Below are positions 1 to 64,000 of a stretch of 64,000 nucleotides of DNA, piece by piece. The position numbers were made by a program, and so were the translations under genes. The notes under the pieces were generated by a model that was not told the origin of the DNA, searched no databases, and worked only from the letters and a program-made list of their open reading frames with translations. Location of the stretch: the IMG/VR virus record IMGVR_UViG_3300022213_000004. One strand, written 5' to 3'. Each line of letters opens with the position of its first letter. Position 1 is the first letter of the stretch. Origin of the DNA: a virus.

Positions 1-2
1 AA

Positions 3-1462
3 AATCTAGCAATTCCACTCACACCCAAAATTCAGGGTGATGCGATTTATGGATTAGATCCAAGAAACTTTGATACTTTTAAGTTTAGCAATAGTGGTAT
101 TGCAACACACGAAAATAATACTTTCAAGGTTGGTTGTGGAACAGATGCAAACTCTTATGGAGTTATAAGAAGCACAAACTTTCTTAGATATCGTCCAGGA
201 CAGGGTGTAGTCGGTAGATTTACTGCATCATTCTCAAATAACCCAGTAGGATTTACTCAAAGAGCAGGTTTCTTCAATCAAGAAAACTCCCTCCAAATTG
301 GTTATGCCCATACAAATGGACAGTTTGGTATTCTTCGTGCAACTGGTGGTAAGACACACATTCACCAATTTACATTTACTGCACTTGATGATGGTAATGT
401 AACTGTGACTATAAATGGGACTGCATTTACTGCGGTAACTTTAAGTACTGGAACTATTGCTGGAAATATTGCACAACTCGTTCAGGGACTAAGAGCACAA
501 GCACTCTTTAATGCTTTATATCTCGCAGAATACGACCAAACAAAGATTACTTTCCTTGCTACATCTCTTGGTGCCCAAAACGGAACCAACAATGTAACCA
601 GCACCGCAACAGTTACATTTACTTCCAGTCATTTACAACTAGGTGTAGCACAAACCGAGAATTGGACATTCCAAGAAGACTTTAACTTAGATAAACTTGA
701 TGGAACTGGATACTCTGGTGTTACACTAGACCATCAAAACTGAATATCTATCAAATCAACTTCCGTTGGTTGGGTGCTGGTGAGATGAGATATGCGATAG
801 AAAATCCTCTGAATGGAGATATGATTTTCTTCCATCACGAGCATTATTCCAATAGATACACAACTCCACACTTAGATAATCCATCACTCAAACTTGGATA
901 TGTCGCAGCAAATCTTGGTTCTCCTACAAGTGGAGTTGTAACTTGTAGAGGTGCATCATTTATGGGTGCAGTTGAAGGTAATGTAGTTCAAACCAGATTA
1001 CCTTACTCTGCAACAGGTTCAAGAACTGATGCAATGAACACTCCTGGTTCTTTGTATCATATTCTATCAGTTAAGAATAGATTGGTTTTCCAAGGAAAAG
1101 TAAATACAAGAGACTTGATTCCAAAAAGAATTACTGCTTCGGTGAATACCGTTGGAGACCCAGCAATCTTATATGTTTATGTAAATCCAAATACAACAAA
1201 CTTTTTTAGATGGATAAGTCCAACAAATGAATTTAATGCATCACTTTATGCAACACAAAGCACTGCTGGGTTGTTTTCAATGAGTGCTACACAAACCTAT
1301 CAACCAATAGCAGCATTTCATATTTCGGACGGAGCAACTCTGGATGCAAGTCTAAGTGATTTAGGTATTGATATTCCACCTAATAATTTTATCAGTATCT
1401 ATGTTTCTTCTACAAGTAATATGACTGCTGCTTCGGCATCATTGATTTGGGTAGAAGACTAA
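3..1462 (+). CDS. Probable virion structural protein, 5'-truncated by the window and interrupted by a 1-nt frameshift near 731
   Basis: Frame 3 is open from the window start to 743. Shifting frame at GAC-CAT (~731) gives ...GVTLDPSKLNIYQINFRWLGAGEMRY, which joins ORF 770..1462. Thr/Ser/Gly-rich and upstream of head genes. Confidence 0.55.
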
Positions 1463-1497
1463 TAATAATAAATAACTAAAAGTGTACTATAAAAATA

Positions 1498-2049
1498 ATG
1501 GCTCATAGACCAGTTGGGGCAGGTTCCTCATTTAGTTTTTCTGCAGGTGCTGCAACAACATCATCTGCCTTTTCAGTTCAATCTAGTGTTTTGAGAGTGG
1601 TTGCTGTTGGGGGAGCTGCACACATTGCTGTTGGTGAAACACCTTCAGCAACAACTGCAGATTATTATGTTCCCTCGGGCGAGACTGTAACTTTAGGTTT
1701 AACTAAAGCATCAAATAGAGTTGTTGGTGTAACAACAGGAACAACAACCATTGTTACTGTTCCAGAAGGAACTCAAGTTCCATTTGCAGTTGGTGATTAT
1801 GTATCTTTAACTGCAACTGGTCAATCTTATTATAATTTCACTCACCAAAGAGTTTTATCGATTGATACTTCTACAGGTGTTGGTGGATATTTCTCAACAA
1901 GAATGACTGTAAATTATAATTCAAGTGGAATTGTAACAGCATTCTCTGCAGCAGATGCATCAGTAGTTCTTTCAAATAAGATCTCTGCTTACGGAGTTGG
2001 TTCAGGAACACTTTATTTCCAACAAGTACAAATCACAGGTCAAGCATGA
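1498..2049 (+). CDS. Conserved cyanophage protein upstream of prohead protease, probably structural
   Basis: 183-aa beta-rich T/S/G/V ORF with an AATAAATA late-promoter-like box upstream. Confidence 0.6.
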   Translation: MAHRPVGAGSSFSFSAGAATTSSAFSVQSSVLRVVAVGGAAHIAVGETPSATTADYYVPSGETVTLGLTKASNRVVGVTTGTTTIVTVPEGTQVPFAVGDYVSLTATGQSYYNFTHQRVLSIDTSTGVGGYFSTRMTVNYNSSGIVTAFSAADASVVLSNKISAYGVGSGTLYFQQVQITGQA

Positions 2050-2699
2050 TGAAACTCATTACCGAAGAAATCGAATCAGTAGAAGTTCTTACCGAAACGG
2101 TCAATGGTAAGAAGACTCTTTATATTCAAGGACCTTTCCTGCAAAGTGAATGTGTGAATCGTAATGGCAGAATGTATCCGTTTTCAATTATGGAAAGGGA
2201 AGTGAAGCGTTATACTGAGCAATATGTAGATAAAGGACGTGCTCTTGGAGAACTTGGACATCCTGATGGTCCTACTGTAAATCTTGATCGTGTTTCTCAT
2301 AAGATTGTTTCTTTATCTTGTGAAGGAAACAATTGGATTGGAAAAGCACAAATTCTACCAACTCCAATGGGTAAGATTGCTGAATCACTTTTAAATTCTG
2401 GTGTTTGTCTTGGAGTTTCTTCTCGTGGTATTGGATCACTAAGAGAAAATAGTAGAGGTTATAAAGAAGTTGGTGAAGATTTTATGTTAGCAACTGCTGC
2501 TGATATCGTGGCTGACCCTTCCGCACCCGATGCATTTGTTCAAGGAATTATGGAAGGTAAAGAGTGGGTATGGGATGGAGGAATGCTTCGCGAAAGACTT
2601 GCAGAGCAAACTCAAAGAAAAATTAATACTCTAGTAGATCAAAAACTTCTAGAAGAGTATAAACTAAGTCTGTTCAATGAGTTTTTAAACTCATTGTAA
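2046..2699 (+). CDS. gp21: Prohead core protease
   Basis: NRNGRMYP, ALGELGHP and GVSSRGIGS motifs of T4 gp21. Confidence 0.97.
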   Translation: MMKLITEEIESVEVLTETVNGKKTLYIQGPFLQSECVNRNGRMYPFSIMEREVKRYTEQYVDKGRALGELGHPDGPTVNLDRVSHKIVSLSCEGNNWIGKAQILPTPMGKIAESLLNSGVCLGVSSRGIGSLRENSRGYKEVGEDFMLATAADIVADPSAPDAFVQGIMEGKEWVWDGGMLRERLAEQTQRKINTLVDQKLLEEYKLSLFNEFLNSL

Positions 2700-2708
2700 T
2701 TTATTTAA

Positions 2709-2717
2709 TTATAAATA
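2709..2717 (+). promoter_or_regulatory. T4-type late promoter TATAAATA
   Basis: TTATAAATA upstream of gp22; gp55 is encoded in this window. Confidence 0.8.
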
Positions 2718-2756
2718 AATATAGTTTATAACGTAAAGGTTAAACGGAGAGTTCAA

Positions 2757-3920
2757 ATGTCTCGTGGAGATTTACAAGAAATGGAAGTAGGCACTAAACC
2801 ATCCAGAACCGCTGTTAATGCTAACGCAAAAGCAGCGGAGGCAATGCCTCATTTATCTGGTTCAACCCCTGGACAAACTGGTGGTTGGGAAGATCTAGGT
2901 GGTCCCGATCCTTCTAACTATCGTCCAGATGATGATTCAGCAAAACTGAAGACACCTGGTGCAAGTCTTAAGCAAGTTAAGGATGTTGTCAATAAAGGTG
3001 CTAAGGCTGCTGAAGCAATGAAAGGTCTTCACAAAGAAGAGGAAGAACTCGAAGATGAAGATGTAATTGAAGAAGAGATTGAAGAAGATGAAGAAATTGT
3101 AGAAGCAAAAGAGGAAGAAGAAGATAGTGAAGATGAGGACGATGAAGATGACGAAGAAGATGACGAAGAAGATGATGATGAAGTAAAGAAAGAAGAGTAT
3201 GATATCGAAGAAGATGTTAATGCTCTTTTAGAAGGTGAAGATCTTTCCGAAGAATTCCAAGAGAAAGCACGTACCATCTTCGAAGCTGCTATTCGTTCAA
3301 AAGTTTTTGAAATCAAAGAAACTCTTGAGGAGCAGTATGCTACTGCACTTGCAGAAGAAGTAGAAGAAATTAAAGAGTCTCTTGCTGAGCGTGTAGATGC
3401 ATACCTTGAGTATGTTGCAGATGAGTGGATTCAAGAGAATGCACTTGTTATTGAGCAAGGTCTTAAGACTGAGATGACCGAATCATTCCTCCAAGGAATG
3501 AGAGGTCTTTTTGAAGATCATTATGTAACAATCCCTGAAGATAAATATGATGTGCTTGAGAGCATGGTAGAAAAACTTGATGAAATGGAGACAAAACTCA
3601 ACGAGCAGATTGAGAAAAACGTTTCCCTTAACAAGCGTCTCGCAGAGTCGGTTGCTGATGGAATCTTTGAACAGGTCGCTGTTGGTCTTGCAGACACACA
3701 GAGAGACAAGCTCGCTTCACTTGCCGAAAGTGTTGAGTTTGAAAGTGAAGAAGAATATCGTGAAAAACTGGAGACTTTGAAGGAATCATATTTCCCTTCA
3801 AGAGTTGTATCTCCATCGGCTAAAACTGAAACTCTGTCTGAAGGTTTAGACGTTACACCCGAATCTTATTCAGATTCAATGTCCGTATATCTAAAGACTC
3901 TTTCAGCATTCGGCAAATAA
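2757..3920 (+). CDS. gp22: Prohead core scaffold protein
   Basis: Highly acidic coiled-coil protein with LSEEFQEKARTIFEAA, between gp21 and gp23. Confidence 0.93.
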   Translation: MSRGDLQEMEVGTKPSRTAVNANAKAAEAMPHLSGSTPGQTGGWEDLGGPDPSNYRPDDDSAKLKTPGASLKQVKDVVNKGAKAAEAMKGLHKEEEELEDEDVIEEEIEEDEEIVEAKEEEEDSEDEDDEDDEEDDEEDDDEVKKEEYDIEEDVNALLEGEDLSEEFQEKARTIFEAAIRSKVFEIKETLEEQYATALAEEVEEIKESLAERVDAYLEYVADEWIQENALVIEQGLKTEMTESFLQGMRGLFEDHYVTIPEDKYDVLESMVEKLDEMETKLNEQIEKNVSLNKRLAESVADGIFEQVAVGLADTQRDKLASLAESVEFESEEEYREKLETLKESYFPSRVVSPSAKTETLSEGLDVTPESYSDSMSVYLKTLSAFGK

Positions 3921-3978
3921 TTGAATTTAATATAATTCAAACCACAAAAAACAAACACTTAGTAAAAGGTAAAAGCAA

Positions 3979-5397
3979 ATGTTCCAGTCAGAACAATTGC
4001 AGGAAAAGTGGGCACCACTCTTAGACTATCAGGGTCTTGATTCGATCAAAGATTCTCATCGTAGAGCTGTAACCGCTGTCCTGCTCGAAAACCAAGAAAG
4101 ATTTTTAAGAGAAGAATCAGCATTTAGTTCAGGTGGTATTTCCAACCTGATGGAAGCACCAACCAACGCAGTTGGTAACGGTGGATTCACTGGATCTGCT
4201 ACTGCAGCTGGTCCTACCGCAGGTTTCGACCCCGTACTGATCTCACTGATCCGTCGTTCGATGCCTAACCTGATCGCCTATGATATTGCAGGCGTTCAAC
4301 CAATGAGCGGTCCTACTGGACTCATCTTCGCAATGCGTTCACGCTACCAGAATCAGTCTGGTGCAGAAACATTCTACAATGAAGTAGATTCTGCATTCTC
4401 TGGTCAACCTGCTGGTCGTGATAATTCAGATGGATTTACCGATGGTAATGCCGGTATGGGCACTACCGCTCAAGGCGGAAGCAATCCATCAGTTCTGAAC
4501 CCAGTTTCAACTGCAACCTCAACCGCATACAATGTTGGTCAGGGTATGCGTACAGACCAGGCTGAAGCTCTGGATGGTACGGGTGCTGACGCATTCAACC
4601 AGATGGCATTCTCAATCGAGAAAGTCACTGTTACTGCAAAGTCACGCGCACTGAAAGCTGAGTACTCACTAGAACTCGCTCAAGACCTCAAGGCAATCCA
4701 TGGTCTGAACGCTGAAGCGGAACTAGCAAACATTCTCTCAACTGAGATTCTTGCTGAGATCAACCGCGAAGTTATCAGAACCATCTACAAGGTTGCTGAA
4801 CAGGGTGCGGTACAGAACGTTGCAACTCCTGGTATTTTCGACCTCGACGTTGATTCCAACGGTCGTTGGTCTGTTGAGAAATTCAAGGGTCTTCTGTTCC
4901 AGATTGAGCGTGATGCTAACGCTATCGCTCAGAGAACTCGTCGTGGAAAGGGCAACATCATCCTCTGCTCTGCAGACGTTGCTTCCGCTCTAACCATGGC
5001 TGGCGTTCTGGATTATACCCCTGCACTCAACGCTAACCTCACCGTAGATGACACCGGCAACACCTTTGCTGGTACTCTAATGGGCAAGTTCCGCGTCTAC
5101 ATCGACCCATATGCTGCTAACCTGACTTCAGGTAATGCAACTCCAGGTAATCAGTACTATGTTGCTGGTTATAAGGGTTCTTCACCTTATGACGCTGGAC
5201 TCTTCTATTGCCCCTATGTTCCTCTCCAAATGGTTCGTGCCGTTGGTGAGAACAGCTTCCAGCCCAAGATTGGATTTAAGACCCGTTATGGAATGGTTGC
5301 AAACCCATTCGCTGAAGGTACTAACCAGGGTCTTGGTGGACTTAACATCAACGCTAACCGCTACTATCGTCGTGTGGCGGTCAAAAATCTCATGTAA
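3979..5397 (+). CDS. gp23: Major capsid protein
   Basis: GVQPMSGPTGLIFAMR, KSRALKAEYSLELAQDLKAIHGL and FQPKIGFKTRYG motifs. Confidence 0.99.
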   Translation: MFQSEQLQEKWAPLLDYQGLDSIKDSHRRAVTAVLLENQERFLREESAFSSGGISNLMEAPTNAVGNGGFTGSATAAGPTAGFDPVLISLIRRSMPNLIAYDIAGVQPMSGPTGLIFAMRSRYQNQSGAETFYNEVDSAFSGQPAGRDNSDGFTDGNAGMGTTAQGGSNPSVLNPVSTATSTAYNVGQGMRTDQAEALDGTGADAFNQMAFSIEKVTVTAKSRALKAEYSLELAQDLKAIHGLNAEAELANILSTEILAEINREVIRTIYKVAEQGAVQNVATPGIFDLDVDSNGRWSVEKFKGLLFQIERDANAIAQRTRRGKGNIILCSADVASALTMAGVLDYTPALNANLTVDDTGNTFAGTLMGKFRVYIDPYAANLTSGNATPGNQYYVAGYKGSSPYDAGLFYCPYVPLQMVRAVGENSFQPKIGFKTRYGMVANPFAEGTNQGLGGLNINANRYYRRVAVKNLM

Positions 5398-5417
5398 ATC
5401 TCATATGAGATTATCTG

Positions 5418-5446
5418 GAGGACCTCAAAAAAGGTCCTCTTTTTTT
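5418..5446 (+). terminator. Intrinsic terminator after gp23
   Basis: GAGGACCT-caaaaa-AGGTCCTC followed by a T run. Confidence 0.85.
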
Positions 5447-5476
5447 ATAAATAATACAGTTAAGAACCTCAGTGAT

Positions 5477-5953
5477 ATGTTTTATATTTACAAATCAACT
5501 AATAAAATTAATAGTAAATTTTATATCGGTAGATGCAAAGGCCCTATTGAAAACAGAGAATATAAACACTGGTGGTATGTTTCCAATAAAAATAGCAATG
5601 CGCCATTTCCAAATGCTTTACGAAAATATGGAAGAGATAACTTTACGTGGGAAATTATAGAAGAAACTAATGAAAGTAATAATGGAGAAAGAGAAATCTA
5701 TTGGATAAATAAACTCAAACCACATTACAATGCAACTTTAGGTGGAGATGGAGGAACTCTTGGACATTCGTGCCCAGAACATGTAAAAGAAGCGACAAGA
5801 CAATCAAGAATTGTATCAGTTAAAGATAGAAAGACTGGAAAAATTTATACTTCTATGAAAGAAGCAAGAAAAGATACTGGAATTTTGGAAAGTAGTATAA
5901 GCAGATCTTTAAAATATAACGGACCTGGTAGTAGATGGGAAAGAGTTATCTAA
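5477..5953 (+). CDS. Free-standing GIY-YIG (Seg-like) homing endonuclease
   Basis: YIYKSTNKINSKFYIGR...ALRKYGRDNF...EREIYWI...YN; TATAAATA at 5446. Real start is ATG 5477, not 5135. Confidence 0.85.
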   Translation: MFYIYKSTNKINSKFYIGRCKGPIENREYKHWWYVSNKNSNAPFPNALRKYGRDNFTWEIIEETNESNNGEREIYWINKLKPHYNATLGGDGGTLGHSCPEHVKEATRQSRIVSVKDRKTGKIYTSMKEARKDTGILESSISRSLKYNGPGSRWERVI

Positions 5954-5968
5954 ATATTTAAAAAAATC

Positions 5969-6520
5969 ATGGTAGCGGGACAACCAGAGAATAGAAATTT
6001 TCTATCTCCAACGGGATTTAAATTTACATTAAAAAGAACTCCAAAGGTTGCATTTTTTTGCAATTCAGCAAACATTCCAGAATTAAATCTTGGTATAGCA
6101 GTCCAACCATCATATCTCAAAGATATTGATATTCCAGGAGATAAAATTGTTTTTGGAGATTTAAATTTAAGATTTCTTGTAGATGAGAACCTTGAAAATT
6201 ATATGGAAATTCAAAACTGGATTAGAGGGTTAGGATATCCAGAAAGTTTGAATCAGATTTATGATTTTCAAGAGACCGGATATATTACTCCTAGAGTAGA
6301 AGCACAGAAGCAGTTGGGATTATATTCTGATGGAACTCTTCAAGTTCTAACAAGTTCCTCAATACCAAATTTTCAGATTGTTTTTAAAGACCTGTTTCCA
6401 TATTCATTGGGAACTTTAAGTTTTGATGCAACTCAAACCGATGTCCAGTACTTTACAGCAGATGTAAGTTTCAAGTATACTATTTACAATATAGTAGATC
6501 TTGGTGGCAATCCTTTATGA
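5969..6520 (+). CDS. gp3: Tail completion / sheath stabilizer protein
   Basis: NFLSPTGFKF, FLVDENLENYMEI; typical cyanophage position after gp23. Confidence 0.85.
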   Translation: MVAGQPENRNFLSPTGFKFTLKRTPKVAFFCNSANIPELNLGIAVQPSYLKDIDIPGDKIVFGDLNLRFLVDENLENYMEIQNWIRGLGYPESLNQIYDFQETGYITPRVEAQKQLGLYSDGTLQVLTSSSIPNFQIVFKDLFPYSLGTLSFDATQTDVQYFTADVSFKYTIYNIVDLGGNPL

Positions 6521-6954
6521 GTTTTGATTTAGATACAATTCAAAAAATGTGGGAACAGGACTCTAAAATTGATATGGATAATCTTCATACAGAGTCTACA
6601 AACATTCCAGTTCTTCACGCAAAATATTTTGAGTTATATAATACCATATTTCTTTTAAGAAAAAAAGCAGAGCAACAAAAAAGAAATATACGTCACGAAA
6701 GATATGAATATTATTCCGGCAAGTCAGACCCAGAAGTATACGTAGAAAATCCTTTTCCCAAAAAGATTCGGGATAAAGACACAATGCAAAAGTATCTTGA
6801 CGCAGACGAAAAACTTTCAACAGTGTGTCTCAAAATAGATTATTATGATACTATGCTTACTTATATTGAAAGTATTCTTAAAATGATTCAGAACAGAACG
6901 TTTCAAATCAAGAATGCTATTGAGTTTATGAGATTTAACGCTGGACTAGGGTAA
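6517..6954 (+). CDS. uvsY: Recombination mediator
   Basis: Helical ~145-aa protein ending RTFQIKNAIEF, upstream of uvsW. Confidence 0.9.
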   Translation: MSFDLDTIQKMWEQDSKIDMDNLHTESTNIPVLHAKYFELYNTIFLLRKKAEQQKRNIRHERYEYYSGKSDPEVYVENPFPKKIRDKDTMQKYLDADEKLSTVCLKIDYYDTMLTYIESILKMIQNRTFQIKNAIEFMRFNAGLG

Positions 6955-6981
6955 ATAAATACTCATAGCAATATTAATGCT

Positions 6982-8454
6982 ATGAGTGATGTCATTATAG
7001 AAAAAAAGAATGAGGTTTACATTAAACTTCATTGCGAATCCCATATTTTATACGAACTTCAACCATATTTCACATTTGAAGTCGAATCTGCAAAATTTAT
7101 GTCTCAGTATAGAAGCAGACACTGGGACGGCAAAATTCGACTGTTAAGTACTCATACTGGAGAAATTTACGCAGGTTTGTTAGATAAGATTATCGACAAA
7201 CTAACTCTCCACAACTATACATATGAGTTTAAAGAAAATAAATTTTATGGTATGCCTTTTGAAGTTAATGAGGGCGTATCATTTGAGGGTGTAAAGGATT
7301 ACATGCAATCTATTTGTGCTCATACTCCCAGGCAATACCAGATTGAGGGAGTATATGATGCACTAAGGCATAATAGAAAACTGTTGATAAGCCCCACTGC
7401 ATCAGGCAAATCACTGATGATTTATTCTCTCGTAAGATATTATGTGGATAAAGGCGAAAAAATTCTCTTAGTTGTTCCAACGACATCTCTTGTAGAGCAG
7501 ATGTACAAGGATTTCCAAGACTATGGTTGGGATGCTGAGTCATATTGCCACCGTATCTATTCTGGTAGAGAAAAAACGAATGAATATCCAGTAACGATTA
7601 CGACTTGGCAATCTGTTTATAAACTAGAGCGTTCATTCTTTGAAGAATATAACTGTATTATAGGTGACGAAGCGCATTTATTCAAGAGTAAATCTCTGAT
7701 TGAGATTATGACTAAGCTTCATCATGCTAAGTATAGATTTGGTTTCACTGGAACTCTTGATGGAACTCAGACTCACAAGTGGGTTTTGGAAGGATTGTTT
7801 GGTCCATCATATAAAGTGACTAGAACTTATGAGTTGATGGAGCAAGGACATATTTCCCAGTTAGATATTCGTTGTCTTGTTCTTAAGCACCCCCCTCAAA
7901 AGTTTGAAACTTATGAAGATGAGATTCAGTATTTAATATCTCACGATCAAAGAAACAAATTTATAACAAATCTTTCTTTAGATTTAAAAGGTAACACTCT
8001 TGTTCTTTTTTCAAGAGTTGAAGCACACGGAGCGATACTTTATGAAAGAATAAATAACACTAAGCGAGGTGATCGTAAAGTATTTTTTATTCATGGCGGT
8101 GTAGATACTGAAGAAAGAGAATTGGTTAGAGAAATAACAGAACGGGAAAACAACGCAATCATTGTTGCTTCCTATGGAACTTTTTCTACTGGTATTAATA
8201 TTAAAAATCTTCATAACGTTATCTTTGCTTCTCCTAGCAAATCGCGAATAAGAAATTTACAAAGTATAGGAAGAGTGCTTAGAAAAGGAAAAAACAAAAC
8301 AAAAGCAGTTCTTTACGATATCTCTGATGACTGTACATATAATTCGAGAAAAAATTACACTTTAAATCATTTGATAGAGAGAATCCGTATATACAATGAG
8401 GAACAATTTAACTATGAAATAATTACTGTACAATTAAAGAAAAATGGGAATTGA
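6982..8454 (+). CDS. uvsW: SF2 RNA/DNA helicase
   Basis: WDGKIRL, SPTASGKS, DEAH and QSIGRVLR motifs. Confidence 0.97.
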   Translation: MSDVIIEKKNEVYIKLHCESHILYELQPYFTFEVESAKFMSQYRSRHWDGKIRLLSTHTGEIYAGLLDKIIDKLTLHNYTYEFKENKFYGMPFEVNEGVSFEGVKDYMQSICAHTPRQYQIEGVYDALRHNRKLLISPTASGKSLMIYSLVRYYVDKGEKILLVVPTTSLVEQMYKDFQDYGWDAESYCHRIYSGREKTNEYPVTITTWQSVYKLERSFFEEYNCIIGDEAHLFKSKSLIEIMTKLHHAKYRFGFTGTLDGTQTHKWVLEGLFGPSYKVTRTYELMEQGHISQLDIRCLVLKHPPQKFETYEDEIQYLISHDQRNKFITNLSLDLKGNTLVLFSRVEAHGAILYERINNTKRGDRKVFFIHGGVDTEERELVREITERENNAIIVASYGTFSTGINIKNLHNVIFASPSKSRIRNLQSIGRVLRKGKNKTKAVLYDISDDCTYNSRKNYTLNHLIERIRIYNEEQFNYEIITVQLKKNGN

Positions 8455-8839
8455 AGAAGATTTTTACTGCACACTCAAACTAAAAACAGGCGAAGAGATC
8501 TTTGCTAAAATAGCAGCATCTGAAGAGGAAGATAGAACTATTCTGATTGTTTCTAATCCAATCACAGTAAATGAAATTAAAAATAGATCTGGTATCGTTG
8601 GATATAAATTAGAACCTTGGTTAAAAACAACAACAGAAGATATGTTTATTATTAATCTTGAAGATGTCTTAACTCTTTCTGAATCTTCTGATATTGAAAT
8701 GATTATGATGTATCAGTCTTTTGTTCGTAACTCAAATAGAGAAAGTACAAATCAATCTAAGATTAATCGTAGAATGGGATACATTGCCAATGTTAAGGAT
8801 GCTAAAGAGATATTAGAGAAGCTTTATAAAAATAGCTAA
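8444..8839 (+). CDS. Conserved T4-like cyanophage hypothetical protein
   Basis: 131-aa ORF with LKLKTGEEI N-terminus, between uvsW and gp55. Confidence 0.75.
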   Translation: MGIEEDFYCTLKLKTGEEIFAKIAASEEEDRTILIVSNPITVNEIKNRSGIVGYKLEPWLKTTTEDMFIINLEDVLTLSESSDIEMIMMYQSFVRNSNRESTNQSKINRRMGYIANVKDAKEILEKLYKNS

Positions 8840-8890
8840 GATATAACTTATCAACCCCGACAAAGGTTATTGTACAGGGTTTGAAGCACC

Positions 8891-8919
8891 TTGTCAAGTA
8901 TTTGTTTGAGTGGTATAAT
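8891..8919 (+). promoter_or_regulatory. Sigma70-type promoter for gp55
   Basis: TTGTCA-17 nt-TATAAT. Confidence 0.7.
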
Positions 8920-8944
8920 TTATACATAATAATGATAAAAACTT

Positions 8945-9442
8945 ATGATAAGTACAGCAGTTATGACCAAGAGAAAGAGGTCAGAGCATTACGTTAATAA
9001 CAAAGAGTTTCTTGCTGCTCTCATTAAGTATCGTGAAGATAAAGAAATTGCATTAATTCAAGGAAAGACAAAACCTCCCATTCCTCGCTACATTGGAGAG
9101 TGCTTCTTGAAGATTGCAAATCATCTTTCTTTCAAACCAAACTTCGTGAACTACATGTTCAAGGAAGATATGATTTCTGACGGTATTGAAAACTGTGTTC
9201 AGTATATTCACAACTTCAATCCAGAGAAGTCACAAAATCCTTTTGCTTACTTTACCCAAATCATTCACTATGCGTTTCTTCGTAGAATCCAAAGAGAGAA
9301 ACGTCAACTAGAAATCAAGAATAAAATCCTTGAGCGTTCTGGATTTTCTGAAGTATTTGCGGACGACAACACGGTTGACGGTGGGAACTATTCCGATTAC
9401 AATAGCATTAAAGATGGCGTTCACTCTAAGCTTCGTTATTGA
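8945..9442 (+). CDS. gp55: Late-transcription sigma factor
   Basis: HYVNNKEFL, EDMISDGIENC and NPFAYFTQI motifs. Confidence 0.97.
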   Translation: MISTAVMTKRKRSEHYVNNKEFLAALIKYREDKEIALIQGKTKPPIPRYIGECFLKIANHLSFKPNFVNYMFKEDMISDGIENCVQYIHNFNPEKSQNPFAYFTQIIHYAFLRRIQREKRQLEIKNKILERSGFSEVFADDNTVDGGNYSDYNSIKDGVHSKLRY

Positions 9443-10477
9443 ATGAAAGTAGCTCTAATTAACGATACCCACTATGGGGCAAGGAAAGGTTCAAAATTGT
9501 TTCACGATTATTTTGAACTCTTCTACAAGAATGTGTTTTTCCCGACGCTGGAACAGTACGGGATTGATACAGTCATTCATATGGGTGATGCTTTTGATAG
9601 CCGCAAATCAATTGATTATCAAAGTTTAGAGTGGGCTAAAAGAGTTGTATTTGAACCTCTTAAGAACTATGAGGTTCATATGATTGTTGGTAATCATGAT
9701 AGTTATTATAAGAATACGAACAATACAAACTCTCCTCAACTTCTGCTGAAGGATTATCCAAACATTCGGACATATTCTTCTCCTACAGAAATCAAAGTTG
9801 GGAACCTTGATGTTCTTCTTCTTCCGTGGATTTGTATGGAAAATGAAGAAAAGTCATTGAAGATGATTAAAAAAACCAAAGCAAAAGTTGCTATGGGTCA
9901 TCTTGAGTTTCAAGGTTTTCGAGTAAACCGTCAAATCGTTATGGAACATGGACTGGAAGCAAATCTTTTTACAAACTTCAAAAAGGTATTTTCTGGTCAT
10001 TACCACACTCGTTCTGATAATGGAACTGTATTCTATACGGGAAATCCTTATGAGATTTACTGGACGGACGTAAATGATACTCGCGGTTTCACTATTTTTG
10101 ATACTGAAACATTAGAGCATACTCCAGTTGATAATCCTTATAAGATGTTCTATAACATCTACTATGAGGACACAAACTATCAGACATTTGATACTCGTGA
10201 GTATGAGAACAAAATTGTAAAAATTATTGTCCGCAAAAAGTCTGATACTAAAAAGTTTGAAAAGTTTGTTGATAAACTTTATTCATCTAATATTGCAGAA
10301 CTCAAAATTATTGAAAACTTCGACATTCAAGAACCTGTAGAGTTTGAAGCATTTGAAAGTGAAGATACGATTTCTATCTTGAATAGATATATTCAGGAGG
10401 CAGAAATTAGTCTTGATAAGTCAATCATTCAAAAGATGATGCAAGAAATATATCAAGAGGCATGTGAATTAGTTTAA
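9443..10477 (+). CDS. gp47: Recombination endonuclease subunit (Mre11/SbcD-like)
   Basis: DTHYG, GDAFD, GNHD and SGHYH phosphoesterase motifs. Confidence 0.96.
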   Translation: MKVALINDTHYGARKGSKLFHDYFELFYKNVFFPTLEQYGIDTVIHMGDAFDSRKSIDYQSLEWAKRVVFEPLKNYEVHMIVGNHDSYYKNTNNTNSPQLLLKDYPNIRTYSSPTEIKVGNLDVLLLPWICMENEEKSLKMIKKTKAKVAMGHLEFQGFRVNRQIVMEHGLEANLFTNFKKVFSGHYHTRSDNGTVFYTGNPYEIYWTDVNDTRGFTIFDTETLEHTPVDNPYKMFYNIYYEDTNYQTFDTREYENKIVKIIVRKKSDTKKFEKFVDKLYSSNIAELKIIENFDIQEPVEFEAFESEDTISILNRYIQEAEISLDKSIIQKMMQEIYQEACELV

Positions 10478-10750
10478 ATGTTTATTCTAACAATCAATGG
10501 TAGAGAAACCGAAGGAGCATATTCTGTAGTTGATGATGAAGGAGAACACATTCTTTATCTCTTTCAAGAAGAAGATGATGCTGTTCGTTATGCTATGATG
10601 TTAGAAGAAGATGGATATCCTGAGATGCATGTAATTGAAATTGAAAATGAAGTGATGGTAAAAACTTGCGAAATGCATGGATATCAGTATACTATTATTA
10701 CGCCCGATGACATTGTAATTCCTCCAAATACTGAGTATGATTTTATTTAA
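10478..10750 (+). CDS. Conserved cyanophage hypothetical protein
   Basis: 90-aa acidic ORF abutting gp47 and overlapping gp46. Confidence 0.75.
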   Translation: MFILTINGRETEGAYSVVDDEGEHILYLFQEEDDAVRYAMMLEEDGYPEMHVIEIENEVMVKTCEMHGYQYTIITPDDIVIPPNTEYDFI

Positions 10751-12452
10751 AACTATAAAATGGAAAAATCTGTTATCTACTGGCAATCAATATACGGAAG
10801 TTGATTTTACAAAAAATAAAACTAATTTGATTGTTGGGACTAATGGTGCAGGTAAAAGCACTATTTTGGATGCTCTTTGCTTTTCTTTATTTGGTCGCAG
10901 TTTTAGACGCATAAACAAACCACAACTTATCAATTCTGTAAATGAAAAAGATTGTAAAGTTGAGGTTGAGTTTAGTATTGGAAATGTTGAATGGAAAGTT
11001 GTAAGAGGAATTAAACCTGCTTTGTTTGAAGTGTGGAAAAACGGTTCTATTTTGGACCAATCTGCTGCTGCATTAGATCAACAAAAGTGGTTGGAGCAGA
11101 ATGTTCTAAAGATGAATTTTAAAAGTTTTACTCAAATCGTTATTTTGGGTTCGAGTACTTTTGTTCCTTTTATGCAACTTTCTGCTGCCCATCGTCGGGA
11201 AGTGATTGAGGATTTACTTGATATTAAGATTTTTTCTTCAATGAATATGGTAATCAAAGAGAAAATCCGTCAAGCAAAAGAAGAAATAAAAGTTCTGGAC
11301 CTTAAGAAGCAATCTCTTGCAGAAAAACTTAAGATGCAGGAAGAGTTTATTGAAGAACTTGAGAATCGTGGTAAGGAGAATATTAAAGATAAAGAGGAAA
11401 AGATTGGACAACTTCTTAGCGAAGAAAATAATTGGATAAATGTAAATCAATGTAAGAATGAGGAACTTCAAAAACTTCAGAATCACCTTGAAAATTATGT
11501 TGGTGCTACCGAAAAACTTCGTAAAATGGGAAACCTAAAAGGTAAAATCTCCCAAAAAGTATCTACGATTACCAAAGAGCACAAGTTCTTTACTGAGAAT
11601 ACGGTATGCCCTACTTGCACACAGTCTATTGAAGAGACCTTCAGAATAAATAGAATTACAGACGCTCAAAATAAAGCAAAGGAGTTGCAATCTGGTTATA
11701 AAGAACTGGAGGAAGCAATTAAAGAGGAAGAGGAGCGAGAGCGTCAATTCACCGCTCTATCGAAGGAGATTTCAAACTTAACGAATGGCATTTCTCAAAA
11801 CAATACTAAGATCGCTGGATGTCAAAAACAAATCAGAGATCTTGAACATGAAATTCAAGTTCTTACCGAGAACCTTGCAAACAGAAATTCTGAACATGAG
11901 AAGCTAGAATCCTTCAAAGACAACTTAAAAACTACATACGACGAACTCGCTTCTAAAAAAGACACAATAAACTACTACGATTTTTCGTATAGTTTGCTCA
12001 AAGACGGTGGAGTAAAATCCAAAATCATTAAGAAGTATCTACCGCTGATAAATCAGCAAGTTAACCGTTATCTTCAGATGATGGATTTCTATATTAACTT
12101 CACACTTGATGAGGAATTTAACGAAACCGTCCAGTCACCCATTCATGAAGATTTCTCTTATGCTTCCTTCAGTGAAGGTGAAAAAATGAGGATCGACCTT
12201 GCTCTTCTTTTTACTTGGCGGGAAGTTGCGAGAATGAAGAACTCAGTCAATACCAATCTGCTGATTATGGATGAAGTGTTTGATAGTTCACTTGATGGAT
12301 TTGGAACAGAAGAGTTCCTTAAGATTATTAGATACGTAATAAAAGACGCAAATATTTTTGTTATTTCCCATAAGACTGGATTAGAAGATAGATTTGAAAG
12401 TGTTATTAAGTTCGAAAAGATAAAGGGATTTAGTCGAATGGTCTTTATCTGA
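10737..12452 (+). CDS. gp46: Recombination ATPase subunit (Rad50/SbcC-like)
   Basis: GTNGAGKS, CPTC zinc hook, FSEGEK signature, MDEVFD. Confidence 0.97.
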   Translation: MILFKTIKWKNLLSTGNQYTEVDFTKNKTNLIVGTNGAGKSTILDALCFSLFGRSFRRINKPQLINSVNEKDCKVEVEFSIGNVEWKVVRGIKPALFEVWKNGSILDQSAAALDQQKWLEQNVLKMNFKSFTQIVILGSSTFVPFMQLSAAHRREVIEDLLDIKIFSSMNMVIKEKIRQAKEEIKVLDLKKQSLAEKLKMQEEFIEELENRGKENIKDKEEKIGQLLSEENNWINVNQCKNEELQKLQNHLENYVGATEKLRKMGNLKGKISQKVSTITKEHKFFTENTVCPTCTQSIEETFRINRITDAQNKAKELQSGYKELEEAIKEEEERERQFTALSKEISNLTNGISQNNTKIAGCQKQIRDLEHEIQVLTENLANRNSEHEKLESFKDNLKTTYDELASKKDTINYYDFSYSLLKDGGVKSKIIKKYLPLINQQVNRYLQMMDFYINFTLDEEFNETVQSPIHEDFSYASFSEGEKMRIDLALLFTWREVARMKNSVNTNLLIMDEVFDSSLDGFGTEEFLKIIRYVIKDANIFVISHKTGLEDRFESVIKFEKIKGFSRMVFI

Positions 12453-12531
12453 CCCACTTTCAAAACTGTCCATCCTTAGAGTATTTCTGGAAAACACCTG
12501 CTATATTACTAGAAGTTCAAAAGCAATCCAG

Positions 12532-14715
12532 ATGCCCGTCAATCTAGAAGTTAAAGGTTCTCTTGCCAAATGTCTGGCAACTGAGAACCTGATTATCGAG
12601 CACAAGAAAGTTCCGACTGCAATGTTCGATGTTGACCGTCGTGTTCTGACTCTTCCGAATTGGGATAAAGCATCTGCGACTGTTTATGATCTTCTGGTTG
12701 GTCACGAAGTTGGACACGCACTCTTCACCGATAATATTGACTGGACTAAAGAATATCCTGAAGTTCCTAAGGACTTTGTGAACGTTCTTGAGGATGTCCG
12801 TGTGGAACGTCTGATGAAGAAAAAGTATCCTGGACTTTCTCGGACTTTCTATAATGGTTATAATGAACTGAACTCTGATGACTTCTTTTCAACCAAAGAC
12901 GAGAACCTGGATGAACTGACTTTTATTGACCGAATCAATCTTTACTACAAGATTGGTGCTTTTCATAACATCTGTTTCAATGATGAAGAGAATGAGTTTC
13001 TGACTCGTGCTTCTTTGACTGAAACTTTTGATGAAGTGCTGCAACTTGCTCGTGAAATCGCCGAGTATGTGAAGTATAAAAAGCAAGAGGTTCAGGCAAT
13101 GCCTACTTCTGGCGAAGGTGATTCTTCTCAGGGTGCTGGTGAGAGAACTGAAGGTTCTTCGGATTTTTCTCAAGATGGAGAGAATCAAGACGGTCAGAAC
13201 AAATCTGAACTGGACCAAGATTCGCAGGGTCAGTCTCAAACTGATGGTGAATCTTTTGGTGATGAGATGAATAAGTCTATGGAAGCACCGAGTGGTGGTG
13301 GTTTCGGTCAGGAAGCAAGTAATCAGCACGGTGAAAACAGCAAAGATGAACTGACTTCTAAGACCTCTCGTTCTTTTGATGAAAAGTCTCAAGACCTGGT
13401 GGATAAGTATGCTCAGGAAACTCATTATGTGGAACTTCCTAAGATGAATCTTGAGACGATGATTATTCCTAATGAGTTTATTCATCGTAAGGCAAAAGAG
13501 TTCTATGAAAATCGTGGAACTTATTACAAAGAGACTTTTGATTTTACTTGCAAGGAGTACAATGCCTACAAGAAATCTGCCGAAAAGGAAGTTTCTTATC
13601 TGGTAAAAGAGTTTGAGTGTAAGAAGTCTGCAGACCAATATGCTCGGTCTAGCACTGCCCGCACAGGTGTTCTGGATACTTCCAAACTCCATACCTATAA
13701 GTTTAACGAAGACCTGTTTAAGAAGGTCTCTGTGGTCCCTGATGGTAAGAATCACGGTCTCATCTTCATTCTTGACTGGTCTGGTTCAATGAGTGAGTTT
13801 ATCCTGGATGCTTATAAGCAACTGCTGAATCTGATTTGGTTCTGCCGTAAGGTGAATATTCCTTTCGAGGTGTATGCTTTCACTCTGGATGCTCATTCTT
13901 ATATGGAACTGCAACCCAATCATCCTCCTGTGTATGATAAAGTTGCTGGTGTTCTCTCCCCTGAAGCATCGTTCCGTCTGATGAATTTCTTCACCAGTAA
14001 AGTGAACAATCGAGTTCTCGATGAGCAACTCAAGAACATCTGGTGTGCTTGCTATTCTTATCAGAAACGTTCTGGTGCTGTTCCTCCTCACCTGGACCTT
14101 TCGGGTTCTCCTATTGGTGAAAGTATGATGGCACTGCACTCTCTGATTCCTGATTTTCAGGCAAAGAATAAACTGCAGAAGGTAAATGTTATCTTCCTGA
14201 CTGATGGTGAGGGTTATCAGAATTCGGTGACAGTTTCTCGCAAAGGTCGTTATCCTGATTCTCCCGAATATATCGGTCATACAAAGCATAATCGCACTGC
14301 AGTTCGTGACCGTAAGACTGGTCGTGTCTATCCTGCTCTGGACTATGATAACTTCCCTCGTTATGCAAAAGTTCTTCTGCAGACTGTGAAAGATAGGTTC
14401 CCGACTGTGAATCTGATTAACTTCCGTATTACTCCTGGTCGTGATTTTTCAAATTGCTACCGTTGGTATGGTAGTGGTCAGGAGAACTACGAGAAAGTAA
14501 AGTCCGATTATCGCAAGAACGGATGTGTTCAATTCACTGAAACTGGTTTCGACCAATTCAATGTGATTGCATCATCTTCTCTCGCACAAGATGAAGACTT
14601 TGTGGTTCCCGAGAATGCAACAAAAGCACAAATCAAAACTGCTTTCTCTAAAGTTCTTGGTAAGAAAAAGACTAATAAGAAACTCCTCAGCAACTTTATT
14701 TCTATGGTCGCATAA
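12532..14715 (+). CDS. CobT-like protein: N-terminal HEXXH peptidase-like domain, acidic linker and vWA domain
   Basis: HEVGH, LDWSGSM (MIDAS) and FLTDGE; partner of the downstream MoxR/CobS ATPase. Confidence 0.85.
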   Translation: MPVNLEVKGSLAKCLATENLIIEHKKVPTAMFDVDRRVLTLPNWDKASATVYDLLVGHEVGHALFTDNIDWTKEYPEVPKDFVNVLEDVRVERLMKKKYPGLSRTFYNGYNELNSDDFFSTKDENLDELTFIDRINLYYKIGAFHNICFNDEENEFLTRASLTETFDEVLQLAREIAEYVKYKKQEVQAMPTSGEGDSSQGAGERTEGSSDFSQDGENQDGQNKSELDQDSQGQSQTDGESFGDEMNKSMEAPSGGGFGQEASNQHGENSKDELTSKTSRSFDEKSQDLVDKYAQETHYVELPKMNLETMIIPNEFIHRKAKEFYENRGTYYKETFDFTCKEYNAYKKSAEKEVSYLVKEFECKKSADQYARSSTARTGVLDTSKLHTYKFNEDLFKKVSVVPDGKNHGLIFILDWSGSMSEFILDAYKQLLNLIWFCRKVNIPFEVYAFTLDAHSYMELQPNHPPVYDKVAGVLSPEASFRLMNFFTSKVNNRVLDEQLKNIWCACYSYQKRSGAVPPHLDLSGSPIGESMMALHSLIPDFQAKNKLQKVNVIFLTDGEGYQNSVTVSRKGRYPDSPEYIGHTKHNRTAVRDRKTGRVYPALDYDNFPRYAKVLLQTVKDRFPTVNLINFRITPGRDFSNCYRWYGSGQENYEKVKSDYRKNGCVQFTETGFDQFNVIASSSLAQDEDFVVPENATKAQIKTAFSKVLGKKKTNKKLLSNFISMVA

Positions 14716-14720
14716 TTTCT

Positions 14721-15353
14721 ATGAATTTTTATACCTATGCTTACTTGAGAGAGGATGGCACCCCTTACTATATTGGTAAGGGGGTTGGTAATAGAGCATA
14801 CAAAAAATCTAAAAGAGAGATTAATCCACCAGTAGATAAAAATAGAATAATTTTCTTAAAGAAAAATCTAACGGAAGATGAAGCATTTAGGCACGAAGTT
14901 TATATGATTGATATTTTTGGTAGAAAAGATTTAGGAACAGGTATTTTAAGAAATAAAACTAATGGTGGGGAAGGTCTCTCTGGACTTATTTGGAGTGAAG
15001 AACATAAAGAAAAAATAAGTAAATCGCAAGAAGGTGAATCTAATAGTTTTTATGGTAAATCACATTCTGAAGAGACTAGGAAGAAACTAAGCAATGCATT
15101 TAGTGGAAAAAATCATCCACAATATGGGGGAACAATTTCGGAAGAACATAAACTCATATTGAGTAGAGTTCATAAAGGTAAAATTCCTTGGAATAAAGGG
15201 AAAAAAGGTGTGCAGATTCCTACTGAAGAGACTAGAAGAAAACGCAGTAAAGCAATGAAGGGAAGAAAATGGTGGCATAATCCAATAACAGGAAAAACGC
15301 AAATGTCTATAGAATCTCCTGGAAGTGATTGGGTTTTGGGTAGAACTCCATAG
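14721..15353 (+). CDS. GIY-YIG-like homing endonuclease with NUMOD3 repeats
   Basis: YTYAYLREDGTPYYIGKG; FYGKSHSEETRKK repeats. Confidence 0.85.
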   Translation: MNFYTYAYLREDGTPYYIGKGVGNRAYKKSKREINPPVDKNRIIFLKKNLTEDEAFRHEVYMIDIFGRKDLGTGILRNKTNGGEGLSGLIWSEEHKEKISKSQEGESNSFYGKSHSEETRKKLSNAFSGKNHPQYGGTISEEHKLILSRVHKGKIPWNKGKKGVQIPTEETRRKRSKAMKGRKWWHNPITGKTQMSIESPGSDWVLGRTP

Positions 15354-15402
15354 ACCACCTGGGGGACTGTCCACTGGATACCCCCCTATACCTTTTTCCG
15401 TG

Positions 15403-15780
15403 CTATTGCGGATTAGTTATGGAATATCCTAAACTTTTCAAATATTCTATTGCCCACAACTCTTTGTCTATATTTGAGGTAAATTGAACTCTATTTTTAT
15501 TATTATCCGATTTACTGACCCACTCTAAATTTTCAATATTATAATTTTGCCTATCACGGTCTTTGTGATTTACTTCTGGTAAATTATTTGGGTTTGGAAT
15601 ATAAGTTTCTGCTATCAACCTGTGAACTGCTTTTATTCTCCATACTCCAGCATCATTTTTTACATTAACTACTGGATATCCAAAAGAATTATTGCAAATT
15701 TTTGATAATTTTCCTTTTTTGGAATATATTTTTCCATCTTCTGTTATTTTATAGTTTGAAAATCCTTTTATTGTTTTCAT
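15403..15780 (-). CDS. HNH homing endonuclease (NUMOD4/HNH_3 type)
   Basis: VHRLIAETYIPNPNNLPEVNHKD...NLEWV. Confidence 0.9.
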   Translation of the reverse strand: MKTIKGFSNYKITEDGKIYSKKGKLSKICNNSFGYPVVNVKNDAGVWRIKAVHRLIAETYIPNPNNLPEVNHKDRDRQNYNIENLEWVSKSDNNKNRVQFTSNIDKELWAIEYLKSLGYSITNPQ

Positions 15781-15899
15781 ATAACTATGATTAACTTAAT
15801 CATAGTTATTTATAGATGAAGGACAGTCCAGAAACTGTCCTTACTGACCCCCCTTTTGCCCCACCTTGCCCTATAATAAGAGGGTAATCAACCAAACCG

Positions 15900-17021
15900 A
15901 TGCCTACCAAATCTAACATTATGACCGACCAAGCAATCTCCATTCTGAAGGAAAAGTTTGGCACCGAGTTTGGTGCTGATGCTGTCAAAGAAGTGGCAGA
16001 TGAACTGAATACTTCTTATGCGACTCTCTCCAAGTATCTGAATCAATACAAGGTGGGTCGTGGTAAATGGAATCTGGACCAAACTGTGCAAGACCTTGAA
16101 GAAACTTATGCTTCTCCTTCTGCCAATCCAGTAGCAATTATGGATAATGTAAAACAAAATCTTGTCCCCGAGAAGGATAGTATTTTTATTCCTTTTGGCA
16201 ACTTTACTGATGTTAAGAAAGTTGTTCAGTCTGGGATTTTTTATCCTGTATTCATCACTGGTCTCTCTGGTAATGGTAAAACTTTTAGCATTGAGCAATC
16301 TTGTGCTCAACTAAAACGAGAACTCATTCGTGTTAATATCACGATTGAGACAGACTCTGATGATTTGCTTGGTGGTTTCCGTCTTGTGAATGGGGAAACT
16401 GTGTGGCACAACGGTCCTGTGGTAGAAGCAATGGAACGTGGTGCTATCCTCCTGCTGGATGAGATTGACCTGGCATCTAATAAGATTATGTGTCTGCAAT
16501 CTATTCTTGAAGGAAAGGGTGTGTTCCTTAAGAAAATCGGCAAACACGTTCTTCCCAAGGCAGGTTTCAATGTGATTGCAACTGCAAACACCAAGGGTAA
16601 GGGTTCCGATGACGGTCGTTTTATCGGCACCAATGTTCTCAACGAGGCATTCCTGGAACGATTCCCCATCACGTTCGAGCAAGAGTATCCTACTGTCAGT
16701 GTTGAGACTAAAATCTTGACTAAGGTGGCAGAATCTCTTAAAATTCCTATGATTGGTGAGCATACTGATTTCATCAAACATCTTTGCACCTGGTCTGAGA
16801 TTATTCGTAAGACCTTCAACGATGGTGGTATTGATGAAGTCATTAGTACTCGTCGTCTGGTTCATATCATCAAGGCATATTCTATCTTCGGTAAGAAGGA
16901 CAAAGCAATCAAGGTTTGTCTGAATCGTTTTGATGATGAAACTAAATCAACTTTTGTTGAGTTGTATGATAAGATTGACGCAGAGTTTCAATCTTCCATT
17001 GACAAAGACCAAGTAAATTGA
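15900..17021 (+). CDS. cobS: CobS-like / MoxR AAA+ ATPase
   Basis: GLSGNGKT, LLLDEID, ATANTKGKG, NEAFLERF. Confidence 0.92.
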   Translation: MPTKSNIMTDQAISILKEKFGTEFGADAVKEVADELNTSYATLSKYLNQYKVGRGKWNLDQTVQDLEETYASPSANPVAIMDNVKQNLVPEKDSIFIPFGNFTDVKKVVQSGIFYPVFITGLSGNGKTFSIEQSCAQLKRELIRVNITIETDSDDLLGGFRLVNGETVWHNGPVVEAMERGAILLLDEIDLASNKIMCLQSILEGKGVFLKKIGKHVLPKAGFNVIATANTKGKGSDDGRFIGTNVLNEAFLERFPITFEQEYPTVSVETKILTKVAESLKIPMIGEHTDFIKHLCTWSEIIRKTFNDGGIDEVISTRRLVHIIKAYSIFGKKDKAIKVCLNRFDDETKSTFVELYDKIDAEFQSSIDKDQVN

Positions 17022-17029
17022 TAAAATGT

Positions 17030-17056
17030 GAGGAGGTAAATGTGCCTCCTCTTTTT
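17030..17056 (+). terminator. Intrinsic terminator after cobS
   Basis: GAGGAGGT...GCCTCCTC followed by TTTTT. Confidence 0.7.
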
Positions 17057-17076
17057 GCCCTTTACTATGAAAAACA

Positions 17077-17646
17077 ATGTCTAATGAGTATCCGTATCAA
17101 ATCAATGATTCTGTTGGGAATAAATATGAAGTTTCTCAAGTGAATCCTGATGAGGGGACTGTAAAAGTTTCAAAAATATTTGGGGACACTGTAATTTCTA
17201 GTGGATCTGGAACTGATACAATTTATTTTGGTTCTACTCAACCATCTCAAGACTATTGGTATGAAGATGGAATTAGTCTAACTGGAAATGGTTTTTATGC
17301 TCCTGATACAATTTCTTTTAATGTGAAAATGCCTGAAGATACAAACAAAAATGGTTTTTGGAAGTATGAGGAAGACAAAACTCTAAAGCAAATAGAAGAG
17401 TATCTTGTTAGCACGTACAAATCTCACTATACTTCCGAACAGTCAAAAACTCAAACTCTGGATTTGATTGAAAGTATTGGTGATGCAGAACCATTCACTC
17501 GATCAAATGCTATCAAATACCTTTCTCGTTTTGGTAAGAAAAATGGAAAATCTAAACAGGATATTCTGAAAGCAATTCATTATTGTATTCTTCTGTATCA
17601 TTTTGCTGGACTTCACAAGAACACAACTGGACAATATAACTATTGA
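17077..17646 (+). CDS. Conserved phage protein, C-terminal domain DUF3310-like
   Basis: NAIKYLSRFGKKNGKSKQDILKAIHY motif; TTGACA-17-TAAAAT promoter at 16999-17027. Confidence 0.7.
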   Translation: MSNEYPYQINDSVGNKYEVSQVNPDEGTVKVSKIFGDTVISSGSGTDTIYFGSTQPSQDYWYEDGISLTGNGFYAPDTISFNVKMPEDTNKNGFWKYEEDKTLKQIEEYLVSTYKSHYTSEQSKTQTLDLIESIGDAEPFTRSNAIKYLSRFGKKNGKSKQDILKAIHYCILLYHFAGLHKNTTGQYNY

Positions 17647-17696
17647 TTATTATGAAAGATAATATTCTTCTAAATAATAATAGTTGAAGAATATTA

Positions 17697-18155
17697 ATGC
17701 CAAAAAATCAATACAAAGATAAAACAACAAAAGAATATCAGCAGGAATGGAAAGCCAAAAATAGAGAAAAACAGAGGCAACTTCAAAGAGACCATTATAA
17801 TAAGAAAAAAGAGTATTTGCTTGAAAATGTTGGAAGTGTCTGTGTATCTTGTGGTTCAACATCAAATATTGAATTTGATCACATTAGACCAAGAACATCT
17901 TCCGAAAAAGAGAAGCAAACTCGTCTCAGAACTGATAACACGGGAGGAAACATAGTATGGAATAAAAGACCATCTGCTATGAGTTGGGAATGTATTAAAA
18001 AAGAAATTCCTGATTTACAACCTCTTTGTAGAGATTGTCACCGAAAAAAATCCAACGCACAACTTGCTGCTGCTTGGGAACTTTTTTGCTCCTTAACTCT
18101 TAAGGAACAAACCAAACTTACAAATTTACAATATGGAAAAAATGAAATTCTCTGA
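17697..18155 (+). CDS. HNH endonuclease with zinc-binding CxxC pairs
   Basis: CVSCG...EFDHI...LQPLCRDCH. Confidence 0.85.
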   Translation: MPKNQYKDKTTKEYQQEWKAKNREKQRQLQRDHYNKKKEYLLENVGSVCVSCGSTSNIEFDHIRPRTSSEKEKQTRLRTDNTGGNIVWNKRPSAMSWECIKKEIPDLQPLCRDCHRKKSNAQLAAAWELFCSLTLKEQTKLTNLQYGKNEIL

Positions 18156-18807
18156 CAAAACACTTACGCTTCTGAAGAATTTTTCTTCTATTAATCAAAG
18201 TATTCTATTCAAAAAAGGAAATCACTTGCGTAGTATTAGTGTTATGAAAAACATTCTTGCAGAAGCGACTATTGAAGAAGAACTGCCTAAGGATTTTGGT
18301 ATCTATGATTTGAACCAGTTTCTGAATGGTCTTAATCTTCATCAAAATGCTGAACTGGATTTTCGGAATGATGGTTATGTAGTTATTAAAGAAGGTCGGT
18401 CTCGTTCCAAATACTTCTTCGCAGATCCAAATGTAATCGTTACTCCTCCAGATAAATCCATCTCGCTTCCTTCTGAAGACGTTTGTTTCATCCTTGATAC
18501 CAAGGAACTTGATAAACTCCTTAAGGCTGCTGCTGTTTATCAACTTCCTGACCTGTCTGTGGTTGGTGAAGCAGGTGTGGTGAAACTGGTGGTTCGTGAT
18601 AAGAAGAATGATACATCGAACGATTTTTCTGTGGTAGTTGGTGAGACTGATGAAGTATTCACTTTTAACTTCAAGGTGGAGAACATCAAGATTATTCCTG
18701 GCAACTATGAGGTAGTGATCTCTTCTAAACTTTTGTCACGATTTAAGAATACTGGGTTTGACGTTACGTACTATATCGCGTTGGAACCGGACAGCACTTT
18801 TGGATGA
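18133..18807 (+). CDS. gp45: Sliding clamp
   Basis: LKNFSSINQSI, FGIYDLNQFL, YYIALE. Confidence 0.96.
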   Translation: MEKMKFSDKTLTLLKNFSSINQSILFKKGNHLRSISVMKNILAEATIEEELPKDFGIYDLNQFLNGLNLHQNAELDFRNDGYVVIKEGRSRSKYFFADPNVIVTPPDKSISLPSEDVCFILDTKELDKLLKAAAVYQLPDLSVVGEAGVVKLVVRDKKNDTSNDFSVVVGETDEVFTFNFKVENIKIIPGNYEVVISSKLLSRFKNTGFDVTYYIALEPDSTFG

Positions 18808-18836
18808 TAAAATACTATTGAGTTGAGGAACCTCCC

Positions 18837-19352
18837 ATCAATATCTTCGTTACTTCTCCCTTTCCTGCTGAGAGTGCCATCTGCCTCCCAGACAAGCACG
18901 TTGTCAAGATGCCCTTAGAGTGCTGTCAGATGCTCTCTATCGTGGCATCAGACAAGTGGGGACACGGGTACGGCACCCTCCCTAAGGCAGATGGAACCCC
19001 CTACAAGACCGAGAAAGGAGCATTCCGCAATCATCCCTGCACCAAGTGGGCACTGGAGAGTATCCATAATGCCTATTGGTTAATCAAGTGGGGATTGAAC
19101 TTGTCTGATGAATACTGCCTGCGGTATAATAAAACTCACTCCTGTTATAAGACCCTTGTGGATGCATACTATTTGTTTCCCAAGGGTAAGATTACAGAAG
19201 TGACTCCATTTGCTCGTGCTATGCCTGAGGAATGGAAGTTTGACGATACTATTGACACATTTGAAGCATACAAACGATACATTGCATCCAAACCCTGGGT
19301 TGCTGATAATTATCTTCGTATGCCGTCAAGACGACCCTCTTGGATAATATAA
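18837..19352 (+). CDS. Pyrimidine-dimer DNA glycosylase / DenV-like family protein with apparent ATC start
   Basis: (I)NIFVTSPFPAESAICLPDKHVVKMPLECCQMLS and HPCTKWA motifs. Family-type N-terminus extends 24 codons upstream of the ATG at 18909. Confidence 0.8.
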   Translation: MNIFVTSPFPAESAICLPDKHVVKMPLECCQMLSIVASDKWGHGYGTLPKADGTPYKTEKGAFRNHPCTKWALESIHNAYWLIKWGLNLSDEYCLRYNKTHSCYKTLVDAYYLFPKGKITEVTPFARAMPEEWKFDDTIDTFEAYKRYIASKPWVADNYLRMPSRRPSWII

Positions 19353-19444
19353 ATAATGATGCCTGGTTTGTTCGCACTTTTCAGGTGGGAGAGTAGAAAT
19401 GCTCTCCCTTATAAATACTAATGCGAACAAACAACAGAGCAGAG
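19348..19444 (+). ncRNA. Candidate small structured RNA / leader cassette upstream of endonuclease (copy 1)
   Basis: TATAAATA, GCCTG-[GTTTGTTCGCA]-CTTTTCAGGT, GAAA-tetraloop hairpin, TATAAATA, TGCGAACAAAC. Covaries with the copy at 51044. Confidence 0.7.
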
Positions 19445-20023
19445 ATGTATTACACTTACGCCTATTTGCGTGAAGATGGAACTCCTTACTATATTGGTAA
19501 AGGTAAAGGAGACCGTGCATATAGAAAAGTTGGAAAACCTTGTGCTACTCCAAAAGATAAAAATAAAATAATACAACTCAAAACAAATCTTACAGAAGAA
19601 GAAGCATTCAATCACGAAAGATATATGATTTTTATCCTTGGTAGGAAAGATTTGGGAACTGGTATTTTATTAAACAAATCTGATGGTGGCGAAGGTAGAA
19701 GTGGATATGTTCCAACAGAAGAACTAAAAAGAAATCAAAGTAAGAGGATGAGTGGTGAAAATAATCCTATGTACGGTAAAAAAGGTGTTGAATGTCCTTG
19801 GTATGGGAGAAAACATAGTGAAGAAACAAAAAATAAAATTAGTAAATCTTTAACTGGCGAAAACCATAATTTTTATGGAAAAAAACATAAGCAAGAAACA
19901 AAAGAAAAAATGAGTGAAATTAAAAAAGGAGAAAAAAATAGTTTTTATGGAAGAAAACATACAGAAGAAAGTAGGAGAAAAATGAGGGAAGCAGCAAAAC
20001 GAAGAAAAGAAAAAAGTTCTTGA
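19445..20023 (+). CDS. GIY-YIG-like homing endonuclease with NUMOD3 repeats
   Basis: YTYAYLREDGTPYYIGKG; paralog of 14721..15353; alternative in-frame ATG at 19421. Confidence 0.85.
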   Translation: MYYTYAYLREDGTPYYIGKGKGDRAYRKVGKPCATPKDKNKIIQLKTNLTEEEAFNHERYMIFILGRKDLGTGILLNKSDGGEGRSGYVPTEELKRNQSKRMSGENNPMYGKKGVECPWYGRKHSEETKNKISKSLTGENHNFYGKKHKQETKEKMSEIKKGEKNSFYGRKHTEESRRKMREAAKRRKEKSS

Positions 20024-20068
20024 TTTTTGTTGATTGCCGTGATAAACTAAACACGATTACATTTTATT

Positions 20069-20686
20069 ATGAAAGACGTTGAAATTTTAAATGAAATTTT
20101 CACTGAAATGAATATTCTTCAGGAAGAATATAAACAAATAACATATTATTATGTTTATGCAATTTTTTTTCCAAATTGTAAATTTTACATAGGTTCTCGT
20201 CAATGTAACTGCATCCCCATTGAAGATAAAAAATACACTGGTTCTTATACGGATAAAAGTAATGGTGATGGTATAAAGGTCATTTTAAAAATTTTTTCCA
20301 ATGAAAATGAAATGACTTTTTATGAGACAAATTTAATTCAAAAATTTAAATCTTATTCAAATTGTATTAATGTAAATTCGTCCCCACGAGTTTGTAATAA
20401 TAATAAGTTGAATAGTAAAGTTTTTAAAACAACGGATTTAATGCAAATATATGGGTATTCAAGTTCAACAACACTGTCTAATTGGTGTATAATTGCCGAA
20501 ATTGATAGATTTAGACAAGGAAAATACTTTTATGTGAGTAATGAAGATAAATTAAAACTTGATGAGGTATCCAATTTTATTAAATCTGGATATACTTATG
20601 AGGATTACCTTAAAACTAAAGGTAAATCAAAGGAAGAAATTAAAAGCATTATTTCAAAGGTGAAAGGACTTAATTATGACAAGTGA
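20069..20686 (+). CDS. GIY-YIG-like endonuclease with possible C-terminal HTH
   Basis: YYVYAIFFPNCKFYIGSR...YTGS...E; very AT-rich. Confidence 0.65.
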   Translation: MKDVEILNEIFTEMNILQEEYKQITYYYVYAIFFPNCKFYIGSRQCNCIPIEDKKYTGSYTDKSNGDGIKVILKIFSNENEMTFYETNLIQKFKSYSNCINVNSSPRVCNNNKLNSKVFKTTDLMQIYGYSSSTTLSNWCIIAEIDRFRQGKYFYVSNEDKLKLDEVSNFIKSGYTYEDYLKTKGKSKEEIKSIISKVKGLNYDK

Positions 20687-20903
20687 ATTTCTTTTAAAGG
20701 CACAATTAGTTTGGGATGAGTTTTGTGGAGGACTTAAACAAGAACCAACAGAGGATATGAAAGAAGCACTTTGCGAAAGTATCACAGAGATTATGGTTCA
20801 ACTTACGCAATATCCAAATCCGCAAGATTCATATTATTCTATTATTGATGTAAAGGAACTTTCTAAATTGAGAGATGAATTGGAGAAACTGGTGGATGAG
20901 TAA
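20676..20903 (+). CDS. Hypothetical protein
   Basis: 75-aa ORF with AAGGA RBS; begins MTSEFL. Confidence 0.6.
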   Translation: MTSEFLLKAQLVWDEFCGGLKQEPTEDMKEALCESITEIMVQLTQYPNPQDSYYSIIDVKELSKLRDELEKLVDE

Positions 20904-20962
20904 TCTTGAATAAGTGTAAATAACTCATTTACTAAATAGTATTATACTACGAGGTTTAGTAA

Positions 20963-21496
20963 ATGAGTTGCGTTTATCAAATAAGAAACAAAATAACAGG
21001 AGAAAATTACATAGGTTCTACTGAAAAGAATTATATGCTTAGGTTTGCTAAACATATAACTATGTGTAATAGTAATAAAATGGATTGTCCTAAACTTTAT
21101 GAAAATTTTTTAAAGTATGGGTATCATAATTTTACTATTGAAGTCGTAAAGTGGATACACGAAGACGAAGACCTCAAAAAAGTAGAACAAGAATATTGTG
21201 AATGGTTAAACCCTTCTTTAAATTCTTTATGGGGAACAAAACATACCAAAGATTCTATTGATAAAATGCGTAAGTCGCAAAGAGAATATTGGTCTAAAAA
21301 TTCTCATCCAAGAAAAGGAGTTCCTTTTACTGAGGAACATAAAAATAATCTTTCAAAATCTATGGGTAAAAAGTGTTATGTTGATGGAGTAGTTTATGAA
21401 TCTGTGAAAGAATGTGCTAAAATACTTGGTATCCATAGGGATACTGCAAGTTGGAGAATGAGAAGTAAATCATTTCCAAATTACTATTACCTTTGA
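20963..21496 (+). CDS. GIY-YIG homing endonuclease
   Basis: CVYQIRNKITGENYIGST...KYGYHNF; NUMOD-like C-terminus. Confidence 0.88.
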   Translation: MSCVYQIRNKITGENYIGSTEKNYMLRFAKHITMCNSNKMDCPKLYENFLKYGYHNFTIEVVKWIHEDEDLKKVEQEYCEWLNPSLNSLWGTKHTKDSIDKMRKSQREYWSKNSHPRKGVPFTEEHKNNLSKSMGKKCYVDGVVYESVKECAKILGIHRDTASWRMRSKSFPNYYYL

Positions 21497-21511
21497 TTTT
21501 TATTTTTTGAT

Positions 21512-22471
21512 ATGGAAATTACTGATACTAAACCATTCTTGTGGGTGGAAAAGTGGGCACCAGAATCTGTTGATGATTTGATTCTTACTAAAAGTGTAAA
21601 GGAGTTTTTCACTAATGTAGTAAGTGAAGGGCAACTGAATCAAAATCTTATCTTACAAGGTTCTCAGGGTTGTGGTAAAACTCAAACTATTAAAACTCTC
21701 TGTAAGATTACAAAACAGGATGTTTTGTTTTTGAATGGTTCTTCTGAGGGTAGATATTTGGATACTATTCGCAATCAAGTCATTAATTTTGGAACTACTG
21801 TTTCTATGTTTAATGATAAGAAAAAGGTAGTGTTCTTTGATGAGTTTGATGGGACAACTAATGATGTAATGCTTTGTCTTCGTGGAGTAATTGAGCAACT
21901 TCACAATAATGTATGCTTCATTTTTACTTGTAATAATCTTAATAAAATTATTGAACCAATTCAATCAAGGTGTGTTGTTCTTAAATATACTCCCATTCCA
22001 AAGAATGAAAAACCTGAGTTGATGGTATCCATTTTCAATAGAATGTCTCACATTCTTGACGAGGAAAATATTGAATATGATAAAAAAGTTGTAGCAGAAC
22101 TCATCAAAAACTATTTTCCAGATACAAGGCAACTCCTCAATACTCTTCAACGATATTCTACAGGGGGAAAAATTGACACGGGCATTCTTGCATCTTTCTC
22201 AGACATCTCTGTAAATGAACTCATTAAAAATCTCAAGGATAAAAACTTTCCTGAAGTCCGAAAGTGGGTGGTCTCCAACTTGGACAACGATGCTAGCAGT
22301 CTACTTCGCAGGATTTATGACGCCTGTTATGATTGCCTTTCACCCCAATCTATCCCCGCTGCCGTTCTTGTTATTGCTAAGTATCAATACCAATGTGCGT
22401 TCGTGGCTGACCAAGAAATAAATCTTCTTGCTGCTCTTACAGAAATAATGATAGAATGTGAGTTTCGTTGA
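21512..22471 (+). CDS. gp44: Clamp loader large subunit
   Basis: LWVEKW, GSQGCGKT, DEFD, SRC motif, DQEINLLA. Confidence 0.93.
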   Translation: MEITDTKPFLWVEKWAPESVDDLILTKSVKEFFTNVVSEGQLNQNLILQGSQGCGKTQTIKTLCKITKQDVLFLNGSSEGRYLDTIRNQVINFGTTVSMFNDKKKVVFFDEFDGTTNDVMLCLRGVIEQLHNNVCFIFTCNNLNKIIEPIQSRCVVLKYTPIPKNEKPELMVSIFNRMSHILDEENIEYDKKVVAELIKNYFPDTRQLLNTLQRYSTGGKIDTGILASFSDISVNELIKNLKDKNFPEVRKWVVSNLDNDASSLLRRIYDACYDCLSPQSIPAAVLVIAKYQYQCAFVADQEINLLAALTEIMIECEFR

Positions 22472-22482
22472 GGTAATTTAAA

Positions 22483-22776
22483 ATGAATGTAAAACTTATT
22501 CGTATGTGGTCTGGTGAAGATGTAATTGCCGACCTTGTTGGAGATCTTACTGATAACATTGTAATCCGTAATCCTATTGTTGCCATTCCTACTGGAAATG
22601 GACAGATGGGATTTGCTCCTTGGTCTCCTCTTTTGAAGGAGAAAGGTGTGGATATAGAAGTAACTAAAAAATATGTTGTTTATATTTCTGAAGCACAAGA
22701 GCAGATTGTTGAACAATATGAGCAAATGTTTTCAGTAATTCAAAAACCATCTAAAAAGTTGATTGTATCGCAGTGA
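22483..22776 (+). CDS. Conserved T4-like hypothetical protein (Sm-like fold likely)
   Basis: VKLIRMWSGEDVIA...FAPW. Confidence 0.7.
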   Translation: MNVKLIRMWSGEDVIADLVGDLTDNIVIRNPIVAIPTGNGQMGFAPWSPLLKEKGVDIEVTKKYVVYISEAQEQIVEQYEQMFSVIQKPSKKLIVSQ

Positions 22777-23621
22777 AATCACTAAAAACTGCCTTGCGCT
22801 ACCCTGGAGGCAAGTCCCGTGCTTGCGCCAAGATGGACCCATATTTTCCCGACCTTCGAAACTATGATGAGTTTCGTGAACCGTTTCTTGGTGGTGGAAG
22901 TGTTGCAATTCATATCACTAAGAAATATCCTTACCTAGATATTTGGGTGAATGATCTTTATGAACCTCTTGTGAACTTCTGGCAGCAGCTCCAGATGCTT
23001 GGTCCTGATCTAAAGGATAAACTGGTAGATCTTAAATCAATACACAATAATCCAGCATCTGCAAAGGAACTGTTTCTCGCAAGTAAGGAGAAGGTCAATG
23101 ACCAAAGTTTGCCCAGTCTTGATCGTGCTGTGGCTTTCTATGTTGTTAATAAGTGTTCTTTCAGTGGTCTCACAGAGAGTTCATCATTTTCAGAACAAGC
23201 ATCCAATTCCAACTTCAGTTTGCGAGGGATCGAAAAACTGTCTGCGTATTCTGAATTAATCTCTAAGTGGCGCATAACTAATTATTCCTATGACTATCTA
23301 ATGGATGGAAACAAAGGTGCTTTTATGTATCTCGATCCTCCTTATGACATTAAGGATAATCTCTATGGGAATAGGGGATCAATGCACAAAGGATTTGATC
23401 ACGATAAGTTTGCTGCTGACTGCGATGCTAACGATATGGATCAGTTAGTAAGTTATAACTCTAATCAACTTGTAAAAGATCGCTTTAAGAACTGGAACGC
23501 CGCTGAGTTTGATTTGACTTATACGATGCGTTCTGTGGGCGAATATATGCGTGAGCAAAAACAACGTAAAGAACTGCTACTGTTTAATTATGGAATTGAA
23601 GGATTGGTTGAACTCAATTAA
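22773..23621 (+). CDS. dam: DNA adenine methyltransferase (D12 class)
   Basis: LRYPGGKS, EPFLGGGSV and YLDPPY motifs. Confidence 0.93.
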   Translation: MKSLKTALRYPGGKSRACAKMDPYFPDLRNYDEFREPFLGGGSVAIHITKKYPYLDIWVNDLYEPLVNFWQQLQMLGPDLKDKLVDLKSIHNNPASAKELFLASKEKVNDQSLPSLDRAVAFYVVNKCSFSGLTESSSFSEQASNSNFSLRGIEKLSAYSELISKWRITNYSYDYLMDGNKGAFMYLDPPYDIKDNLYGNRGSMHKGFDHDKFAADCDANDMDQLVSYNSNQLVKDRFKNWNAAEFDLTYTMRSVGEYMREQKQRKELLLFNYGIEGLVELN

Positions 23622-23958
23622 CTTTACAAAAGAAGATTTATCAGAAAATATAAAAAATTATTCTCCATATATTATAAATCGTTGTCTTTCGGGGCACATT
23701 GACTGCATTATGTATGCCAATGAAATGAATATTAATCATCACCTCGATAAAGATATGCAATATTCTTTTTTTCTAAATACTATAAGAAAAAGGAAGAGAT
23801 TTTCTCCCTGGCTCCGTAAAGATGAAATCAAAGACTTAGAGTGTGTAAAACAATACTATGGTTATAGTAATGAAAAAGCATCTCAAGCACTTAAAATTTT
23901 GTCAAAAGAGCAAATCAACTTTATTAAAAAACGACTTGAAATTGGCGGAACAAAATGA
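23590..23958 (+). CDS. gp62: Clamp loader small subunit
   Basis: MELKDWLNSIN, YYGYSNEKA; directly upstream of regA. Confidence 0.92.
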   Translation: MELKDWLNSINFTKEDLSENIKNYSPYIINRCLSGHIDCIMYANEMNINHHLDKDMQYSFFLNTIRKRKRFSPWLRKDEIKDLECVKQYYGYSNEKASQALKILSKEQINFIKKRLEIGGTK

Positions 23959-24395
23959 CAACTCAAACAATTGAACCTCAGGTAAATTGGTCGCAAGATC
24001 AAATGGTAGAAGTTATTCTCAACGAACCCGATGACTTCCTTAAAGTTCGAGAAACTCTAACTCGTATCGGGGTTGCATCCAGAAAGGAGAAAAAACTCTA
24101 TCAGTCTTGCCATATTTTGCATAAGCAAGGTAGATACTACATTGTTCACTTTAAGGAACTATTTGCTTTGGATGGCAAACACGCTAATCTGACTGTGAAT
24201 GATGTTCAACGCCGTAACCGTATTGTTCGTCTTCTTGCTGATTGGGGACTTATTACTGTAGTCAATCAAGATAAGGTTGCAGATATTGCTCCACTGAATC
24301 AAATCAAAGTTCTTGCATATAAGGATAAAGGTGATTGGATTTTGGAACAAAAATATAATATTGGTAAAAAAGGAAGAAATGTAGAGACTGAATAA
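23955..24395 (+). CDS. regA: Translational repressor
   Basis: DDFLKVRETLTRIG, LYQSCHILHKQGRYYIVHFKELF. Confidence 0.97.
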   Translation: MTTQTIEPQVNWSQDQMVEVILNEPDDFLKVRETLTRIGVASRKEKKLYQSCHILHKQGRYYIVHFKELFALDGKHANLTVNDVQRRNRIVRLLADWGLITVVNQDKVADIAPLNQIKVLAYKDKGDWILEQKYNIGKKGRNVETE

Positions 24396-24553
24396 ATAGT
24401 TTTGTGCCATTCGTGCGGCACTCTACAAAAGTCGGAACACCCTAAAGAGAAGTTCGGTTTTTACCTTGCTTCTCTTTTTGCTTTATGGTTAAATAATAAT
24501 GGATGCCTTCGGGATCCACACAAAACAAACTCGCTTTAAAAGGAGCTACTATA

Positions 24554-24988
24554 ATGACTAACCTAATGCGTTATACTGCTGCGGATCTTCCTGCTTTGAT
24601 GGATAAGATCACAAAGAACAGTATCGGGATGGATGAATATTTTGATCGACTGTTTAATCTTCACGAAACTTCAACAAATTATCCACCTTATAATCTTATT
24701 CATGTAAATAATGTTGAATCTCATTTAGAGATTGCATTGGCTGGATTTAAAAAAGGAGAGGTTAATGTTTTCACCGAGTATGGAAAACTTTTTGTCGAAG
24801 GACAACGGGCAGATACCGAGACGGACAGGACGTTTATCCACAAGGGAGTGGCTAGCAGAAGTTTTAAACGAGCGTGGACTCTATCCGACGACACAGAAGT
24901 CAGGGATGTTGTATTCGAAGACGGACTTCTACGGATCGTACTTGGGAAAATAGTACCAGAGCATCATGCCCGTAAGGATTATCTTTAA
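24554..24988 (+). CDS. hsp20: Small heat-shock protein
   Basis: NYPPYNL, EIALAGF, FEDGLLRI; AGGAG RBS. Confidence 0.95.
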   Translation: MTNLMRYTAADLPALMDKITKNSIGMDEYFDRLFNLHETSTNYPPYNLIHVNNVESHLEIALAGFKKGEVNVFTEYGKLFVEGQRADTETDRTFIHKGVASRSFKRAWTLSDDTEVRDVVFEDGLLRIVLGKIVPEHHARKDYL

Positions 24989-25001
24989 ATAAAAATAAAA
25001 A

Positions 25002-25178
25002 ATGAAATCTTTCGACGAGTTCAAAACAATTGCATATAGGGAAGCAATCCCACATACTGTTTATTCTCAAGGAAAACAAAAGCAAGTTCCAAAAGGAAAA
25101 GCAGTTCCCGTAAGAAGTCGTTCAAGTGCTGGTGGTAATGGAAATGGTGATGGTGGTGGAGGAGACGGTGGAGAATAA
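25002..25178 (+). CDS. Small late protein with Gly-rich tail (not in ORF track)
   Basis: MKSFDEFKTIAYREA...GGNGNGDGGGGDGGE; TTAAATA box upstream. Confidence 0.65.
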   Translation: MKSFDEFKTIAYREAIPHTVYSQGKQKQVPKGKAVPVRSRSSAGGNGNGDGGGGDGGE

Positions 25179-25283
25179 ATAGATTTGAATATCGTCGGTG
25201 TTATGCCATAGAGGAGTTCTGGCAAAATCCAGGTTGACTCCTCCTTTTTTTGTACTATAATAATAAGAGGTATGGAGTAAAAA

Positions 25284-25661
25284 ATGACTATTAAATTAAT
25301 GCTTTTTAAATCTGGAGAAGATTTAATCGCGGATGTTGCAGAAATGGTTGTTGGTGAAGATGAAGAAAGTAAAAGAACAGTCGGATATTTTCTCACTAAA
25401 CCTTGTATAGTAAAGATGAGAAATCCAACCCAAGTTGAAGATGCTGAGAATAAAAAAACTGGATTTGAAGTTTCTCTTTTTCCTTGGATTCCCCTTTCTG
25501 CCGACGAAAAAATTCCAGTTCCTGCAGATTGGTTAGTTACTATGGTAGAGCCAACTGCAAAATTAAAAGAAATGTACGTTAAAGATGTTTTAGACTATGG
25601 AAAAGAAAACAATAAAGATCATAGCGTTGATGAACAACCTGATTCTGATAAGCAAGATTGA
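25284..25661 (+). CDS. Conserved cyanophage hypothetical protein
   Basis: IKLMLFKSGEDLIA...FPWIP; TTGACT-16-TATAAT promoter at 25234-25261. Confidence 0.75.
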   Translation: MTIKLMLFKSGEDLIADVAEMVVGEDEESKRTVGYFLTKPCIVKMRNPTQVEDAENKKTGFEVSLFPWIPLSADEKIPVPADWLVTMVEPTAKLKEMYVKDVLDYGKENNKDHSVDEQPDSDKQD

Positions 25662-25860
25662 AGAGATTGGTGCCGATATTGGAGAACCTGACTGTAAGTT
25701 GGTTGATCCATTTGTGGTGAAAAGTGATCAAACTTTGGAACCATTTCTTTGTGGGTACACGAAAGAAAAAACTTTTATGATGAGTTCGGATAAGATTCTG
25801 ACACTTGCAGATCCAACTCCAACTCTACTTGAAAAATATGAGGACCTGATTAAAGAATGA
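25597..25860 (+). CDS. Conserved cyanophage hypothetical protein
   Basis: DIGEPDCKLVDPF; typical ORF preceding gp43. Confidence 0.7.
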   Translation: MEKKTIKIIALMNNLILISKIEEIGADIGEPDCKLVDPFVVKSDQTLEPFLCGYTKEKTFMMSSDKILTLADPTPTLLEKYEDLIKE

Positions 25861-25861
25861 C

Positions 25862-26395
25862 CTAAACATTTTTTTTCTTTTTGTACCTAACATACCATCC
25901 CGTGTATCTTCCGGTCTTATAATTTCCATTATTTTCGCCAGATACATCTGAGTAATCTCTTTGTTTGCGAGTTCCATTCTCATAAGATTTTTTTAAACTT
26001 TCACTTCTTTTTATATTGCTTTCTATTGAATTGGTTTTTCCTTTTCTGTTTGAAGTTTTTCCCTTTTTTGCAAGTGACATTTTTTCTTTAGTTTCTTTTG
26101 AGAATTCTTTAGCAGTTTCTCCACCGCTTGTTAAATTGTATCCTTCAATCATAGTGTTATAAAAACTTATCCAATATGATTCTCTTTCATCTAAAATATC
26201 AGGTGAACACTCTTCTAGAATTTCGATTCTAAAATCTTCTCTTGCGTATTTTCTCATCGCTTTGTATAATGGTCTCGTAAGATTAACATTTTTAGATGAT
26301 ATGAAGTGTTGAGATATTCTTTTTGATAATCTTTGTTTGGTTTGTCCTATGTATTTTTTTCCACTAGGACTTTCTATGGAATAAATTATCGCCAT
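25862..26395 (-). CDS. GIY-YIG homing endonuclease
   Basis: IIYSIESPSGKKYIGQT...AMRKY...ERESYWI...GYNLTSGG. Confidence 0.9.
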   Translation of the reverse strand: MAIIYSIESPSGKKYIGQTKQRLSKRISQHFISSKNVNLTRPLYKAMRKYAREDFRIEILEECSPDILDERESYWISFYNTMIEGYNLTSGGETAKEFSKETKEKMSLAKKGKTSNRKGKTNSIESNIKRSESLKKSYENGTRKQRDYSDVSGENNGNYKTGRYTGWYVRYKKKKNV

Positions 26396-26427
26396 ACTAA
26401 TAAAATTTTTCCTTTATACTTTTATTT

Positions 26428-27705
26428 ATGTCTTTAAGGTTTTATACTAATGTTCAGTTGATTGGAAATCAATTTTTGGTTCGTGGAGTAGATAATGGAA
26501 AAAGATTTGAAACTAGAGATGAGTTCTTCCCAACTCTCTTTGTAAAAACTAAAAAAGATTCTAAGTATGGAACATTAAGTGGAGAAGCAGTAGAACCAAT
26601 TAATCCTGGAACAGTAAAAGATTGTCGAGAGTTCTACAAAAAGTATGATGAAATTGATGGATTTGAGATCTATGGAAATGATCGATATATCTATCAATAT
26701 ATTTCAGAAAAATATCCAGAGGATGAAATCAAGTTTGACATTAGTAAAATTAAACTTGTAACTTTGGATATTGAGGTTGCTTCTGAAGCAGGATTCCCTG
26801 ATGTAGAATCTTGTTCTGAAGAAATTCTTGCAATCACCATCCAAGACTATACAACTAAGAAAATTGTTACTTGGGGAGTAAAACCTTTTAATCATAATCG
26901 TAAGGACTTGACTTATCACCATTGTCCTTCTGAATATGAACTTCTTAATCATTTCATCAACTATTGGATGTTCAATGTTCCAGATGTAATTACTGGATGG
27001 AACATTCAGATGTATGATGTTCCTTATATTTGCAAACGTCTGAATCGTGTGCTTGGTGAAAAATTGATGAAACGTTTTTCCAACTGGGGATTAGTTACGG
27101 AGGGAGAAGTATTCATTAATGGTCGTAAGCACACTGTGTTTGATGTTGGTGGATTGACTCAACTTGATTATCTTGACCTTTATAAGAAGTTTACTTATAA
27201 GGCACAAGAATCTTATCGTCTTGATTACATTGCTGAAGTGGAACTTGGGCAGAAAAAACTTGACCACTCCGAGTTTGACACCTTCAAGGATTTTTATACT
27301 CAAGGATGGCAGAAGTTTATTGAGTATAACATTGTTGACGTGGAACTTGTTGACCGATTGGAAGACAAGATGAAACTCATTGAGTTAGCACTCACCATGG
27401 CTTATGATGCTAAGGTAAATTATGCTGACGTTTTCTATCAAGTGAGGATGTGGGATAATATTATCTACAATTATCTTAAGAAACGTAACATCGTTATCCC
27501 CCCGAGGAATAAATCCCAGAAGAACGAAAAATATGCGGGGGCATATGTCAAGGAACCAATTCCGGGAAAGTATGACTACGTGGTAAGTTTTGACTTGAAT
27601 TCACTTTATCCGCACTTGATTATGCAATATTCAATTTCGCCCGAAACTCTTGTGAGTATGGATGATATTAATAATCGTATTGCGGAATTAGAAAAAATGT
27701 TGTAG
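26428..27705 (+). CDS. gp43: Family B DNA polymerase, N-terminal fragment (exonuclease and motif A)
   Basis: LDIEV, TGWNI..YD, YNIVDV, SFDLNSLYPH; stops shortly after ISPETL. Confidence 0.95.
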   Translation: MSLRFYTNVQLIGNQFLVRGVDNGKRFETRDEFFPTLFVKTKKDSKYGTLSGEAVEPINPGTVKDCREFYKKYDEIDGFEIYGNDRYIYQYISEKYPEDEIKFDISKIKLVTLDIEVASEAGFPDVESCSEEILAITIQDYTTKKIVTWGVKPFNHNRKDLTYHHCPSEYELLNHFINYWMFNVPDVITGWNIQMYDVPYICKRLNRVLGEKLMKRFSNWGLVTEGEVFINGRKHTVFDVGGLTQLDYLDLYKKFTYKAQESYRLDYIAEVELGQKKLDHSEFDTFKDFYTQGWQKFIEYNIVDVELVDRLEDKMKLIELALTMAYDAKVNYADVFYQVRMWDNIIYNYLKKRNIVIPPRNKSQKNEKYAGAYVKEPIPGKYDYVVSFDLNSLYPHLIMQYSISPETLVSMDDINNRIAELEKML

Positions 27706-27747
27706 AATATCCACACATTATAAATAATAAAGTGTGGATAAAACTAA

Positions 27748-28308
27748 ATGCAACCAAAATTCAATATAACAAAAGAACAGTTAAAACAACTTTATATTGT
27801 TGATAACAAAAGTAGAAAAGAGTGTGCTGAATTTTTTGGTTGTTCTGACCCACTTATTAAGCAAAAAATACAAAAATATGGGTTGCAAAAACCTAAACAT
27901 TTGGAGAACAAAAATAAAGAAAGAAAAGAAACTCTTTTTTGTGAAAATTGTGGTTCTCCATTCACTGTAAGTAGATTTAGAGCAACAAGTGAAAAATGGA
28001 AACTTCGGTTTTGTTCTCATTCTTGTTCTTCTAAATTTAGATATTTGGGTGAAGAGCATAAAAGAGCGGTTTTGAATTCTATTTCTGCTCGCAGAAGATG
28101 TAGAATGAGAGATGCTTTTGATGAAACTTCAAACCAACAAAAAATAAATGAAATATATTGCGAAGCAAAAAGATTAACTGAAGAAACTGGTATTCCTCAC
28201 GAAGTAGACCATATTATTCCAATTTCAAAAGGAGGAAAACATCACGAAGATAATTTACAAATTATCACGATGAGTGAAAATCGTAAAAAACATAGTAAAA
28301 TTATCTAA
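27748..28308 (+). CDS. HNH endonuclease inserted in gp43
   Basis: CENCG..FCSHSC, HEVDHIIPISKGGKHHEDNLQI. Confidence 0.9.
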   Translation: MQPKFNITKEQLKQLYIVDNKSRKECAEFFGCSDPLIKQKIQKYGLQKPKHLENKNKERKETLFCENCGSPFTVSRFRATSEKWKLRFCSHSCSSKFRYLGEEHKRAVLNSISARRRCRMRDAFDETSNQQKINEIYCEAKRLTEETGIPHEVDHIIPISKGGKHHEDNLQIITMSENRKKHSKII

Positions 28309-28309
28309 A

Positions 28310-28474
28310 ATGACTTACGAAGAAGAATACCAACCAAGAAATAGAGAAAAATCAAAACAAGCAAAATATGGAATGATATGGTGTGCTTATTGTGATAGAG
28401 ATATGGTAGGAGATATTGGTAAATGTTCTTACTGTGGAAGATTTAATAACAGAAAGAAAATTCGCTATGAGTAA
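28310..28474 (+). CDS. Small zinc-ribbon protein inside the gp43 insertion
   Basis: 54 aa with CAYC...CSYC; stop overlaps the start of the gp43 C-terminal fragment. Confidence 0.6.
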   Translation: MTYEEEYQPRNREKSKQAKYGMIWCAYCDRDMVGDIGKCSYCGRFNNRKKIRYE

Positions 28475-29825
28475 TAATATGTGGAAAGATGTTCGTAAAA
28501 TGTCTTCTAAAGAAATTAAAGAAGAGTTGGAGGCACTTAAGAAAGTAAGAGAACTTTCTAATAAAGCAAATGTAGATAAACTCCTAAAACAAGAGTTAGA
28601 TTTAGAACCTTTACAAAAGGTAAATCTTACTATGACTGCTAATGGAGCACTTTATCGCAGAGTAAAAGGTATGCTTCCCGAACTAATGGAAAAAATGTAT
28701 CAAGACCGAGTAATCTTCAAGAAGAAAATGATTGAAGCGAAAAAAGAATATGAGAAAACCAAGAACAAAGAACTTGTAAAAGAAATTGCCCGTTGTAATA
28801 ATATTCAGATGGCAAAGAAGATTTCTCTGAATTCTGCTTATGGTGCTATTGGGAACCAGTATTTCCGTTATTATAAACTTGAGAATGCTGAAGCAATTAC
28901 TCTTTCAGGTCAAGTCGCAATTCGTTGGATTGAAGGTAAGTTAAATCAATATCTCAATAAACTTCTTAAAACTCAGGACGTTGATTATGTTATTGCTTCA
29001 GATACTGATTCCGTTTATCTTAATATGGGTCCTGTGGTTGAAACTGTATTCAAAGGAAGAGAGAAAACTACTCAAAGCATTGTTTCGTTCCTTGATAAGG
29101 TCGCTTCAATGGAACTTGAAAAATATATTGAAAGTTCTTACCAAGAACTGGCTGACTATGTGAATGCGTATGACCAGAAGATGCAGATGAAGCGTGAGAA
29201 CATTGCTGATCGTGGAATATGGACTGCTAAGAAGCGTTATATTCTCAATGTATGGGATAGTGAAGGTGTTCGCTATGAAGAACCTAAACTGAAGATGATG
29301 GGTATTGAAGCAGTTAAGTCTTCAACCCCTGCCCCTTGTCGAAAGATGATTAAAGATGCTCTTAAGTTGATGATGAGTGGAACTGAAGATGAAGTGATTG
29401 AATTTATTGATAAGTGTCGTGAAGAATTTAAAAAACTTCCACCTGAACAAATATCATTTCCACGTTCAGCATCTGATGTTCAAAAATATAAATCTTCTGC
29501 AGACATTTATATCAAAGGCACTCCCATTCATGTTCGTGGGGCATTATTGTTTAATCACTATATTAATATGAATAAACTTACAAATAAGTATTCTCTTATT
29601 CAGAATGGAGAAAAAATCAAGTTTATCTATTTAAAAAAACCAAATATTATTCATGAGAATGTAATTTCTTTCATTCAAGAGTTTCCAAAAGAACTCAACC
29701 TTGACAAATACATAGATTATGAATTACAATTTGAGAAAGCATTTCTAGAACCACTCAAGATTATTCTTGATTCGATTGGGTGGAGTGTAGAAAGGACTAA
29801 TAGTTTAGAATTATTTTTTGTATAA
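28467..29825 (+). CDS. gp43: Family B DNA polymerase, C-terminal fragment (motifs B and C, thumb)
   Basis: KISLNSAYG, SDTDS, KKRY; C-terminal clamp-binding SLELFF. Confidence 0.95.
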   Translation: MSNNMWKDVRKMSSKEIKEELEALKKVRELSNKANVDKLLKQELDLEPLQKVNLTMTANGALYRRVKGMLPELMEKMYQDRVIFKKKMIEAKKEYEKTKNKELVKEIARCNNIQMAKKISLNSAYGAIGNQYFRYYKLENAEAITLSGQVAIRWIEGKLNQYLNKLLKTQDVDYVIASDTDSVYLNMGPVVETVFKGREKTTQSIVSFLDKVASMELEKYIESSYQELADYVNAYDQKMQMKRENIADRGIWTAKKRYILNVWDSEGVRYEEPKLKMMGIEAVKSSTPAPCRKMIKDALKLMMSGTEDEVIEFIDKCREEFKKLPPEQISFPRSASDVQKYKSSADIYIKGTPIHVRGALLFNHYINMNKLTNKYSLIQNGEKIKFIYLKKPNIIHENVISFIQEFPKELNLDKYIDYELQFEKAFLEPLKIILDSIGWSVERTNSLELFFV

Positions 29826-29833
29826 GAAGTATT

Positions 29834-30835
29834 ATGGATTTTCTTGCTGATATTGTAAAAGAAATCGGTGGCGAGTATACGCAACTTGCAACAGATATTG
29901 ATGAGACTGAGACTTATGTTGACACAGGTTCGTATATTTTTAATGCACTGGTTTCAGGTAGCATATTTGGTGGTGTATCTGGGAATAAGATTACTGCTAT
30001 TGCTGGAGAGTCTAGTACTGGAAAAACTTTTTTCAGCCTCGCCGTTGTTAAGAATTTTCTTGATACCAATCCCGATGGTTATTGTCTCTACTTTGATACT
30101 GAAGCTGCTATAACTAAATCTCTTCTAGAGAGTCGTGGTGTAGATACTCAACGCCTTGTAGTTGTGAATGTTGTAACTGTTGAAGAGTTTCGTAGTAAGG
30201 CACTTAAGGCAGTTGATATTTACCTGAAGAAAAAAGAGGATGAAAGAAAACCTTGTATGTTTGTTCTTGATTCTCTTGGAATGCTTTCAACCAATAAAGA
30301 AATTGGAGATGCTCTTGCCGAAAAAGACTCAAGAGATATGACAAAGGCACAACTGATTAAAGGTGCTTTTCGTATGTTGACTCTCAAGTTGGGGCAGGCA
30401 AGCATTCCAATGATCGTGACAAATCACACTTATGAAAGTATGAGTTTATATGGTGGCAAACAAATGAGCGGTGGATCAGGAATTCAATATGCTGCCTCTA
30501 CAATCATTTATCTTTCCAAATCAAAAGAGAAAGAAGGAACAGAGGTTATTGGAAACATTATTCGCGCCAAAACACAAAAATCACGTTTGAGTAAAGAAAA
30601 TCAAGAAGTTCAAATTCGTTTATATTATGATGAACGCGGTCTGGATCGATATTACGGACTACTTGAACTCGGTGAGATTGGAGGTCTGTGGAAAAATGTC
30701 GCAGGTCGTTATGAGATTGATGATAAGAAACTTTATGCCAAGCAAATTCTTAAAGAACCCGAAGTGTATTTTACTGAAGAAGTGATGCAAAAGTTGGACG
30801 AAATCGCACGTAACGAATTTAGTTACGGGTCATAA
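29834..30835 (+). CDS. uvsX: RecA-like recombinase
   Basis: GESSTGKT, FDTE, LDSLGML, MSGGSG. Confidence 0.96.
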   Translation: MDFLADIVKEIGGEYTQLATDIDETETYVDTGSYIFNALVSGSIFGGVSGNKITAIAGESSTGKTFFSLAVVKNFLDTNPDGYCLYFDTEAAITKSLLESRGVDTQRLVVVNVVTVEEFRSKALKAVDIYLKKKEDERKPCMFVLDSLGMLSTNKEIGDALAEKDSRDMTKAQLIKGAFRMLTLKLGQASIPMIVTNHTYESMSLYGGKQMSGGSGIQYAASTIIYLSKSKEKEGTEVIGNIIRAKTQKSRLSKENQEVQIRLYYDERGLDRYYGLLELGEIGGLWKNVAGRYEIDDKKLYAKQILKEPEVYFTEEVMQKLDEIARNEFSYGS

Positions 30836-30849
30836 TCAATTTCTATCTG

Positions 30850-31392
30850 ATGATAAAGATTCTAAAAACAGGCATTAATGTATTTAAAGTTGTAAATCAA
30901 CTTAAAAAATATCCACAGGATTGGGATCATCAGAAACATCTGAAGAATTCTCAGTCCTTAGTTGATAGAGGATTTGCTGACTTGCCAGTGAGTGCTCTTC
31001 AACTTATAATGGGTGGGGTTAAAAGTAAAAAAGACTTTGTTGGAGATTCTGAAATCAACATCAAAACTCCAGCATACGAACATCACAGTGAAATCAGAAA
31101 GATTATACGCAAGCACTTTGGGAATAGAGAACTACATCGTTGTGGATTTCTTTCTCTTCCTGTTGATGAAATCGTTGGTGCTCACATTGATGAAGGTACT
31201 TATTACTTAACAAGAGACAGATATCATCTTTCCATTGTTGGAAGATATCAATATTTCTGTGGAACTGATAGCGTGATTATAGAACCTGGAACTCTTTTGT
31301 GGTTTAATAATAAGATACCTCATGGAGCCGTAAATATCGGTGATGAAACAAGAATAACCTTTGTATTTGATATGCCACATGGACCAAGTTGA
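30850..31392 (+). CDS. 2OG-Fe(II) oxygenase, aspartyl/asparaginyl beta-hydroxylase-like
   Basis: HID...RYHL...WFNNKIPHGAVN...RITFVFD. Confidence 0.8.
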   Translation: MIKILKTGINVFKVVNQLKKYPQDWDHQKHLKNSQSLVDRGFADLPVSALQLIMGGVKSKKDFVGDSEINIKTPAYEHHSEIRKIIRKHFGNRELHRCGFLSLPVDEIVGAHIDEGTYYLTRDRYHLSIVGRYQYFCGTDSVIIEPGTLLWFNNKIPHGAVNIGDETRITFVFDMPHGPS

Positions 31393-32017
31393 ATTTCTTA
31401 TTCTCCGTAATCTTTTACATAATGAGCAATATATTAGAAAAGTAATACCTTTCATCAAATCTGAATATTTTGAAGATCAAAATCAAAAGATTGTATTTGA
31501 AGAAATACTTTCTTTTGTTCAAGAATATAATCAACCAGCAACAAAAGAAGTTCTCTGCATTGAGGTTGAGAAAAGAGCAGATATTAATGAGCAATCTTTC
31601 AAAGAAATCATTCAAATAATTTCTTGCCTAGAAGATGTTCCAGCAGAATTTAATTGGTTAGTTGATACTACTGAAAAATGGTGTCGTGATCGTGCCATTT
31701 ACTTGGCACTTATGGAATCTATTCATATTGCTGATGGAAAGGACGAAAAAAAGAATCGTGATAGCATTCCTTCTATTCTCTCTGATGCTCTTGCTGTAAG
31801 TTTTGATAATCATATCGGACACGATTACTTACAGGATTATGAACAAAGATATGAGTCTTATCATAAAAAGGAGGATAAAATTGAATTTGATCTTGAGTAC
31901 TTTAACAAAATCACGAAAGGTGGTCTTCCTAACAAGACTCTCAATATTGCTCTCGCTGGTTGTGTTCATCCAGAAACCAAAGTTAAAATTAGGTTTAGGA
32001 AACGTAGTGCCATTTAG
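31379..32017 (+). CDS. gp41: Replicative helicase N-terminal fragment with 18-aa N-intein
   Basis: TEKWCRDRAIY, IGHDY, TLNIALAG followed by CVHPETKVKIRFRKRSAI. Confidence 0.93.
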   Translation: MDQVEFLILRNLLHNEQYIRKVIPFIKSEYFEDQNQKIVFEEILSFVQEYNQPATKEVLCIEVEKRADINEQSFKEIIQIISCLEDVPAEFNWLVDTTEKWCRDRAIYLALMESIHIADGKDEKKNRDSIPSILSDALAVSFDNHIGHDYLQDYEQRYESYHKKEDKIEFDLEYFNKITKGGLPNKTLNIALAGCVHPETKVKIRFRKRSAI

Positions 32018-33077
32018 ATTTTTTTGATTTACATCTTTGAACCATTGCTCCAACTGTGATATTATTTTTTAATGCCGCATCAGTAATAGAATCATAAATG
32101 TTTATTCCATCACTAACTTTTCTTCTTCTTGATGATGGTTTATTTGTTTTTATTCCTTTATTTGGACTCTCTATTGGTGACCCAAAAATGTATCCTTTTT
32201 CTAAATAAAAATCAATATCTTTCGGACTTACTCTTATAAAAGTAGTGTCTCCTGGTCTGTGCATAACTTTTTTACCTTTGTGTGATTTTCCACCAAGAGA
32301 TGCCCATTCTTTGTGAAGTTCTTTATTATTTTTATATTGATGAAATCCTAATCCAAGTTCTGCTTGCTTTTTTCCTCCAATTTTTCCTTTTTTAGATGCT
32401 TGAGTTTTTCTTATCTCTTTTGGAATATAAAATTTTTTTCTTAAAAATTGAGCAGACCATAAATCATTTACATTGTGATTTATTTTCCATAGCAAATAAT
32501 GAACTATGAAATGTTCTCTTTCAGTTAAGTATGAAAAATTTTCTTCATTATCACCACCCCCAGAATGTTTTGGTATAATATGGTGTTTATGCAGACCACT
32601 TTTTTCCTTATACTCTAGTTTTCTTTTACATCCTGCTTCTATTATGTTATGATGTATTTGATTAAACATTATACTCCCTGCTAATACTATTATTTATATA
32701 AAATGTGGATTGAAAAAGAAACATCAATTGCTGAAATCAAAACATTACTTGATAATGGATATGAAGTAGAAGTTGATTCACCTGATGGATATGTTCCTGT
32801 TAATTTTTTTATTAATAAGGGAATGTATGATGAATATGTTTTAAAGGTTGATGGATATGAACCAATCAAATGTAATGCAGATCATTTATTTGAAACATCT
32901 TTTGGATGGATGAAAGCATCTCATCTTTATGAAAAATACCAGATAATGCATTTTCTAACAGAAAATGGTTATAAACTTGGTAGTGTCTTTAAAACGGGAA
33001 ATCAAATACCTATTGTAGATATTAATGTAAATCATCCAAATCATAGGTATTATACTAATGGTATTTCCTCTCATAAT
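31961..33077 (+). mobile_element. Split intein plus free-standing HNH gene (fractured gp41)
   Basis: IntN starts with Cys at 31961; IntC ends SSHN at 33077 followed by Thr; HNH gene between them on the opposite strand. Confidence 0.9.
31995..32669 (-). CDS. HNH homing endonuclease between the intein halves
   Basis: HKHHIIPKHSGGGDNEENFSYLTEREHFIVH; TATAAATA and GGGAG RBS upstream on the minus strand. Confidence 0.9.
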   Translation of the reverse strand: MFNQIHHNIIEAGCKRKLEYKEKSGLHKHHIIPKHSGGGDNEENFSYLTEREHFIVHYLLWKINHNVNDLWSAQFLRKKFYIPKEIRKTQASKKGKIGGKKQAELGLGFHQYKNNKELHKEWASLGGKSHKGKKVMHRPGDTTFIRVSPKDIDFYLEKGYIFGSPIESPNKGIKTNKPSSRRRKVSDGINIYDSITDAALKNNITVGAMVQRCKSKKSKWHYVS

Positions 33078-33872
33078 ACTGGAGTTGGAAAATCTTTGTT
33101 TATGTGTCACGTAGCAGCATCAGTTCTTCTACAAGGACGGAACGTTCTGTACATTACGCTGGAAATGGCAGAAGAACGCATTGCTGAAAGAATTGACGCA
33201 AACCTCCTAAATGTACCTATTCAAGATATTGTTGATCTTCCAAAGCAAATGTTTGAAACTAAGGTTACAAATCTTGCTAAGAAAACTCAAGGTACTCTTA
33301 TAATTAAAGAATATCCAACAGCATCCGCACATGCAGGTCACTTTAAGTCACTTCTTAACGAACTTTCACTTAAGAAGTCATTTAGACCTGATATTATTTT
33401 CATTGATTACCTTAATATTTGTGCTTCCAGCAGGTATAAAGGAAATAGCAATATCAATTCTTATACATTTGTCAAAGCAATTGCTGAAGAACTTAGGGGA
33501 CTTGCAGTGGAGTTTAATGTCCCTATCGTCAGTGCGACACAGACGACAAGAAGTGGATTTGGTTCATCTGATCCAGAATTGACCGATACAAGTGAGTCCT
33601 TTGGTCTTCCTGCTACTGCCGATCTTATGTTTGCCCTTATTAGTACAGAAGAACTTGAAGGTCTTGGACAGATTCTTGTAAAACAACTTAAGAATCGTTA
33701 TAATGATCCTACCATTCATAAAAGATTTGTGATTGGTATTGACCGTGCAAAAATGCGTCTTTATGATTGCGAACAATCTGCTCAACAAGATATCCTTGAC
33801 AATGGAAAGGATGAAGAGTATGATTATGAAGAAAGAAAACCTAAAAAATCATTTGAAGGATTTAAATTCTAA
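32703..33872 (+). CDS. gp41: 125-aa C-intein fused to replicative helicase C-terminal fragment
   Basis: ...HRYYTNGISSHN then TGVGKS, ITLEMAE, IDYLN, SATQT, QLKNRY. Confidence 0.95.
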   Translation: MWIEKETSIAEIKTLLDNGYEVEVDSPDGYVPVNFFINKGMYDEYVLKVDGYEPIKCNADHLFETSFGWMKASHLYEKYQIMHFLTENGYKLGSVFKTGNQIPIVDINVNHPNHRYYTNGISSHNTGVGKSLFMCHVAASVLLQGRNVLYITLEMAEERIAERIDANLLNVPIQDIVDLPKQMFETKVTNLAKKTQGTLIIKEYPTASAHAGHFKSLLNELSLKKSFRPDIIFIDYLNICASSRYKGNSNINSYTFVKAIAEELRGLAVEFNVPIVSATQTTRSGFGSSDPELTDTSESFGLPATADLMFALISTEELEGLGQILVKQLKNRYNDPTIHKRFVIGIDRAKMRLYDCEQSAQQDILDNGKDEEYDYEERKPKKSFEGFKF

Positions 33873-33873
33873 T

Positions 33874-34287
33874 ATGACTCAAGTTATTGATACAAACAAA
33901 TATATTGAATTCGTTCGTCAAACTACAAGTCCAGCAAGCAGTGATTTTGCTCAACTACTTGCTCGTATGACTGAACTTGAAGCAACTAATGATGCTGATG
34001 TTCCTCGTCTTCTTACTGCTGCCCTTGGTATGAGTGCAGAGTGTGGAGAACTGGTAGAAATTATCAAGAAAATTCTACTGCAGGGAAAATCTTATAATGA
34101 AGATAATGTTATTCATATGAAAAAAGAAGCAGGTGATGTGCTTTGGTATATGTCTCAACTTTGTATTGCTTTAAACACTACATTTGAGGAATTGATGGAA
34201 ATTAATTATCAAAAACTATCAGCAAGATATCCGGAAGGAACTTTCTCTGTCTATAAATCAGAAAATAGGGCAGAAGGAGATATTTGA
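33874..34287 (+). CDS. mazG: MazG-like nucleotide pyrophosphohydrolase
   Basis: GMSAECGELVEIIKK...EAGDVLWY...KLSARYP. Confidence 0.9.
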   Translation: MTQVIDTNKYIEFVRQTTSPASSDFAQLLARMTELEATNDADVPRLLTAALGMSAECGELVEIIKKILLQGKSYNEDNVIHMKKEAGDVLWYMSQLCIALNTTFEELMEINYQKLSARYPEGTFSVYKSENRAEGDI

Positions 34288-34292
34288 TTTAT

Positions 34293-34317
34293 GGAGGTTG
34301 AAAAACCTCCTTTTTTG
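34293..34317 (+). terminator. Intrinsic terminator after mazG
   Basis: GGAGGTT-gaaa-AACCTCC followed by a T run. Confidence 0.85.
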
Positions 34318-34369
34318 TTATTTCTGTAATCTCTATAATTTATAAATAATAATAGAGTTAAAGGTAATT

Positions 34370-35098
34370 ATGAATTATATTGTATATGCATATTGTAATG
34401 AATTTGGAAAATTTTATTATATTGGTAGAGGAAGAGTAGGTAGAGAAATAGAAAATCATAAAAGGATAAAAGTTCCTCCAAGAGAAAGAATTTCAATACT
34501 ACATAAAAATCTAACTAAACAAGAAAGTGTTGATTATGAAAAAGGTTTAATTAAATTTTATGGAAGAAAAATTGATGGTGGAATATTAGAAAATTTAAGT
34601 ATAGGTGGGCATTGCGGTTCTGAAGGAGTTCCTCCTTGGAATAAAGGTAAAAGGTGTGGATATATTTCAGAATCAAATAGTAAAAGAATTGGAGAATTAC
34701 ATCCACTTTATGGTAAATCTTTATCAAGAGAGATAAGAGATAAGATTAGTCAATCTAATAAAGGAAAAAAACATACCGAAGAATCAAAAAATAAAATTAG
34801 TGAGAGTAATCTTGGAGTTAAAAAAACAGAGGAGCATAAAAAAAATATAAGTAAAGGTAAAAAAGGTATGAAGCAATCTGAAACTCATAGACAAAATAAT
34901 TCTAAAAGTAAGTGTAAGTTTTTATATAAAATTGAAACGCCCACTGGAGAAATTGTTGAAACTGAAAATATGAGGAAATTTAGTATTGAAAATAATCTAC
35001 CTCCAGCATCTATGCATAGGTTATCTACTGGTCAGTATATTGAATATCGTGGATATAAATTAGTTGATAAAATTGAGTTAATAGTAAAACCAACTTGA
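34370..35098 (+). CDS. GIY-YIG-like homing endonuclease with NUMOD3 repeats
   Basis: YIVYAYCNEFGKFYYIGRG; KGKKHTEESKNKIS repeats. Confidence 0.85.
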   Translation: MNYIVYAYCNEFGKFYYIGRGRVGREIENHKRIKVPPRERISILHKNLTKQESVDYEKGLIKFYGRKIDGGILENLSIGGHCGSEGVPPWNKGKRCGYISESNSKRIGELHPLYGKSLSREIRDKISQSNKGKKHTEESKNKISESNLGVKKTEEHKKNISKGKKGMKQSETHRQNNSKSKCKFLYKIETPTGEIVETENMRKFSIENNLPPASMHRLSTGQYIEYRGYKLVDKIELIVKPT

Positions 35099-35142
35099 CT
35101 TTATTTTTTTGTGTGGTATAATCAAATAGAAAAGGAGAAAAT

Positions 35143-35331
35143 ATGAAAACACTAACATCTTTTATTGCTCCAGAAAAAGCAAAGTTTATGTTTCAAAGCA
35201 CATCACAAGGACCTGTAATGTGGGTTGTATCAGATGAAGGAAACCAAAAACTTTTTAGGTTTCGTGGAAAAACAATTCGTGATAAAGATAAGAAGTTTTC
35301 GCATATGAAGTATTATCTGGAGGAAGTATGA
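35143..35331 (+). CDS. Hypothetical protein
   Basis: AAGGAG RBS; TTGACT-16-TATAAT promoter at 35095-35122. Confidence 0.6.
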   Translation: MKTLTSFIAPEKAKFMFQSTSQGPVMWVVSDEGNQKLFRFRGKTIRDKDKKFSHMKYYLEEV

Positions 35332-35516
35332 CTAAAGAAAAGCAAGTAACTATTAAAATAGATGTGCGTTCTGCAGCAGCGGTTCGTCAAGTTCTCTTTG
35401 ATGCACAAAAGGGATATACTTATGATGAAGTATGTGTTCCTTCACGGATTACTGATATTCGCAAAGTAATTCAAGACCTTGATGATAATATTGGTGCTGC
35501 TCTTGGCACAGAATAA
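35328..35516 (+). CDS. Conserved cyanophage hypothetical protein
   Basis: GGAGG RBS; AAAVRQVLF...PSRI..IRKVI. Confidence 0.7.
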   Translation: MTKEKQVTIKIDVRSAAAVRQVLFDAQKGYTYDEVCVPSRITDIRKVIQDLDDNIGAALGTE

Positions 35517-35528
35517 ATAAAAACAAAA

Positions 35529-35927
35529 ATGTCTTTAATTGGAAAAAGAAAAGGAAGACCAACTACAAAGTATCAATTTGAATCAATTCTCAAAAGGTTT
35601 TTGGTATTTCTAAAAAGAGAAATTAAATTCTATTATGATGTTCCAATTATTCTTGTGGATGACGTAGATTTTTGTAAAAACAATAAAACTTTTGGGTTAA
35701 TGTACCCGGATAAAATTGTGATTAGTGTTGTTAATCGTCATCCAATAGACATTTTAAGAACAGTAGCGCACGAATATATTCATCATAAGCAGCAAAGTGA
35801 AGGCAAAAAACTAAATGGAAATGCGGGAAGTTCCAGTGAGAACGAAGCAAATGCGAAAGCAGGGGAAATACTTAGAAAATATGGAAACTTGCATCCTGAA
35901 TTATTTGACCTAATACCTATTAGATAA
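35529..35927 (+). CDS. Putative zincin metallopeptidase-like protein
   Basis: DILRTVAHEYIHHKQ (HEXXH) and ENEANAKAG. Confidence 0.7.
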   Translation: MSLIGKRKGRPTTKYQFESILKRFLVFLKREIKFYYDVPIILVDDVDFCKNNKTFGLMYPDKIVISVVNRHPIDILRTVAHEYIHHKQQSEGKKLNGNAGSSSENEANAKAGEILRKYGNLHPELFDLIPIR

Positions 35928-35966
35928 TTTGTTTTTATAAATAACTAAAAAAAGTATTTGTAAAAG

Positions 35967-37595
35967 ATGTCTAGACTTACTGGAAATGATGCCTACGATT
36001 TGATGGAAGCATATTCTGCTGTTTATCAACCTAGAGTAGAACTTACTGAAGAGCAAGTTTGGGAAGAAGTTGAGAACTGGGTCAATTCTCTTATTGAAGA
36101 AGGTTATGATCTGAGTGAGTATACCTGGGAAGATATGTATGAAGAGTATTTGAGTGAAATTCCCACATCAGGGCAAATGAGTGGTGCAACCGCACGTCAA
36201 AGACAAGCACAAGTACAATCTGCTAGAAATGCTCAAAGAGGACAAATTGAAGTCGGTACAAATTTTCTGGGACTTGGAGGTGAACGAGCACAATTTCAAA
36301 GAACACGTCAAGGTAATTTGCAATTAACTGGAAATAGACCTTATCGTGGTCAGGGTCTTGAAAGAAGTATTACATATGGTGGTCAAGCATATGATAGATT
36401 AACGCAGGGAAATAGAGTCACATACGTAAGAAGAGGAGGTAATACAGGAGGTAATACAGGAGGTAATACAGGAGGTAATACAAGACCCGCAGAACAAACT
36501 CCCGCTAAACCATCCGCCGCTCCAGCAAGACCTGCTGCAGCGCCTGCAAGACCCGCAGAACAAACTCCCGCTAAACCATCCGCCGCTCCAGCAAGACCTG
36601 CTGCAGCGCCTGCAAGACCAGCAGCAGCATCTGCACCAACTGCAGAAAGAAGAACTCCAACATCTGCTGAATTGAGAGCAGCACAAGGAGCAAGATCTAC
36701 TGCACTTGCTGCAGGAAAGACTAGACCAGAAGCAGAAAAAGCAGCAGTTCAAGCTGGAATTGATAGAGGAACTAAATTAATGGGAGGTCCTTCGGGTCCT
36801 GGTAAAATTGATACGAGTAGTGTTTCTAGAGATCTTGCTAGAGCAAATACTCCTCCTCCTTCTTCTTCATCAACACCAGCAGCAAAACCAACACCAACTA
36901 CACAGAGAAGACCTATGGGATCAGTAAAACCAGGAAGCCTTGTTTCCAGCTTTGATATGTTCGACATTGTGAAAGGATATTTAATTGACGAAGGATATGC
37001 TGACACGGAAGATGCAGCAATCGCTATTATGGCGAGTATGAGCGAAGATTGGAAAACTGCTATTATTTCTGAAGCAAGAGCAGAAGGAGTAAAACCATAT
37101 AAGCCAGGTCCAACTCAAGCAGAAGTGAGAGCAGATGCAAGAAGAGCCCGCGAAAATCACGTAGAGAAATCAAAAGGTCAGAAAGGTTATGGTGATGAAG
37201 AAAAGTTTAAGGATTGGAAAGACAGATCAACCCCAGGATCAACGCTCAAGAGAAAGGGTGGAGAAGAAGAGACTGTTTCCCAAAGAATGAACCGTGAAAA
37301 GCCTTATGCTAAGAGAATGACTGGCCAGATGGCAAGAGAGTATGGAAGCCGTCATGCTGCTGAAGTTACCCGTGTTGTAAAAGGTGCTGGTGAACCACAA
37401 GCAGTCACTTATCCAAGAAAGGGCAGAGACGAGAAGAAAAAAGTCTCTAAGGAAATCATTCGCAGGGAAGAACTAGAACTTTATAATTATATTCTTTCTC
37501 ATCTCCTTGACGAAGGTTATGCTAGTGATGTGGAAACTGCAGAAGGAATTATTGAAAATATGAGTGATGAGTGGATTCTAAGCATCCTTGGGTGA
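35967..37595 (+). CDS. Putative internal head / virion protein with three acidic (L/I)(I/L)(E/D)EGY modules and low-complexity linkers
   Basis: LIEEGYD, LIDEGYA and LLDEGYA repeats; TATAAATA upstream. Confidence 0.65.
   Translation: MSRLTGNDAYDLMEAYSAVYQPRVELTEEQVWEEVENWVNSLIEEGYDLSEYTWEDMYEEYLSEIPTSGQMSGATARQRQAQVQSARNAQRGQIEVGTNFLGLGGERAQFQRTRQGNLQLTGNRPYRGQGLERSITYGGQAYDRLTQGNRVTYVRRGGNTGGNTGGNTGGNTRPAEQTPAKPSAAPARPAAAPARPAEQTPAKPSAAPARPAAAPARPAAASAPTAERRTPTSAELRAAQGARSTALAAGKTRPEAEKAAVQAGIDRGTKLMGGPSGPGKIDTSSVSRDLARANTPPPSSSSTPAAKPTPTTQRRPMGSVKPGSLVSSFDMFDIVKGYLIDEGYADTEDAAIAIMASMSEDWKTAIISEARAEGVKPYKPGPTQAEVRADARRARENHVEKSKGQKGYGDEEKFKDWKDRSTPGSTLKRKGGEEETVSQRMNREKPYAKRMTGQMAREYGSRHAAEVTRVVKGAGEPQAVTYPRKGRDEKKKVSKEIIRREELELYNYILSHLLDEGYASDVETAEGIIENMSDEWILSILG
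36435..36482 (+). repeat. 4 x 12-bp tandem repeat GGAGGTAATACA (GGNT)
   Basis: Four perfect copies. Confidence 0.95.
36481..36619 (+). repeat. 2 x 66-bp perfect tandem duplication (RPAEQTPAKPSAAPARPAAAPA)
   Basis: 36481-36546 is identical to 36547-36612. Confidence 0.92.
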
Positions 37596-37657
37596 GTTAA
37601 TTTTATAACCTCAAATTGATACCCCTCTTTCTAAATAAAAGAAAGGGGGGCATTTTA

Positions 37658-38785
37658 ATGGCAATTATTAATAGCAGTAGTTATAGAATTTTAGATGCAA
37701 AAACTGTTATTAGTATTTTGAATTCTAAGTCCGTACAAATAACATCATATCCGCACGTAAGAACAAGATTTTATGATCTTAAAAAAATGTCAGAAAGTAA
37801 GATTTTACTTTTAGTAAAATCTTCATTTTCATCAAATACCGAAAAAATATATGATGATATTGCAAAATTATTTTCAGTTGATGTTCTATTGGGAGGTCAA
37901 AAAGTATTTACAACAGGATCTAAAACAAATCTTCTGGGTGCAGACTTTGCGCTTACTTTACAAAGAGGAACTAAAAAGGTAGAAATATATTTTAGAAAAC
38001 AAAAACAAGATAAAAAAGCAGAGATAATGAGACCGGGAATTTTGAATGAAGAATATTTTGTTTCTAAGATTAATGATGAGATACAAAAAATTAATGAGGC
38101 AAGATCTTCTATAAACTTAAAAAATATTTTTGATCCTAATTTAAATATAATTTTAACCGAAAACAACACTGAAAAATCTACGATTTATAAAGTTTCTTCA
38201 ATAGAAAGAACGGGGCAAGATAATAATAAACAGGATGCAAAAATAAAAACAAAAAACAATACGGATGTTCTTATTTCTTTAAAAAAAGAAAATTTTGGTT
38301 TTTGGAGTAGTGCTTCGGAATATGACCCAGCAAAAAAAATTCTAGACTACTTAGTGAATAATAAACTTGTGAATTATTCTTATAATACTAGGGGTATATT
38401 AACCGATGCATCGAACAATCCTATAAATGGAATTAGAATTAATGCAACTGTTGGGGAAATAAAAAAATATTGTTTTGGTGAAGGTAATGGAGAAATTGAT
38501 TATATTCTAATACGTTCTTTTGATAGAGGGTATTTTAAAGAAATTAGAAAAGCAACAGGAGGTCTTGATTATACAATGAAAATTAATTGTGCAAAAGTAT
38601 ATGAAAAAAGTGCTAGAGATATTATAAGAATGAAAAAAGATGTATATCTAACCATTGTTCCTAGCTCTAAAAATGCATCTGGACTTGGTTCCTATAAGGG
38701 ACTTATAATACAGTTTGAAACAAATAACCATTCCAGTGGGTATTATGAGCCTAATCTCCCAAGCACTTCTTTCGGAAGATTATAA
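37658..38785 (+). CDS. Putative PD-(D/E)XK-type endonuclease
   Basis: NEEYFV...KQDAKI...ISLKK motif; very AT-rich; RBS hairpin like the endonuclease genes. Confidence 0.5.
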   Translation: MAIINSSSYRILDAKTVISILNSKSVQITSYPHVRTRFYDLKKMSESKILLLVKSSFSSNTEKIYDDIAKLFSVDVLLGGQKVFTTGSKTNLLGADFALTLQRGTKKVEIYFRKQKQDKKAEIMRPGILNEEYFVSKINDEIQKINEARSSINLKNIFDPNLNIILTENNTEKSTIYKVSSIERTGQDNNKQDAKIKTKNNTDVLISLKKENFGFWSSASEYDPAKKILDYLVNNKLVNYSYNTRGILTDASNNPINGIRINATVGEIKKYCFGEGNGEIDYILIRSFDRGYFKEIRKATGGLDYTMKINCAKVYEKSARDIIRMKKDVYLTIVPSSKNASGLGSYKGLIIQFETNNHSSGYYEPNLPSTSFGRL

Positions 38786-38813
38786 CTAATAAATACATAT
38801 AAAACCCTATAAG

Positions 38814-40112
38814 ATGAAGAAGTTTTCCCAATTTATATTAGAAGCAAAAGAAACAAGAGCATCCGAACAAGCTAAAAAACTTGGATTGGTTGGTGATGGG
38901 CACGGAGATTGGTATAATACTCAAGGAGAATTTGTTGCGAAAACTGTAGATGGGCAATTAAAGTTTTTTGATAAGGGACAGAGAGTAGGTCAAAGAGATA
39001 TTCCACCAAAAGCTGGTCGCACACAAGCAGCACCAGCGACTGCACAACAACAAATTTCTCCACAACAAACACAGGGGCAGCAAATTCTTCCTCAACAAAT
39101 TCCTGTTGGGCAGGAACAAGAAATGCCCGCTGATGGTGAGTTTTTAACAGTGGTTCTTGCTAAATTTAATCCACCTTCAAAGGAACACAAAAAATTATTT
39201 ACTACAGCAAAAAGAGTTTCTTTGGGCGGAGAAATAAGAATATATCCATCTAGAATACAGGATACTAAAAAAAATCCATTAACTGCAAATAGAAAAATAT
39301 ATTATTTAAAAACAATGTTCCCTGAGTTTAAAGATAACATTGTAAATAACCCAGAGATTAAAACTATTTTTGATGTATTAATTGCGGCAAATGAAGATGG
39401 ATATACAAATGTAAATATTGTTGTTGGTTCAGAACGTCAATCTGAAGTTCAAAACCTAGCAAATAAACATAATGGTAAATTCTACCAGTTTAATGAGATA
39501 AAAGTAATTCCTACGGGAACATTCGATGCAGAAAAAGATATTTCTGGCATTTCTTCTGGTATGATGAGAAAGACTGCTGCAGATAATAATTTTAGAGAAT
39601 TTAAAAGAGCAGTGCCTAAAAATATTGATGAAAATGATACAAGAAAATTGTTTAATGAACTTAGAAAGGCGATGGGGTTCAAGGAAAATGTTAAAGAAAG
39701 TTATAATCTTTGGGAGATTGCTCCAGAATTAGATTTTAAAAATTTAAGAGAAAATTATATTCAGAATAAAATATTTAAGATCGGAGATATTGTAGAAAAT
39801 ATGAATACTGGATTGGTTGGTAAAGTTATACGCAGAGGAACAAATTATTTAATTTGTGTGACTGAAAATGACGTTATGTTTAAGTCTTGGATAAAAGATC
39901 TTGTTGAATATACTGAAGTAAAGATGGATAGTCCAATGAGAGACAAAACTCATCCAAATACTCTTGTCGGAACGTTGGGGGCATTTAAACATTATGCAAA
40001 AATGACACCAGGAGTAATTGGAACGAATAGTCAATATCTTCAAAAAGGTGGTAAAGCGTATGGGGTTAATTTTATAAATAAGTATAAGGCAAAAAAAGCA
40101 AGTATTCGTTAA
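38814..40112 (+). CDS. Cyanophage cytidylyltransferase-like protein
   Basis: KFNPPSKEHKKL (degenerate), KNPL, IVVGSER, ISSGMMRK; N-terminal MKKFSQFILEA. Confidence 0.75.
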   Translation: MKKFSQFILEAKETRASEQAKKLGLVGDGHGDWYNTQGEFVAKTVDGQLKFFDKGQRVGQRDIPPKAGRTQAAPATAQQQISPQQTQGQQILPQQIPVGQEQEMPADGEFLTVVLAKFNPPSKEHKKLFTTAKRVSLGGEIRIYPSRIQDTKKNPLTANRKIYYLKTMFPEFKDNIVNNPEIKTIFDVLIAANEDGYTNVNIVVGSERQSEVQNLANKHNGKFYQFNEIKVIPTGTFDAEKDISGISSGMMRKTAADNNFREFKRAVPKNIDENDTRKLFNELRKAMGFKENVKESYNLWEIAPELDFKNLRENYIQNKIFKIGDIVENMNTGLVGKVIRRGTNYLICVTENDVMFKSWIKDLVEYTEVKMDSPMRDKTHPNTLVGTLGAFKHYAKMTPGVIGTNSQYLQKGGKAYGVNFINKYKAKKASIR

Positions 40113-40113
40113 G

Positions 40114-42909
40114 ATGAACTCTAATAATTTAAAAGATATTTCAAAAATTTATTTGGAGCAAGTTTCATTGCAACTTGATGAAAAGAAAAAGGAAAAACCA
40201 AAGTTTTGGTGGAATGATGATGGCGACAATATTGGTTATGAAAAGGGCGAAGTATCTGGTAAGTTTAAAAGAAAAAGAAAATCAGTAAAGGAAGCATTGA
40301 TTGGTAGACAATCTGAAATTGATGCGAATAGAAATGATAAAATTGACGCCCAAGATTTTAAAATTCTTCGCTCAACTAAAAAGAAAAAGTCTGTAAAAGA
40401 GGGATTTTCAAATTGGAGAGAAGATCTTATTGAAGTTGCAGATAAAATTCCATCAAAAGATAAAGATCAAAAAATAGTAGAAAAGCAAGTTGATAATAAA
40501 ATTGATATTAATCCAAAACTTGATCTTGGGGAAAGAGTTGAAAAACTTGGTGGAACTCTTCTTGAGATGAATGAAATCGAAGAGTTTGATCAAATTTTTG
40601 ATGATTTAACTGAATCTGAAATTTTCTTACTTTCTGATAGTTTAATTGAAGAAGTAGTAGAAGAGTTTTTCTATGAGTGCATTGAAGAGGGATATGACCT
40701 TCAAGAAATAGAAAATACTTTACTTGAGTCAATTGAGTTATCAAATGCTCTTCTTACTGAGGCAGAAGTAACTTATGGGCACGATACTGATATAAAAAAA
40801 GATAGACTTGAAAAAGTAAAATCTGCAGTTAAAAAAGTAGGAAGAGGACTTGTTCGTGGTGCAGGGTATGCTGCTGGACTTGCGGTAAGAGGAGCAAAAG
40901 CAGTTGGAAGAGAACTTGGAAAAGGATATCAAAGAGGTAGATATGGTGCTTCTGGAGGATCTGGATCTTCCCAAACAACCTCTTCAAGAGAAACTCAAAC
41001 TACTTCTGGAGATGGTGGAGAATCTGAAGATAAAAAACCAGGACTTCTTTCGAGGATTGGGGCAAAATTAAAAAGAGGTCTTGTAAAAGTTGCAAGATCT
41101 GTTTCTAGAGGAGCAAGAAATGTTGCTCGTAGATTGGATGATAAAGGTAAAAAAGTAGAAGCACCAAAAGCAGAACCCAAAAAAGCAGAAAAACCTACAC
41201 CAAAACCTCAAGCAAAAACTACAAGTTCTTCTAGTAGTGTTAATTTGGATAATCCACAAGGATCTGCAACTTATCGCGGAACTGGTTATGAACAAGGTAG
41301 TGTATCTTTGAAGGGACCACAAAAAACAAGTTCTCAAACAAAACCTCAAGCAAAGACAACAACTGTTTCATCTAAACCATTAAGTAAAGAACAAAGGAAC
41401 GCAGTTAAAAGAGCTCAACGTAGAAATCAGAATCTTTCTGCTGAAGACGCAAGAAGAATTGCTTCTTCAGTTTCAAGTAAAGAGGAAAAAGGAAGAGAAC
41501 TGCAAGCAAGAATGGCAGCAGCTGCTGCTAAAAGAGGAATATCTGAAGATTATTATGATCTTGCATCAAAGACAGTTAAATCGGGAAAACCAGGAAAAAA
41601 GCAAAAAAGCACAATTGAAACGTTAGCAAAAACTGCAACGACAAAGAAAAAAACAAGAACCCCAGTAGGAACTGCTAGAAGAGGAAGTTCTACTTTTAAA
41701 CCATCCTCGCCAGAAGAAGCAGAATCAAATATGAAGTCTTGGGATGATTATTGGAGTTCTGCTGCTAAAGGATATAAAGAGCAGTATGAAATATTCGAGA
41801 AAGCAGAAAGCGAACAGCAACAAAAAATCTTTGGACTTGCTCTTTCCGTTAAAAGAGGCGATACTCCAAGATCTGAAGTAAGTGATAGAGTTCTTAAAAT
41901 TGTTGATAATATGAGTGAAAAAGAAATTCGTAAGTTTGCTAAAACAAAACACGAAGGACTTCCCCACAAAGTTGAGACAAAAGAAGAAGTAATAAGGCAG
42001 GAACTTATTGCTAGAATGATTGGCAAAATTGAAGAACAAAGTGAAGTGTATGTTGATGAAGCAAAACTTCCAAGTTCAATGAAGAAGGGTAAAAAAAAAG
42101 TAGAAAGTAAAACTCAAGTCATCCACGATGTAGATGATAATCTTGCAGATCAGAGACACCCTGATGCTGCTAAAATTGATGTGATGAGAAAAAAATCTGG
42201 CAAATGGGAAAAGGTTCAATCACTAACACCTAGTCAGTTTGCCCATCATAAACTCAGAAAACCAGGAGAACCTGTGAAGGAAGAAAATGATCCTGGTGAT
42301 AAGTATGGATTTGACCAGTTTAGAAGTACTGAAAAATTCAAAAAAACAACAAAAGCAAATAAACCAGTAGTCAGATTGGGAGATAGTCCAAGAAGACCTG
42401 CTAAAAAGTCTGTTGTTACTGCTCGGGGTGGATCTGAATTTGGAAGCAAAAAACCAAGCACTCCTATGGATAAACCAGGTGAGTTTGCTAAAGATTTAAA
42501 AAATAGAATTGGTGTAAAAAACCTTGAAAGAAAGAATGTTCATTTCACTGGCGGAATGCGTAGTGGATCTGGTCCCGAAAAGAAAGGAGAAGTGGTTAAG
42601 AAGATTGTAAAACCTGATGCTAAGAAAGTTATTGCAACCGATGATCATCTACAAAATGTAAGGCATATGGCAGCATCTGCATCTTCTGCAGCACCTAAGG
42701 CAAAAGTTAGAGCATACCAATCAAAACCTGCTACAAAAGAAAAGGGAAAGGTAAAAATCGGAGATATTGTTCCTGTGAGAGTTGGTAAGGAGAAAGACTT
42801 GGCGGATAAAAACATTGGTATTCGTTCAAATACGTCTCCTTCCAAATCGCCAAAAGAAACTCAGCGTAGGAAAAAGCAACAAAAAATGAGAGAAGAATTT
42901 GATATTTGA
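40114..42909 (+). CDS. Large mosaic putative internal head protein with C-terminal HAD-like domain
   Basis: Alternating acidic and basic segments, EGFSNWREDL, KFAKTKHEGLP, then VIHDVDDNL...VVTARG...ATDDHLQN. Confidence 0.6.
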   Translation: MNSNNLKDISKIYLEQVSLQLDEKKKEKPKFWWNDDGDNIGYEKGEVSGKFKRKRKSVKEALIGRQSEIDANRNDKIDAQDFKILRSTKKKKSVKEGFSNWREDLIEVADKIPSKDKDQKIVEKQVDNKIDINPKLDLGERVEKLGGTLLEMNEIEEFDQIFDDLTESEIFLLSDSLIEEVVEEFFYECIEEGYDLQEIENTLLESIELSNALLTEAEVTYGHDTDIKKDRLEKVKSAVKKVGRGLVRGAGYAAGLAVRGAKAVGRELGKGYQRGRYGASGGSGSSQTTSSRETQTTSGDGGESEDKKPGLLSRIGAKLKRGLVKVARSVSRGARNVARRLDDKGKKVEAPKAEPKKAEKPTPKPQAKTTSSSSSVNLDNPQGSATYRGTGYEQGSVSLKGPQKTSSQTKPQAKTTTVSSKPLSKEQRNAVKRAQRRNQNLSAEDARRIASSVSSKEEKGRELQARMAAAAAKRGISEDYYDLASKTVKSGKPGKKQKSTIETLAKTATTKKKTRTPVGTARRGSSTFKPSSPEEAESNMKSWDDYWSSAAKGYKEQYEIFEKAESEQQQKIFGLALSVKRGDTPRSEVSDRVLKIVDNMSEKEIRKFAKTKHEGLPHKVETKEEVIRQELIARMIGKIEEQSEVYVDEAKLPSSMKKGKKKVESKTQVIHDVDDNLADQRHPDAAKIDVMRKKSGKWEKVQSLTPSQFAHHKLRKPGEPVKEENDPGDKYGFDQFRSTEKFKKTTKANKPVVRLGDSPRRPAKKSVVTARGGSEFGSKKPSTPMDKPGEFAKDLKNRIGVKNLERKNVHFTGGMRSGSGPEKKGEVVKKIVKPDAKKVIATDDHLQNVRHMAASASSAAPKAKVRAYQSKPATKEKGKVKIGDIVPVRVGKEKDLADKNIGIRSNTSPSKSPKETQRRKKQQKMREEFDI

Positions 42910-42956
42910 TATATTTTTTTCTAAATAGAAAAGGATACCTTTTATAGGAGGACATC

Positions 42957-43127
42957 ATGGGAGCAGTAGTCGCAGTGGTAAAACCACTTGTAATTTCAAT
43001 TGCAACTCATCCAGCAGTGAAAAATCTTGTTATTGAGCTTCTTGAGAAATATGTAAAGACGACTGATAATACCGTTGATGATGTTGTTGTTGCTTTAGTT
43101 AAAGAAAAACTCTTTACTCCACAATGA
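42957..43127 (+). CDS. Small amphipathic late protein (not in ORF track)
   Basis: AGGAGG RBS; MGAVVAVVKPLVISIATHPAVKNLVIELLEKYVKTTDNTVDD... Confidence 0.75.
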   Translation: MGAVVAVVKPLVISIATHPAVKNLVIELLEKYVKTTDNTVDDVVVALVKEKLFTPQ

Positions 43128-43288
43128 TTACTTGTTTTGTCACTAATTGGGGAGTAACCATTTTTCTTGGATTACTTTTGACTTTATCTGAATGGTTGGC
43201 AAAAACAAAAAAATTCGAAGAAAATGGATTACTTGATTTAACAACTAACTTTTTAAGAGTTGTTTTACGCAAAGGAGACCAAAAGTAG
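43124..43288 (+). CDS. Small membrane protein, holin-like (not in ORF track)
   Basis: ATGA overlap; MITCFVTNWGVTIFLGLLLTLSEWLAK... Confidence 0.6.
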   Translation: MITCFVTNWGVTIFLGLLLTLSEWLAKTKKFEENGLLDLTTNFLRVVLRKGDQK

Positions 43289-43342
43289 GGTCTCCTTTTT
43301 TTATAAATAATTTTTAGCAAATAACTTTTTAAGGTAAAGAGA

Positions 43343-43855
43343 ATGGCACTCTGGGGTAATAACGATTCTGTTTATTCTGCTGGTACAGTTGCAGTAAATT
43401 ACAACACTCTTGTTGTTACTGGAACTGCAACTACTTTTGATACCAATGGTGTTGCCGTTGGTGATGTAATTCAAATTGGTGCTGGGTCTACTTTTGGCGA
43501 AGCTGTAATTGTTGGAGTTGGAAGTACAACTTTATCAATCGCATCAACTCAATTCTTAAGTGGCGCTGCTATTTCTGGTGCAACTTATAATATTAACCAA
43601 CAACCAAAGTATGCTCTTGGAGTTGGAAATACCTATAGAGGTAGCACTAATCCATCTTTGATATATGGAGTTGATGCAAATGAAGTCAGTACTGCTTCAA
43701 CAACCGCATATGCAGTAACTCATAGTGGTTGGGTTGCAGTTGGAGCTACCTACATTGACGCTGAAGGCAATCTAAGAGTTAAGCATGAGGTTCTTGTAGC
43801 GGGTGGAATTAATACAACCTCTGATGCTAACGACGACGCAATCTTCCTTCCTTGA
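43343..43855 (+). CDS. Virion structural protein
   Basis: MALWG...HSGWV...RVKHEVLVA pattern of T4-like structural proteins; TATAAATA upstream. Confidence 0.65.
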   Translation: MALWGNNDSVYSAGTVAVNYNTLVVTGTATTFDTNGVAVGDVIQIGAGSTFGEAVIVGVGSTTLSIASTQFLSGAAISGATYNINQQPKYALGVGNTYRGSTNPSLIYGVDANEVSTASTTAYAVTHSGWVAVGATYIDAEGNLRVKHEVLVAGGINTTSDANDDAIFLP

Positions 43856-43865
43856 TGGATAATAT

Positions 43866-44279
43866 ATGATTTTCAATGAATTGACTGAGGATAATTTTTT
43901 ATTATTTGCTATTAAAAATTATGAAAATCCTCAAGCAGTAACTAGAGAAGATTTTGAGCGAGATTTGAATCACTTTAAATACATAAAAAGATTATTGAAA
44001 AGGTATAAAAATACCGGACAATTAAAAATTCATCTTCTTCTCAATCATTTTATTATTCTTTATAATATTTTTGGTGAGGCAGCAACTCCAATGCTTTTTT
44101 ATAAAATTGAGAGGGAGTTATGGTCTACTATGAAAACCTTTATCATCTTTCTCAATAGACTACCTGATTATCCAAAATGTTATATTCATGATATTCAAGT
44201 CGATATAAATTGTCTTTCTAAACTCTATAAAATCTACAATGGAAAAGAAGAAACTGGATTGGATAATTCAAATAATTAG
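43866..44279 (+). CDS. Conserved T4-like hypothetical protein
   Basis: FLLFAIKNYENPQ...FKYIKRL...LNHFIILYNIFG. Confidence 0.8.
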   Translation: MIFNELTEDNFLLFAIKNYENPQAVTREDFERDLNHFKYIKRLLKRYKNTGQLKIHLLLNHFIILYNIFGEAATPMLFYKIERELWSTMKTFIIFLNRLPDYPKCYIHDIQVDINCLSKLYKIYNGKEETGLDNSNN

Positions 44280-44463
44280 AGAGCAGATGGTGACTGGATC
44301 TACTGCTGGTGCTCCTGGATTTAGTGAAAAGTCTCCTGTGGAAGGTCCAACGGCAGGAATGTCTCCTGTCGTGAATTTTGATGGTAGGAGCAGAGTTGCT
44401 AGAAGACTTCCTTCTCCATATCGTGTAGATTTAATCAAAAAGAAAAAGAAATCAACTCCATAA
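44239..44463 (+). CDS. Hypothetical protein
   Basis: 74-aa ORF in the same operon. Confidence 0.6.
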   Translation: MEKKKLDWIIQIIREQMVTGSTAGAPGFSEKSPVEGPTAGMSPVVNFDGRSRVARRLPSPYRVDLIKKKKKSTP

Positions 44464-44467
44464 AGCC

Positions 44468-44815
44468 ATGTTCGGTCAAGACTCAAAAATTAAAGTTGCA
44501 GTTCTTGAAGAAAGAGTAAAAATCCATGAGGAAATGGTTGAACGTGTAGACGCTGCCATTCAGACTTTAAGTGAAACAAATCAAAATATTTGTAAGATGC
44601 TTGCGGTACATGATGAAAGAATTTTTAACTGTTCTAAAAGTGATGAAAGTATAAATGAAAAGATTGGAAAAATAGAAGTAAAGGTTGATGAGTTGTCAAA
44701 GTTTAGATGGATGGTTGCTGGTGTAGTTGCACTTGCTTTATTATTTTTTCCAGTTGCTACCAATTTTATATCATCATCAATAAATTCATTCATGGGTTAT
44801 TCAAAAAATAAATAA
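44468..44815 (+). CDS. Coiled-coil protein with C-terminal transmembrane helix
   Basis: KMLAVHDERI...FRWMVAGVVALALLFF. Confidence 0.7.
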   Translation: MFGQDSKIKVAVLEERVKIHEEMVERVDAAIQTLSETNQNICKMLAVHDERIFNCSKSDESINEKIGKIEVKVDELSKFRWMVAGVVALALLFFPVATNFISSSINSFMGYSKNK

Positions 44816-44891
44816 TTGAGTGTTGGTACAAGATGCCCTTGACAAAACCAGATAGTTTGATAGAATAGATAGACTAATAAAGTATTTGATT

Positions 44892-45860
44892 ATGGATTTT
44901 ATTGATGTAAAATACATCAATTTGGTTTCTTCCAGATTTCAAAAGTTTAAAAAGGTAAAGCATAACCTTTATAATTTTCGTTGTCCCATTTGTGGAGACT
45001 CCCAAAAGAATAAAAATAAGGCAAGGGGATATTTGTACCAAGTAAAAAATAATACTAATTTTAAATGTCACAATTGTGGAGTTAATATATCTTTTAATAA
45101 TTTCTTAAAGCAAATTGATCCAGTAATCTATAAGCAATATACCTTTGAAAAATTTAAAGAAGGTCATACTGGAAAAAACTTCACAGTAGAAGAACCAGTA
45201 TTTAATTTCGAAGCACCAAAATTTAAACAAAAAGTAAATTTACCAAAAGCATCTACAAATCCTGACGCAAAAAGTTATCTGGAAAGTAGAAAATTAAATC
45301 CACATAACTATTATTACACCGAAAAATTTAAGGAATGGACTAACTCTCTTCGTCCAACATTCGACAGCATTGATAAAGATGAACCAAGGATTATAATTCC
45401 TTTGTTTTATCAAAATAATCTAGTTGGGTTTCAGGGAAGAGCACTTGGTCCCAGTAAGGTTAAATACATTACTATAATGCTTGACGATGACGCACCAAAA
45501 ATCTATGGTCTCGATGAAGTCCAAAAAAGTGAAACTGTCTACATTACGGAAGGTCCATTCGACTCAACTTTCATTCGCAACTCGATTGCTCTTTGTGGAG
45601 CTGATGGTGATGTTGCTAAGTGGGGTATTTGCGATTGTGTTTGGATATACGATAACGAACCACGTAATGCAGAAATCCACTCAAGAATCTCCCGCATTAT
45701 TGATGGGGGTGAAAAAGTCGTAATTTGGCCTTCTTCTATTAGAAATAAGGACATTAACGACATGATTTTATCTGGACTTGATGTTCAGTCTGTGATAGAA
45801 TTAAATACTTACTCTGGATTAGAAGCAAAACTTAAATTTACTACCTGGAAGAAAATATGA
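44892..45860 (+). CDS. gp61: DNA primase
   Basis: CPICGDS, CHNCG, GFQGR, EGPFDS, DNEPRN, KDINDM; TTGACA-16-TAGAAT upstream. Confidence 0.97.
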   Translation: MDFIDVKYINLVSSRFQKFKKVKHNLYNFRCPICGDSQKNKNKARGYLYQVKNNTNFKCHNCGVNISFNNFLKQIDPVIYKQYTFEKFKEGHTGKNFTVEEPVFNFEAPKFKQKVNLPKASTNPDAKSYLESRKLNPHNYYYTEKFKEWTNSLRPTFDSIDKDEPRIIIPLFYQNNLVGFQGRALGPSKVKYITIMLDDDAPKIYGLDEVQKSETVYITEGPFDSTFIRNSIALCGADGDVAKWGICDCVWIYDNEPRNAEIHSRISRIIDGGEKVVIWPSSIRNKDINDMILSGLDVQSVIELNTYSGLEAKLKFTTWKKI

Positions 45861-48157
45861 GCAACGGTACAAAAGTTAAAAAGCGTGATGGTCGAATTGA
45901 GTCTCTTGACTTGGAAAAGATGCATTTGATGGTCGAAGAGGCATGTAGGGGTCTTGCAGGAGTCTCTGCTAGTCAAGTTGAGATGACTTCTGGTATTCAA
46001 TTTTATGATGGAATTACAACAGCAGAGATTCAAGAAATTCTTATTCGTTCCGCTAGCGATTTGATTGATTTGGATCATCCAAATTATCAGTATGTTGCTG
46101 CTCGTCTTCTTTTATTTGCTGTACGTAAGCAACTTTATGGTAAAATGAAAGAACTTCCCACTCTAGAACAACACATTTATCAATGTGTTAATCATGAAGT
46201 CTATGATAATGATATCTTTAACGAATATTCAAAAGAAGAGATTGGTAAAGCCGATTCGTATATTGATCATGACCGCGACTATCTGTTCACTTATGCGGGT
46301 TTACGTCAGGTCGTTGACAAGTACCTTGTGCAAGACAGGAGTTCTGGTGGAGTATATGAAACACCACAATTCATGTATATGATGATTGCTCTGACTATCT
46401 TTGCAGAGTATCCAAAAGAAACACGAATGTCATATGTAAAGAGGTATTATGACGCAATCTCCAAGCACAAAATCAACATCCCCACTCCCATCATGGCGGG
46501 AGTTAGAACGCCACTTAGACAATTTGCTAGTTGTGTTCTTGTTGATGTTGATGACACCCTCGATTCTATCTTTAGCAGTGATATGGCTATTGGTAGATAC
46601 GTTGCACAGAGGGCGGGAATCGGCATCAACGCTGGTAGAATCCGTGGCATCAACAGCAAAATCCGAGGGGGAGAAGTTCAACACACGGGTGTTGTACCAT
46701 TTCTCAAAAAGTTTGAAGCAACTGTCCGATGCTGTACTCAAAATGGCATACGCGGTGGATCCGCCACCGTCCACTTCCCAATCTGGCACCAAGAAATAGA
46801 AGATATTTTGGTTCTTAAAAACAACAAGGGAACGGAAGATAATCGTGTCCGTAAACTTGATTATTCCATTCAAATTAGCAAGTTGTTCTATGAAAGATTT
46901 ATTCAAGATGGTGAGATCACGCTTTTCTCTCCGCATGATGTCCCTGGACTTTATGATAGCTTTGGACTCCCTGAGTTTGATGCTCTCTACGTACAATATG
47001 AAAAAGATCCGTCCATTACGAAAAAAACTATTAAAGCGCAAGAACTCATCCTTAACTTACTTAAGGAACGTGCGGAAACGGGTCGAATCTACATTATGAA
47101 TATTGATCATTGTAATTCTCATTCTTCTTTTAAAGACAAAGTAAATATGTCAAACCTTTGTCAAGAGATTACTCTACCTACAGATCCTATCCAACATATT
47201 GATGATAAAATGGGGGAGATTGCACTTTGTATTCTTTCCGCTATCAATGTTGGAAAGGTAAAATCTGATGAAGAACTTGAAGAACTTTGTGACCTTTCTG
47301 TTCGCGGTTTAGATGAGTTGATTGACTATCAAAAATATCCCGTAGCGGCGGCAGAAATCGCTACCAAGGCACGTCGTTCTCTTGGTATAGGGTTTATTGG
47401 TTTAGCACATTATCTAGCAAAACTTGGATATAACTATGCTTCTCAAGAGGCATGGGATGCAGTTCATGGTCTTTCCGAATCTTTCCAGTATTATCTTCTG
47501 AAGGCATCTAATCAACTTGCAAAAGAAAAAGGTTATTGTGAATATTTTGGCCGCACAAAGTATGCTGATGGCATTCTTCCGATTGATACATACAAAAAAG
47601 AAGTTGATGAAGTTTCTTCTATTCCTTTAGATCATGACTGGGAATCTCTTAGAGCGTCTATCCTGGAATATGGTCTCAGGCACTCAACACTGTCCGCACA
47701 GATGCCATCGGAGAGCAGTTCCGTTGTGTCAAACGCAACCAACGGAATTGAACCACCTCGCGGATTCCTGTCCGTTAAAAAGAGTAAGAAAGGACCACTT
47801 AAGCAGATTGTTCCCCAGTATCATACACTTAAGAACAATTACACGCTCCTCTGGGATATGCCTAGCAATACTGGTTATATTAATATTGTTGCTGTTATGC
47901 AAAAGTTTTTTGATCAAGCAATTTCTGGTAATTGGTCTTATAATCCAGAGAACTATGATGATAATGAAGTACCTGTTTCAGTGATGGCACATGATATGCT
48001 TTACTCATATTCGATGGGATGGAAAACGAGTTATTATCAAAACACATATGATATTAAAACTGATGAAGTAGTGGAAGAACCAAAACAAGACCTTCAATCA
48101 CTTCTTCAAGAACTTTCTGGTGCTGATGAAGAACTTTGTGACAGTTGTGCAGTTTGA
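45857..48157 (+). CDS. nrdA: Class Ia ribonucleotide reductase alpha subunit
   Basis: ATP cone VKKRDG, FASCVL, SNLCQEI, MPSESSS, C-terminal CDSC. Confidence 0.98.
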   Translation: MSNGTKVKKRDGRIESLDLEKMHLMVEEACRGLAGVSASQVEMTSGIQFYDGITTAEIQEILIRSASDLIDLDHPNYQYVAARLLLFAVRKQLYGKMKELPTLEQHIYQCVNHEVYDNDIFNEYSKEEIGKADSYIDHDRDYLFTYAGLRQVVDKYLVQDRSSGGVYETPQFMYMMIALTIFAEYPKETRMSYVKRYYDAISKHKINIPTPIMAGVRTPLRQFASCVLVDVDDTLDSIFSSDMAIGRYVAQRAGIGINAGRIRGINSKIRGGEVQHTGVVPFLKKFEATVRCCTQNGIRGGSATVHFPIWHQEIEDILVLKNNKGTEDNRVRKLDYSIQISKLFYERFIQDGEITLFSPHDVPGLYDSFGLPEFDALYVQYEKDPSITKKTIKAQELILNLLKERAETGRIYIMNIDHCNSHSSFKDKVNMSNLCQEITLPTDPIQHIDDKMGEIALCILSAINVGKVKSDEELEELCDLSVRGLDELIDYQKYPVAAAEIATKARRSLGIGFIGLAHYLAKLGYNYASQEAWDAVHGLSESFQYYLLKASNQLAKEKGYCEYFGRTKYADGILPIDTYKKEVDEVSSIPLDHDWESLRASILEYGLRHSTLSAQMPSESSSVVSNATNGIEPPRGFLSVKKSKKGPLKQIVPQYHTLKNNYTLLWDMPSNTGYINIVAVMQKFFDQAISGNWSYNPENYDDNEVPVSVMAHDMLYSYSMGWKTSYYQNTYDIKTDEVVEEPKQDLQSLLQELSGADEELCDSCAV

Positions 48158-48192
48158 AAATCTATTAAATAAACTATGTGAAGGGAGCAAGT

Positions 48193-49374
48193 ATGGAGTT
48201 TAAAATTTCTTCAATAGAAGAACCTCAAACAAATATCAAAGGAATGACTGTTTTTAATACCGAAAAGGTTGATACCAAAAAACAACCAATGTTTTTTGGA
48301 AAACCACTTGGAGTTCAGCGATACGATTCATACAAATACCCAATCTTTGATAAATTAACTCAGCAACAATTAAGTTATTTTTGGAGACCAGAAGAAATTT
48401 CTCTTCAAAAAGATCGTGGAGATTATCAAACATTACGTCCAGAACAAAAACATATTTTTACTTCTAATTTGAAGTATCAAATTATGTTAGATTCTATTCA
48501 AGGTCGTGGTCCTGGTATTGCATTCATTCCATACTGCTCACTTCCTGAGTTGGAAGCATGTATGGAAGTGTGGGGATTTATGGAGATGATCCATAGTCGC
48601 TCATATACCTATATCATTAAAAACGTTTATTCAGACCCATCTGAAGTGTTTGATACTATCATTGGGGATGAACGTATTCTGGAACGTGCTAAGAGCGTTA
48701 CAGAGTCATATGATGACTTTATTCAATCAGCGCAACAATATGGTGTATCTGATGCTTGGATGCATAACCTTGAAGGAGTCACATACGCAAAGGAAACGAT
48801 TAATGACGTTAAACGAAAACTGTACAGAGCAGTCGCAAACGTTAATATTCTTGAAGGTATTCGCTTCTACGTTAGTTTTGCTTGTAGTTTCGCCTTTGGT
48901 GAACTTAAGCTTATGGAAGGATCCGCTAAAATCATCTCTCTCATTGCAAGAGACGAAAACCAACATCTAGTCATTACACAAAATATTCTGAACAAATGGC
49001 GAGATGGTGATGATCCTGAAATGAAGCAAATTGCTAAGGAAGAAGAGGAGTGGGTTTATGCAATGTTTGATCGTGCGGTAAATGAAGAAAAAAAATGGGC
49101 AGATTATCTGTTCAAAGATGGGAGCATGATTGGACTGAATGATAAACTTCTTCAGCAGTATGTTGAATGGATTGCAAACAGAAGACTTAAAGCAATTGGA
49201 TTAAAACCTCAATATGATATATCGGCAAATAATAATCCACTTCCTTGGACTGATCATTGGTTAAATTCTAAATCTTTGCAAAATGCACCACAAGAAGTGG
49301 AAATTGAGCAATATTTAATCGGAGGTATTAAACAAGATGTTACCAAAGATACTTTCTCAGGATTCAAATTATGA
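48193..49374 (+). CDS. nrdB: Class Ia ribonucleotide reductase beta subunit
   Basis: FWRPEE, EMIHSRSY, EGIRFYVSF, DENQH. Confidence 0.98.
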   Translation: MEFKISSIEEPQTNIKGMTVFNTEKVDTKKQPMFFGKPLGVQRYDSYKYPIFDKLTQQQLSYFWRPEEISLQKDRGDYQTLRPEQKHIFTSNLKYQIMLDSIQGRGPGIAFIPYCSLPELEACMEVWGFMEMIHSRSYTYIIKNVYSDPSEVFDTIIGDERILERAKSVTESYDDFIQSAQQYGVSDAWMHNLEGVTYAKETINDVKRKLYRAVANVNILEGIRFYVSFACSFAFGELKLMEGSAKIISLIARDENQHLVITQNILNKWRDGDDPEMKQIAKEEEEWVYAMFDRAVNEEKKWADYLFKDGSMIGLNDKLLQQYVEWIANRRLKAIGLKPQYDISANNNPLPWTDHWLNSKSLQNAPQEVEIEQYLIGGIKQDVTKDTFSGFKL

Positions 49375-49498
49375 TGAATGGTGTGAACAAGAAATCATAA
49401 GTGCCTATATTGAGGCAGCAGAATGTGATGAGTATTTGTTTGGTGATTATGATTATTGTAAAGAATGGTTAGGTACAAATACTGATAATGTTGTATAG
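49337..49498 (+). CDS. Small acidic protein overlapping the nrdB end (not in ORF track)
   Basis: GGAGG RBS at 49321; MLPKILSQDSNYDEWCEQEII... Confidence 0.55.
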   Translation: MLPKILSQDSNYDEWCEQEIISAYIEAAECDEYLFGDYDYCKEWLGTNTDNVV

Positions 49499-49524
49499 AT
49501 AGAGGAGGTAAACCCTCCTTTTTT

Positions 49525-49683
49525 ATGTCTAAAAATAATTTTAACAAAGATGAATTTAGAGTTAGAGTGCTAAAGTTAAAAAACGAACTATATCACGATT
49601 CAAATTGGTACTCAAATCCCAAGAACCTGGCGGATAAATACCTGAATAAGGTTCTTGAAATTATTGATGAGTACAGATATTAA
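49525..49683 (+). CDS. Small hypothetical protein (not in ORF track)
   Basis: MSKNNFNKDEFRVRVLKLKNEL...YLNKVLEIIDEYRY. Confidence 0.6.
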   Translation: MSKNNFNKDEFRVRVLKLKNELYHDSNWYSNPKNLADKYLNKVLEIIDEYRY

Positions 49684-50110
49684 CTATGAAAACCCTTGGA
49701 TCTATAATGGAAATCCTTTCACGAGTGCAGATATTGGAGACCATTATGGATTTGTCTATTTGATAGAAAATAAATTGAATGGTAGAAAATATATTGGCAG
49801 AAAATATCTTTGGCAGTTTAGAACCCCCAAAGGTAAAAAAAGAAAAGTAAAATCTGAGTCTAATTGGAAAGAATACTATGGGTCTTGTCCGGAACTTAAA
49901 GAAGACATTGATAAATTGGGCAGAGAAAATTTTAGTAGAACTATCTTATCATTACATAAAACAAAGGGCAAAACAAACTTTGGGGAGACCAGTCAACTCT
50001 TCAAGCACGATGTCCTCACAGAAGCCCTTGACAACGGAGACCCTGCGTTCTACAATAGCAACATCTTGGGACGGTTCTACCGAAAAGATTATTATGAACG
50101 CAACAACTGA
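49667..50110 (+). CDS. Conserved T4-like GIY-YIG-family nuclease
   Basis: GFVYLIENKLNGRKYIGRK...WKEYYGS...YNSNI. Confidence 0.8.
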   Translation: MSTDINYENPWIYNGNPFTSADIGDHYGFVYLIENKLNGRKYIGRKYLWQFRTPKGKKRKVKSESNWKEYYGSCPELKEDIDKLGRENFSRTILSLHKTKGKTNFGETSQLFKHDVLTEALDNGDPAFYNSNILGRFYRKDYYERNN

Positions 50111-50267
50111 AGATATTGTCGCACATGTGAGGAGTTGGTCTCTTGATCGTGCATCAGACAAAAGTATTCATAAAGAGGATGCTCGTGCTATTCTTGCTGA
50201 ATTCTATGAGTGGATTGAACCAGAAAATGATGAACTGGAAATCGTCTCCTTAGAGCCAGAATCTTGA
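50094..50267 (+). CDS. Small conserved hypothetical protein
   Basis: MNATTEDIVAHVRSWSLDRA...EFYEWIE. Confidence 0.6.
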   Translation: MNATTEDIVAHVRSWSLDRASDKSIHKEDARAILAEFYEWIEPENDELEIVSLEPES

Positions 50268-50421
50268 CAGAATCTAAATAAAAACTTATGATGCTAAAAT
50301 CCTTGTTATGAGCAAGGTTTTTTGTTATGAGACTTTGAGTGACATTTAGAGCCGTGGAAAGTGCCCTTTGAAAAAAGGGTGTACCCCCTTTCTATACGGA
50401 TGTAGAGTTCAATTAATTTTA

Positions 50422-51048
50422 ATGCAAAACTGCTTTACTGTAGCCCTCTTGCCTCTGTTGGCAACGGTTACAACCACAACGGCAACACTGCCATCATCTG
50501 CTATTGCTCCTTCATATTCTATTATTAAGGAGTTTGAAACAGAGAAGACAGCAATCCGCGAGGTTGCTCCCGAAAAGCCAAAAGAGAAAAGGCTAATTTG
50601 TAAAGGGTGTAATGAACATGAAAATACTGCCCTGGCATTTTTCCAGGATCGCGGTATTAAAGACAGAAACGCCCTTGCTACCATCATGGGTAATATTCGT
50701 CAGGAATCAACTTTTGTTCCTAACATTTGTGAAGGTGGTAGCAGAACCTCATACTATAATTGTGGAAGAGGTTATGGTTTGATACAATTTACTTCTGCTT
50801 CTCGTTATTATGGACTGGGTGCTTTTGCTAAAAAAATAGGAGGTAATCCTTCTACTGCTGATACTCAACTTCGGTATATTACTACTGAACCACAATGGAA
50901 GAGTATTGAAAACAGAATGAGAGTTTCTGGAAAATCTATTGATAGGTATATGAATTATGCCTACGAATGGATTGGATGGGGACACCATGGAGCAAGAACA
51001 CAATATGCTTATGACTATGCTAAACGATTGGTTCTTGCTGATGTCTAA
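50422..51048 (+). CDS. Phage tail-lysozyme-family cell-wall hydrolase with N-terminal signal-like segment
   Basis: IMGNIRQES and GYGLIQFT motifs. Confidence 0.8.
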   Translation: MQNCFTVALLPLLATVTTTTATLPSSAIAPSYSIIKEFETEKTAIREVAPEKPKEKRLICKGCNEHENTALAFFQDRGIKDRNALATIMGNIRQESTFVPNICEGGSRTSYYNCGRGYGLIQFTSASRYYGLGAFAKKIGGNPSTADTQLRYITTEPQWKSIENRMRVSGKSIDRYMNYAYEWIGWGHHGARTQYAYDYAKRLVLADV

Positions 51049-51145
51049 ATAACTTTACCTGACTTGCTGACACTTTTCAGGTGAGATTGGAGTGCTTCGG
51101 CACTCCTTTCTTGTATAAATAGTAATGTCAGCAAGTTAGAGTAGT
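51044..51145 (+). ncRNA. Candidate small structured RNA / leader cassette upstream of endonuclease (copy 2)
   Basis: CTAAATA, ACCTG-[ACTTGCTGACA]-CTTTTCAGGT, cUUCGg hairpin, TATAAATA, TGTCAGCAAGT. Confidence 0.7.
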
Positions 51146-51796
51146 ATGAAACACTTTTATGTGTATTATTCCTATGAGGAATATGGAAGGGGATATATTG
51201 GAAAAAGAGAATGTAAATGTCTTCCAGAAGAAGATGTAAGTTATTTTGGAAGTTTCAAAGATAAAACTTTCAATCCAACTCAAAAAATAATATTAGAAAC
51301 TTTTGGGAGTGTTGAAGAAGCACTTGAAGCAGAATGTGCTCTCCACGATTTTTATGAAGTAGATAAAAATCCACACTTTGCTAATAGGGCAAAACAAACT
51401 TCTACTGGATTTTATTGTAATAAAGGTGCTGGTGAAGAAGCAAACAAGAAAAGAAGTGAGTTGATGAAAACAGAATACAATCCTATGAGTAATCCAAAAC
51501 TCAAAGAGAAAGCAAGAAAAAACTTGATTAGAACTTTGAGTAATCCAGAAATGAGAAAACTAAAAAGTAGAGTTGGAAAGAAAGCACACAATCGTCCAGA
51601 AGTAGTTGAGAACCATAGACAGGCAGCACTCAAATCTCATCAAAATCCAGAAACAAAAAGAAAACATATTGAGGCAAAACTTGGTGAGAAAAATCCTTGT
51701 TATGGTAAAAAGTGGATTACAAATGGAAATGAAAACAAATACATAAACTCTATTGATGAAGTTCCAAGTGGTTTTTGGTATGGTAGAGTTGTTTGA
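51146..51796 (+). CDS. GIY-YIG-like (Seg-type) homing endonuclease
   Basis: FYVYYSYEEYGRGYIGKR...YFGS...EALEAE...FAN; GKKWITNG. Confidence 0.8.
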   Translation: MKHFYVYYSYEEYGRGYIGKRECKCLPEEDVSYFGSFKDKTFNPTQKIILETFGSVEEALEAECALHDFYEVDKNPHFANRAKQTSTGFYCNKGAGEEANKKRSELMKTEYNPMSNPKLKEKARKNLIRTLSNPEMRKLKSRVGKKAHNRPEVVENHRQAALKSHQNPETKRKHIEAKLGEKNPCYGKKWITNGNENKYINSIDEVPSGFWYGRVV

Positions 51797-51875
51797 GGAC
51801 ACTTGAAGAACTGGCACAGGGACACTCCAAATGCCCCTGTGATGCCTTATAATACTCTCATAAGCAACCAAACCG

Positions 51876-52085
51876 ATGACTAACGAACAAATCCTAAAAC
51901 TTGCTAAAACCTGTGGTGCTGATAGACATATAAGTAAAATAACAAACGATATTTACTGGGAGTGTGATGAAGACGACCTCTTAAAGTTTGCTGCTTTAAT
52001 CTACACAGAAGGTTTCAAAGTGGGTTATGATGAAGGTTGGGAAAGAAGTAATGTAAGCACCAAATGGAGTTCTGATGATGAATAA
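51876..52085 (+). CDS. Small early hypothetical protein
   Basis: First ORF after the TATAAT box at 51848. Confidence 0.65.
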   Translation: MTNEQILKLAKTCGADRHISKITNDIYWECDEDDLLKFAALIYTEGFKVGYDEGWERSNVSTKWSSDDE

Positions 52086-52278
52086 ACTCACAGCACTTGA
52101 TTTGATGGTAATTTCAGATACTTTGTATAGAACTCTTTCTATCGCAGGATTTGAGGGAACTCTTGGTGGATATACAAAAGAAGCAAGAGAAAATGTTGCG
52201 AATAAGGTTCAAACAATTTTGAGTAATATGGAAGTAGAACTAACTGTGGAGAAAACTGATGCCCAAGATGACTTATGA
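52075..52278 (+). CDS. Small hypothetical protein
   Basis: GGAG RBS; part of an overlapping chain of small ORFs. Confidence 0.65.
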   Translation: MMNKLTALDLMVISDTLYRTLSIAGFEGTLGGYTKEARENVANKVQTILSNMEVELTVEKTDAQDDL

Positions 52279-52426
52279 AGAATGGTGTGAAAAAAATCCA
52301 ATTGATTGGGATGAGATTGAAAAAAATGATAATCCAGATATGTTGATTACTAAAACAGGTGTAGAAATGATGCATTATCACCTATACTTGTGGGAATGTA
52401 AAAAAGAAGAAGAAACAAATGACTGA
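52268..52426 (+). CDS. Small hypothetical protein (not in ORF track)
   Basis: MTYEEWCEKNPIDWDEIEKND...; overlaps both neighbours. Confidence 0.5.
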   Translation: MTYEEWCEKNPIDWDEIEKNDNPDMLITKTGVEMMHYHLYLWECKKEEETND

Positions 52427-52586
52427 CAAACAACCAACTTGGGATGGGATTTACAAATCTCTTAATGTAGGTATTGTGAATGTTTATGAACTCACCGAAC
52501 ACTTGGATACACTCTACACTAAAATTTCTGAACTTGAAGCACGATTGGATAAAGAGGAAGAATACCGACAGGAGCAAAATGACTAA
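52419..52586 (+). CDS. Small hypothetical protein (not in ORF track)
   Basis: MTDKQPTWDGIYKSLNVG...; overlaps both neighbours. Confidence 0.5.
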   Translation: MTDKQPTWDGIYKSLNVGIVNVYELTEHLDTLYTKISELEARLDKEEEYRQEQND

Positions 52587-52639
52587 ACTCACAGCACTTG
52601 ACTTATACATTCTCACAGATACTGTGCTACACTCTATAA

Positions 52640-52678
52640 GTCACGGTAGTATCACGGGTTCAAATCCCGTTAGGGTCG
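52640..52678 (+). pseudogene. 3' half of tRNA-Asp(GTC)
   Basis: GTCAC-GGTAG-TATC-ACGGG-TTCAAAT-CCCGT-TAGGGTC-G; no 5' acceptor strand or D arm upstream. Confidence 0.75.
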
Positions 52679-52681
52679 CCT

Positions 52682-52753
52682 GGGAGATTAGCTCAGTGGT
52701 AGAGCAATGTGCTGATAACGCAGAGGTCGGTGGTTCAAATCCACCATTTCCCA
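52682..52753 (+). tRNA. tRNA-Ile(GAT)
   Basis: Cloverleaf, anticodon loop CTGATAA. Confidence 0.95.
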
Positions 52754-52792
52754 CTTGACAACCATTTCCAAGTCTGGTATGATTGTCTTATT

Positions 52793-52865
52793 GGGGCAGC
52801 AGCATGACGGATCATGCACCATCCTTCTAAGATGTAAGATGGGGGTTCAAATCCCTCCTGCCCTG
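52793..52865 (+). tRNA. tRNA-Arg(TCT)
   Basis: GGGGCAG/CTGCCCT acceptor, loop CTTCTAA, GTTCAAATC T arm; C instead of T at position 8. Confidence 0.85.
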
Positions 52866-52962
52866 TTACCACTTGCGCTGGAAAGATAAACCAGAATGCC
52901 GTGGTAAGATAGAGGGTAAGCCTCTGTTATATCCTTGAGGTATGTCACGCTTACTCCATCTA

Positions 52963-53035
52963 GCCCTTGTATTCCAACGGTAGAGAAGGTGGACTTAGAA
53001 TCCATACAGTGTAAGTTCGAATCTTACCAGGGGCA
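52963..53035 (+). tRNA. tRNA-Leu(TAG) with short variable loop
   Basis: GCCCTTG/CAGGGGC acceptor, GTGGA-CTTAGAA-TCCAT anticodon arm. Confidence 0.88.
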
Positions 53036-53054
53036 CTTAATTACTCTAGATTAT

Positions 53055-53543
53055 ATGGAATGGAAAAAACATCCAATCTTTGATAATTATGAAGCATCTT
53101 TAAATGGTGAAGTAAGAAATCAAAGTAAAAAGATAATAAAAACTAAACCCTTACAAACATATCATTCTGTTGTCACATTATGGAAGAATGGTAAAAGAAA
53201 ATTTATGGTAACTTCTAAATTTGTTTATGAGTGTTTTTATGGATTAATTCCAAAAGAATTAGTAGTAATGCACCACGATGAATATTTACCTGAATTTTGT
53301 ATTAACGCAACATTCAATTTATTTCTTGGCACTAGGTCTATAAATCAAAAAGATGCTTATCAAAAAGGAAGAATGTTGCCAACTAGAGGAGAAAAAAGTG
53401 GCAGGTCATATCTTTCACAAGAACAAGTTGACAATATAAGAAAAATGAGATATGATGGATGTACTTATGCACAAATAATAAGTGTATATAAAATACCAAA
53501 ATCAACCTTGTCAAATATAATTAATCACAAAACCTGGGCTTGA
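53055..53543 (+). CDS. HNH-type (NUMOD4-like) homing endonuclease within the tRNA cluster
   Basis: MEWKKHPIFDNYEASLNGEVRN...VMHHD...NLFLGT...N; C-terminal HTH. Confidence 0.8.
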   Translation: MEWKKHPIFDNYEASLNGEVRNQSKKIIKTKPLQTYHSVVTLWKNGKRKFMVTSKFVYECFYGLIPKELVVMHHDEYLPEFCINATFNLFLGTRSINQKDAYQKGRMLPTRGEKSGRSYLSQEQVDNIRKMRYDGCTYAQIISVYKIPKSTLSNIINHKTWA

Positions 53544-53579
53544 CATTATGCCCACCTCTTGGTAAAATAATGTTTATAT

Positions 53580-53651
53580 GCGGGTATCGTCTAACGGCTA
53601 AGATGATTGCCTTCCAAGCAATAGATGGGGTTTCGATTACCCCTACCCGCT
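53580..53651 (+). tRNA. tRNA-Gly(TCC)
   Basis: GCGGGTA/TACCCGC acceptor, ATTGC-CTTCCAA-GCAAT. Confidence 0.93.
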
Positions 53652-53691
53652 CTTGGTAGTCGTTAGGCACATAGTCTAAAAAGACGCCAAA

Positions 53692-53761
53692 GGAAGTTAA
53701 GTCAAAGAATCGAGACAAGCAGACAATGCCCTTTGAACTGGTGTAAGTCCAGTAACTTCCT
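53692..53761 (+). ncRNA. tRNA-like RNA with non-canonical anticodon arm
   Basis: GGAAGTT/AACTTCC acceptor, GTC/GAC D stem, ACTGG-TGTAAGT-CCAGT T arm. Confidence 0.6.
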
Positions 53762-53765
53762 TTAT

Positions 53766-53837
53766 TCCCCTGTGGCGCAGCGGTAGCGCGAGAAACTGTT
53801 AATTTCCAGGTCACAAGTTCGAATCTTGTCGGGGGAG
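53766..53837 (+). tRNA. tRNA-Asn(GTT)
   Basis: TCCCCTG/CGGGGGA acceptor, loop CTGTTAA. Confidence 0.93.
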
Positions 53838-53937
53838 TTGGAAGGACTTCGGTTCCTCCATAAGAATCGGGATCATCATATCCGATTCACTAAGACCTAA
53901 GTTCGCTTAGGCCAGGGGGATGGCCTCCCCTGCTAAT

Positions 53938-54010
53938 GGGCGATTAACTCAGCGGTCAGAGTGTCTGCTTTACACGCAGAAAGTCCACGGTTCAAATCCG
54001 TGATTGCCCA
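53938..54010 (+). tRNA. tRNA-Val(TAC)
   Basis: TCTGC-TTTACAC-GCAGA anticodon arm. Confidence 0.95.
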
Positions 54011-54038
54011 CTTGATAAATAAAAATAAAAAGAGTATA

Positions 54039-54473
54039 ATGGAAAAACTTTATAAACTACTAAGTGATGCTCAGTCATCGCTTTTTGTTTTATTCCATAA
54101 AACTTGGGCATTTCACTGGAATGTAGTTGGTGAAGATTTCACTCAACTCCACCAACTTTTTGGTGGTCAGTATGAAACTATGTTTGAGGAGATTGATCGT
54201 CTCTCAGAACATATGCGTTATCTAAATGTAAAACCTCTCAGCTCTCTTTCAAGAATGCTTGAGGTAACTCAAATCAAAGAGGCAGCAAGTTCAACGGGAG
54301 CAAAAGAAATGCTTCAGGAACTGCTTGAGAACAACGAAAAGTTTTGTGAGTTGATGGCAGAAATTTCGGAGGAATCCGAAGCACAAAAGCAATATGCAAC
54401 TGCTAATCTAGTTCAAGATTTAATGGAATCTCATGGTAAGTTTGTTTGGCAGTTAAGAGCGCACCTGCAATGA
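54039..54473 (+). CDS. dps: Dps-family ferritin-like DNA protection protein
   Basis: HWNVVG..F..LH.LF..QY.....IDRLSEH ferroxidase signature. Confidence 0.9.
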   Translation: MEKLYKLLSDAQSSLFVLFHKTWAFHWNVVGEDFTQLHQLFGGQYETMFEEIDRLSEHMRYLNVKPLSSLSRMLEVTQIKEAASSTGAKEMLQELLENNEKFCELMAEISEESEAQKQYATANLVQDLMESHGKFVWQLRAHLQ

Positions 54474-54488
54474 TTAGGATGAAGAACA

Positions 54489-54740
54489 ATGATTTCAATA
54501 AGATGTAAAGATTGTAATAAAGAGTTATTTGGGCACCCATCAAAAACAGTAACTTGTGGTTGTCCAAATATGGCAACAATTCGTGGAGATAAGATTTCAG
54601 CACTTGACTTATCTCGTGTTGTTATGTTAAACTCTATTCAGAAAGAACAAAAATCAAATGTTCTGACTTCACAAGATCTTGCTTTTCAAGAAGCAAGACG
54701 CCAACGCAAAGTAAAGCGTTTGGATTTTGAGGTCCGTTGA
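54489..54740 (+). CDS. Small zinc-ribbon protein conserved in cyanophages
   Basis: CKDC...CGCPN. Confidence 0.7.
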   Translation: MISIRCKDCNKELFGHPSKTVTCGCPNMATIRGDKISALDLSRVVMLNSIQKEQKSNVLTSQDLAFQEARRQRKVKRLDFEVR

Positions 54741-54749
54741 GGACTTTTT

Positions 54750-54836
54750 GGAAGGTCAATCCGATTGGCGACGGAACCGCTCTTGAAAAGCGTTGAGGTG
54801 TTAAAGCCCTTGGGAGTTCGACTCTCCCACCTTCCG
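54750..54836 (+). tRNA. tRNA-Ser(TGA)
   Basis: GGAAGGT/ACCTTCC acceptor, loop CTTGAAA, long variable arm. Confidence 0.95.
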
Positions 54837-54909
54837 TTTTTATATCAATATATTATAATCCTTAAGAAATGATATAATGTCTACATATTAAATATATCAA
54901 AATACAAAA

Positions 54910-55125
54910 ATGACAGGGTTTTATCTTCTAATGCTGACATTTATTGCATTAGTAGTATACGCGGGTTATGATGAAACCATGAGACTTTTTCAATATGCAG
55001 ACCTACAAGTTAGGTATGCTGTAGTAAGAGTTCAGATGAAATGGATGGGTTGGAACCTTAAAAGACAACTGATTAAGGATACAACTAATTTTGAAAAGTT
55101 CCTTAAGGAGTACACGGATGACTGA
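54910..55125 (+). CDS. Small membrane-anchored protein
   Basis: Hydrophobic N-terminal helix. Confidence 0.65.
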   Translation: MTGFYLLMLTFIALVVYAGYDETMRLFQYADLQVRYAVVRVQMKWMGWNLKRQLIKDTTNFEKFLKEYTDD

Positions 55126-55366
55126 TAAAGAGATGTCCGATCTTTCACTGGAAAGAAAGGAATGCCCAAAGTGTGGTGCTGTTTGGATTAACGGAGAGCA
55201 CTACTGGTCTGGAACAGGAAAAAAAGGAAATGAATTAGATCTTGCTGGATTAGTTTGTAATAAACATGGAGATGATACTTGTATTAACTCAAGTAGAGGA
55301 AAAGAAGGTGGTGTTACTTGGGAAAAGAGATTGACTGAACTGGAACAAGATCATCCAAACCAATGA
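55118..55366 (+). CDS. Small Cys-rich protein conserved in cyanophages
   Basis: CPKCGAVWINGEHYWSGTG...DLAGLVC; AAGGAG RBS. Confidence 0.7.
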   Translation: MTDKEMSDLSLERKECPKCGAVWINGEHYWSGTGKKGNELDLAGLVCNKHGDDTCINSSRGKEGGVTWEKRLTELEQDHPNQ

Positions 55367-55566
55367 TGCACGAACAAGAAGAGTTTATTACACGCTCAGA
55401 AGTTCAGGAGATGATTGATGCAGCAATACGACAACACAACCGTAATGCTTCTATCATTAGTATGTGCGTCGGTTGGGTGGTTCTTGCTTTATTTGCTGAA
55501 GGACTTTTGAGACTTGTAGGAGTTATTCCTCCATTACTTCCATGGCTCAAAATCACTCTGAACTAA
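55363..55566 (+). CDS. Small membrane protein
   Basis: HNRNASIISMCVGWVVLALFAEGLLRL. Confidence 0.7.
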   Translation: MMHEQEEFITRSEVQEMIDAAIRQHNRNASIISMCVGWVVLALFAEGLLRLVGVIPPLLPWLKITLN

Positions 55567-55832
55567 TATTCTTAGTTCCTTGGTTTGTTCTTGTGGTGAT
55601 TGCACTGACAATGTTTGTGCAAGGTTGGATGATTATGAATGCTCGTCATGGGTATTCAAAAAGTCCAAAAGTAAAACATCCAGAATTAAACGACGTTAAA
55701 GCAGGAGATCCTCTACTAGTGGTTAGATTCACCGAAGAAGATTTGCAAGAATTGCAACAGAAAATTTTACAACAAAAAATGAATGAACTTTTTGAAGAAC
55801 CATCAACTTATGAGGACGAGGAAGATGAGTAA
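55542..55832 (+). CDS. Membrane protein, DUF2973-like
   Basis: TM helix followed by KHPEL......LLVVRF. Confidence 0.6.
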   Translation: MAQNHSELIFLVPWFVLVVIALTMFVQGWMIMNARHGYSKSPKVKHPELNDVKAGDPLLVVRFTEEDLQELQQKILQQKMNELFEEPSTYEDEEDE

Positions 55833-55900
55833 AACACTTTTGGCACTAACACTCATTTATGGGTCAACTATTGGTCTGTGGATTTATTGGGGATTGACTC

Positions 55901-56101
55901 ATGCATATCCCCAATAAACAGAAGTATCACTTTGCAATGTCTGCTTTTGTAAGAATGCACGGATACGCTATTATGAACAATATAGATATTAAACAGTTTT
56001 GTGAAGAATGGTCTACTTGGGAAGTTACTGCTCCGTTACAGGGACTTGACGAAGTGGACCAATACATGTATTATGAATATAAGAACTGGAGGGGAAGATG
56101 A
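55901..56101 (+). CDS. Small hypothetical protein
   Basis: 66-aa ORF ending YYEYKNWRGR. Confidence 0.6.
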   Translation: MHIPNKQKYHFAMSAFVRMHGYAIMNNIDIKQFCEEWSTWEVTAPLQGLDEVDQYMYYEYKNWRGR

Positions 56102-56214
56102 TTTTTCAACTAGTTGAAGCACTAGCATCAAATCCTTTCTTTCTTTTTCTTTGTGGATGTGGGTTGACAGTCGTACCATTTGCTGGTATTATGTTTATAC
56201 ACAGAAACAAATAA

Positions 56215-56290
56215 CGGAGTATCGCCTAACTTGGTCATGGCACCTGCTTTGGGAGCAGGAATAATTTCGGTTCAAATCCGAATACTCCGA
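56215..56290 (+). tRNA. tRNA-Pro(TGG)
   Basis: CGGAGTA/TACTCCG acceptor, CCTGC-TTTGGGA-GCAGG. Confidence 0.93.
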
Positions 56291-56307
56291 TCATAAAACT
56301 TTACTTT

Positions 56308-56547
56308 ATGAAAATGTATCCAGAACATCCAGAACATCCAGAACTTCAGACATTTACAGTAGAAGAGTTTCAAGCAGATTTTGATAACTTAATGAAAAGA
56401 GTAGAAAATGGAGAGTCTTTTATTATTAAAGATGGAGGAAGAAGTGCAGTGATAGTTCCATATAATGAAACTATAAAGTATGCGATAGATTCAGTTGTGG
56501 ACGACGATGTGATACGAATACACACCGACCACGAAGAAGGTTCGTGA
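56308..56547 (+). CDS. Phd/YefM antitoxin-like protein
   Basis: TVEEFQADFDNLMKRVENGESFIIKDGGRSAVIVPY matches the Phd/YefM pattern. Confidence 0.65.
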   Translation: MKMYPEHPEHPELQTFTVEEFQADFDNLMKRVENGESFIIKDGGRSAVIVPYNETIKYAIDSVVDDDVIRIHTDHEEGS

Positions 56548-56554
56548 TTTTTGT

Positions 56555-56645
56555 GGGGGCATAGTTCAACGGTAGAACAGCGGTCTTATACTCCGTATTA
56601 GCGCCAGATTAGCGCGAGGTCTTGGTTCGAATCCAAGTGTCCCTA
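56555..56645 (+). tRNA. Atypical tRNA with TAT anticodon and extra hairpin in the variable region
   Basis: GGGGGCA/TGTCCCT acceptor, loop CTTATAC, GCGC-CAGATTA-GCGC insert, canonical T arm. Confidence 0.8.
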
Positions 56646-56665
56646 TTCCACTTAATGTGGATTTT

Positions 56666-56736
56666 GGGCGGGTACTTTAATGGTAAAAGAGGCTCCTTAT
56701 AAGGGCTCATTCGGGGTTCAATTCCCCGTCCGCCTA
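56666..56736 (+). tRNA. tRNA-Ile(TAT)
   Basis: GGGCGGG/TCCGCCT acceptor, GGCTC-CTTATAA-GGGCT. Confidence 0.88.
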
Positions 56737-56783
56737 TTTTTAATAAAACTCATATAAATAAATAGAACTGTTCTATTATAAGT

Positions 56784-57404
56784 ATGAGTTGTAAAAAACA
56801 AGGATTATTTGATAGGCATCATATTATCCCAAGATATATGGGGGGGTCTGATGAGTTTGAAAATATTGTTACGGTTTCAAGAACCTGCCACACTATGTTT
56901 CATTATTGTAATTGGTGTCTATGGAATAATAAAGAAGATTATATTGCTTATAAAGGATTGTCATCTCAAATAACAAAACAAGACATTATCAAAGAAACTG
57001 CTAGTATTGCTGGTAAAAAATCATACGAAAATAAAACTGGTTTGTTTTCTCTTTCTATTGAAGAAAAGAAAAAATATTCCTCAATAGGAGGTAAAAAGGC
57101 AGGAAAATATATGTCCCAATCTATGTGGATTAATAATGCAGAACAAAATAAAAGAATATTAAAAACTCAACAAATACCTGATGGGTGGATTAAAGGTAAA
57201 GTCAAAAAGAAAAAAAGAAAAAAATATGGAAGAAGTTGGGAAGAGTATATGAATACATTTTCAAATCAAACTGAAGAAAGATTGAAATATCTTAAACATA
57301 TTGACTTGACAAAACGGGGGATTAAAACTAAAATTGCTAATGATTGGGGCGTGTCTAGAACTCAAGTAAATAGATTTTTAGACAAGCATCAACTTCAACC
57401 ATAG
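56784..57404 (+). CDS. HNH homing endonuclease
   Basis: DRHHIIPRYMGGSDEFENIVTVSRTCHTMFH; C-terminal HTH. Confidence 0.88.
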   Translation: MSCKKQGLFDRHHIIPRYMGGSDEFENIVTVSRTCHTMFHYCNWCLWNNKEDYIAYKGLSSQITKQDIIKETASIAGKKSYENKTGLFSLSIEEKKKYSSIGGKKAGKYMSQSMWINNAEQNKRILKTQQIPDGWIKGKVKKKKRKKYGRSWEEYMNTFSNQTEERLKYLKHIDLTKRGIKTKIANDWGVSRTQVNRFLDKHQLQP

Positions 57405-57477
57405 GACAGAAACTCTACTGTCCATCTTGACTTCTCCAGGTCAAACCTTTATAATACTAAGGTCAACATTCAAAACA

Positions 57478-57693
57478 ATGACTCTCACAGCAAAATTCAA
57501 GAAAGACGTTCAAACCCTTCGTGGTGCAGCAAATGGTGAATTCTACCTTGATGTAAAGAATCCGAAACTCTACAAAAAGGTTCGCCGTTTCTACGAGAAT
57601 GAAGGTGTAGTGTTCTCTGGTGATCCTCTGGATGATTATGAGATGCTTATGGAATATGTTCTTGCTGATCTCGAATCCGTTGAAGTTGCTTGA
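57478..57693 (+). CDS. Conserved cyanophage hypothetical protein
   Basis: LDVKNPKLYKKVRRFY..EGV; TTGACT-17-TATAAT promoter at 57427-57455. Confidence 0.75.
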   Translation: MTLTAKFKKDVQTLRGAANGEFYLDVKNPKLYKKVRRFYENEGVVFSGDPLDDYEMLMEYVLADLESVEVA

Positions 57694-57747
57694 TTAAATA
57701 GTCTCGGGATGACTATAAAAGCGCACTGGTCGGGAGCAAAACCCCTT

Positions 57748-57984
57748 ATGTCTAAATCTGATTTGCTTCGGTGGATTGGAAACATTCTCCTTATAATTGG
57801 TTATCAAACTATGCTATGGGGAGAATTTAAATATGGTTTAATGATAAAAGTTGTTGGGGGATTACTCACAATACCTTTTGCTGTTAAACTTAAACTTTGG
57901 GACGTACTATTCTTATGTGCTTTCTTTGGTATTACCGAGATATCAAAGTTAACCCAACTTTTCTTTAGTCCTGGAACGACTTAA
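57748..57984 (+). CDS. Small multi-pass membrane protein
   Basis: Three hydrophobic segments. Confidence 0.65.
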   Translation: MSKSDLLRWIGNILLIIGYQTMLWGEFKYGLMIKVVGGLLTIPFAVKLKLWDVLFLCAFFGITEISKLTQLFFSPGTT

Positions 57985-58112
57985 AACTTATACTGGTGGA
58001 GTCAAAATGACCCTATTATGAGTTTATTGCCTCTCTCAAGGGCAATTGGTGCGGATGGGACTCTCTCCCGCCTGGTTTCCAATTTCCAGTCAAAGAATTG
58101 GTGGCGAGCCTG
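57967..58112 (+). ncRNA. Structured RNA upstream of gmd, wcaG/manA-motif-like
   Basis: GC-rich multi-hairpin intergenic region with TGGTG and TGGCG elements ahead of a nucleotide-sugar gene, as described for cyanophage wcaG RNAs; family not verified. Confidence 0.55.
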
Positions 58113-58119
58113 AATTTTC

Positions 58120-58150
58120 AAAGAGGGGTTTACATAATCCCTCTTTTTTT
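58120..58150 (+). terminator. Intrinsic terminator overlapping a sigma70-like promoter
   Basis: AAAGAGGGG...CCCTCTTTTTTT; TTTACA-17-TATAAT. Confidence 0.65.
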
Positions 58151-58182
58151 GTATAATATTATAAAAGAGTAATTTTATCTTT

Positions 58183-59232
58183 ATGAGAATCGCACTAATA
58201 ACTGGTATAACCGGACAAGATGGTTCGTATTTAGCCGAACTTCTTTTGGAAAAAGGTTATAAAGTTCATGGAATCATTCGTAGAAATTCTACATCTGATC
58301 CTACTGATAGAATTAAACAACTTCTAGATAATCCAAATATTACTCTTCATTATGGGGATTTATCTGATTTTTCTAATGTAACTTCTTTAATTCAAGAAAC
58401 AAAACCAGATGAGATTTATAATCTTGCAGCACAAAGTCATGTAAAGGTTTCTTTTTCAAACTCTTTGTATACCACTGATATCAATGCAGTCGGTGTGACT
58501 AGAATATTGGAAGCTATTAGGGTTCTTGGGTTGGAAGGTAAAACTAAATTTTATCAAGCTTCAACTTCTGAAATGTTTGGTAAAGTTCAAGAAGTTCCTC
58601 AAAAAGAAACTACTCCATTTTATCCTAGGTCTCCGTATGGAGTAGCAAAACTATATGCTTACTGGTTAGTTAGAAACTATAGAGAATCATATAATTTATT
58701 TGCATGTAATGGAATTCTTTTTAATCACGAGTCTCCTAGAAGAGGAGAATTATTTGTAACAAGAAAAATTACAAAAACTCTTGCGGAAATTAAAACGGGA
58801 ATTAAAAAAGGACCTCTTGAACTTGGAAACCTTGATGCAAAACGTGATTGGGGACATGCCAAAGATTATGTTAGGGGTATGTGGATGATGTTGCAAGAAA
58901 AAGTTTCTGATGATTATATTTTAAGTATGGAAGAACAACATTCTGTTAGGGATTTTGTTAACATTTCTTGTAAAAATTTGGGATTTGATATAGAGTGGAT
59001 TGGAAGTAATATAAATGAAGTTGGTGTAGATAAAAATACTGGAAAAACAATCATTCAGATTAATCCTGATTATTATCGTCCAGCTGAAGTAGAAACTCTT
59101 ATTGGAGACTGTACAAAGGCAAAAACAACACTTGGGTGGAAACCAGAATACACATTTACAAATTTAGTAGAAGAAATGTGTGAATATGATCTTAAAAAAG
59201 CATTGGAGAAAAAAAATGAGTATGTATACTGA
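58183..59232 (+). CDS. gmd: GDP-mannose 4,6-dehydratase
   Basis: [38 protein letters not shown]. Confidence 0.97.
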
Positions 59233-60451
59233 AATTCAATCATGCAGAGTTAGTAAGACGCAAGATCTTGTAACATTTTTGAACCTGGGAAATCAAAAAT
59301 TAACAGGAGTCTTTCCAAAACCAGAAGAAAATTTAGAATCTGGTCCGCTGGAATTGGTGTGGAGTCCTTCTAGTTATCTGGTTCAATTAAAACACACTTT
59401 TGAACCTACAGAAATGTATGGCGATAACTATGGATATCGTTCTGGATTAAATAATTCAATGGTTCAACACCTTGTCAATAAAGCAAAATATTTAATTGAA
59501 TTGTCTGAATTGAAACCTGGTGATGTTGTTGTTGATATTGGATCTAATGATTGTACAACATTAAAGGCATTTCCTTCTGATGTAAAAAGAATAGGAATCG
59601 ATCCTACTATTAAAAAGTTTTCACAATATTATCCAGATGATATTCCATACGTTGCAGACTTCTTTTCGGAAGATTCTTATCGTTCTATTGAAAAAAATAA
59701 GAATGCAAAATTGGTAATGTCTATTGCCTGTTTTTATGATCTTGAAGATCCTATTTCTTTCGTTAAGGATATTCGGTCTATCCTTTCTGATGATGGTCTT
59801 TGGCATTTTGAGCAGGCTTATCTTCCATCTACATTGAGATCTCTTTCTTACGATACTGCTTGTCATGAGCATATTGAATATTATTCAATGTTATCAATTG
59901 AAAATATTCTTAAACAAGCGGGGATGAAAATCGTTGATGTGACATTAAATGATATTAATGGTGGTAGTTTTGCTGTTACTGCATGTAAAGATACTAATAC
60001 ATCAATTAAAGTCAATCACGCTGTTATTAATTGGTTGATTGATGAAGAGTATAAAATGGGTCTTCATACTGTGAAACCTTATTTTGAGTTTGCTCAAAGA
60101 ACCTATGAGCATCGGGATTCTCTAATCAGTCTTGTTCGTTCTTTGCGAGCAGATGGCAAAACAATTTATGGATATGGTGCTTCAACTAAAGGTAACGTTC
60201 TTCTTCAGTGGTGTGGATTTACTTCAGATGATATTACTGCAATTGGTGAAGTAAATTCTGATAAATTTGGATGTGTAACTCCGGGTACAAATATTCCTAT
60301 TGTTTCAGAAGAAGAAGTTAAGAGTAATAATCCAGATTATTTGATTGTCTTGCCTTGGCATTTTAAAAATGGAATCGTTCAGCGAGAAAAGGAATATATG
60401 AATTCTGGTGGTAAGTTTATCTTTCCTCTTCCTTATATTCAAATTATTTGA
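59216..60451 (+). CDS. NDP-sugar C-methyltransferase
   Basis: [35 protein letters not shown]. Confidence 0.85.
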
Positions 60452-60452
60452 T

Positions 60453-61388
60453 ATGAATATTTTAGTTATTAATCACTCAGAAAAACAATGTGGTGTTTAT
60501 CAATACGGGAAAAGAGTTGCGGAGATTCTAAAAAATTCAAAAAATCATAATTTTGTTTATTTGGAAATAGATTCTCATGCAGAACTAGATCTTGAAATAG
60601 AAAAACATTCTCCAAATTTTATAATCTATAACTGGACTGGGGGAACCATGCCGTGGGTTACGCCCGAAACAGTTCAAAACCTAAGACAAAATCAAATAAA
60701 ACAATTTTTATTAGTTCATAATACATGGAATTATTCCAAGTTCTTTGATGGATATTTACATCAACATCCTTATTGGAACAATGTTGATAATGTAAATTTT
60801 GCAATTCCTAGACCACTTCCTTTCTTTCATAAAGAAAAAGAAAATAATTCTTCTGACGTTATTCGTATAGGATCTTTTGGTTTTGGATTAGTTAATAAGT
60901 ATTTTGATGAGGTTTGTAGAATCGTTAATGAACAATTTGATGACGATTTAGTTGAACTTAGGTTGCATTTAACATCGGGGGCTTTTGCTGGTTCAAACCA
61001 AAATATTTCACATGTAAAACATTCATGCTACAATAATATTACTAAACCTACTATCAAATTAAATATAACTACTGATTTTATAAGTGATGTTGAATTGCTT
61101 AATTTTTTGTATGGGAATAATTTAAATATATTTTTCTACCAAGATTATCCAGACTATAATGGGATATCATCCGTAATTGACTATGCCCTTGCTGTTGAAA
61201 AACCAATAGCAATTAATAAAAGTTCTATGTATTCTCATATTTTAGATACTGAACCTTCAATCTGTGTTGAAGATATGGATCTAAGAGGTATTATTTCTAA
61301 TGGATTTGCTCCATTACAAGAAAGAAAAAATTCTTGGTCTCATGAAAACTTTATATATACTTTTGAAAAAATAATTGAAAACTTTTGA
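60453..61388 (+). CDS. Putative glycosyltransferase
   Basis: CGVYQYG, IGSFGFG, GISSVIDYALAV; island context. Confidence 0.55.
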   Translation: MNILVINHSEKQCGVYQYGKRVAEILKNSKNHNFVYLEIDSHAELDLEIEKHSPNFIIYNWTGGTMPWVTPETVQNLRQNQIKQFLLVHNTWNYSKFFDGYLHQHPYWNNVDNVNFAIPRPLPFFHKEKENNSSDVIRIGSFGFGLVNKYFDEVCRIVNEQFDDDLVELRLHLTSGAFAGSNQNISHVKHSCYNNITKPTIKLNITTDFISDVELLNFLYGNNLNIFFYQDYPDYNGISSVIDYALAVEKPIAINKSSMYSHILDTEPSICVEDMDLRGIISNGFAPLQERKNSWSHENFIYTFEKIIENF

Positions 61389-61396
61389 GTGAAAAT

Positions 61397-62005
61397 ATGC
61401 AGTTTTATTCTGACGCTAAACAAGATGAGTTTGTTGCAAATCTTTTAGAATTTAAGAGAGATGGGTATTGTGTGGATATTGGATCATGCCATTCCATATA
61501 TTCAAACAATACTTTTGCTTTTCAAGAATTAGGTTGGACTTCAATAAGTGTTGAAATTCAAAGCAGTTATAACTCTAGTTACTCTTCTACAAGAAAACTG
61601 GGTGTTCATTTGAATGAAAGTGCTCTAGAAGTAAATTATAAAGAAGTTTTTGAGGAATGTGAATTTCCAAAAAATATAGACTACTTATCTATTGATATCG
61701 ATACTTTATCTTGCGATGTTCTAAAAATAATTCCATTTGATGAATATTCTTTTAAAGTAATTACTATTGAGCATGATGGATATCTTTATGGTGATCAATA
61801 TAGAAAAATTCAAAGAGATTTTTTGAAAGAGAAAGGATATCTTATATTATGTTCTAATGTTTATGTTGAACAAGATAAATATTATGGTAAAGAATATCCA
61901 TTTGAAGATTGGTGGATTAATCCAAGTGATTTTTCTACAGAGTTGATTGAAAAAATCAAATCAGATTCTTTGCTTCCATCGCAGATTATAGAAAAATTTA
62001 ATTGA
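61397..62005 (+). CDS. FkbM-like SAM-dependent methyltransferase
   Basis: QD.FV, VDIGS..S..NNT, IDYLSIDID, ITIEHD, EDWW. Confidence 0.75.
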   Translation: MQFYSDAKQDEFVANLLEFKRDGYCVDIGSCHSIYSNNTFAFQELGWTSISVEIQSSYNSSYSSTRKLGVHLNESALEVNYKEVFEECEFPKNIDYLSIDIDTLSCDVLKIIPFDEYSFKVITIEHDGYLYGDQYRKIQRDFLKEKGYLILCSNVYVEQDKYYGKEYPFEDWWINPSDFSTELIEKIKSDSLLPSQIIEKFN

Positions 62006-62214
62006 TTAAAATTAATAAAAAACAAAAAATTAAAGATAAAATTATAGAAATATCCAAACTTGGGTTAACGGATAAAGCAACATATCATTCTTATGAAGAT
62101 GTTTATCCACATTTTTATGATGATTATTTGAAAGATGGTAGATTCGAGGTTATTGATCTTAGAAAAAACAAAGGAAGAGGTGATGATATAATAGATGTTT
62201 ATTATAAGAAGTAA
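62002..62214 (+). pseudogene. Internally deleted methyltransferase remnant
   Basis: TDK..YHSY..VY N-terminal motif joined directly to DLR..KGR.DD C-terminal motif. Confidence 0.5.
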
Positions 62215-62220
62215 TAAATT

Positions 62221-63186
62221 ATGAAATATTCAAAGGTCATTATTTGGGGTCATCCTTTATATTCTCATACTCATTCTTACGTACATTCTTCATACTATAA
62301 AGCTTTTAAGTATCTTGGGTATGATGTCTATTGGTTTCATGATGATGATTACCCAGTTGATTTTGATTATACGAATACTTTGTTTATTGGAGAGGGATTT
62401 GCAGATTCTAAAATACCATTAAATGATAGTAGTTGTTATATGATTATGTACTGTCCATCACCAAAAAAATATGAAGGCGTTGGTAGATATATTGATATTC
62501 GTATGGCAGCAGTAGATTTTAAAGATCATATTCAAGAGTACTCCCTTGACAAAAATACTGCGAAAAAAATAGGTCCAGCTTGTTACTTTGTTCCGAAAAC
62601 TTCTGAAAAAGTTAGGATAAAAAATGATTATCATGATTATGAGATGGGTGATTTTGACAAGGTTTATATTAGCTGGGCTACAAACCTTTTACCTCATGAA
62701 ATAGATTATGATGATATGTATATTCCCAGAGAACCAAATATTTATTTCTGTGGGACTATATCGGGTTCTGGTCTTGGAGAAAATTTTTCAAATTGGGGTC
62801 CTTTTATTGGAGAAGTAAAGAAATCTGGATATGGATTTATTCCAAATGATCCATGGCAAAATCCATTATCGGATGAAGAAGTCATAAGAAGAATGAGAGA
62901 GTCTCTTTTGGGAGTTGACATACGTGGACCTTTGCACATTAAGCAAAGATTGCTTACTTGTAGAGTGTTTAAAAATATTAGTTACGGGCATCTTGGAGTT
63001 ACAAATTCCGAAGAAATTTATAATGAGATGGAAGGAAACTGCGTTTATAATTCCAATACCGCAGAACTTTTTCATGATGCTATGACAAAACGGGAAGATG
63101 CTGATATGATAGAAAGGGGTATGAAACTAGTTAAGGAAAAACATACTTATATCAATAGAATTGAATCATTACTTTCTATTTTGTGA
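62221..63186 (+). CDS. Putative glycosyltransferase
   Basis: HTHSYVH, CRVFKNISYG, VKEKHTYINRI (GT-B-like C-terminus). Confidence 0.65.
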   Translation: MKYSKVIIWGHPLYSHTHSYVHSSYYKAFKYLGYDVYWFHDDDYPVDFDYTNTLFIGEGFADSKIPLNDSSCYMIMYCPSPKKYEGVGRYIDIRMAAVDFKDHIQEYSLDKNTAKKIGPACYFVPKTSEKVRIKNDYHDYEMGDFDKVYISWATNLLPHEIDYDDMYIPREPNIYFCGTISGSGLGENFSNWGPFIGEVKKSGYGFIPNDPWQNPLSDEEVIRRMRESLLGVDIRGPLHIKQRLLTCRVFKNISYGHLGVTNSEEIYNEMEGNCVYNSNTAELFHDAMTKREDADMIERGMKLVKEKHTYINRIESLLSIL

Positions 63187-63189
63187 TTT

Positions 63190-63945
63190 ATGAAACTTGG
63201 ATTTTTTTATACCGTTTTTAAAGAAAAAAGGGCAACAGAATATTCTATTCAACAATTAAGAAATATCTATCCGGATTCTTCAATATACTTAGTATCTGAT
63301 GGTGGTTTAGATTTTTCATATCTGGAAGATGAATATGAAAATTTAAAAACCTCATTAGAGGAAGATACTATGGGAGATACATTTAATATTACTGCAGGTT
63401 CAACGGGATGTGATTATAACGTTGGTAACTATAGAGAAGAATTTTACCAAAAAGCAATAAAAAAATGTGCATATACTGTTTTAGATAGAATTGTAAGATC
63501 TATTGAATATTGCAATTATCCAGATTGGATGGTAATGTGTGATCCAGACTGTTTGATACGGGGGGAGTTAAATTTTTCTGAAAATGCAAAAATACTAGGT
63601 AGTAGAGTAAATTGTTGTTTACCTCAAGGATATCAAAACTTACTAAGGAGCATTCCTGGAGCAGTTCCAATATCTAACTGGGGAGCATCTCCTTGTGTTT
63701 TTGAAGTAAAAACTTTTTTAAAAGCATTAGAAAAGTTTAGGTATCTTGACACTACAGAAAATCTTTTGGATAAGTTGTGTTTAGAATTTTATGCGATGTA
63801 TGCTCATGATGTTTTATTTCCAACAATATTTGCATTAGTTGGAGAAGAAGAGGTTTTTAATCATGATGTAGTAGAATGTACAAGAAATGCAAATTGGAAA
63901 AACACTTCCCATCCATTAGTTCATCAGTTTAGAGAATATTATTAA
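63190..63945 (+). CDS. Putative glycosyltransferase (GT-A-like)
   Basis: YLVSDGG and DPD (DxD) motifs. Confidence 0.6.
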   Translation: MKLGFFYTVFKEKRATEYSIQQLRNIYPDSSIYLVSDGGLDFSYLEDEYENLKTSLEEDTMGDTFNITAGSTGCDYNVGNYREEFYQKAIKKCAYTVLDRIVRSIEYCNYPDWMVMCDPDCLIRGELNFSENAKILGSRVNCCLPQGYQNLLRSIPGAVPISNWGASPCVFEVKTFLKALEKFRYLDTTENLLDKLCLEFYAMYAHDVLFPTIFALVGEEEVFNHDVVECTRNANWKNTSHPLVHQFREYY

Positions 63946-63947
63946 AA

Positions 63948-64000
63948 ATGATAGGTTTTAATCATCTTGGGCAAATGGGTAGACTTGGAAATCAAATGTT
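63948..64000 (+). CDS. Start of GT11 alpha-1,2-fucosyltransferase-like gene (truncated by the window)
   Basis: MIGFNHLGQMGRLGNQM matches the GT11 GRLGNQMF motif. Confidence 0.7.
   Translation, partial: MIGFNHLGQMGRLGNQM

Follow-up and report, generated by a model that had tools for sequence, protein, structure and literature searches.

The closest described relatives of the structure reported here are the translational masks of homing endonuclease genes. The ribosome-binding sites of I-TevI, I-TevII, I-TevIII, segB and Aeh1 mobE are sequestered when the RNA stems from early and middle read-through, and the position of the late promoter prevents late RNA from forming the masking helix; T4 e, soc and 49 are further cases of a late promoter within a hairpin (PMC2988022). 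The box TATAAATA is the late-promoter consensus of T4 and of cyanophages (PMC2984593, PMC2988022). A second precedent comes from cyanophage-like metagenomic 'fractured gene' loci, in which, according to Dassa et al. (2009; PMC2677866), TATAAATA is embedded in 5' UTR hairpins of free-standing endonucleases, together with two conserved motifs that are complementary to each other; the hairpin persists in one HEG-less allele.

The window analysed here, 64,000 nucleotides of the IMG/VR virus record IMGVR_UViG_3300022213_000004, derives from a T4-like cyanophage whose nearest records, in a megablast search of a phage collection, are freshwater Synechococcus phages. It contains two copies of a cassette of about 100 nt, at 19348-19444 and 51044-51145 on the + strand, with the same order of parts and each preceding a homing-endonuclease-like gene. 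Gene 1 (19445..20023, + strand) matches Pfam NUMOD3 (E 7e-32) and PHROG 314, 'homing endonuclease' (E 7e-16), and its product has an N-terminus of the form Y-x-Y...YYIGKG and three NUMOD3 motifs. Gene 2 (51146..51796, + strand) matches PHROG 314 (E 4.7e-12) and, weakly, NUMOD3; the two are 26-29% identical, over parts of their length only. Copy 1 is set among replication-module genes and follows a gene that resembles those of pyrimidine-dimer glycosylases (18909..19352, + strand; Pfam Pyr_excise, E 1.8e-7), itself preceded by an ORF at 18133-18807 that, from a reading of its sequence, resembles the sliding clamp. Copy 2 follows a phage tail lysozyme gene (50368..51048, + strand; Pfam Phage_lysozyme2, E 1.2e-14). 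Elsewhere the window encodes a wcaG RNA (58018-58115; 103.5 bits to Rfam RF01761) and nine tRNA genes clustered at 52682-56736.

Copy 1 begins with a first promoter-like box, P1, which reads TATAAATA (19348-19355), is predicted to act as a promoter and contains the stop codon of the upstream ORF (TAA, 19350-19352). Five bases separate P1 from G-CCTG (19361-19365), and a start of the T4 type would fall on G19361. The variable segment, or 5' arm, GTTTGTTCGCA (19366-19376) is followed by CTTTTCAGGTG (19377-19387) and by H2, a hairpin of 9 bp around a GAAA loop (19387-19408), whose tail is UUAUAAAUA. The second box, P2, again matches the late-promoter consensus TATAAATA (19410-19417; PMC2984593, PMC2988022), is followed by CTAA and has its predicted start at G19423. 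The 3' arm TGCGAACAAAC (19422-19432) is separated from the ATG at 19445 by AACAGAGCAGAG, and the Shine-Dalgarno (SD) sequence AGAG lies at 19436-19439. Copy 2 consists of a P1 with the non-consensus box TCTAAATA (51044-51051), within which the lysozyme gene ends, A-CCTG (51057-51061), the 5' arm ACTTGCTGACA (51062-51072), CTTTTCAGGTG (51073-51083), an H2 with a UUCG loop and the tail UUUCUUGU (51083-51112; TTTCTTGT follows the UUCG hairpin), P2 with TATAAATA (51114-51121) followed by GTAA, and the 3' arm TGTCAGCAAGT (51126-51136), after which UAG-A-GUAG extends over the SD upstream of the ATG at 51146. All of these parts lie on the + strand. An earlier note on this DNA had described the part order, the exact complementarity of the two 11-nt segments in both copies and the compensation of all differences between the copies (5 of 11 positions); each of these was borne out by the sequence.

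Neither copy matched an Rfam family at gathering scores, in keeping with the earlier note, which had not recognised a described family, and a search with copy 1 only (19300-19500) at E values up to 10 returned matches of 9-11 bits, the level expected by chance. Megablast against the phage collection revealed no close annotated relative at the cassettes, and the sole match in a distant blastn search was the cultured phage S-SRM01. When the window was searched with the full covariance model and all filters off, no further copies besides the two were found; copy 2 scored 104.9 bits, and the same model also gave scores to the reverse strands of both copies (18-23 bits) and to a simple hairpin at 20901-20985. 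Neither 11-nt arm has a second exact match within the window.

The size of the family was estimated in two ways. When IMG/VR viral contigs were scanned for the pattern CCTG-N11-CTTTTCAGGTG, 120 loci emerged, at 78 of which the reverse complement of the locus's own N11 occurs within 150 nt downstream; the match between segment and leader is not due to chance. To avoid bias from the constant part, a second set was assembled from homologues of both nucleases that have any 11-bp inverted repeat around a TAAATA box. The result was 109 distinct cassettes with an upstream box, among which the 5' arm takes 38 different forms and the arms combine in 48 pairs. By the covariance model, the cassette precedes most of 80 gene 1 homologues and occurs in one to five copies in each of five large phage contigs; S-SRM01 has six, such that the number per genome ranges from one to six. 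The constant CTTTTCAGGTG, which the earlier note had called invariant, is so within a subfamily and varies across divergent members. Among the genes downstream are members of two families that are GIY-YIG-like and of one that is HNH-like (MNYLK...), as well as TnpB, the last confirmed by matches to the OrfB_IS605 and TNB domains.

A constant scaffold that carries a variable segment, with TnpB genes behind some of the cassettes, brings to mind a guide or cofactor RNA bound by the adjacent nuclease in the manner of CRISPR or OMEGA systems. The distribution of the cassette speaks against such a role: it is shared by GIY-YIG-like, HNH-like and TnpB genes, which makes a guide for the nuclease unlikely, and the GIY-YIG-like and HNH-like enzymes recognise DNA through protein. 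TnpB guide RNAs come from the 3' end of the element, whereas the cassette lies upstream of the TnpB genes. In addition, the only match of each segment in the window is its own leader. We consider a guide function very improbable.

The complementarity of the arms is part of a longer helix. Read-through RNA folds with -38.1 kcal/mol (z -5.8) for copy 1 and -41.9 kcal/mol (z -4.8) for copy 2, and in both minimum free energy structures CCUG, beyond the 11-nt arm, pairs with CAG-A-G or UAG-A-G over the SD AGAG. In general form, U-R-CCUG pairs with CAG-A-G-Y-A or UAG-A-G-Y-A directly 3' of the 3' arm; the SD AGAG lies 5 nt before the AUG and the helix ends 4-6 nt from it. In copy 1 the 5' strand, identified from the read-through fold and from covariation, comprises the anti-SD element U-G-CCUG and the arm GTTTGTTCGCA (19360-19376, + strand), and the 3' strand, supported by the fold and by pair counts, comprises TGCGAACAAAC, an AA bulge and CAG-A-GCA (19422-19441, + strand), which covers the SD. 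The same fold is obtained for all 109 P1-flagged cassettes, with an extension of 2-6 bp into the leader in 107; in 22 of the 109 the extension is 3 bp only. Covariation was assessed on a protein-anchored alignment of 58 distinct rows (A2), which had been fitted to the long helix and not to the alternative stem discussed below. On A2, 94.8% of the long-helix positions are paired, compared with 27-52% in slid registers, and 16 of 17 pairs have changed on both sides; the extension helix is 88.5% paired, with two-sided changes in 7/7 pairs. On alignment A1 the long helix is 90% paired, versus 31-44% when slid. The compensation that the earlier note had seen between the two copies thus extends to the wider family, and scaffold and compensated segment together constitute a real, conserved + strand RNA feature. 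Its view that the helix was confined to the 11-nt segment at the transcription start had to be abandoned, because the helix continues into the SD region.

That the structure acts as RNA is indicated by the mismatches tolerated in the 48 distinct arm pairs, which contain 22 G.U and three A.C combinations, a bias unexpected of DNA or of the opposite strand. This bears on the suggestion that the inverted repeat serves as DNA, as a cruciform, a recombination site or a site of nuclease cleavage or homing. In favour of it, a promoter is enclosed by the repeats, these move together with mobile nuclease genes, and the 3' arm was involved in a deletion. The 'solo' cassette L041, present together with six identical contigs, is a deletion derivative in which ~50 nt from the end of the nuclease gene survive, as does the next gene's late promoter; comparison with L053 shows that the deletion joined the cassette's 3' arm to a 12-nt stretch similar to it, located close to the end of the nuclease gene, and so gave rise to an HEG-less allele. 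At this locus the nuclease stop codon lies within the next gene's late promoter, TTTATAAATAA. Against a role as DNA stand, besides the G.U bias, the tracking of the SD by the helix and the occurrence of one cassette with four unrelated nuclease families of different specificities, and we regard this explanation as very improbable.

The CCUG element, here called X, has a second partner. In short RNA, X pairs with the CAGG of the constant part (X') to form the stem H1, which in copy 1 joins G-CCUG-G to U-CAGG-U (19361-19386, + strand; short-RNA fold and pair counts) around a loop made up of most of the 11-nt arm (19366-19376) and the U-rich linker CUUUU, and in copy 2 spans 51057-51082 (+ strand) with the arm ACTTGCTGACA. 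On A2, H1 is 89% paired, compared with 20-41% in slid registers, and four of its six pairs have changed on both sides; the stem proposed in the earlier note, closed by CCUG and CAGG and holding the segment in its loop, is therefore real. In divergent members the set CCUG / CAGG / CAG is replaced by CCUUAA / UUAAGG / UUAAG, with all three changing together, and GCUUA / UAAGC / AAAGC and GCUCU / AGAGU / AGA-AGC are among the further sets that do so. From the covariation of both H1 and the long helix it follows that X has two mutually exclusive partners; to judge from the sequences, its partner is X' in RNA that lacks the 3' strand, and the SD flank, X'', in RNA that contains it. The three-way covariation of X with X' or X'' is an unusually clean natural case of exclusive RNA pairings. 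A different leader design precedes some nuclease 1 homologues (L137-L143), in which a GGGG...CCCC hairpin encloses the 5' arm GGTAGGGGTAT, the CCUG/CAGG stem is absent, and TATAAATA and the complementary arm come after the hairpin.

P2 lies between the strands of the long helix in both copies and reads TATAAATA in 99 of the 109 cassettes. Its predicted +1 falls on or close to the second base of the 3' arm, and RNA that begins at this predicted position is unstructured when folded. The cassette therefore probably acts in cis as a translational mask like those of T4, with the late promoter inside the hairpin, in the form of a portable module of ~100 nt. RNA that arrives from upstream, by read-through or by a start at P1, would contain the 5' strand, whose U-R-CCUG and private arm would pair with the 3' strand, the reverse-complement arm followed by YAG-A-G-Y-A, in a helix of 14-17 bp. 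The helix would bury the SD AGAG just 5' of the AUG, and the nuclease would not be translated. Late in infection, P2 would start an RNA at roughly its predicted +1; the leader of this RNA, devoid of the 5' strand, would be unstructured and the nuclease would be made. H2 would compact the loop of 55-70 nt, and in most families it resembles a terminator of the upstream unit. We infer the time course and the effect on translation from the T4 and Aeh1 precedent.

Two more nuclease genes in the window carry the mask in its simple form. An HNH gene at 17697 is preceded by an 11-bp hairpin (at about 17660-17697, in the stretch 17655-17712; z -3.9), and a GIY-YIG gene at 20963 with an I-TevI-like DNA-binding domain by a 22-bp hairpin (at about 20916-20977, in the stretch 20915-20985; z -4.9); the late box, TCTAAATA or ACTAAATA, is in the 5' arm or the loop, while the AUG is either reached by the 3' arm or part of it. 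At 49620-49690 a 9-bp hairpin surrounds a GATAAATA box just upstream of a GIY-YIG-like ORF (49655-50110), the start region of which is not obviously covered. The earlier note had set the cassette apart from T4 in that its target was said to be the transcription start rather than the ribosome-binding site; with the SD AGAG covered by the helix, P2 inside it and simple masks in the same window, this contrast does not hold.

As in the T-even and Aeh1 masks, a helix is predicted to bury the ribosome-binding site on upstream transcripts, TATAAATA is so placed that late transcripts would lack the 5' strand, and the genes concerned are selfish nucleases. Unlike in those masks, the strands of the cassette are 45-60 nt apart with a strong hairpin between them, the 5' strand has a second covarying partner in H1, a second late-promoter-like box is situated just upstream, and the cassette is found nearly unchanged in several nuclease families with an 11-nt arm private to each copy. 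The loci of Dassa et al. (2009), likened here by description only, share the host group, the gene class, the embedded late promoter, the pairing motifs and an HEG-less allele in which the hairpin is kept, so that the earlier note's impression of something undescribed is too strong as regards these features; the upstream promoter, the alternative stem and an RNA of its own, which are present or proposed in the cassette, are not mentioned in that paper (PMC2677866). A search of the literature for a dual-promoter or antisense version of the mask found none. The cis mask does not account for everything. A plain mask needs neither H1 nor P1, and the cis model consequently assigns no role to these two conserved features. 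It also counts against masking that AGAG is a weak SD and that in some families the helix includes only part of it.

P1 was examined in the 109 cassettes of the box-selected set, in 105 of which it reads [A/C]TAAATA; the conserved promoter-like box that the earlier note had seen upstream of the two copies is thus a property of the family. The distance from P1 to H1 is fixed (N5 in all 109 P1-flagged cassettes), and in every one of them the predicted P1 transcript enters H1 with its first or second base. In the family of copy 1, ATAAATA forms a conserved island amid variable flanks, and the upstream stop codon moves from -3 to +4 nt relative to P1 among close relatives. This movement rules out a coupling of the cassette to the terminating ribosome of the upstream gene. 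A small ORF starting at ATGATG after P1 in copy 1 was likewise discarded, as the corresponding position is TTA or ATA in copy 2 and in many relatives. The published late-promoter consensus is NATAAATA, from which CTAAATA and NCTAAATA, the form of P1 in 38/109 cassettes, deviate (PMC2984593). The P1 box of copy 2, TCTAAATA, occurs eight times on the + strand of the window (5949, 17669, 23772, 32200, 37630, 42920, 50273 and 51044) and not at all on the - strand, mostly just 5' of genes; it may represent a second promoter class or a weak late-promoter variant of this phage. Many of these sites immediately follow a T-run and have a start codon 10-40 nt further downstream.

H2 is followed by at least five T in 8 nt in 68/109 cassettes, in most arm families. 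The terminator-like nature ascribed to it in the earlier note applies to copy 2, where a terminator scan identified a site at 51089-51106, and not to copy 1, for which the consensus scan gave no terminator and in whose arm family the tail has 3/8 T. P1, the 5'-terminal H1 and the terminator-like H2 together look like a small transcription unit. This leads to a further reading, in which P1 would drive a discrete RNA of ~50-60 nt consisting of H1 and H2 that pairs in trans with the P2 mRNA, in addition to the cis mask or in place of it. We hold the existence of such an RNA to be possible but doubtful. The arm displayed in the loop, together with the anti-SD element, would pair with the 5' end and SD of the P2 mRNA and limit late synthesis of the nuclease, a function that we put forward as tentatively as the RNA itself. 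Cis mask and trans-acting small RNA are not mutually exclusive.

In support of a small RNA, P1 is maintained at a fixed distance from H1 independently of where the upstream gene stops, the covarying H1 occupies the 5' end of all 109 predicted P1 transcripts, the tail of H2 is U-rich in 68/109 cassettes with copy 2 passing the terminator scan, and TCTAAATA is confined in the window to the + strand, mostly just upstream of genes. An intrinsic terminator is located directly before P1 in three contexts, so that little upstream read-through would reach the mask there, a point against the cis model, and yet these three cassettes retain P1. Predicted trans pairing between cognate partners amounts to -12.6 to -16 kcal/mol, and in four genomes all non-cognate combinations are weaker; however, the best cognate pairing follows from the cis helix by construction. 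Further evidence points away from a small RNA. Copy 1 and its family do not have a U-tract after H2, so that a P1 RNA would there mostly read through and simply be masked in cis. Neither CTAAATA nor NCTAAATA conforms to NATAAATA, the published consensus (PMC2984593), and cassette L045 has lost P1. Orphan 5' halves were not found in the window or in five genomes; across the window and six large phage genomes each 5' half is accompanied by its own 3' half, which also supports the cis mask.

Antisense control of selfish or toxic genes is familiar from IS10 RNA-OUT/RNA-IN and from type I toxin-antitoxin systems, in which an antisense stem-loop RNA pairs with the mRNA 5' end or ribosome-binding site. 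A P1 RNA, if it exists, would resemble them in that a loop pairs with the 5' end and the ribosome-binding site of the mRNA of such a gene; unlike them, the putative regulator of the cassette is encoded in tandem on the same strand and not antisense to its target. A likeness also exists to the PeSLs, which Arbiol et al. reportedly described in 2010 as mobile regulatory cassettes of T4-type phages with early promoters and modular shuffling. Like the cassette, they are short modules of promoter and stem-loop repeated around the genome; unlike in the cassette, their promoters are early ones, and they are not known to serve as masks that pair with a leader downstream.

A 243-kb IMG/VR phage genome with terminal repeats contains four paralogous TnpB genes of 398 aa (L283, L285, L289, L293). 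Each encodes OrfB_IS605, Cas12f1-like TNB and HTH domains and is preceded by its own cassette, in which CCUG and CUUUUCAGG are constant and the compensated arm is private to each paralogue. The homology between the paralogues starts ~10 nt before the P1 box, which makes the box part of the mobile unit. The genes are 85-89% identical and the cassettes 69-84%, and the arms could therefore drift at a roughly neutral rate. The sequences fit a neutral drift of the 11-nt arms with compensation under a constrained scaffold; diversifying selection on the arm, which was also considered, is not demonstrated by identities that suit a roughly neutral rate. A bolder proposal is that each GIY-YIG-like, HNH-like or TnpB gene has its own programmable antisense regulator, a P1-driven RNA of ~55 nt with a private 11-nt address, that it acts in trans like the multicopy inhibition of IS10 and that paralogues diversify their addresses and so escape each other's repressors. 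We consider this unlikely on balance, somewhat more so than the small RNA as such, and mention it as a speculation.

The known part of the cassette is the translational mask of I-TevI, segB and Aeh1 mobE. What seems new beyond it is the alternative pairing of X with X', the late-promoter-like box fixed upstream, and the sharing of one element by genes of the GIY-YIG-like, HNH-like and TnpB types. As passengers, homing endonucleases and TnpB nucleases may be toxic to the phage that carries them, and how they are silenced is known from only a handful of T-even cases. In the cassette the logic of the mask has become a standard exchangeable part, with one scaffold serving at least three or four nuclease families, and it is directly amenable to experiment because the cultured phage S-SRM01 carries six copies. 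If P1 does make a small RNA, selfish genes would here be under antisense control encoded in tandem, and the cassette would offer a compact design, taken from nature, for controlling translation orthogonally.

Follow-up and report, generated by a model that had tools for sequence, protein, structure and literature searches.

A likely mobile, splice-free gene-splitting element in the DNA polymerase gene gp43 of cyanophage-like T4 relatives

Introduction

How can a nuclease gene occupy a replicative DNA polymerase gene between its catalytic motifs when nothing in the sequence appears to splice it out? This question is raised by a viral sequence of 64,000 nucleotides (IMG/VR record IMGVR_UViG_3300022213_000004), here called the window, in which gp43 is encoded in two pieces within a T4-like replication cluster. 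One open reading frame (ORF) encodes an N-half with motif A and a second encodes a C-half with motifs B and C; an HNH gene and a 54-amino-acid (aa) Cys-motif ORF lie between them. The initial annotation of the window proposed that the insertion had supplied both halves with helical tails that reunite the enzyme noncovalently. We compared the locus with related alleles in public sequences and with known split genes.

Organization of the split gp43 locus

The features of the locus are as follows.

26428..27705, plus strand: gp43 N-half, 425 aa, with the N-terminal domain, exonuclease, motif A, and C-terminal tail (PF03104 and PF00136; phrog_262 over 4-431)
27631..27633, plus strand: Ser402 marker codon, the left cassette edge (Asn in ordinary alleles; every hairpin-bearing allele has Ser/Ala)
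27652..27702, plus strand: C-terminal tail of the N-half, 17 aa, putative helix 1 of a protein hairpin (conservation, dN/dS, model of a fused allele)
27708..27740, plus strand: RNA hairpin with a T4 late promoter in its loop (-14.1 kcal/mol, z -4.6)
27719-27726, plus strand: T4 late promoter TATAAATA, in the loop of the RNA hairpin within the 42-nt gap
27748..28308, plus strand: HNH endonuclease, 186 aa, with an N-terminal HTH-like domain, a Cys4 zinc site, and a C-terminal HNH domain (PF01844, E 5e-9)
28310..28474, plus strand: CxxC..CxxC passenger gene, 54 aa (dN/dS 0.07 on 4 alleles)
28479..29825, plus strand: gp43 C-half, 448 aa, with the fingers, motifs B and C, thumb, and clamp-binding tail
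28479..28499, plus strand: start peptide MWKDVRK, the sole part never seen in any fused allele
28500..28559, plus strand: head of the C-half, putative helix 2 of the protein hairpin (predicted helix, dN/dS)
28560..28661, plus strand: cassette-borne polymerase segment VDK...ANGALY, which replaces the resident segment and forms the right edge of the conversion tract (diagnostic columns +4 and +7)

The N-half is terminated by a TAG codon (27703-27705) 17 residues past SPETL. In place of the window's 17-residue tail and long head, an ordinary cyanophage gp43 has about 8 residues; the initial annotation had expected only a few between SPETL and VDK in a contiguous gp43. The C-half is 72-79% identical to the gp43 of cultured cyanophages, e.g., S-SRM01, S-SM2, and P-SSM2. 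Its start is probably the Met of MWKD at 28479 and not the ATG at 28467, since the former is the only start common to all split alleles and is preceded by purine-rich, Shine-Dalgarno-like words; the corresponding length of 448 aa is the one given by most gene callers. With this start, the leader has 29 residues. The noncoding gaps had been described as 42 nt, 1 nt, and an overlap. The first two stand, but the overlap belongs to the ATG at 28467 and becomes a gap of 4 nt with the conserved start.

Two neighboring loci in the window also carry nuclease genes. A GIY-YIG-like ORF with a NUMOD3 motif (25862-26395, minus strand) lies directly upstream of gp43 on the opposite strand and is a second free-standing nuclease adjoining the polymerase. 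The gp41 helicase gene (31382-33872) is also fractured, with a split intein: the N-half ends in a very short piece of about 17 aa that starts with Cys, the C-half starts with about 125 aa ending in HN before Thr, and a reverse-strand HNH gene (31995-32669) lies between them. The gp41 split point is unusually close to the intein N terminus (compare PMC2677866). Elsewhere, some split gp43 C-halves (P0065, P0096, P0099, and P0110) have an intein domain (PF14890) at a more downstream position, which shows that a single gene can accommodate both strategies.

Splicing, ribosomal bypass, or artefact

The initial reading of gp43 as split without an intein or intron is upheld: the ORFs are arranged as it described, the [HG]N[CST] motif is absent from every plus-strand frame of the junction in the window, and an Rfam search of the gap gave no intron match. 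A split intein, with an N-part starting at C/S and a C-part ending in HN before C/S/T, was thus not found at the gp43 junction. A group I or II intron was also rejected, as there is no match to a ribozyme core and the gaps of other split alleles are as short as 47 nt and have unrelated content. More generally, it is very improbable that RNA splicing, protein splicing, or ribosomal bypass restores a single protein. One allele does have a gap of 47 nt, which is near the T4 gene 60 bypass in size. However, gap lengths across the split alleles range from 47 to 1090 nt and occupy every one of the three frames, a pattern that speaks against splicing or bypass, and the alleles have a conserved stop and an own start codon and ribosome-binding site for the C-half.

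Split alleles were found only in metagenomes and not among cultured phage records, as might be expected of a pseudogene or an assembly artefact. This explanation is scarcely credible, given that the split is seen in dozens of independent contigs and alleles, that its parts are under purifying selection, and that no second gp43 was found within the window.

Distribution of split alleles and evidence for mobility

Public viral and metagenome contigs contain at least 54 distinct split alleles, all with one breakpoint and with the same tail and head (a frameshifted fused allele, L141, is left out of this count). In addition, the databases contain about 109 stand-alone C-half proteins that bear this head. 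When a tree is built from the polymerase core with the junction left out, split alleles are interspersed with plain ones, and several are direct neighbors of plain alleles (L008 and S-SM2, L228 and S-SRM01, L011 and L064, L113 and L065). A single split clade is rejected (p-AU 3.9e-40; quick tree of 40 rows), and branches with good support require 9 or more state changes, a count made on an unrooted pattern that does not by itself distinguish gain from loss. The core of the window is 89% identical to that of the plain allele L064, and another split/unsplit pair is 94% identical. Conversely, the tail and head have a mean identity of 76%, and up to 99%, between backbones that are <70% identical, and the HNH protein stays at least 75% identical while backbones drop to 57%. 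The scatter of split alleles among ordinary ones suggests that the tail, nuclease, and head move as one cassette.

The residues that most strongly distinguish split from plain alleles are at positions -6, +4, and +7 around the junction, which would bound a short conversion tract at about 27631-28661. Position -6 is Asn in all 56 plain alleles and Ser or Ala in all 78 hairpin-bearing rows (59 of split type, one of them a frameshifted fused allele, and 19 fused). The Ser/Ala may represent target immunity or packing against the protein hairpin.

The pattern corresponds to an element that has entered different host backbones repeatedly at a single site, and homing appears to be the simplest cause, although ordinary recombination or repeated replacement by plain alleles could also produce a patchy distribution. 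Overall, the split gp43 is real and widespread and, as judged from these comparisons, very probably functional and mobile.

Contents of the gap

The HNH protein in the gap is presumed to be the homing enzyme. Its HNH motif is intact in 37 of 38 alleles, and its dN/dS is 0.12. In the window, the RNA hairpin in the 42-nt gap covers the probable ribosome-binding site of the HNH gene. A late promoter with a hairpin is the usual control of T4-type free-standing nucleases (PMC3045599, PMC2677866), and the promoter is kept in nuclease-bearing alleles and mostly lost in remnants.

The gap varies among alleles. It is 610 to 632 nt long with the HNH gene alone, 773 to 792 nt with the HNH gene and the Cys-motif ORF, 1090 nt with the HNH gene and a Dam methyltransferase, and 570 to 575 or 658 nt with a GIY-YIG-like nuclease; HNH remnants occupy 108 or 171 nt, and short leftovers occupy 47 to 103 nt. 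The 54-aa ORF of the window is an optional passenger present in a minority of split alleles, and a 65% identical homolog is found in phage S-SRM01, far from gp43. Other cargo includes the Dam DNA methyltransferase (L020:819-1274 and L139; PF05869, E 2e-31) and, behind the HNH gene in the 867-nt gap of L124, an unrelated 78-aa passenger ORF.

The HNH and GIY-YIG-like proteins have a common HTH-like domain at opposite ends (42% identity over 50 aa), which is a candidate for a DNA-binding module common to both nucleases. The last codons of the tail mostly follow the nuclease type, with ES-ML-TAA accompanying GIY-YIG and EK-ML-TAG accompanying HNH (L006, L011, L012, and L016 compared with L008, L009, and L017), which suggests that the boundary of a nuclease swap lies inside the tail.

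Tail and head as conserved, predicted helices

Heptad hydrophobic spacing had been read from both added segments. In the window alone this is borderline, with the hydrophobic moment of each helix giving p of about 0.06 against shuffles; the pattern is instead supported by the conservation of alignment columns among 38 tails and 46 heads. Among the tails, R, I, and E are invariant and positions 7/11/14/18 are hydrophobic. The dN/dS is 0.21 for the tail and 0.13 for codons 15 to 27 of the head, and the tail, the head, and both nucleases are all under purifying selection (dN/dS 0.12-0.23). For the head by itself, a long helix is predicted over residues 10 to 29 (pLDDT 81-90). The start peptide MWKDVRK was also recovered by three scans in which it did not serve as seed. 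Both tail and head are retained in nuclease-less alleles with gaps of 47 to 171 nt, and these C- and N-terminal extensions are absent from the 56 plain alleles and present in the 19 fused-hairpin rows. Homology to the fused hairpin explains the head better than does its weak PHROG match to phrog_34513 (E 0.002), an unknown family of 60 aa.

Contiguous alleles and the order of events

Both helices also occur in frame in one chain, in 18 distinct contiguous alleles and in the cultured phage S-CAM7. Thus the tails are not absent from contiguous homologs, which, taken literally, is an outcome that the initial annotation had named as refuting its reading. Its claim that the helices were gained by the insertion holds insofar as they come with the element relative to ordinary gp43, but they need not originate in the insertion, since contiguous homologs carry them. 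In the AlphaFold2 model of the fused allele L021, a helix at residues 410 to 423 is followed by a 3-residue turn and a helix at residues 427 to 442 (pLDDT about 90; the output gives helices and confidence and no contacts). The fold matches RB69 gp43 (TM 0.88), the hairpin follows RB69 residue 431, and the split point of the other alleles is predicted to fall in the turn. The S-CAM7 gp43 (KU686213.1, 133180-135783; L310) is 34 residues longer owing to its contiguous hairpin, on which its annotation is silent.

In the deep alleles L143 and L146, which are 47 to 55% identical to the window, a long hairpin can be aligned gap-free with the complete tail and, after 2 to 3 residues, with the head from its residue 8 onward. 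This alignment suggests that MWKDVRK alone is split specific, and alleles of this kind could be the donor type. Accordingly, one account has the nuclease inserted in the turn of a contiguous hairpin in a distant lineage, adding only the 7-residue start peptide, so that the helices were captured and not created. We give it about an even chance. Besides the gapless alignment, it draws on the replacement segment, which resembles that of a deep plain clade more than the S-SM2/S-SRM01 type. However, fused alleles have three different loop lengths, all with the Ser/Ala marker of the element, and MobA alleles are known to have re-fused while retaining their tails (bioRxiv 10.1101/2022.08.31.505936). 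Nor does the local cassette tree (85 columns) settle whether split or fused forms came first. A protein search for longer proteins with the head region returned none, which is uninformative as fused forms exist.

In the opposite order, the insertion supplied the helices, as the initial annotation proposed, and all contiguous-hairpin alleles, including S-CAM7, were re-fused after loss of the nuclease; this we rate as somewhat less than an even prospect. The fused alleles L021, L085, and L262 are 76% identical to split alleles in the cassette, as close as those are to each other, while backbones differ, and the S-CAM7-type clade groups within the cyanophages in the backbone tree but has the foreign replacement segment. 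These two groups are more easily read as re-fusions. On the other hand, the loop residues of the short fused alleles are unlike the split termini, L143 and L146 are far diverged in both cassette and backbone, and this order would require a single step to have yielded two complementary helices.

The history that we prefer would begin with a long hairpin, followed by insertion in its turn, spread by homing, and then nuclease swap, loss, and occasional re-fusion. A bolder version, which we rate as less likely than not, is that the element gained mobility by inserting into the turn of a surface hairpin already present in a foreign polymerase and thereby capturing it, the helices now serving as a coiled-coil clasp that travels with the element and allows any cyanophage gp43 to be split. 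If hairpin capture is true, the full cycle would be visible in living populations, from contiguous hairpin to split and mobile form, nuclease swap or loss, and re-fusion as in S-CAM7.

Proposed mechanism and assembly of the halves

Taken together, the data make it likely that gp43 harbors a mobile, splice-free gene-splitting element. The unit of about 1.0 kb would comprise a short coding piece of the motif-A region, helix 1 with a stop, the late promoter with its repressing RNA hairpin, the homing nuclease, a new start with helix 2, and the replacement polymerase segment. In a mixed infection, the nuclease would cut an ordinary gp43 near the motif-A region, and repair would copy the unit in. 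The two halves would then be translated separately from one mRNA and assemble noncovalently. The nuclease appears to be exchangeable and dispensable, whereas the tail and head are kept.

A break at the turn between the two helices of a hairpin on the palm surface would leave the halves with their native interface, to which helix 1 and helix 2 are predicted, from the fused alleles, to add a coiled-coil contact. The two helices probably clip the halves together; their pairing is supported by their adjacency in fused alleles, with the split point in the turn. Of the clasp proposed initially, what survives is a pair of conserved helices under purifying selection that persist after nuclease loss and that are adjacent in the fused model, their origin by insertion being one of the two accounts given above. 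A complex prediction with the 33-aa tail and 45-aa head, both as alignments, scored 0.16 and is not counted as evidence. The fused alleles demonstrate that gp43 tolerates the hairpin but do not show a need for it.

The halves might instead assemble by the native palm interface alone, with the helices serving solubility, translation start, or holoenzyme contact. The halves of Aeh1 NrdA still bind each other without their tails, although activity is lost (PMC3045599; bioRxiv 10.1101/2022.08.31.505936), gp43A and gp43B of Aeromonas phage 25 copurify (PMC2988022), and the first codons of the head show few synonymous changes, possibly owing to constraints on translation start. Nevertheless, the hydrophobic heptad positions and the R/E residues are (nearly) invariant on both sides and the helices of the fused model are consecutive with a 3-residue turn, and we regard assembly by the palm alone as unlikely.

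Significance

Few splice-free occupants of essential genes are known, and the element appears to be a further, independent family of them. It lies between catalytic motifs of a replicative polymerase and is common in aquatic phage metagenomes. The origin and function of such tails are described as an open question in the MobA and MobE papers (bioRxiv 10.1101/2022.08.31.505936, PMC3045599); in gp43, plain, split, nuclease-less, and fused alleles all exist, which opens the origin and role of the tails to testing, and cultured representatives include the fused S-CAM7 and the plain S-SM2 and S-SRM01. In practical terms, the locus offers a natural split site and a short, predicted heterodimer clasp for B-family polymerases, and surveys using g43 as a marker would read split alleles as truncated genes.

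Comparison with known systems

The closest parallel is MobA in the topoisomerase gene 39/60 (bioRxiv 10.1101/2022.08.31.505936; PMC11461880; Bonocora 2011 as cited in the preprint). It is likewise an HNH element of about 1 kb that has inserted more than once at a single site in an essential gene, where it extends the C and N termini of the products and brings along a replacement host segment. Its nuclease is likewise lost or swapped for GIY-YIG, and secondarily fused alleles keep the extensions. The gp43 element is not MobA proper, as it occupies the gp43 of cyanophage-like T4 relatives instead of a topoisomerase gene and has no 50-nt bypass cassette, its C-half being one open frame from the start. 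Its extensions are short helices of 17 and 29 aa, compared with about 44 aa in MobA, and its nuclease has 186 aa with a C-terminal HNH domain, compared with 269 to 279 aa (a comparison of size and domain order only). Homing is demonstrated for MobA and inferred here.

In Aeh1, the nrdA-a/mobE/nrdA-b arrangement likewise places active-site residues on two chains with an HNH gene between them, a nuclease repressed by RNA structure, and tails without an intron or intein, and such tails can be essential for activity (PMC3045599). However, the Aeh1 tails are oppositely charged, have no database matches, and act on higher assembly, whereas those of gp43 are near-neutral amphipathic helices with contiguous homologs.

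Naturally split T4-type gp43 genes are also known from Aeromonas phages 25 and 44RR (PMC2988022, PMC2677866). In phage 25, a GIY-YIG nuclease lies between gp43A and gp43B, and the halves copurify and are active (PMC2988022, PMC2677866), but that breakpoint probably lies some 60 core residues downstream of the cassette site. The changeover between profiles phrog_2062 and phrog_1918, whose lengths suggest that they represent the A and B halves, falls near residues 90 to 100 of the C-half. The split polymerase of T7-like cyanophages was rejected as the same system, being a different enzyme with a different split. Cyanophage-like fractured genes likewise have halves around a free-standing nuclease with a late promoter and hairpin but are rejoined by split inteins (PMC2677866), in contrast to the gp43 junction here. 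The S-CAM7 gp43 (AOV62364.1) has both helices, the Ala marker, and the replacement segment in common with the split alleles but is one continuous 867-codon gene without a nuclease and with a shorter hairpin.

No account of this gp43 element was found in the literature searched, which includes few subscription papers. The same holds for the host site, for short helical tails that have contiguous homologs, for the nucleases, and for the spread in cyanophage-like viruses. The idea in the initial annotation of splice-free occupation of an essential gene is borne out by a one-breakpoint split around a nuclease but is not new, as the strategy is known from MobA in topoisomerase and MobE in nrdA. What differs here is the host gene, and within gp43 a site unlike that of gp43A/gp43B.

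Follow-up and report, generated by a model that had tools for sequence, protein, structure and literature searches.

As selfish genes, homing endonucleases have to be harmless to the phage in which they reside, and to our knowledge a detailed account of how they are silenced exists for no more than a few T-even phages. In the case of I-TevI, I-TevII, I-TevIII, segB, and the mobE gene of Aeh1, a structure sequestering the ribosome-binding site (RBS) is formed on read-through RNA only, and the position of a late promoter lets the late RNA escape it (PMC2988022). Hairpins carrying the octamer TATAAATA and two complementary motifs have also been reported from the leaders of endonuclease genes in marine metagenomic DNA (Dassa et al., 2009; PMC2677866). 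There the free-standing endonucleases are found in "fractured genes", ten hairpins contain TATAAATA, and one locus retains its hairpin after loss of the endonuclease gene. The c4 RNA of phages P1 and P7 is a short RNA of the same strand, located upstream of its target, with loops complementary to the downstream ribosome-site region.

Here a leader cassette is described that is present in two copies in 64,000 nucleotides of viral DNA (the whole stretch analyzed, hereafter the window). The window comes from a T4-like cyanomyovirus; its nearest cultured relatives by blastn are the Synechococcus phages S-SRM01, DSL-LC02/03, and S-PM2. The cassette probably elaborates on a type of control that has been described for phage T4, and the account that we favor, with fair though not full assurance, is that it serves as a cis-acting expression gate of free-standing homing-endonuclease genes in T4-like cyanophages. 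As in the T-even phages and Aeh1 (and at T4 e and soc), TATAAATA lies just 5' of the nuclease gene within a structure covering the RBS, and as in these systems it is proposed that only upstream RNA forms the structure, and that late RNA starts inside it and stays open (PMC2988022). The cassette differs in that 53 nt separate the two strands of the helix, with another stable hairpin and its U-rich tail between them, whereas theirs is one compact hairpin; in that a conserved local hairpin would initially keep the 5' strand in its loop, and its stem would then swap partner to the ribosome site; in having a second late-promoter-like octamer 6 nt before that local hairpin; and in that the whole leader is conserved, portable, and common to unrelated nuclease families.

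The hairpins of Dassa et al. (2009) likely belong to the same family, as judged by their description. They too come from marine or aquatic phage-like DNA and lie 5' of GIY-YIG and other endonuclease genes, whereas a terminator hairpin, a local alternative hairpin, an upstream octamer, covariation statistics, and shuffling between leaders and nucleases do not figure in their account (PMC2677866). The c4 RNA resembles the cassette in that related phages differ in its specificity, the RNA and its target having changed in concert. However, c4 is processed from an operon transcript and controls an antirepressor in a temperate phage, whereas the cassette belongs to a lytic T4-like phage, has no sequence or structural relation to c4, and would give a separate RNA only hypothetically.

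The Cassette and the Gene Behind It

Direct reading of the DNA confirmed every motif that an earlier note, made without database searches, had listed for the copy at 51044-51145 (copy 2; Table 1). The stop codon of the upstream tail-lysozyme-like gene (TAA, 51046-51048) lies within CTAAATA (51045-51051). The ACCTG (51057-51061) is part of a left stem with two alternative partners, CAGGUG in the local hairpin and the UAGAG of the ribosome-site region at the base of a long helix. The core of the inner hairpin, GGAGUGC-UUCG-GCACUCC (51089-51106), is followed by the tail UUUCUU (TTTCTT, 51107-51112), and TATAAATA at 51114-51121 is located 24 nt before the nuclease ATG at 51146. The 4-nt offset from promoter to 3' arm, said to be the same in both copies, is indeed so. 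The only partner of the 3' arm within the window is its cognate 5' arm, and the same exclusiveness applies to the arms of copy 1, which have a different sequence (GTTTGTTCGCA/TGCGAACAAAC) and flank an inner hairpin with a GAAA loop. The ribosome site is weak, with a GAG core (AGAG-type in the family).

Table 1. Positions of the cassettes, their parts, and associated genes; coordinates refer to the window unless a contig is named.
Feature	Position	Strand	Basis or remarks
Upstream gene, phage tail lysozyme-like	50368..51048	+	ORF; phrog_512; ortholog L095 matches Pfam Phage_lysozyme2
Copy 2, P1, TCTAAATA, putative upstream late-promoter-like octamer	51044..51051	+	predicted +1 A51057 (T4 spacing rule)
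Copy 2, left stem UACCUG	51056..51061	+	folds; local-hairpin pair counts; stem variants in relatives
Copy 2, 5' arm ACTTGCTGACA, variable segment in local-hairpin loop	51062..51072	+	perfect complement of 51126-51136
Copy 2, CTTTTCAGGTG, spacer CUUUU and right stem CAGGUG of local hairpin	51073..51083	+	sequence, folds
Copy 2, inner GC hairpin and U-rich tail, probable intrinsic terminator	51084..51112	+	terminator-like site
Copy 2, P2, TATAAATA, late promoter	51114..51121	+	predicted +1 G51127; T4 consensus spacing
Copy 2, 3' arm TGTCAGCAAGT, complement of 5' arm	51126..51136	+	exact complement, fold, covariation
Copy 2, UAGAGUAGU, weak ribosome-binding region	51137..51145	+	paired with left stem in read-through RNA (MFE fold)
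Homing-endonuclease-like gene, 216 aa, homolog of S-PM2 p181	51146..51796	+	ORF; phrog_314; blastn to S-PM2
Copy 1, whole cassette	19348..19444	+	model score 101.5 bits; same order of parts as copy 2
Copy 1, P1 TATAAATA	19348..19355	+	
Copy 1, arms	19366..19376, 19422..19432	+	
Copy 1, inner hairpin	19387..19408	+	
Copy 1, P2	19410..19417	+	
Copy 1 nuclease, 192 aa, three NUMOD3 repeats	19445..20023	+	
Simple inverted-repeat leader of gene 20963 (GIY-YIG)	20922..20969		
Simple inverted-repeat leader of gene 17697 (HNH-like)	17660..17696		
Simple inverted-repeat leader of gene 49655 (SegE-like)	49615..49662		
Solo leader (no nuclease gene)	L025:5232..5346		octamer, hairpins, TATAAATA, 3' arm; also L042, L043, L045, L073, L075, L078

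The product of the gene at 51146 matches phrog_314, annotated "homing endonuclease" (E 4.7e-12). Its assignment to the GIY-YIG nucleases is tentative: it is based on the N-terminus FYVYYSYEEYGRGYIGKR, which fits the GIY...YIG pattern by eye, and on the PHROG match, but Pfam makes no such call, giving only a sub-threshold match to NUMOD3. F-CphI of S-PM2 was considered as a homolog and rejected; the homolog is the neighboring p181, which has no cassette.

The ATG that had been pointed out in both target segments exists, in frame with the nuclease in copy 1 (19421) and opening the short reading frame MSAS in copy 2 (51125-51139, ATG-TCA-GCA-AGT-TAG), but it is incidental. No more than 52 of 92 members have it, and the first base of the late transcript, as predicted from T4 spacing, lies downstream of it. 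It is therefore placed outside the mechanism, and the upstream reading frame or in-frame ATG was rejected as a functional part.

RNA Folding and Covariation

The RNA of copy 2 has a minimum free energy (MFE) of -45.6 kcal/mol (z -6.58), and none of 200 shuffled sequences folded as well. Its MFE structure is one long helix from 51055 to 51144, which encloses the inner hairpin and the promoter, takes in the ribosome-binding region, and ends 2 nt before the AUG. Copy 1 behaves like copy 2 (-38.1 kcal/mol, z -4.5), and the long helix is about 17-20 bp. Among 94 unique members the full-length RNA forms the long helix at a mean of -40.1 kcal/mol, the segment preceding the inner promoter folds in every case into a pair of neighboring hairpins (mean -22.7 kcal/mol), and the predicted late RNA is nearly unstructured (mean -3.8 kcal/mol). 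Positions -14 to +3 are on average 55% paired with partners upstream of the promoter in the same set.

Columns were counted on an alignment of 97 sequences fitted to the covariance model described below (A3), which was used in place of a MAFFT alignment of the diverse set (A2), as the latter was inconsistent in register across arms of different length. For the long helix and inner hairpin together, 93.5% of cells were paired. Shuffled alignments gave 72%, and sliding the partner gave 41-59%. Of the 22 pairs, 21 had changed on both sides (454 cells), which was reached by none of 500 shuffles. An independent search of the raw sequences for complementary arms led to the same pairs and to 42 distinct arms, all with matching partners. 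For the inner hairpin it had been proposed that structure rather than sequence is conserved, and this is well supported, as 88% of cells are paired and seven of seven pairs have changed on both sides; the hairpins average -14.2 kcal/mol in the family and have GAAA, UUCG, or GUAA loops. In copy 2 the segment 51089-51112 is a GC-rich stem-loop followed by a U-tract, as expected of an intrinsic terminator, with a 7-bp stem containing five GC pairs, a UUCG loop, and the tail TTTCTTGTAT. The U-tract of copy-1-type members is short (UUAUAAAUA) and makes a weaker tail.

The local hairpin CCUG/CAGG, whose columns were not fitted in the alignment, is paired in 94.8% of cells and four of its four pairs have changed on both sides. 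Covariation thus supports the long helix between the arms and, more modestly, the local hairpin. Relatives also have register-shifted local stems (CCUUAA/UUAAGG, CCUAAG/CUUAGG, GCUUG/CAAGC, and CUCUAA/UUAGAG), and wherever the left stem differs the ribosome-site region differs accordingly (CAGAG, UUAAGAG, AAAGCAG), which indicates that the left stem has two alternative partners. G-U pairs are frequent in the helices, one pair being G-U in 47 sequences, and the minus strand scores only 15-18 bits with the model compared with 87-101 bits for the plus strand. The signal therefore resides in RNA and is specific to the plus strand.

Size and Spread of the Family

A covariance model (R1) built from 39 leaders scored 101.5 bits at copy 1 and 87.3 bits (E 5.6e-18) at copy 2, with 18 bits for the next best site in the 64-kb window, and by this model the window contains exactly two cassettes. 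In all, 97 matches at E < 1e-3 were obtained in 88 sources, often two or three per contig, and 84 viral contigs match an exact 13-nt core together with TATAAATA. As a guard against circularity, relatives of both nucleases were also gathered by protein and their upstream regions read; the architecture was kept in these even where the "invariant" core had changed. The parts follow one another in the order (A/C)TAAATA octamer, local hairpin with the arm in its loop, GC hairpin with U-rich tail, TATAAATA, arm complement, AGAG-type ribosome site, and ATG.

Among cultured phages blastn found a match to copy 2 in S-SRM01 only, and none to copy 1. S-SRM01 itself has six cassettes, each immediately 5' of a nuclease-like gene of about 180-250 aa (gp030, 066, 075, 091, 114, and 297); they are located at 17958, 48438, 51252, 55964, 62411, and 192426. 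In the published genome (NC_070963.1) the annotated starts of gp075 and gp297 (51291 and 192466) fall inside the cassette and the real starts are probably near 51349 and 192523; knowledge of the family would correct such gene starts in published genomes. The S-SRM01 gene gp114 (62515), located behind a cassette, is annotated as "translation initiation factor 2"; it probably encodes a homing endonuclease.

In 596 Gb of prokaryotic genomes the exact core pattern occurred four times, and none of the four sites was recognized by the covariance model; they are chance matches, about eight being expected by our own estimate. Searches of Rfam gave no family at either cassette at gathering thresholds and only noise at E values up to 10, the best sub-threshold scores being 20.8 bits (mir-1006) and 16.2 bits (TarB). 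The family is thus absent from Rfam and could be added to it as a cis-regulatory RNA family.

A second architecture was seen 5' of relatives of the copy 1 nuclease on eight contigs (L181, L185, L214, L220, L221, L223, L224, and L240), about 100 nt before position 1501 of each. Here an outer hairpin GGGGCA...GUAAGUCCCC encloses the local hairpin that bears the arm, followed by (T/A)ATAAATA and an arm complement that directly abuts the ATG. Model R1 does not detect this form on the eight contigs.

Exchange of Leaders between Nuclease Lineages

The proposal that the cassette is a module independent of nuclease lineage was borne out, as near-identical leaders are found 5' of unrelated nuclease domains. 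The two nucleases of the window align weakly, and only through their C-terminal repeats (E 1e-4). The 94 non-redundant cassettes carry 42 arm sequences and precede six N-terminal nuclease families, two of them HNH-type, and five arm classes are each used by more than one nuclease family. In eleven pairs the leaders are at least 90% identical and the N-terminal domains have no BLASTP match; the leader of copy 2 is among them, being 93-95% identical to leaders of the other nuclease family. The cassettes are preceded by at least 19 upstream gene families, including tail lysozyme, a denV-like glycosylase, DUF1825, gp32, ThyX, and a gp19-like protein. When orthologous loci are compared, the flanking genes have diverged more than the scaffold. 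In one lineage the arms were replaced as a matched block, with 91% identity in the nuclease gene and 64-73% in the arms; at more distant orthologous loci (L100, L097) they are unchanged.

At the lysozyme locus of seven contigs from one lineage the leader is complete and the nuclease gene is absent (Table 1). A second TATAAATA follows about 35 nt further on, before an unrelated gene of 309 aa. Either the nuclease was lost and this solo leader is what remains, or the leader serves some purpose by itself.

These observations suggest that aquatic T4-like cyanophages use a standard, portable leader, combining a terminator, a late promoter, and an RNA partner switch, to silence their nucleases. The leader is supported by covariation, and it has moved between nuclease families that are unrelated and between numerous insertion sites.

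Proposed Mechanism and Alternatives

In the account favored here, transcripts arriving from upstream would first fold the local hairpin with the variable arm in its loop, and most of them would probably end at the stable GC hairpin with its U-rich tail. In read-through RNA the complement that lies immediately behind the inner promoter would pair with the 5' arm, the left stem would then switch partner to the AGAG ribosome-site region, and the resulting helix of about 17-20 bp, ending 2 nt before the AUG, would block initiation. Late RNA from the TATAAATA located between the arms, with a predicted start at G51127, would be without the 5' arm, essentially unstructured, and translatable. The pairing most likely acts within one read-through RNA and not via a separate regulator, and the leader probably confines translation of the nuclease to the short late transcript of that gene. 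The parts themselves, their fixed spacing, the pairings with their covariation, and the modular spread are features of the sequences; promoter and terminator activity, the transcript ends, and the effect on translation we infer from them. Since the gene upstream of copy 2 is a late structural gene, the early-versus-late logic of T4 is not directly applicable at this locus, and since the ribosome site is weak, "RBS sequestration" here rests on the general accessibility of the leader.

A pure cis mask does not require a conserved, covarying local hairpin, nor an octamer at a fixed distance of 6 nt from it. Both features fit a short RNA, running from the octamer to the terminator, that presents the arm in a loop, and such an RNA could speed the cis pairing or act in trans on the late mRNA. 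In its full form the latter idea is that the 5' half of the cassette is a small-RNA gene, with the upstream octamer as an active late-type promoter and the GC hairpin as terminator. Its product of about 55-60 nt would repress the nuclease mRNA in trans, since its loop and 5' end complement the initial ~19 nt of the late mRNA of that nuclease; in a variant the repressor would be the equivalent 3' end of terminated upstream transcripts. Each cassette would have its own arm, following the logic of an antisense antidote as in the c4 RNA of P1 and P7 or in type I toxin-antitoxin systems. We regard this as unlikely.

In favor of it, the upstream octamer is NATAAATA, the published late consensus of S-PM2, in 59 of 93 members and NCTAAATA, with the Aeh1-type CTAAATA, in another 30. 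On the other hand, the C at -12 of the latter 30 is rare in the late promoters of most T4-like phages (PMC1524935). The gap between octamer and CCUG is 6 nt in 91/93 members even though its sequence varies freely, and this parallels the inner octamer, which is TATAAATA in 87/93 and is followed by the 3' arm after 4 nt in 90/93. Upstream reading frames end at five different offsets relative to the octamer (-4, -3, 0, +4, and +7), so the octamer is not conserved as a stop codon. Still, TAAATA overlapping a TAA stop is common in the AT-rich genome of the window, as where a gene simply ends at 25174. The T4 consensus occupies -13 to -6 (PMC1524935), and with this spacing RNA from the upstream octamer would begin at A51057, a purine at the base of the local hairpin. 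The octamer TCTAAATA has a strand bias in the window (nine on the plus and one on the minus strand; TATAAATA, 11:2), and it may be a second late-promoter octamer of this phage, by analogy with CTAAATA in Aeh1. It often follows a T-run and lies 12-29 nt before the start of a reading frame (e.g., at 5949, 17669, 23772, 32200, 37630, and 42920).

Also in its favor, the RNA before the inner promoter always folds as a hairpin with the arm in its loop followed by a stable hairpin and a U-rich tail, and the local hairpin covaries on an alignment that was not fitted to it. Arms differ between cassettes on all contigs with two or three of them, although distinct arms within a genome are also expected from chance and selection against repeats. 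The block-wise switch of arms between loci with closely similar nuclease genes likewise speaks for the small RNA, but the unchanged arms at L100 and L097 argue against a steady diversifying pressure. Furthermore, a repressor that shares promoter class and timing with its target would be an odd design. Should the small-RNA reading be true, selfish nuclease genes would carry a portable, re-addressable antisense "safety catch", and arm switching would make the cassettes of a phage genome that has several of them independent of one another. As S-SRM01 is in culture, the involvement of a phage-encoded small RNA is directly testable there.

It is highly unlikely, in our view, that the long helix is instead a device for processing or coupling. 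RNase III would cut the duplex of ~20 bp, separating and stabilizing the upstream mRNA, or ribosomes terminating at the upstream stop, 8-16 nt before the left stem, would transiently open the base of the helix and so allow low, coupled translation of the nuclease. The length of the helix (17-20 bp) and the fact that upstream reading frames always end within a few nucleotides of the cassette agree with this, and the mobE mRNA of Aeh1 was reportedly found by Gibb and Edgell in 2007 to be processed at an RNase E-like site. However, no sequence feature specifically calls for RNase III, tight gene packing is the rule in these phages, and a helix over the ribosome site is directly explained by masking. 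That the inverted repeat acts as DNA, whether by extruding a cruciform, by being recognized by a nuclease, or by serving the recombination that moves cassettes, is scarcely credible, for even though the leader recombines as a unit between nuclease genes and I-TevI binds an operator overlapping its own late promoter (PMC2988022), the frequent G-U pairs would amount to A-C mismatches in DNA and in the opposite strand, scores on the minus strand are low, and unrelated nuclease families on the same scaffold would not share a DNA site.

Other Nuclease Genes and RNAs of the Window

Three other nuclease genes of the window have a simpler form of leader, in which a late-promoter octamer (CTAAATA or GATAAATA) is located in the left arm or loop of an inverted repeat of 11-15 bp at the start codon (Table 1). 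The presence of this one-hairpin form places the cassette within the T4-type tradition. The paralog of the copy 1 nuclease at 14721 (53% identical) was said to have no cassette, and it proved to have neither promoter nor repeat and to begin 6 nt after the upstream stop. At this junction (14715-14723) the nuclease gene is leaderless behind a gene of 727 aa and promoter-less, like several seg and mob genes of T4.

The segment 25176-25261 was considered as a small-RNA unit and rejected; a terminator together with a sigma-70-like promoter gives it the appearance of a usual gene end, and it is no relative of the cassette. Nine tRNA genes are clustered at 52682-56736, and the reading frame 52935-53543, which encodes a nuclease-like C-terminal part, overlaps the tRNA gene at 52963-53035, so that its true start must be further downstream. 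A full-length wcaG RNA (Rfam RF01761, 103.5 bits) is present on the plus strand at 58018-58115.
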